Shown here: positions 1 to 20,000 of the stretch, in pieces
Layout: every line of letters begins with the position of its first letter
Numbering within the stretch: position 1 is the stretch's first letter
Virus record (IMG/VR): IMGVR_UViG_3300044846_004358
Direction: 5' to 3' (one strand)
DNA from: an uncultured virus (IMG/VR IMGVR_UViG_3300044846_004358)
Taxonomy: Duplodnaviria; Heunggongvirae; Uroviricota; Caudoviricetes
Length of the DNA: 20,000 nt
The notes under the pieces: generated by a model
Databases searched by the model: none
Told to the model about the DNA's origin: nothing
The model's input: only the letters and a program-made list of their open reading frames with translations
Translations under genes and position numbers: made by a program

Positions 1-821
1 TCCACAAAGGCTTGAACCCTATCAGTTCCAATCTTTGTATAATTTGGACTTAATTCTATCCCAACCCATCTTCTATCTAATATCTCAGCGGCAACCATTG
101 TTGTTGCACTACCACAGAATGGGTCTAAGACAATATCGTTTTTATATGTCAAAATCTTTATCGCTTTTGTTGGAATATCCATGCTGAACGTGGCTTTCGT
201 TAATGTCTTGGTATCTGCAAAGTAACTCCATTGACCATAAACCAATTCCATAAACTCTTTCTTATCTTCATCAAGATAAGTCATTTTGGTTTTACCATCT
301 TCTTGGACAACTGGTGTTCCTGTCCATTGTGGTTGTCCTTTGGTTTGTTTCTTATGAAATTTCTTATATGCCAATATTACACATTCTTTTGGATTGTAGA
401 TATAAGGACTAGAACTACTCATCCAAGAACCCCATGCTGTAGTTTTACTTCTATGTGGGGATTGTTCTTCCAAGTCAACAACACCAAAGAATTGGAATCC
501 AACTTTCTTCATTAACATCCAAAACTCAGCAACCATAAAAACTCTTCCACCTCTATCTTGTGTATTGATTTCATAAGGAATGTTCAAAGATAATCTTCCA
601 TCCTCTTTCAATACTCTGAATGCTTGGGTCAACCACTTTTCAGTCCATTCCCAATATTGTTCCATAGTTAAACCATCATTGTATGTGTCATAAGAGATAT
701 TAACATTATATGGAGGTGATGTGATAACTTGGTCAATACTATTTTCGGGGAAGGTAGACATAACCTCAATACAATCCCCATTTATTATTTTATTTACAAA
801 TTGTTCTATATTATTTTCCAT
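1..821 (-). CDS. Site-specific DNA methyltransferase, N4/N6 family, beta-class motif order (3' end runs off the window)
   Basis: Not in the ORF track; hand-translated from ATG at 821: MENNIEQFVNKIINGDCIEVMSTFPENSIDQVITSPPYNV...RVLKEDGRL...KATFSMDIPTKAIKILTYKNDIVLDPFCGSATT...RRWVGIELSPNY. Catalytic motif IV (SPPY) precedes SAM-binding motif I (DPFCGS). SPPY is typical of N4-cytosine enzymes. Confidence 0.93.
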   Translation of the reverse strand, partial: MENNIEQFVNKIINGDCIEVMSTFPENSIDQVITSPPYNVNISYDTYNDGLTMEQYWEWTEKWLTQAFRVLKEDGRLSLNIPYEINTQDRGGRVFMVAEFWMLMKKVGFQFFGVVDLEEQSPHRSKTTAWGSWMSSSSPYIYNPKECVILAYKKFHKKQTKGQPQWTGTPVVQEDGKTKMTYLDEDKKEFMELVYGQWSYFADTKTLTKATFSMDIPTKAIKILTYKNDIVLDPFCGSATTMVAAEILDRRWVGIELSPNYTKIGTDRVQAFV

Positions 822-859
822 TATTTGATTTTCTATAATTGTAGGTATTTTTTTGGAGA

Positions 860-1111
860 TTATAAAGGGGGTTGTCCATCTATTATTCTAACTTCACTTT
901 CCGTAATAATAACCACTCTTGCACCACAAGATAATAGTGGTTTTGCCTCACATCCTTCACCACCATATATAACTTTACTTGGACCTAATATCTCAACTTC
1001 ATTACAATAGGTGTTCTTCTTACCTTGTTTTACGGTTATGACAGGTAGATTTGTTCCTTTTGTTTTATTGGAACGGATGTGATGTTGATTGACGTGGATA
1101 TAGGTTTTCAT
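860..1111 (-). CDS. Conserved phage hypothetical protein (IHVNQH...PVITVK...LSCGARV type)
   Basis: 83-aa ORF tightly packed with its neighbours; the motif pattern resembles a small phage protein family of unknown function (from recall). Confidence 0.8.
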   Translation of the reverse strand: MKTYIHVNQHHIRSNKTKGTNLPVITVKQGKKNTYCNEVEILGPSKVIYGGEGCEAKPLLSCGARVVIITESEVRIIDGQPPL

Positions 1112-1114
1112 TTA

Positions 1115-1324
1115 TCAAAGATTTGGTATATTCCCTGTTACATCACTGATTATTTTTTCAAAGGTATTTTTACAATCTTGAGCACCTTGGTTATAATACT
1201 CTTGATTAATTTTATTTTCCATTTCTAAGGCTTGTTTATATACCTCATATCCTTCTTCTATTGTTGCTTCAGGATTATCATTGAAAAATCTGTATAAAAA
1301 ATATACTGCTCCGGTCTTTATCAT
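1115..1324 (-). CDS. Small hypothetical protein related to the 'KQTAVE.L...AKEMEK' phage module
   Basis: KTGAVYFL...YKQALEMENK matches the N-terminus of the adjacent ORF (KQTAVEYL...FEKAKEMEKE); 1-nt spacing to the upstream gene. Confidence 0.75.
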   Translation of the reverse strand: MIKTGAVYFLYRFFNDNPEATIEEGYEVYKQALEMENKINQEYYNQGAQDCKNTFEKIISDVTGNIPNL

Positions 1325-1325
1325 T

Positions 1326-1832
1326 TTATTTAAGTTTAATTAATCTATCTAATACATCTTTTGAGGTATGCCCATCAAAAGGATATTTGGCCTTTTCATA
1401 TACTGGTATATCAAATAAATCCCAATCGTGAGCTTGATAATGATTACTGATTTGTCCTGATGGTAAGTTTGCCACTACTATAAACCATCCACCACCAAAA
1501 CATAATTCACCATCATTATGTCTCCAACTTTTATGAACATCATACTTTGGTAAATTAAGTATTTGCCAATCTTCACTTTCCCATTTTAGATATTCTTGCA
1601 TTTGTTTTCCCCATTCATTGAATAGTGTTGCATTATATACTTTTCTAAACTCATAGAGTTCCTTGAAGGTATGGTATCCATCAGAGGTGTCTTCTGTAAT
1701 GGTGGATTGTTCCTTTTCCATTTCTTTGGCTTTTTCAAATACTCTAATGTTATATATAACATCTTCATTTGATAAAGGATTATCTAATAAATTTTTATAT
1801 AGATATTCAACTGCTGTTTGTTTCTTTTCCAT
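1326..1832 (-). CDS. Two-module hypothetical protein: N-terminal TAVE/AKEMEK module fused to a WDGH-type domain
   Basis: C-terminal SDGYHTFKELY...HKSWRHNDGE...WFIV...GQISNHY...WDLF...FDGHT pattern characteristic of WDGH-domain phage proteins. Confidence 0.75.
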   Translation of the reverse strand: MEKKQTAVEYLYKNLLDNPLSNEDVIYNIRVFEKAKEMEKEQSTITEDTSDGYHTFKELYEFRKVYNATLFNEWGKQMQEYLKWESEDWQILNLPKYDVHKSWRHNDGELCFGGGWFIVVANLPSGQISNHYQAHDWDLFDIPVYEKAKYPFDGHTSKDVLDRLIKLK

Positions 1833-1833
1833 A

Positions 1834-2079
1834 TTATATTTTTTTTACTTCTAATTTAACTTCTTCCCAATATTTGTAATGTAATTCTCTATCTGAGAAT
1901 ATTAGTTGCATTTTGGATAATTCATCCAAGTGAAGGTTAATTGATAACAACACACACTGCTTGATTAATTCTTTTCTAATATGACGATTAATTACAGAGG
2001 ATATCTGGTGTAGTCCTTCCTTATTAAAGGTGTGGAAGAGCTCTTGTGCCATATCTTGGGGTGGGATGTTGTTTTCCAT
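1834..2079 (-). CDS. Hypothetical phage protein (P...AQELF...KQC...YWEEVK family)
   Basis: 81-aa ORF, tightly packed; resembles a recurrent small-protein family of Bacteroidota phages. Its first 24 codons are repeated at 2880-2951. Confidence 0.8.
   Translation of the reverse strand: MENNIPPQDMAQELFHTFNKEGLHQISSVINRHIRKELIKQCVLLSINLHLDELSKMQLIFSDRELHYKYWEEVKLEVKKI
2008..2079. repeat. Direct repeat R1, copy a (72 nt; first 24 codons of ORF 1834-2079)
   Basis: 64/72 identical to 2880-2951 by manual alignment. Confidence 0.95.
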
Positions 2080-2131
2080 TTTATATAGTTGTATTTGTTG
2101 ATATTGTTCTTGGATATATTACTGGGTTGTG

Positions 2132-2278
2132 CTATACAATCAGACACCCCAATATTATCATAACACTTACTATCATAGTTAACATCATTAATATAATAAC
2201 ATCCCCATTTGTTACATAAGGTTCATAAAATTGTCCTCCTTCACCTTTGTCAAGCCACTTTTTAATTTTGTTACACAT
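2132..2278 (-). CDS. Small predicted membrane protein (48 aa)
   Basis: Hand-translated MCNKIKKWLDKGEGGQFYEPYVTNGDVIILMMLTMIVSVMIILGCLIV*; one C-terminal hydrophobic helix; ATG lies in a TAATG junction. Confidence 0.65.
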   Translation of the reverse strand: MCNKIKKWLDKGEGGQFYEPYVTNGDVIILMMLTMIVSVMIILGCLIV

Positions 2279-2305
2279 TATTTGATAATTGTTCTAATTT
2301 TTTTT
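2276..2305. repeat. Direct repeat R2, copy a (30 nt; encodes KKIRTIIK-stop/start junction on the minus strand)
   Basis: cattatttgataattgttctaatttttttt is identical to 2949-2978. Confidence 0.93.
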
Positions 2306-2358
2306 ATAAAATTCATTAATAATACCATAAATTTCTGAACTATTGGGTATCAAAACTA

Positions 2359-2538
2359 TTAGGGTTTACAAATATCCAACAATTGTTCTATATATTGAAT
2401 ATTTGTTTTAAATTTAATTTCACATTCAACTTCTTCAACTTCAGTTTTATTTTCATCTTTATAAATTGGTATAATATTAACCTCATCAATTCTACTGTTT
2501 AATAAACTTTCCAGTTTTTTTCTTTCTAAATTTTTCAT
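2359..2538 (-). CDS. Small hypothetical protein (59 aa)
   Basis: Hand-translated MKNLERKKLESLLNSRIDEVNIIPIYKDENKTEVEEVECEIKFKTNIQYIEQLLDICKP*; same strand as its neighbours, just below the ORF-track cut-off. Confidence 0.6.
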   Translation of the reverse strand: MKNLERKKLESLLNSRIDEVNIIPIYKDENKTEVEEVECEIKFKTNIQYIEQLLDICKP

Positions 2539-2648
2539 AATGTATTGTTTTTAATTAATATTAACTATTTGTCTTCTCCAATTAAGTTTTTGTTCAGCAC
2601 AATCTTTCTTGAAACTCTTTAAAACTTTCTCTTTTTATGATTTTATTT

Positions 2649-2849
2649 TTAATATGTAAAAAAATTTGTACGTCTATCACCACATTTAACGCAAATCTTA
2701 TATTCAATATCTTGATATGTTGAACTTATAACGGTTTTACCAGCTATTAATTGAATAACTAGATTGCGAAAAGTTACAGTTTCATATCTGATTTTATCAG
2801 AATCACAAACACTACAATTATTAGTAAGTTTTTTTAAATTTTCTTCCAT
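2649..2849 (-). CDS. Small zinc-ribbon-like protein
   Basis: Two CxxC pairs (CSVC, CVKC) in 66 aa. Confidence 0.65.
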   Translation of the reverse strand: MEENLKKLTNNCSVCDSDKIRYETVTFRNLVIQLIAGKTVISSTYQDIEYKICVKCGDRRTNFFTY

Positions 2850-2852
2850 AAT

Positions 2853-2951
2853 TTAATTGTTTTCTGTGGTTATTAAATCGTGAAGCCCTTCCTTATTGAA
2901 ACGATGGAAGAGCTCTTGTGCCATATCTTGGGGTGGTATGTTGTTTTCCAT
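2853..2951 (-). pseudogene. Truncated 32-aa paralog of ORF 1834-2079 (contains repeat R1 copy b, 2880-2951)
   Basis: MENNIPPQDMAQELFHRFNKEGLHDLITTENN*; 23 of the first 24 aa match ORF 1834-2079, then the sequence diverges and stops. Coupled to the upstream gene by TAATG. Confidence 0.75.
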
Positions 2952-2978
2952 TATTTGATAATTGTTCTAATTTTTTTT
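2949..2978. repeat. Direct repeat R2, copy b (3' end of ORF 2951-3178)
   Basis: Identical 30-mer to 2276-2305. Confidence 0.93.
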
Positions 2979-3178
2979 CTTTTGAACCAATCAACATATG
3001 ATGTAGCCTCTTCAAGAGTTATAAATTGATAATTAGTGTTTATCCACGGCATAAAGAAAAATATTTTCTTTTCTATTTCATATCTTGTTACAAAGTATAC
3101 TTCAGGTATAAAATCTATTTTAGCCTCATAATTCTTCGTTATTTGAGGTGTTTCAACTTTTACAATTCTGTATTCCAT
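2951..3178 (-). CDS. Hypothetical protein (75 aa)
   Basis: Tightly packed ORF; its stop overlaps the next start (TAATG). Confidence 0.75.
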   Translation of the reverse strand: MEYRIVKVETPQITKNYEAKIDFIPEVYFVTRYEIEKKIFFFMPWINTNYQFITLEEATSYVDWFKRKKIRTIIK

Positions 3179-3179
3179 A

Positions 3180-3575
3180 TTATATTGTTGTTTTAGTTGA
3201 AGTTAAACAATAGGTATAGTTGTCTTCTGATGTACAATTACAGATACCAAAACCGCAACTTAAAGCATCAGAATATGTTGTTGTATTTGATTTAATTGTC
3301 CCTTCATATTTTTTTTGCATTAGTTCCATAACACTCCCAATCGTACAACCACAAATACCATTACCACCATTTTCTGGATTACATCCACATATTGTATGAT
3401 ATGGAACTTTTTCAGGTATCTTGTGGTCGTATCTGTCTTTGATGAAAGTTGATTCAGTTTTATCGGTCATCTCGTATAATCGTATTAACGAAAATATGGA
3501 ACTTTCAATTTCTTTGATGTCTGTTGAATTATCAAAAACATCTTTAATTAACAATCTTAAATTGTCTAGTGTCAT
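3180..3575 (-). CDS. Hypothetical protein with Cys/Gly-rich motifs
   Basis: 131 aa with CGCNPENGGNGICGC and CGFGICNC; 1-nt spacing after thyA. Confidence 0.75.
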   Translation of the reverse strand: MTLDNLRLLIKDVFDNSTDIKEIESSIFSLIRLYEMTDKTESTFIKDRYDHKIPEKVPYHTICGCNPENGGNGICGCTIGSVMELMQKKYEGTIKSNTTTYSDALSCGFGICNCTSEDNYTYCLTSTKTTI

Positions 3576-3576
3576 A

Positions 3577-4701
3577 TTAATTAGATAATGGTAATTTTAT
3601 GATTGGGTGTGATTGGTAATTTTCTAACTTGAATGTTATACTTGGGTCTAATGTATTCAATACTTCATCCAATTCCAATAGATGCCAATTTTCATTACCT
3701 GAATTAATCTTCAATGTTGGTAATTGATATGGTTCTCTTGTTAGTTGTTCCTTAACTCCATCAATTTGATTTGAATAAATATGACAATCTCCCATATTAG
3801 CAATTAACTCATCAGGAATCATATTAACCATTTTACCCAATATCACCAACAACAATGCGTATGAAGATATATTGAATGGAGTTCCGAGTGGTACATCTTG
3901 GCTTCTGGCATTATACATTAAAGAGATTGCTCTGGTTGGGATATTTTCCCAATCAATTTTAGTATCACTTCCTTTTAGTGCTTGATGTAAGTTATTCTTC
4001 AAGTATTGCATATCTCTAATTTCATTTCTTTCATCTTCACTCAATTCTCTTGTATAAACTTGAAATCCATAATGACAAGGTGGAAGTACCATTTGGTCTA
4101 ATTCACCCACATTCCAAGCTGAAACCATTAGTCGTCTTGAGTCTGGATTTGTTTTGAGTTCGTTAATGAGGATTACTATTTGGTCAATAACTGTTTGGTC
4201 TGCATCATCATAAATGTTTTCGTATGAACCATCAGTTGATAGATACATTTTCTTTTTAGTCCATCTTCGCCATTGTCTTCCATATATTTTTCCCAATTCA
4301 CCCCACTTCTTAGCAAACTCATTATCTGTTTTGATTTTGTTAATGAATTCTTCTTTTGTTAAATTTCTACCATTAAATTTTTCACCATCAGAAACAACTT
4401 CAGATAATTTTTTTGGTAACATAATATACCGCTTATAAGCATCACCATCCCAAATATGACAATCATTATCAACAAGGTATTTGATGTTTGTATCACCCCT
4501 TAAAAACCAAATCAATTCAGTCACAATTCCCTTGAAATACATTTTCTTGGTTGTTAGTACTGGAAATCCATCTGACATTTTATGTCTTATCTGGCGACCG
4601 AATACTGATATTGTTCCTGTACCAGTTCTATCATTTTTTGTTACCCCATTTGTCATTATATCCAATAGGAGTTCTTGATAATCTTTATCTAATTTATTCA
4701 T
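3577..4701 (-). CDS. thyA: Thymidylate synthase (ThyA type) with insertions
   Basis: DRTGTGT, ELIWFLRGDTN, IWD, LGKIYGRQWR, NPDSRRLMVSAWN, catalytic LPPCH, RSQDVPLGTPFNISSY, GDCHIYSNQ. Confidence 0.97.
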   Translation of the reverse strand: MNKLDKDYQELLLDIMTNGVTKNDRTGTGTISVFGRQIRHKMSDGFPVLTTKKMYFKGIVTELIWFLRGDTNIKYLVDNDCHIWDGDAYKRYIMLPKKLSEVVSDGEKFNGRNLTKEEFINKIKTDNEFAKKWGELGKIYGRQWRRWTKKKMYLSTDGSYENIYDDADQTVIDQIVILINELKTNPDSRRLMVSAWNVGELDQMVLPPCHYGFQVYTRELSEDERNEIRDMQYLKNNLHQALKGSDTKIDWENIPTRAISLMYNARSQDVPLGTPFNISSYALLLVILGKMVNMIPDELIANMGDCHIYSNQIDGVKEQLTREPYQLPTLKINSGNENWHLLELDEVLNTLDPSITFKLENYQSHPIIKLPLSN

Positions 4702-4706
4702 ATATA

Positions 4707-5138
4707 TTATTTTTCTTCAGGGTTTAATAGTCCTTTACCATATTGTTCCATTCTGTTGTAGTATCTTGTTTTAACTCGTTCAGAGATTGGGATGGCTCTA
4801 CCTTCTTCATCAATTCTTACAAATTTGATATTGGTTGATACCACCACATCTTGATGACCAGTATAAACATTATGTTTTCTAACTTCCATATATAAAGTTA
4901 CGGAACTTGTACCAAACTCTTTAACTGTGGCATAGAACTTAATAATATTACCAACCTTAACGGAGTTCTTGAAAATCAATTCATCAATTTTGATTGTCAC
5001 CATTCTTGGTGTATCACATATCTGTGCAGCATAAGCACCAGCACTTTGGTCGATTAACCCCAATATTGTTCCACCGAATATATTATCGTGAACACCATTA
5101 TCTGAGGTCTTACAAATATAAGTCGTTACTAATTCCAT
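4707..5138 (-). CDS. Acyl-CoA thioesterase, hotdog fold (YciA-like)
   Basis: DNGVHDNIFGGTILGLIDQSAG...RMVTIKIDELIFKNSVKVG...GTSSVT...FVRIDEEGRAIPI matches the hotdog thioesterase pattern. Confidence 0.88.
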   Translation of the reverse strand: MELVTTYICKTSDNGVHDNIFGGTILGLIDQSAGAYAAQICDTPRMVTIKIDELIFKNSVKVGNIIKFYATVKEFGTSSVTLYMEVRKHNVYTGHQDVVVSTNIKFVRIDEEGRAIPISERVKTRYYNRMEQYGKGLLNPEEK

Positions 5139-5156
5139 TTTATCAATCTAACTAAT

Positions 5157-5768
5157 TTATGTTAATATATCAATTTGTTTTACCACACAATCCAAAATAT
5201 ATTTTCCAACATCAGGGTCAACACAATTTCTAATTATCTGGTCTTTTCTGTGGGATAACTTAAACTCCCTCAAATCAAAATAACCTTTCTCGGAACTTCC
5301 CCTCTCATTATGGGTCAATCCATCTTTAATTTCAATTTCGGGGATATCAATGTTTGTCCAAAACAAATGTCTCCCCAACTTTATTGTTGGTTTGACAAAT
5401 GGTTCATAATATGGTTTAACATTTTCAACAACAAACTTGATGTTTGTGTTCTTGGTAAAGTTTTGTAAGAAAATGATTTCTGCCCATAACTTCATATCAG
5501 GCATTACGGAGTCATAACTTCCTCCTTTGCTTGCCATCATTCTAACTTTACTATGACTTTGACAGGGGGGACTTGACCAAATAAAATCAAAGTTTCTCCA
5601 GTTCTTGGCAAGGTATTCGTGGGCATCACCAACCACAATTGTGTCATTAGGAAAAAAATGTTGATACACATTTGCGATTTCTTCATTGTATTCCACCGCT
5701 GTCACATCAACATTTTCCCAATATTTCCTATTTCCACCTATACCAGCATATAGATTTAATACTCTCAC
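5157..5768 (-). CDS. Compact DNA cytosine-C5 methyltransferase
   Basis: Motif I LNLYAGIGG, motif IV SPPCQ (catalytic Cys), motif VI ENV, C-terminal RNCV resembling motif X; GTG start. Confidence 0.9.
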   Translation of the reverse strand: MRVLNLYAGIGGNRKYWENVDVTAVEYNEEIANVYQHFFPNDTIVVGDAHEYLAKNWRNFDFIWSSPPCQSHSKVRMMASKGGSYDSVMPDMKLWAEIIFLQNFTKNTNIKFVVENVKPYYEPFVKPTIKLGRHLFWTNIDIPEIEIKDGLTHNERGSSEKGYFDLREFKLSHRKDQIIRNCVDPDVGKYILDCVVKQIDILT

Positions 5769-5773
5769 TAATT

Positions 5774-5917
5774 TTATAACTTTATTGAAATATAAGTTCC
5801 TTTATACCATCCAAACATTTGGTCACTAAACTCTGTAACCATATTAAAATCATCCATATTGATTTCCATTTCAACGAAATCCATTTCATTTGGAAATCTA
5901 ACAAATCTTTTTACCAT
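5774..5917 (-). CDS. Small hypothetical protein (47 aa)
   Basis: Hand-translated MVKRFVRFPNEMDFVEMEINMDDFNMVTEFSDQMFGWYKGTYISIKL*; fills the gap exactly, with a TAATG overlap with the upstream gene. Confidence 0.7.
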   Translation of the reverse strand: MVKRFVRFPNEMDFVEMEINMDDFNMVTEFSDQMFGWYKGTYISIKL

Positions 5918-6279
5918 TATTCAAATGTTTCTATTTTAGCGTAAATCTGTTTAAGTTCAGTCCAGTTACCTTTATAAGTTGTTGCTCTTACAGGTCTATT
6001 ATCAATCCAATGATAAACCTGACCATCTTTACATCTTGGTTTATCCATAATCAATCCGTGGAACTTGAATCCTTTCAATCTTAACCAATCTTCCGTAATA
6101 TGTCTATCTTTACTCTCTCTGGCGGTAAAGAATGTTATAATATTTCCCTCATCATACCACTTATTTAGAATTAATCTACTTTCTTCATAGTGTTGTGCAA
6201 ATGGGTATAAATACCATTCTTCATTTCTTATATCCTCACATATTGTCCCATCAATGTCAATCAAATAAACTTTGTTCAT
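5917..6279 (-). CDS. Capless HAD-superfamily phosphatase-like protein (LNS2/PNKP-phosphatase-like)
   Basis: Motif I DIDGT, motif II FFTAR, MDKPR, WIDN. Confidence 0.85.
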   Translation of the reverse strand: MNKVYLIDIDGTICEDIRNEEWYLYPFAQHYEESRLILNKWYDEGNIITFFTARESKDRHITEDWLRLKGFKFHGLIMDKPRCKDGQVYHWIDNRPVRATTYKGNWTELKQIYAKIETFE

Positions 6280-7302
6280 TTATGGTTTTTTTCTTTTATT
6301 GTTGTAGTATTCTAATATTACTAAAAACTCTTCAGACTTTTTCAATTTTTTATTGTAAACTTCACCGATAAAATCATATGCTTGTTCTCTATTATGAATT
6401 TTAACTTTGTTATAAAACAAATAGTTTTCTTGTAATTTATCTATGAATCTATTCAAATCAAATTTGGGGACATTCATTAATAAGTTCAACAATGCAAAAT
6501 AAAGATGTTTAGATTTAACATTACAAACTTTAGTCACCTTTCTAATATCATCTGCATATCGTTGAGCTCTTTCCAAATTTGGGTCGTCATAAACAACTGT
6601 CCATCGACCTTGTTCAAATTTATCCATACTAGATTCACCAGTGTTATGATTTATATTTGATTTCCCACCATGTCTATCGATACCAGACAAATCATTCTGA
6701 CACATAGCTGAAAGTAAGTATATACTGAAGTCTTTATTTTTTTCAACAAAATTTTTCAATTTGATATATTCAACAAATCCATCTTCAGCATAAGAGTGTA
6801 AATAATCATTTGGTTTCCAATTAGTAAAAGTTCTATTCATAACTTTAACTGTCTTAGCCGGAATTTCTTTACGAACTATAAAATGAATCCCTTTTTTATT
6901 ATTGGGGTTATTTTCATTATACTTCATTAGTGCCTTTACACGATGTTGTCCTTCACCAATTTCTAATTTTTTATCCACAATAATTGGAACAATTATACCA
7001 TATTCTTCAATTGTTTTACATATCCCATCTACTTTTTTTTGAATAATCTTACGATTCGACTTTCCAAATGAAAATGTATCTAAATCTGTTGTATAATTAA
7101 GAACCCCTTCATCGTAAACCTTAGATTTTCCTCTATGGTCAATTGTATGTAAAAGTTCCTCACCTGTAATTGATAAATTTCTTTGTATTTGTTGTTCATT
7201 AAACAATATCAAAAAATTATCATTTGTTAAATTGTTGAGAATGGACATAATTTGATTCTCAGAAAGTTCTAATTCTGCCGTTGCAGTTAAATCGTGATTC
7301 AT
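6280..7302 (-). CDS. ParB/Srx-fold (DGQHR-like) domain protein
   Basis: SNRKI...GIIVPIIVD...IGEGQHRVKAL followed by MNRTFTNWKPNDYL, typical of phage ParB-N-like proteins. Confidence 0.75.
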   Translation of the reverse strand: MNHDLTATAELELSENQIMSILNNLTNDNFLILFNEQQIQRNLSITGEELLHTIDHRGKSKVYDEGVLNYTTDLDTFSFGKSNRKIIQKKVDGICKTIEEYGIIVPIIVDKKLEIGEGQHRVKALMKYNENNPNNKKGIHFIVRKEIPAKTVKVMNRTFTNWKPNDYLHSYAEDGFVEYIKLKNFVEKNKDFSIYLLSAMCQNDLSGIDRHGGKSNINHNTGESSMDKFEQGRWTVVYDDPNLERAQRYADDIRKVTKVCNVKSKHLYFALLNLLMNVPKFDLNRFIDKLQENYLFYNKVKIHNREQAYDFIGEVYNKKLKKSEEFLVILEYYNNKRKKP

Positions 7303-7363
7303 AGTTTGGAGTTTAAATTGTAATATAAAATGATTTTAAATAGTTTCACAAGTGGATTAATTA

Positions 7364-7394
7364 CAAATGTATGAAAAATATTTTTACAACCAAA
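7364..7394 (-). promoter_or_regulatory. Bacteroidota primary-sigma promoter
   Basis: Minus strand TTTG-N19-TACATTTG, an exact match to the -33 TTTG / -7 TAnnTTTG consensus, in the intergenic gap upstream of the ParB-like gene. Confidence 0.8.
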
Positions 7395-7431
7395 ACATTT
7401 CTAAAAATTTTTATTCTTTTTTTAATAAACT

Positions 7432-8229
7432 TTATTCATAGTTCTTCCAAAGAGTTTCAGTTTTGGTTTTAGGTTTATGGTTACCATCAACAGTTTTTAC
7501 ATCAAAATGAACTTTAATAAATCCATTATCAGTCAATCTATCATATAATTCACAATCATATCCACTAATCAATATCTTAGCTTTGGAATCAATAACAGAA
7601 TCGAGAAACTTAATATGTCCATCTCTATCCATATCTTCCTTATATCTCGCATTTGTTCTGGTTGATTGTTCATAAGGGGGGTCAGCATAAATGAAACAAT
7701 TTGGATATTCCTTATATTTTTCAATCAACTTTATTCCATTAGTGTTTAACATAATTACTTTTGACAATCTATCGTGTAATTCAGGTAATCTATCAATTGC
7801 AGACAAAAAATCTGAAGTTGATTTACTCATCTTCCTTCTTACTATGTTGCTGATTGTAATTCCACCCACACCATTATGTGATGTTCTGTTTACATAAAAA
7901 AAGTAAAATGCTCTATCCAAAGTGGTTAAGTCACCTTTCAACTTATCTTTGAATTCCTTCCTTAAATCTTCGGAGAAATGAGTTAAATCACATTTGAACT
8001 TGAACTCATCGAATAAATCTTTATCCGACAAAACTTTATAAAGGGAATAAACATTTTGTTCTATATCATTGTAAATCTCAATTTCAGTTTCAGGTTTTTT
8101 CAATCCTATTGAGAAGGAACCACCGAATGGTTCTAAATAAATGTTAAAGTCATTTTGGTTGGGGAAGTGTTCTATAATATTGTTAAACATTGTTCCTTTT
8201 CCCCCGAAATATTTTATTGGTGTATTCAT
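7432..8229 (-). CDS. DNA adenine methyltransferase, Dam/D12 class (alpha group)
   Basis: PIKYFGGKG, YLEPFGGS, EIYND, FIYADPPY, ILISGY, TETLWKNY. Confidence 0.93.
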   Translation of the reverse strand: MNTPIKYFGGKGTMFNNIIEHFPNQNDFNIYLEPFGGSFSIGLKKPETEIEIYNDIEQNVYSLYKVLSDKDLFDEFKFKCDLTHFSEDLRKEFKDKLKGDLTTLDRAFYFFYVNRTSHNGVGGITISNIVRRKMSKSTSDFLSAIDRLPELHDRLSKVIMLNTNGIKLIEKYKEYPNCFIYADPPYEQSTRTNARYKEDMDRDGHIKFLDSVIDSKAKILISGYDCELYDRLTDNGFIKVHFDVKTVDGNHKPKTKTETLWKNYE

Positions 8230-8471
8230 TTATTCTCTAATTGATTGATGTGGTGTTGAAGATACCATAAAGCTTTCTTTAGGTCTTCTAATTCTTTTGA
8301 TTGGTCTTTCTTACCCGCCCTACTGATATACTTTACAGTATTACCCAAGGCAAATCCTAATGACCAGGCATCTATCACCTTTATCGCTTCATAAACATTA
8401 TCAGCGCCTCCATAATGAGAAGGGTGATTAACACTTTCTTTCTTTTCCCAAGTTTTGATTACGGTCTCCAT
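8226..8471 (-). CDS. DUF3310 family protein
   Basis: VNHPSHY...EAIKVI...FALGNTVKYISRAGKK...EDLKKALWYL signature. Confidence 0.92.
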   Translation of the reverse strand: METVIKTWEKKESVNHPSHYGGADNVYEAIKVIDAWSLGFALGNTVKYISRAGKKDQSKELEDLKKALWYLQHHINQLENK

Positions 8472-8665
8472 TTTTGATTTTCTATTTTATTTTCATTCAT
8501 ATTTTTTCCCATCCTTTCATAATCCTGAATAAGTTGTTCAACGATTTTATCTAAAACATCGTTTCCTTCTTCTTTTTGAGATAGGTAATGTGATAGGTGG
8601 ACATCTTTCGTTTCTTTCCACCCCTTTGTGTTGGTTAGAGTTACTCTTAGTTTTAGTGATTCCAT
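8459..8665 (-). CDS. Hypothetical protein (68 aa)
   Basis: ORF on the operon strand, overlapping the DUF3310 start by 13 nt. Confidence 0.7.
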   Translation of the reverse strand: MESLKLRVTLTNTKGWKETKDVHLSHYLSQKEEGNDVLDKIVEQLIQDYERMGKNMNENKIENQKWRP

Positions 8666-8688
8666 ATTAGTATTTTGATTTTGACAAT

Positions 8689-8721
8689 AAAAAAAGGTTC
8701 TAACTTTTGGTCAGAACCTTT
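8689..8721 (-). terminator. Intrinsic terminator after the lipoprotein gene
   Basis: Minus strand aaaggttctgac-caaaa-gttagaacc followed by a T7 tract. Confidence 0.8.
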
Positions 8722-8741
8722 CTCATTTAGATTTTAATTTC

Positions 8742-10004
8742 TTAGAATCCCAATAATACATTTGCTTGTTCTGCCCAAGTCCAATTGAGTGCAGTTTTGT
8801 TAGCACCAATTGTTCTAGTTGTAACAGAAGTAGCAAAGGTACTAGTACCATTTTTGAAAACACTACTCAATGTTACATTTGTAGGAAGTATAACTTGTAA
8901 GTTTGAGAAAGTCAAAACTCCATTAGTTAAATTATCTGTTGAACAAGTAGAATTTGTTGGATTAGATATTGATAAGTCACCTCTACCCGCAGTTGCTGGG
9001 TCAACAAAATCAAAGAAGAAAATGTTTTCGAATGTTCCTCTTGGACAAGCTCTGAAGTCACCCAATTCCGCTTCAGGACTTCCTTTGATTGAACCATTTC
9101 TTAATGTGTGTGAAGCCATTAAAGTACCTTCAGGTCCATCAATTTCTAAAGCATGGTCAGTTGCACTACCACAGATTACAATAAAGTTATTTAATGTTCC
9201 AGCCCAAGCTTGGTCTGTATCAATAGCATCATCACCTGAAAACCATACAAGAAGATTAGATACATTTACAGTTCCACCAAAGAACTCAATACCATCATCT
9301 TGATTACCAACGATTTCAATATTCTCAATTGTTGTTCCATTACCAACACCACCCAAAGTTAAACCATTAATTTCATTACCATTTCCAATGTTAGCACCTC
9401 CGTGACGAATTGAAACATATTTCATAACACCAGAGTTATCACTAACATCGTTTCCACCATATAAACCATTAGGGTCAGTAGTTGGAATGCCTTCGATTTG
9501 GATTTCATTGGCTGAAGCTGAGATTGGTGCTTTTCCTAATATAATAACACCACCCCATAATCCCTGTGTTGCGGGGTCAAGGTTTGGACTAATGAAAAGT
9601 CCAGCACCTACTTGTTCAGGTGTAATTTCATCTGCAACAGATGTGAAGATAATAGGTTTAGTTGGTGTACCAACAGCATTGATTTTACCACCTCTTGCAA
9701 CTAATAAAGCTGTTGCGTTTGCTCCTGTACCTGCTTGACCTTTGATAACTGTACCTGGTTCTATTGTTAGTGTAACACCATCCAATACCGTGATTCTTCC
9801 TCCCAACTCATAAACATTGTCCGCAGTCCAAGTTGTGTTAGAACTAATGTTTGATGATATTACAACATTAGTTGTTGCTCCTTGACAAGTTCCATCAACA
9901 CAAACTTGACCATTTGGACATACTGTATCAGCACAAGAATCTTTTTGTTTACAAGATTGTAAACTTGCTAATACAACGAAAAATAAAATAAAAAGTTTTT
10001 TCAT
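8742..10004 (-). CDS. Bacteroidota-type secreted lipoprotein with beta-helix-like repeats and an N-terminal EGF-like Cys motif
   Basis: Signal peptide II with lipobox LQS-C; C-x4-C-x5-C-x4-C; then LTIEPGTVIKG, PIIFTS, WGGVIILGKAP, DNSGVMKYVSIRHGG, NEINGLTLGGVG, DDGIEFFGGTVN, DDAIDTD. Confidence 0.85.
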   Translation of the reverse strand: MKKLFILFFVVLASLQSCKQKDSCADTVCPNGQVCVDGTCQGATTNVVISSNISSNTTWTADNVYELGGRITVLDGVTLTIEPGTVIKGQAGTGANATALLVARGGKINAVGTPTKPIIFTSVADEITPEQVGAGLFISPNLDPATQGLWGGVIILGKAPISASANEIQIEGIPTTDPNGLYGGNDVSDNSGVMKYVSIRHGGANIGNGNEINGLTLGGVGNGTTIENIEIVGNQDDGIEFFGGTVNVSNLLVWFSGDDAIDTDQAWAGTLNNFIVICGSATDHALEIDGPEGTLMASHTLRNGSIKGSPEAELGDFRACPRGTFENIFFFDFVDPATAGRGDLSISNPTNSTCSTDNLTNGVLTFSNLQVILPTNVTLSSVFKNGTSTFATSVTTRTIGANKTALNWTWAEQANVLLGF

Positions 10005-10074
10005 AAAATTGTTTTATTGGTTTATTAACTTTTAATAATTAATTTAACACAACCAAATAATCCAATTTCCAATA

Positions 10075-10776
10075 TTACCTTATTGCTAAGTTTTTTGACT
10101 GAAAAATATACGACAATACCTTTCTTTTCATCAATGGTAACAAAGTTTCCTCGAATGGAACTTCTTTATCACAATGAATATAAAATGTTGGTAACTCATT
10201 TTCAGTTGATATAAGGTGAGTATAAAAGTTGGGGTCTTCAATTTGTTTGAAGGTTGTCTTATTTTCACCCTTATGTTTTCTAATATTGTACTCCCAAATG
10301 TCTATTAAATTACTAGATTTGGTATAGAAATAACCTTTCTTGGAAGTTAAATTATCTTCGTTTAATATAGATACAACTTCGATTGCATCATAAACTATTG
10401 TCCAAACAGATTTAATGATGTCAAAGTAATCTTGTAGTTTGGCATCACTATATTTTAATATCTTTATAAGTTCAGTTTCTTCGTGTATGGTTAAGATTGG
10501 TCTGTCCTTAGTTTTCAGGTCAGCAAGTGTTATCTCATCGTCAACATTGAGTAATGACTTATCTGTATATAATATTTGATTCTTTGATAATAGATTTCGA
10601 ATGTTTGCTAAATGGAGGGTAATTTCCGTGAACATTGGATAAACTTTCATTTCTTCCAATTGTTTGTTCAGTTTTTGGAAATAACCTAAGAGGACATATT
10701 CTTTTAATTCAGCGTCAATGACACCTTCGAATATCCAATCTGTACTCATAACAAACTTTAATTTATTCTTCTTCAT
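10075..10776 (-). CDS. Conserved hypothetical protein resembling a Bacteroidota chromosomal family
   Basis: W..EG.ID.E.K.YVLL.Y...YP and C-terminal P.EETLLP..KR pattern; ATG at 10776 preferred over TTG at 10782. Confidence 0.75.
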   Translation of the reverse strand: MKKNKLKFVMSTDWIFEGVIDAELKEYVLLGYFQKLNKQLEEMKVYPMFTEITLHLANIRNLLSKNQILYTDKSLLNVDDEITLADLKTKDRPILTIHEETELIKILKYSDAKLQDYFDIIKSVWTIVYDAIEVVSILNEDNLTSKKGYFYTKSSNLIDIWEYNIRKHKGENKTTFKQIEDPNFYTHLISTENELPTFYIHCDKEVPFEETLLPLMKRKVLSYIFQSKNLAIR

Positions 10777-10811
10777 ACTCAAAATATAATTAAAGTTTTA
10801 TCTAAAATAAA

Positions 10812-12164
10812 CTAGTTCATTCTCATTATGACAAAAGTATATTTCTTCCCATCAGGTGTTGTTACTGTTCGTTCATCGTAATTTCCATCATAAGAAGCCA
10901 TAACACCCAAACCATCACTATCAACTATATCTCGGGCAACACCTTTCAAATTAACCCAATCATTTAATTCATAACCCATTTCCTTCAACCAATCTATTTC
11001 ATCAGTGTTTCTTATATAGTAATCGACTTTTTCGTCAATCATATCATCAGTTGGTTCTGTATCTGGTTCTATACTATCTAATTCTTCTTGAAATCCCCCA
11101 ATTTCTGTTTCCAAATCAGCTATTTCATCTTCATTTTCCGTGTTTTCTAATTTTTCTCTCAATCCTTCAATTTCAATTTCCAATCTTTCTTTTCTCTCTT
11201 CTTGTTCATCAGTTAATTGGTAATCATCATCATCAAAATAAACTTCAGGGTTGTCAGTAATGTCGTCTCTATAAAACTCCTCCATATATTCTCTAACTCG
11301 ACCTTTGTCAATATTATCTTCAATTAGTCCCCTACTAATTCCATCAATACCAATATCCTCAATCAATTGTTCTTGATTCTCAACTGCCGCTTCATACACA
11401 TCATCCCAATAACCAACAACATATTCTTGACCCCTCAAACCAATAACCTCGAAATTGTTAAGGTCACCATATGAACGATAAGATTGTGGTATAAGATAAT
11501 ATACATCAGCAACACCCTCTTGTAATTCTTCAATTTCATTTTCTAAGTCAGTAATCCTATCATATATTTCTTCCCTTTCTTCAGAGTCCATATCCAACCC
11601 TTTACCTTCTTCAATTAACCTTTCAATTTCTTCCTTCTTAGTTTTTATTTCATTCTTGGTTTCTTCATCCATCTCATCCAAATCACCCTTATAAACCAAA
11701 TAATCAAACAAAGCATTTGCCGCCAATCCTTCATCATCAATCTTTGGATTATCCAAGTCCCATTCACCATCTTGTCTCCTCTCATCAGCATCAGCCAATT
11801 TAGCCAACTCCTCTCTTCTAATTCTCATTTTTTCAATTGGTGTATTATAATCACTTACATATCCTTTAACTATAGTATTACCCAAACTACTAATTTGTGT
11901 ACTACTAATATTTAATCTTCCAGTAATAACGGCAACATTTCCCAAGTCTTTTATTGGAGTTCCACTTAAATTAACATCTCCAACGACATATAATGGTTTT
12001 CCACCAAACTTTTTAATACCAGTAACCTTTGAGTTATATGAAGCTAACTTCAATAGTTCCTCATATTGTTTACCAGTCATCTCATAATATTCACCCTCAT
12101 TTTGTTCTTTAAGGATTTTAATTAGGTTTTTTGCCTGACTTTCGGCTATAATAATTTTTTTCAT
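10812..12164 (-). CDS. Very acidic 450-aa protein with N-terminal leader, short LRR-like segment and two coiled-coil regions; candidate virion/internal protein
   Basis: Leader MKKIIIAESQAKNLIKILKE; VVGDVNLSGTPIKDLGNV/ITGRLNISSTQISSLGN repeats; two E/D-rich heptad segments. Confidence 0.8.
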   Translation of the reverse strand: MKKIIIAESQAKNLIKILKEQNEGEYYEMTGKQYEELLKLASYNSKVTGIKKFGGKPLYVVGDVNLSGTPIKDLGNVAVITGRLNISSTQISSLGNTIVKGYVSDYNTPIEKMRIRREELAKLADADERRQDGEWDLDNPKIDDEGLAANALFDYLVYKGDLDEMDEETKNEIKTKKEEIERLIEEGKGLDMDSEEREEIYDRITDLENEIEELQEGVADVYYLIPQSYRSYGDLNNFEVIGLRGQEYVVGYWDDVYEAAVENQEQLIEDIGIDGISRGLIEDNIDKGRVREYMEEFYRDDITDNPEVYFDDDDYQLTDEQEERKERLEIEIEGLREKLENTENEDEIADLETEIGGFQEELDSIEPDTEPTDDMIDEKVDYYIRNTDEIDWLKEMGYELNDWVNLKGVARDIVDSDGLGVMASYDGNYDERTVTTPDGKKYTFVIMRMN

Positions 12165-12193
12165 ATTGTCAAATAAGGTTTTATTTACATAAT

Positions 12194-12214
12194 ATAAATA
12201 CTTAAGATATTTAT
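12194..12214. promoter_or_regulatory. Back-to-back TATTTAT motifs (putative divergent phage promoters)
   Basis: Minus-strand GTATTTAT (12194-12201) faces ORF 10812-12164; plus-strand GATATTTAT (12206-12214) faces ORF 12256-12408. Confidence 0.55.
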
Positions 12215-12255
12215 TAATGAAGTTGACTTCATAAATTAATTAAACTGATAATGAC

Positions 12256-12408
12256 ATGGGATGTGGATGCAAAAACAAACCACAAGGTCAACCAGCCCCT
12301 TCAACACCACCACCTGCTAGTAACCAAACTAGTCAGAGACAGGTGACTAACAACAACATTCAAGAATCAATCAAAAAGGTTGTTGAGAAGTACTACAACA
12401 AAAGATAA
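12256..12408 (+). CDS. Small protein with MGCGCK N-terminus (50 aa)
   Basis: Hand-translated MGCGCKNKPQGQPAPSTPPPASNQTSQRQVTNNNIQESIKKVVEKYYNKR*; preceded by the promoter-like motif and followed by a terminator. Confidence 0.8.
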   Translation: MGCGCKNKPQGQPAPSTPPPASNQTSQRQVTNNNIQESIKKVVEKYYNKR

Positions 12409-12436
12409 CTTCACTGAAGGGAAGGTACGAACTTTG

Positions 12437-12463
12437 AAGGGGACAATCAATGTCCCTTTTTTT
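12437..12463 (+). terminator. Intrinsic terminator
   Basis: aaggggaca-atcaa-tgtccc followed by a T7 tract. Confidence 0.8.
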
Positions 12464-12498
12464 ATTTTTACTATTTAAGATAATAATTTTTTTGTTTA

Positions 12499-12506
12499 TA
12501 CATTTG
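12499..12506 (+). promoter_or_regulatory. Bacteroidota -7 element upstream of the MetK-like gene
   Basis: TACATTTG (TAnnTTTG) 11 nt before ATG 12518; the -33 element is only a weak TTTA. Confidence 0.5.
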
Positions 12507-12517
12507 ATAAAAAAATT

Positions 12518-13348
12518 ATGAAGTATATTAATAGATTATCAAAAGAAGGTTTTGTAAACCTATTCGCTGACTTTATTGTCAAAAATGTAAACCCAAACTT
12601 TACCTCAAGATTTCAAGTTGTTGATTTTAAATCATTCTTGGTTGTTTATGGTGCAACAAACTCAGATGAAGTTTTAGATTTAAATAAGTTAAGAGATTTA
12701 TTTGTTGAAAAGAATCCTGATTTATTAACCTATCTTAATCTTAAACATATCAATATAATTGATTTAATAGATTATAGAGAACCGCTTTCCCCAAACGAAT
12801 ATTACTTTGAATATCATAAAAGTGATAGACCTATTTTCCACCAACAGGTAATCAATGAAGTTAATAGAGATAGTAAAAATGATTACAACAAAGAGTTCCT
12901 AAATAATATTAACTTTACAGACAAATTGGAACTAGAGTTCTATTCCCCATTCATCCCTGAGAACCTTAAAATATTCAACACAACGAACTTTCTTTCTGTT
13001 TCCTCATCATTCCCTTATGGATATAGCTTAAACCTTGGTAGAAGAGAATTATATTATGGTGAACATATTTGCAATCAATTATTTAACTTACTTGAAACTG
13101 ATAAAATTACATTTAAGTATTCTTCAGTTATTAACAATGAGGATGATTTTAACATTGAGGTAACTTGTGATTCGATTTATACACCAGAGAAAATTAAGTC
13201 ATTAATATTAGATGTATTTGATTTCAACTTAAACAAGTTTGCAAATGACTATATTAAAGATTATGATGTTGAAAGAGATATTGATAATCAACTAAATGAG
13301 AAACCTTGGTTAGTTAAAGATAGAATGAAAGATTTGGTTATATTCTAA
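12518..13348 (+). CDS. Degenerate S-adenosylmethionine synthetase (MetK/MAT)-like protein, probably catalytically inactive
   Basis: Manual alignment to E. coli MetK: [31 protein letters not shown] vs [63 protein letters not shown] vs [45 protein letters not shown] vs EQLTLLVREFFDL; KPWLVKD vs FPWEKTD. The CDS itself is certain; the fold call is inferred. Confidence 0.65.
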   Translation: [276 protein letters not shown]

Positions 13349-13351
13349 ATG

Positions 13352-13380
13352 AAAATGTCCCCTAATATTGGGGACATTTT
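13352..13380. terminator. Bidirectional intrinsic terminator between convergent genes
   Basis: aaaatgtcccc-taatatt-ggggacatttt, an 11-bp perfect inverted repeat with A/T tails on both sides. Confidence 0.85.
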
Positions 13381-13668
13381 TTATTGTAAGAACTTTTTGA
13401 TAATTTCCAATCCTTCTTCTAATTCGTTGAAATCCTCTTCAGGTGCAAATAACATTGGTATGGGTTCGTCACTCTCGGATTCATCTACCAACATAAATGC
13501 TGGAACAAAATCTTTTCCTGTTAATTCGACAAACATATCAAACTCGTCACTATATTCATCGATATCTCTATCATAGAACTCAATGCCATTTTGAACTAAT
13601 AAATCTTTGAAGTCCGTACAGTGGGGACAACCTTTCATTGTATATACTATTACTAGTTTGTTATCCAT
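13381..13668 (-). CDS. Glutaredoxin-like protein (NrdH/Grx)
   Basis: VIVYTMKGCPHC active site; TGKDFVP with the cis-Pro motif. Confidence 0.9.
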   Translation of the reverse strand: MDNKLVIVYTMKGCPHCTDFKDLLVQNGIEFYDRDIDEYSDEFDMFVELTGKDFVPAFMLVDESESDEPIPMLFAPEEDFNELEEGLEIIKKFLQ

Positions 13669-13969
13669 TGATGATGTTATTTATAACTCCTTTTAATTCT
13701 GACTCACTAAGAATACCTGATTTAGAATAAACTTCACCACCATTACTAAAAGCTTTAATGGTTGGTACTGCACGAATACCCAACTCAACAGCATATTCAC
13801 CATTATGTTCAACATTCATTGTATACATAGGTACTTCAGAACTCTCGGCAACTTTATCAAAGGTGGGTTTAAACATCTTGCACGGCATACACCAGCTGGC
13901 CCAAAAGTCAATAATAACTTGTTCACCTGATTCAATTTTTGATTTTAATTCTTCACTTGTGATTTCCAT
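13661..13969 (-). CDS. trxA: Thioredoxin
   Basis: VIIDFWASWCMPCK, GIRAVPT; start placed at MEITSEEL (13969) to avoid overlapping the endonuclease. Confidence 0.92.
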   Translation of the reverse strand: MEITSEELKSKIESGEQVIIDFWASWCMPCKMFKPTFDKVAESSEVPMYTMNVEHNGEYAVELGIRAVPTIKAFSNGGEVYSKSGILSESELKGVINNIING

Positions 13970-13980
13970 TTTTTTGTTTT

Positions 13981-14631
13981 TTAATCTTTCCATCTAGTTC
14001 CAGCTTTTATACTATATATTGTTCTAATATGAACTTCAGGATATTGTTTATTTATTTCGCTTGGCTTAACATTTTCACTTATTAATTTTTTAATACCATT
14101 AATAGTTTCAATACTGGTTTTAGATTTACTTCGTTTAATGTTTCTTATTTTTTCAATAACTTTTAACTTTTCTTCTTCATTCAAATTTTTAGACCAACCC
14201 GCTTGTTTTCTCTTATTTTTTTCTTCTTGTGCTCTATCTCCATAAATCTCTTCATAAGTTTTACCTTTATGTGATTTACCATCTTTAACCGCATTAGATA
14301 TCTTCATTCTTATTTCAGGTGAGTGTTTATAACCTAAACATCCCTCTCCTCCTACTGTAGAGTTTAATCCTTCCTCAAAACTATTGTGTTCCTTAATAAC
14401 TTCAACCTCTCTATTATATATAACATCCAATGAACATTCTTCAATCAACTCAATTGTAAACTTTTCAACACCATACTTTCTAACATTATTACATAATTTT
14501 GTATTGATGTTAGTTTTCAGACATCTGTAACAATGTTCTTCAAATCTATGTTTTAGTGTATTAATCGTACAACCAATATAAACTTTATTGTTTTCGGTGT
14601 TTGTAATTTTATATATTTTTCCGTTTTCCAT
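13981..14631 (-). CDS. Free-standing GIY-YIG homing endonuclease with NUMOD3-like segment and C-terminal HTH
   Basis: GKIYKITN...VYIGCT, RFEEH, REVEVI, GLNSTVGGEG, GYKHSPEIRMKIS (NUMOD3-like), HKGKTYEEIYG, C-terminal RTIYSIKAGTRW. Confidence 0.93.
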   Translation of the reverse strand: MENGKIYKITNTENNKVYIGCTINTLKHRFEEHCYRCLKTNINTKLCNNVRKYGVEKFTIELIEECSLDVIYNREVEVIKEHNSFEEGLNSTVGGEGCLGYKHSPEIRMKISNAVKDGKSHKGKTYEEIYGDRAQEEKNKRKQAGWSKNLNEEEKLKVIEKIRNIKRSKSKTSIETINGIKKLISENVKPSEINKQYPEVHIRTIYSIKAGTRWKD

Positions 14632-14669
14632 ACAACTTAGTGTTTATTATAAATATCACTAAGTTGTAT
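14630..14669 (-). promoter_or_regulatory. 13-bp hairpin covering the endonuclease start region, with GATATTTAT in the loop
   Basis: Minus strand atacaacttagtg-atatttataataaa-cactaagttgtAT(G). Confidence 0.8.
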
Positions 14670-14679
14670 CAAAATTAAA

Positions 14680-14991
14680 TTATTTATTAAGTTTTATTAA
14701 GTTATGTAAAGTAAACTCCGCAACATTCAATCTATCTGTTGTGGTTAGAATAAATATATCTTCAACCCCTTTTATGTAAATAAGAATACCATTCGAATCG
14801 TATTCAACTAATCTATCCATCTCAACTATTTTTCCTTCCGCCACCTTCTTATTAACAAAAATCAAATGAGATTTACTTAAAAACTTATCCAAGTTTTCTT
14901 TAGAAATATTTTCATTTTTTATATATAATGAAGAGGGGATTTGTTTAAATCTTTCTTTGAATATATCATTAACTCTGTTTCTGTTTGTCAT
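14680..14991 (-). CDS. Hypothetical protein (103 aa)
   Basis: ORF overlapping the upstream stop by 4 nt (ATGA). Confidence 0.8.
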   Translation of the reverse strand: MTNRNRVNDIFKERFKQIPSSLYIKNENISKENLDKFLSKSHLIFVNKKVAEGKIVEMDRLVEYDSNGILIYIKGVEDIFILTTTDRLNVAEFTLHNLIKLNK

Positions 14992-16721
14992 AATAGTTCT
15001 AATGTTGGATTATAAATGTTTTTTACAGGATTATTTGTGAATGTAACAATTTTTCTTGGTGGTAGTTTACTAGTTGTACCATTATATAATTGAGCTTTGA
15101 CACTATCCTCAACAAATATCAAATGTGACATAAATGTTTTCCCACCATATTTTATTTCAACCTCAGGCAACTTAAAGATATCATTTTCCAAAGTATAAAA
15201 CATTTTGGTGTCAAGTTCAATTAAAACTTTTGTCCAACTTTCATCCAACTTTTCATTATATCTACCCAAGGATTGGACACGATTGAATTTAATTTTATCA
15301 AAATCATTTTCAATCTTATATTCAATGGTTGCCCTTGTTTTGGAGTGAATTCCCCCTTTTCTTAAAGATATGATAATGGATGCTGGTTTATCTGTATAAG
15401 TTCTAACACAATTTGATTGGAGGAAACTCTCCATATTGTATTCCTTACTTTCAGTCAGTAATACAGGATAATAATCAAAGATGGGTGTTTCGATATATTC
15501 CTTGAACTTTTCATCATATAATCTTCTATACTCAGCACTTTTCATCGAACCAATCTTTTCAGACCAAATATAATGTTCTTCAGCAAAAGTATCATAATTC
15601 TTGGCTCTCCACATTACAGGTTCAAAGTTTTTTAATCTAATCTTGTAAGCAATATGGTCAGTGAATGAATGTAAATTAATTTCACCCCTAACAACCAACT
15701 TGAAAATTTCGAAACAATATTTTACCTCAGTTTTGGTGAAGTCAACCAAACTAATTCTATGGTGATTAATAAACACTTGCCAATCCATAAAGAAAGATGT
15801 ACTTTCCAATATTTCTTTAATGAAGACATCAGGTTGAGATAATATGAAATCTTTCCCAAAGAAATCAAGTGCAAACTTTAATGACTCAACCCCATCTGTT
15901 GATTCTACACTATGTAATACTCTCTTGATTTTATCACCAGTGAAATCATTTAAACCCATAAAAGCATCCACAAACTTATAGTTATATTTCTTGAATATCT
16001 TTTTTGTTATCTGTGGAAAGATTCTGTTGAAATACATCCAGTTGTTTGGTACTTTAACACCAATCCCATCCAAGTATCTTTTGTATAAAATGTTGTCGTA
16101 AGAATAATCGTGGTTTTCAGGATTTACATCTGGTATATTTTGTAAAAACAATACAATGGCTTCATTAATTTCTTTACCTGATTTTTCAATTTTATCAAAG
16201 TCATTCAATTTCATTCCTCTAGTATGATTTACCCATGTTTGAATAAATGACTGAATTGGTTTATTGTACCAAAGGTTTTTCCCTAATTGACTCTTTTTTT
16301 TTCGTTTAAGATGATAATTTTTGATATGACCATTATAAAGACAATTTTGTTTGAAGTTATAGGTTAAAAAATGACAGATAGTATCTTTCTTGAAATATTT
16401 TTTTCCAGCTTGTCTACCTTTGTAATATAAAAAGAATTTTATTGAAACTTTATCTTCATTTTTTTCAACATAGAGTGATAACCTCTTGAACATCAAATGA
16501 GCAAACAAGTTGTTATAATTCTCAACATATGGTTCTTCACCTAATAAAGTTTTGTCGTAATCAAACTCTTTTCTTATTAATGAGAATTTGTTGAAGCTTG
16601 CTATTATGGGTGGTGTGTCTGAGTCATGTTCACCTAATAATATATCTTCATCTACTTCACAATAATCTTTGTAAAGCATAGTATGATAACTTGATAAACT
16701 AAAATCGTATAACTTTTCCAT
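14988..16721 (-). CDS. PcfJ-like domain protein
   Basis: C-terminal YPVLLTESKEYNMESFLQSNCVRTY...SIIISLR...RATIEY...RVQSLGRYN matches the PcfJ pattern (E...[HN]CV..Y...I.SLR...T.E...Q..G..N). Confidence 0.82.
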   Translation of the reverse strand: MEKLYDFSLSSYHTMLYKDYCEVDEDILLGEHDSDTPPIIASFNKFSLIRKEFDYDKTLLGEEPYVENYNNLFAHLMFKRLSLYVEKNEDKVSIKFFLYYKGRQAGKKYFKKDTICHFLTYNFKQNCLYNGHIKNYHLKRKKKSQLGKNLWYNKPIQSFIQTWVNHTRGMKLNDFDKIEKSGKEINEAIVLFLQNIPDVNPENHDYSYDNILYKRYLDGIGVKVPNNWMYFNRIFPQITKKIFKKYNYKFVDAFMGLNDFTGDKIKRVLHSVESTDGVESLKFALDFFGKDFILSQPDVFIKEILESTSFFMDWQVFINHHRISLVDFTKTEVKYCFEIFKLVVRGEINLHSFTDHIAYKIRLKNFEPVMWRAKNYDTFAEEHYIWSEKIGSMKSAEYRRLYDEKFKEYIETPIFDYYPVLLTESKEYNMESFLQSNCVRTYTDKPASIIISLRKGGIHSKTRATIEYKIENDFDKIKFNRVQSLGRYNEKLDESWTKVLIELDTKMFYTLENDIFKLPEVEIKYGGKTFMSHLIFVEDSVKAQLYNGTTSKLPPRKIVTFTNNPVKNIYNPTLELL

Positions 16722-16732
16722 AGTAAAATTAT

Positions 16733-16765
16733 AAAAAAAAGAGGAGAGATAATCAATCTCTCCCC
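16733..16765 (-). terminator. Intrinsic terminator after the DUF932 gene
   Basis: Minus strand ggggagagat-tgatt-atctctcctc followed by a T8 tract. Confidence 0.8.
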
Positions 16766-16780
16766 ATCATTTTTCAATCA

Positions 16781-17530
16781 CTACACTAATGTTTCTGCCA
16801 ATGTCCAAAGTTTTGTATTCATTTGGTTGGAGGCCATAATATTTTTCAAACCTTTCAAAGATGTCTTTCTACCTGAGTTTGATTTGTAATCCACACCACC
16901 TCTGATGAACTTCTCTTGGATTACATTGAAGGTTGTCCAAAGGTCATCTTTACTATCTTCAATTCTTTGTGGTGTAATAAGTTGTTCAAGGTTTAATGTT
17001 GATGGGACTGAACCCATTCCCCACTTGATGATTGATGCGTTTTTAGCAAACTCAATCTTTTCACCTTCAGTCAACATTCTATCCATCATCTTATCAACTG
17101 AGTTTTGGATTAGAGGAAGTTTCTTTGCAAAGCTCTCAGTCAATCTTTTTACTTCGTCAGAGTCAAAACCCATATGTCTTACAGTGAATTGTTCAGCGGT
17201 TGAAGTTGGAACTGTAAGTCCGTTACTACAACATAATCTAAATAAACCAGCGCCAACTGTAAGAGCTGTAGTTCCGTTGTGAGAGTTTCTAACGATGGCC
17301 TCAACTAATGTGTCACCAACAGCAGGTAATTCACCATTACGGAATCTTAGTTCGTGTACACCATATGCACCTTTACCATTTTGTTTTACAGATGCAAGTT
17401 GCCATCCTTCGTTGGTGAAGTTTTCCATCAATTCGATTGTTGGAACGAATGAATACTTGTTTGACATTTTGGGGTCAGCAGAAGTAGAGAAGATTGCAGG
17501 AGCGATTGTTTTGATGTCTTGGATTGTCAT
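16781..17530 (-). CDS. DUF932/DUF945 family protein
   Basis: APAIFS...SNKYSFVPT, HELRFR, NSHNG, GLFRLCCSNGL, DLWTTFNVIQEKFIRGG, NTKLWTLAE. Confidence 0.9.
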   Translation of the reverse strand: MTIQDIKTIAPAIFSTSADPKMSNKYSFVPTIELMENFTNEGWQLASVKQNGKGAYGVHELRFRNGELPAVGDTLVEAIVRNSHNGTTALTVGAGLFRLCCSNGLTVPTSTAEQFTVRHMGFDSDEVKRLTESFAKKLPLIQNSVDKMMDRMLTEGEKIEFAKNASIIKWGMGSVPSTLNLEQLITPQRIEDSKDDLWTTFNVIQEKFIRGGVDYKSNSGRKTSLKGLKNIMASNQMNTKLWTLAETLV

Positions 17531-17565
17531 ATCTTTAAGTTTTTAGTGGTGAGTAATTGATAAGT

Positions 17566-17597
17566 CAAAGATACAACGAGGTTTTCTAATTTCCAAA
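17566..17597 (-). promoter_or_regulatory. Bacteroidota primary-sigma promoter
   Basis: Minus strand TTTG-N20-TATCTTTG upstream of the DUF932 gene. Confidence 0.8.
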
Positions 17598-17598
17598 C

Positions 17599-17883
17599 TT
17601 AATTCAAAGAAATTAATCCATATTTTGTTTTTTGAAAGACACCATTGGTTAATAACACCTTCATATCAGGTTTTCCCTTCTTAATGTCCACAACGATTTC
17701 AATCAATTGTTTTTGAGTCAAAACAATGTCCTCACCATTGTCAAGGTTCTTATAACATTGTTCCTCTACCTTTTTATAAAAAACTTCTTTGAGTTCGTCA
17801 CCAATCAAATCAATCAATTCGTTGGGGTTGCTCTCAAAGAAGTTTATAAAGTTCTTAATGTATATTTCAACATCAATATTCAT
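17599..17883 (-). CDS. Hypothetical protein (94 aa)
   Basis: ORF on the operon strand with an ATG start, packed between the LRR gene and the DUF932 promoter. Confidence 0.8.
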   Translation of the reverse strand: MNIDVEIYIKNFINFFESNPNELIDLIGDELKEVFYKKVEEQCYKNLDNGEDIVLTQKQLIEIVVDIKKGKPDMKVLLTNGVFQKTKYGLISLN

Positions 17884-17896
17884 AGATATAATTTTT

Positions 17897-19270
17897 TTAC
17901 ATTACATAATAGAAACCATCACCTTGGTCCATCATTTTCTCTTTCAATGTTTCAGGTATTTTGATACTTGGATTCGAACCTTTTAAGTTAACAAAAGATA
18001 AGTTTTCCAAACCTGTAATGGACTCAGGTAAAGATACTAATTGTTTGTTATCAGGTAAAGAAAGAAAACTTAATTGTTGTAAGTTTCCAATACTATCAGG
18101 TAATGATTTACATATGTTTTGTAAAACCAAAGCATCCAAACTTTTGAATCTACCCAAAGATTCAGGCACATCCAAACCTATTGGTGTTTGAGATGTATTG
18201 TTAATCATCAAATGTTCAATATCATCTGGTAAATTGTCGAATAATTCTTCGAAACCATATAATGCAACATATTTTCCTGCTGAACTATTTGGATAAGAAA
18301 TTTCAACTTTCTTTCCACCCTTTGTGGTCAAACCTTTTGCAAACTCCCCTTTGAAGAAATCTTTCAACTCAGGTGCCTTCTCATTCAAAAACTTTACTAA
18401 ATCAATCTGTCTATCGTGTCTGTCCATAAATTGACTTGAAGGGAAATGGAACTGATATCTTTCTTCAGGTAATCCTGTTCTTTTACCAACTTGACCATTG
18501 TCATTCTGTGGGAATACAACATAAAGAGGTCCATTCTTAATATAATTTTCGAACCAAGTCAAACCAGGTGCTGATGTACACCAGTCAGATTCACCCTCTC
18601 TATAATCCTTATAACCACCATAATAGATTGCTGCGTCTTTACTAGTTGGGTTGTTACCCTCAACTTTAATCAATACCCAATCACTTCCTTCAAAAATGAT
18701 TTGACCACCAGCATGTTTCAATCCTTCTCTAGTCTTCTTAGCTTGTTTTTTCTCAATCTCTTTTTGTTTCTTCTCAGGTAACTTGAAGTTAGCAAATATA
18801 TCTTTCAATTGAGCTGGTGTCAATTTATTGATGTCCCTTTGGTTTTCAGGTAGATATTGTTTTACCTTTTCGAAAAATTGAAGTTGTTCAGTCATTTTGA
18901 ACAAATCTTCCAAATATAATTCTCTATAACTTTTGATAGCGTTTTTAAACTCTTTAGATTGGGGGTCTAACGCTTTCATTTCTTCAGTCATAGCAGGTAC
19001 TGCAAAGTTTTTCAACATCCATTGTGTAAACTTACCCACTTTAACTTTATCCATATCATCAATCGATGCCCCATCTATATCAAAGTTTTCAGGTGCTTTG
19101 GTGTCAGGGTCAGCAAATATGATTCTTTTTAATATGTCAAAGGTCATCAAACCTTTAGCTTTTGGATTTTTTTCTAATGCTTTTTGTGATGGGGTAACCA
19201 TCTTATCATAAAGAACTTTGAATCTTGAGTTTTCAACAATTAATTTCTTAAGTACGGAAGTAAATCTCAT
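17897..19270 (-). CDS. Leucine-rich-repeat protein with central WCT/GPLY/YQFHF domain
   Basis: C-terminal LRRs (VPESLGRFKSLDALVL, LPDSIGNLQQLSFLSL, LPESITGLENLSFVNL); central SDWCTS...GPLYVV...RYQFHF...QFMD. ATG at 19270 (MRFTSVLKKLIVE) preferred over TTG at 19324. Confidence 0.88.
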   Translation of the reverse strand: MRFTSVLKKLIVENSRFKVLYDKMVTPSQKALEKNPKAKGLMTFDILKRIIFADPDTKAPENFDIDGASIDDMDKVKVGKFTQWMLKNFAVPAMTEEMKALDPQSKEFKNAIKSYRELYLEDLFKMTEQLQFFEKVKQYLPENQRDINKLTPAQLKDIFANFKLPEKKQKEIEKKQAKKTREGLKHAGGQIIFEGSDWVLIKVEGNNPTSKDAAIYYGGYKDYREGESDWCTSAPGLTWFENYIKNGPLYVVFPQNDNGQVGKRTGLPEERYQFHFPSSQFMDRHDRQIDLVKFLNEKAPELKDFFKGEFAKGLTTKGGKKVEISYPNSSAGKYVALYGFEELFDNLPDDIEHLMINNTSQTPIGLDVPESLGRFKSLDALVLQNICKSLPDSIGNLQQLSFLSLPDNKQLVSLPESITGLENLSFVNLKGSNPSIKIPETLKEKMMDQGDGFYYVM

Positions 19271-19287
19271 TTTTTTGGTTTTTCTTA

Positions 19288-19296
19288 ATAAATATC
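19288..19296 (-). promoter_or_regulatory. GATATTTAT motif (putative phage promoter)
   Basis: 17 nt upstream of ATG 19270, the same spacing as at the endonuclease gene. Confidence 0.55.
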
Positions 19297-19317
19297 TTTG
19301 ATGTGATAAAAATAGTA

Positions 19318-19347
19318 GTCCCAATAACTATTATTGATTATTGGGAC
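19318..19347. repeat. 10-bp perfect inverted repeat in a divergent intergenic region
   Basis: gtcccaataa-ctattattga-ttattgggac. Confidence 0.85.
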
Positions 19348-19375
19348 AAATATAATACTTTTCAATTAAAAAACT

Positions 19376-19519
19376 ATGGAAAAGGAAAAAGGTTGTAGTA
19401 AATGTAAAAAGGGTTTCTCTAACAGACAATGGTATTTAGTTGGTTTATCCCTATATATTTTAGTTGCAAGTATATATGGTACAATTAAGATTGTTGAAAA
19501 TATATTGTCTATCTTTTAA
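19376..19519 (+). CDS. Small membrane protein with CxxC (47 aa)
   Basis: Hand-translated MEKEKGCSKCKKGFSNRQWYLVGLSLYILVASIYGTIKIVENILSIF*; A-rich leader; one TM helix; overlaps the dnaJ 3' end by 11 nt. Confidence 0.7.
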   Translation: MEKEKGCSKCKKGFSNRQWYLVGLSLYILVASIYGTIKIVENILSIF

Positions 19520-20000
19520 ATTTAACGTGTAAATTAATGATTAAATCTCCAATTTGGTTTGTTTGAAACCCTTTGGCTTTTACTCGTAACGATTTTGAGG
19601 TATCAAATTCTTGTGGTAACTTCACAGATATTCTTCCTTGTGGATGAGGGATTTCTATTGTATCCTTTTTCAGGTCATTTAGATTCAAAAAAGAATTATA
19701 AATCAAATCATTTTCGGCTTTATTAAAATTAGATTCTGGTTTGATTATGGCTCTTAACATTAAATTACCATAAACGCCATTGATGAAATCACCTTTACCT
19801 TGCATTCTAAAGTATTGACCATCTGATACACCATGTGGTAGTTTTATTTTAATAGTTTCCGTTCTTTGTTGAATTCCTTTTCCTTGACAACTACCACAAA
19901 CATTTCTGAGAGTGAATCCATGACCACCACAAGTATGACAACCTTGTCTAAAAACTTGTGTAAAGAAACCAGAACCCATCGTTTTGGTAATAAATCCACC
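19509..20000 (-). CDS. dnaJ: DnaJ chaperone, zinc-finger and C-terminal part (5' end outside the window)
   Basis: CHTCGGHG and CGSCQGKG repeats; IKLPHGVSDGQYFRMQGKG; LRVKAKGF...GDLII. Confidence 0.9.
   Translation of the reverse strand, partial: GGFITKTMGSGFFTQVFRQGCHTCGGHGFTLRNVCGSCQGKGIQQRTETIKIKLPHGVSDGQYFRMQGKGDFINGVYGNLMLRAIIKPESNFNKAENDLIYNSFLNLNDLKKDTIEIPHPQGRISVKLPQEFDTSKSLRVKAKGFQTNQIGDLIINLHVKFKR

Follow-up and report, generated by a model that had tools for sequence, protein, structure and literature searches.

A two-domain, putatively non-catalytic branch of the SAM-synthetase fold in giant phages of aquatic bacteria

The phage protein P0001 and its relatives are a two-domain, putatively non-catalytic branch of the SAM-synthetase (MetK/MAT) fold. 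P0001 is encoded in the window, by which we mean the whole 20,000-nucleotide stretch of DNA that was analyzed, and the window lies in a 98-kb viral record (IMG/VR IMGVR_UViG_3300044846_004358) that is estimated to be 33% complete. The predicted structure of P0001 has the MetK/MAT fold, and the gene that encodes it is real and under strong purifying selection. To our knowledge, the MAT fold has been treated as a one-function fold, and a search of the full-text literature outside the subscription journals returned no description of such a protein. The features of the locus are collected in Table 1.

Table 1. Features of the P0001 locus, with positions counted from the first letter of the window
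Feature	Position	Strand	Basis or placement
Conserved 50-aa small ORF (MGCGCK..., Q/P-rich linker, ...IQESIKKVVEKYYNKR), first gene of the plus-strand island	12256..12408	+	ORF list, tblastn
Intrinsic-terminator-like hairpin, GAAGGGGAC...GTCCCTTTT, and T-run	12436..12470	+	Interval between the small ORF and the MetK-like gene
TACATTTG (TAnnTTTG), possible -7/-10-like promoter box	12499..12506	+	11 nt 5′ of the ATG
CDS of P0001, putatively non-catalytic 276-aa protein with predicted MetK/MAT fold	12518..13348 (including stop codon)	+	AlphaFold2 model, MAT matches, dN/dS
Residues 1-100, counterpart of the first ~100 residues of MetK (S-AdoMet_synt_N segment)	12518..12817	+	hhalign
Residues 101-158, vestigial middle domain	12818..12991	+	Helix 109-116 and three strands in the model
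Residues 159-276, counterpart of the MetK C-terminal domain	12992..13345	+	Profile matches, hhalign
Residues S163-R175, rebuilt loop at the place of the MetK GGGAFSGKDPSKVDR phosphate loop	13004..13042	+	Conservation, residue mapping
A-run, GTCCCC/GGGGAC hairpin, T-run	13352..13382	.	Stem by eye; scan core 13360-13373

The ORF list and the translation agree on an open frame with zero internal stops. The initial annotation had called this the only large plus-strand gene, which is correct in that it is the sole large plus-strand ORF of the window outside a longer minus-strand ORF; the other plus-strand ORFs of more than 100 aa (8785-9303 and 16905-17282) overlap larger ORFs on the minus strand. 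A terminator scan of the window found 2 terminators against 0.7 expected, and these are the two that had been proposed to flank the gene (12436-12460 and 13360-13373, each followed by a T-run). Most of the closer relatives have an equivalent GGGAC/GTCCC hairpin with a T-run upstream of the gene, and equivalent hairpins lie 3′ of the stop codon in closer relatives. The downstream terminator is common to the P0001 gene and to the convergent glutaredoxin gene (13381-13668, minus strand), and since its stem is preceded by an A-run and followed by a T-run, it could act in both directions. The TAnnTTTG element was found where it had been reported, but its value as a promoter signal did not hold up. 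The motif occurs 38 times in this AT-rich window against 33.8 expected and, because it is not enriched, a lone copy is not evidence for a promoter; the element was therefore dropped as a host-type promoter signal. Sister clades have a TATAAT box at about the same position, and TATAAT-like boxes recur in relatives. The proposal that the gene is its own transcription unit stands, with the arrangement of promoter-like boxes and terminators kept in relatives. Contigs from three runs labeled as metatranscriptomic (X2, X4, and X6, 90-99% alike) cover 12234-12820, which does not in itself prove transcription, and two of the three span the terminator between the small ORF and the MetK-like gene.

Searches with P0001 recovered 472 related metagenomic proteins at E ≤ 0.01. 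A HMMER scan of 1.84 billion cluster representatives gave 191 clusters (formed at 50% identity) at E ≤ 0.001, and among the 150 of these that were listed, all are of 277 aa or shorter and none is of MetK length. Comparison of the P0001 gene with five relatives gave dN/dS values of 0.041-0.128, and down to 26-30% identity the reading frame of family members stays intact and its length constant. The family is without a model in Pfam, PHROG, or NCBIfam: a single-sequence search with P0001 returned zero matches in Pfam (E ≤ 10), PHROG, PDB, NCBIfam, and PADLOC. In the databases searched, the family was detected in viral and metagenomic DNA only. The GenBank phage record collection gave zero tblastn or blastn matches to P0001, and two pattern-limited scans of 185,579 prokaryote species genomes (queries P0059 and alignment A5) gave zero relatives. 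The viral contigs that carry P0001 relatives are up to 322 kb in length, and each of five genomes of 308-322 kb that are rated 100% complete has exactly one copy of the gene. The 7,999 candidates of 486-2000 aa included no fused or longer form, though as evidence that such forms are lacking this is weak.

The AlphaFold2 model of P0001, built from a 73-sequence alignment, has a pLDDT of 94.7 and a pTM of 0.91. A Foldseek search of the PDB with this model gave 153 matches at E ≤ 0.001, the best 50 of which are all SAM synthetases (top match 7r3b_G, E 5.4e-11). VIA-align placed model residues 2-276 onto residues 13-403 of 8jzi_B, with 268 of 276 residues aligned (Z 16.7, rmsd 4.8), and gave a Z of 16.5 against E. 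coli MetK in its complex with the T3 SAM lyase (8bb1). A Foldseek-independent scan of 48,161 representative PDB chains returned just three with Z ≥ 8, all of them MATs: two of the bacterial type (Z 16.2 and 16.0) and one archaeal (10.4), with the next chain at 5.5. In a library of viral predicted structures, there was a single match, to a 208-aa uncharacterised Caudovirales protein (E 2.6e-12). The model of a short, 231-aa member has a pLDDT of 93.2 and matches the MAT 5h9u end to end (Z 16.6, 227 residues aligned, rmsd 3.9). The MetK/MAT scaffold that had been claimed for P0001 is thus borne out by structure comparison (Z 16-17, Foldseek E 5e-11). Identity between P0001 and MetKs in the structure alignments is 9-13%.

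The sequence signal to MetK is weak but specific and falls in the N and C domains. By hhalign (local, N-terminal slices), residues 2-85 of P0001 align with residues 9-97 of E. coli MetK at E 0.0037, and a profile-profile comparison with seven MetKs aligns residues 172-269 with MetK 270-373 at E 2.5e-4. An alignment of the two domains made by hand in the initial annotation had arrived at the same placement, including LSKEG over the MetK motif GHPDK. The sole PDB sequence match of the 73-sequence family profile at E ≤ 10 is a MetK, 5t8s (E 2.7), over residues 282-348 of its C domain. Ten of the 73 family members individually match PF02773, weakly (best E 4.3e-5), and PF00438 and PF02772 are absent from the best 25 of the 43 Pfam families matched by the 73 members.

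The alignment places non-equivalent residues over most of the MetK positions that were mapped (MetK numbers are those of E. coli, counting Met1). S8 lies over H15, E10 over D17, G11 over K18, Q33 over E43, A46 over E56, G168 over K266, N172 over K270, and G174 over D272. The positions of E10, Q33, A46, and N172 are variable in the family, as is the equivalent of MetK Q99. G168, which was placed by ungapped backward extension of the C-domain block, is Gly in 72 of the 73 sequences, and G174 is Gly in 50 of the 73. Identical in P0001 and MetK are G45 (over G55), R175 (over R273), and Y179 (over Y277). N14 (over D21) and D18 (over D25), together with R175 and Y179, are conserved in the family at positions that are invariant in MetK too; these conserved polar residues common to MetK may serve only to hold the scaffold.

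In MetK, the active-site residues sit on the subunit interface, and the motifs around them bind ATP, Mg, K, or methionine. Five such motifs (GHPDK, GAGDQG, GxTGRK, GGGAFSGKD, and KDxxKVD) were read from E. coli MetK and from a MetK alignment and then looked for in 300 family proteins, none of which carries any of the five. The erasure of the active site, originally proposed for P0001, is therefore a property of the whole family. With none of the ATP-, Mg-, K-, or methionine-binding motifs kept, P0001 should be unable to make SAM; its sequence argues strongly against SAM synthesis.

P0001 has 276 residues and MetK about 384, and P0001 does not have the three full pseudo-symmetric domains of a MAT: its middle domain is vestigial, and the domain is absent in the 231-aa members, whose residues ~99-120, at its expected place, are modeled as a loop with a pLDDT of 60-79. 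The initial annotation had described a replaced middle of ~75 aa. The replacement is real and its length is shorter than stated, with about 58 residues (101-158) standing for MetK ~102-257. The mean frequency of the top residue is 0.46 in residues 1-100 and 0.44 in residues 159-276, and it is 0.22, with 30% gaps, in residues 101-158. Because the 231-aa members without a middle domain still match MAT, the core of the family consists of the MetK N and C domains. The most conserved motif in the family is S163-x-F165-P166-x-G168-[YFH]-S170...G174-R175, in which P166 is conserved in 100% of sequences, G168 in 99%, S163 in 97%, F165 in 90%, and S170 in 84%. Further conserved residues are S8, N14, G45, F62, D82, Y86, S228, and D232. 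To have its strongest conservation in this loop is what would be seen in a former active site that still matters, unlike in one that has decayed. From the MetK alignment, we infer that the conserved residues cluster on one face.

The carrier of the gene is a giant phage of aquatic bacteria. The three methyltransferases that had been noted in the window are present (PF01555, 3-821; PF00145, 5157-5768; and PF02086, 7432-8229), and the rest of the record adds a second C5 methyltransferase, for a total of at least four DNA methyltransferase genes. The record also encodes a protein with a type-IX-secretion sorting domain and a CHU_C Ig domain, a SusC-like TonB receptor with a CarboxypepD_reg domain, and DnaK, DnaJ, SmpB, and a histidine kinase, among others; no tRNA genes were found in it. 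Type-IX sorting/CHU_C proteins and SusC-like TonB receptors are typical of Bacteroidota, in agreement with the earlier guess at the host. The suggested check for an intact metK in the phage was negative: the 98-kb record has no such gene, nor does any of the five complete related genomes have one above the Pfam cut-off, their single sub-threshold MetK match being the P0001-family member itself. The SAM lyase family PF23780 had no match in the record or in the five complete genomes, in a search in which the controls were likewise silent.

We compared the window with 99 related loci, many of which lie on near-identical contigs, with 43 distinct upstream sequences. All 23 gene maps listed show the MetK-like gene on one strand and the genes around it on the other. 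One flank has F1 (about 450 aa; 98 of 100 sources) and F2 (91 of 100), both unknowns, and the other has glutaredoxin (89 of 100) and thioredoxin (86 of 100). The 50-aa small ORF was found by tblastn in 81 of the 99 related loci, always 5′ of the MetK-like gene and on the same strand. In some clades, the plus-strand island also holds a GIY-YIG homing endonuclease, F14 (32 loci), and F27 (10 loci). F14 (338 aa) and F27 (280 aa) were considered as relatives of the MetK-like family or of MetK and rejected, being unrelated by hhalign; neither has a Pfam match or a useful PDB match, and against PHROG there was only a weak match of F27 to phrog_16532 (E 2e-4). No informative neighbors or fused forms were found, the neighbors being unknowns, tail-fibre-like genes, and glutaredoxin/thioredoxin. 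In some relatives, the MetK-like gene lies at the border of a block with collagen-like tail-fibre genes.

Anchoring on the neighboring gene F5 gave 82 loci, 77 of which extend for 4.5 kb or more on the relevant side. The MetK-like gene is present in 69 of these 77, always on the strand opposite to F5. Four contigs (L134, L135, L136, and L158) keep glutaredoxin, a 174-aa ORF, the small ORF, F1, and F2 and are missing the MetK-like gene, with no gene remnant at the site by tblastn (E ≤ 10) and no copy elsewhere in their 13-43%-complete records. In three others (L137, L144, and L187), the gene lies further off, and in L186 the locus is cut by the contig end. Since four related contigs do without the gene at this site, it is dispensable there and is accessory rather than core. 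The small ORF was ruled out as an obligate partner because contigs without the MetK-like gene still have it.

Bacterial and eukaryotic MetK/MAT proteins (PF00438 + PF02772 + PF02773; 8jzi, 8bb1 chain A, 4le5, and 5h9u) are matched by the predicted fold of P0001 end to end. The archaeal-type MAT of Methanocaldococcus jannaschii (7p82) belongs to the same fold class, with a Z of 10.4 to the long form and 9.4 to the short form, but it is a farther match than the bacterial type and is a full three-domain catalyst. Phages also carry intact MetKs: tblastn with E. coli MetK matches 138 records of the phage collection, 122 of them over at least 80% of the query. These proteins, such as those of Erysipelothrix phage phi1605, Streptococcus prophages, and Microcystis phage Mel-JY01, are likewise phage-borne MAT folds, but they are full length, share 41-63% identity with E. 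coli MetK, and, unlike P0001, have the invariant catalytic columns in place. The concept of a catalytically dead paralogue is shared with the 'prozymes' of trypanosomatid AdoMet decarboxylase and deoxyhypusine synthase, which are dead paralogues that pair with the active enzyme. However, the prozymes are cellular, activating, and moderately similar to their partners, whereas P0001 and MetK have diverged much further. The phage T3 SAM lyase (gp0.3) offers a possible functional analogy only, as a phage protein that acts on the host SAM supply; its fold is unrelated to that of P0001 and it is an active enzyme. The supply of SAM is known to be contested between phages on one side and Type I RM or BREX on the other, and the T3 SAMase is reported to bind and inhibit MetK, thereby defeating BREX (bioRxiv 10.1101/2023.02.27.530186).

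Our current, tentative preference is to regard P0001 as a binding pseudoenzyme that acts through its rebuilt former active-site face, probably as a self-dimer; we hold this to be possible rather than probable. MetK has a flat, hydrophobic sheet face that bears the active site and is hidden inside the dimer. A protein that keeps the fold would thus need a partner for this face, and self-pairing would be the default. The most conserved, rebuilt loop would lie on this partner-requiring face, which is why we read P0001 as a binding pseudoenzyme. P0001 would then work by binding and not by catalyzing SAM synthesis. Its binding face would be the counterpart of the MetK face that is buried between two subunits and holds the active site, and would carry SxFPxG[YFH]S...GR in place of the MetK phosphate loop. 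P0001 would pair with itself as a MetK-like dimer, and a small ligand or a client would sit in the rebuilt cleft between the subunits, which has lost the lysine, the Mg-binding aspartate, and the catalytic histidine. The phage would thereby gain a sponge, a sensor, or an adaptor that acts on the host or against it. The adenine, ribose, and phosphate contacts of MetK come from its middle domain, and since the short members are without this domain, a closed small-molecule pocket may not be family-wide. A more specific version, in which a two-domain, non-catalytic dimer captures a SAM-related molecule (SAM, methionine, or SAM-AMP) and so serves as an anti-defence sponge, we regard as a long shot. 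SAM-AMP serves type III CRISPR-CorA systems, which have been described in Bacteroides, as an immune signal (bioRxiv 10.1101/2025.04.28.651013).

Several other readings were weighed against the binding pseudoenzyme. The proposal made in the initial annotation was that a dead paralogue co-assembles with or caps host MetK and so lowers or retunes the SAM supply, either against restriction and BREX or in the service of the phage methyltransferases. The predicted MetK fold of P0001, the lack of an intact MetK in the carriers (0 of 5 complete genomes) together with the several SAM-using DNA methyltransferases that they encode, and the accessory nature of a gene with its own predicted promoter and terminators are all consistent with this. 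Phage targeting of MetK also has a precedent in the T3 SAMase (10.1101/2023.02.27.530186), and 8bb1 is among the fold matches. We nevertheless consider the proposal unlikely. Entry into a host MetK assembly is doubtful because identity to MetKs is so low, because the interface and active-site residues that are invariant in MetKs are all replaced in the retained segments of P0001, and because the MetK face is built by three domains, of which the short members have only two; if P0001 mimicked the face of a slowly evolving partner, the interface residues should have been retained. MetK dimers are tight, which would confine a subunit poison mainly to newly made MetK, and a phage with at least four DNA methyltransferase genes has little obvious gain from SAM starvation. 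A complex prediction of P0001 with the MetK of Flavobacterium johnsoniae (METK_FLAJ1), run without controls, gave an ipSAE of 0.00 in both runs, which counts neither way on binding. Overall, the other findings lean mildly against canonical co-assembly. Somewhat less likely again is that P0001 is an adaptor or decoy, which would either offer a MetK-like face to some host or defence factor whose normal target is MetK, or bind one of the phage's own proteins, for example a methyltransferase. Such a role would suit the accessory status and predicted separate expression of a protein with a non-catalytic host-enzyme fold, as well as the peak of conservation on the former interface loop, but the gene context suggests no partner, the small ORF persists without the MetK-like gene, and there are no fusions.

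A structural or assembly role, or another role unrelated to SAM, such as a virion or assembly factor that reuses the fold, is improbable. It is suggested by the position of the gene beside collagen-like tail-fibre genes in some relatives and by the acidity of the family (median pI 4.9), which resembles that of many structural and scaffold proteins, though E. coli MetK is acidic too. However, the gene is always on the strand opposite to the neighboring blocks and has its own terminators, and its loss from the syntenic site in four related contigs would be unusual for a structural core gene. We give slightly less credence still to a new enzyme, in which the rebuilt cleft would catalyze a reaction other than SAM synthesis. 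Such a cleft could draw on the conserved S8, N14, D82, Y86, S163, S170, R175, S228, and D232, several of which align with MetK active-site positions; but all known MAT catalytic residues are lost along with the nucleotide-holding domain, some of the conserved polar residues are common to MetK and probably structural, and no pathway gene co-occurs. Since every catalytic motif and most of one domain are lost, the gene might be supposed to be left over from a phage metK, now decaying and functionless. This explanation is effectively refuted by the selection and conservation data, namely the dN/dS of 0.04-0.13 and the intact frame of constant length across 191 clusters and down to 26-30% identity; the very confident fold also speaks against it.

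In this family, the MAT fold is kept under strong selection in at least 191 clusters, although the catalytic motifs have gone and one domain is mostly or wholly missing. Because SAM supply is contested and because the protein derives from the enzyme that makes SAM, P0001 is a concrete and testable candidate for a new action on host metabolism or defence. The natural gene-less variants and the short and long forms of the protein provide comparisons that are already at hand. If the sponge reading were true, anti-defence sponges would gain a new class, and the MAT fold its first function other than SAM synthesis.

The + strand island that carries the MetK-like gene begins with a conserved small ORF encoding a 50-aa product. 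In 81 of the 99 related loci this ORF precedes the MetK-like gene and is read in the same direction, and it is also kept in contigs without the MetK-like gene. The product has an N-terminal MGCGCK sequence, a low-complexity centre rich in Gln, Pro, and Thr, and a C-terminal helix with the sequence IQESI[KR]KVVEKYY; family searches with it returned no match. In more distant clades, one or two extra genes of unknown function, belonging to the neighbourhood families F14 and F27, are located immediately 5' of the MetK-like gene and on the same strand. Comparison of both families to Pfam gave no match and the PDB yielded nothing useful, while PHROG returned a weak match for F27 only. That F14 and F27 are relatives of MetK was considered and rejected, as hhalign finds no relationship.

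A TTTA[CT]TATAAT-like box recurs ∼35 nt 5' of the MetK-like start codon in the distant clades (L063–L092). The box is present even where another gene directly precedes the MetK-like gene, and it may be a phage-specific promoter.

Features of the MetK-like gene neighbourhood, the remainder of the window, and the phage's own record outside the window (L108 and L111)
Feature	Location	Strand	Remark
Conserved 50-aa ORF	window 12256-12408	+	upstream of MetK-like gene, same island
F14 gene, ∼338 aa	L076:3984-5000 and equivalents	+	in 32 loci
F27 gene, 280 aa	L081:5007-5849 and equivalents	+	in 10 loci
GIY-YIG homing endonuclease	window 13981-14631	-	near MetK-like gene island
GIY-YIG homing endonuclease	L012, L013, L017, L021, L059, L076, L097	+	just upstream of MetK-like gene
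Thymidylate-synthase homologue, 374 aa	window 3577-4701	-	Pfam model match
C5 cytosine methyltransferase ORF, 203 aa	window 5157-5768	-	Pfam model match
F1 protein, unknown, ∼450-475 aa	window 10812-12164	-	paralogue of 17897-19324 product
F1 protein, unknown, ∼450-475 aa	window 17897-19324	-	weak LRR-like C-terminus
SmpB	L108:6152-6577
T9SS sorting-domain protein	L108:10575-12272
SusC-like TonB-dependent receptor	L108:15438-18263
PAS/GAF histidine kinase with response regulator	L111:1225-3345
DnaK	L111:5749-7677

Because the GIY-YIG homing endonuclease gene varies in position and strand around the island between relatives, a hot-spot for mobile endonucleases beside the MetK-like gene is suggested. 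The region is flanked by the two F1 paralogues, and at least one F1 copy was found in 98 of the 100 compared sources. Elsewhere in the window, the C5 methyltransferase ORF covers only positions 1–112 of the 324-position Pfam model, and in the relative L013 two adjoining ORFs, 206 and 353 aa long, belong to this family; a split or truncated gene is therefore possible. The thymidylate-synthase homologue matches its whole 266-position model, leaving ∼100 additional residues.

The host-like genes in the rest of the phage record, which encode the T9SS protein, the SusC-like receptor, DnaK, SmpB, and the histidine kinase, hint at a Bacteroidota host and at extensive capture of host functions by the phage.
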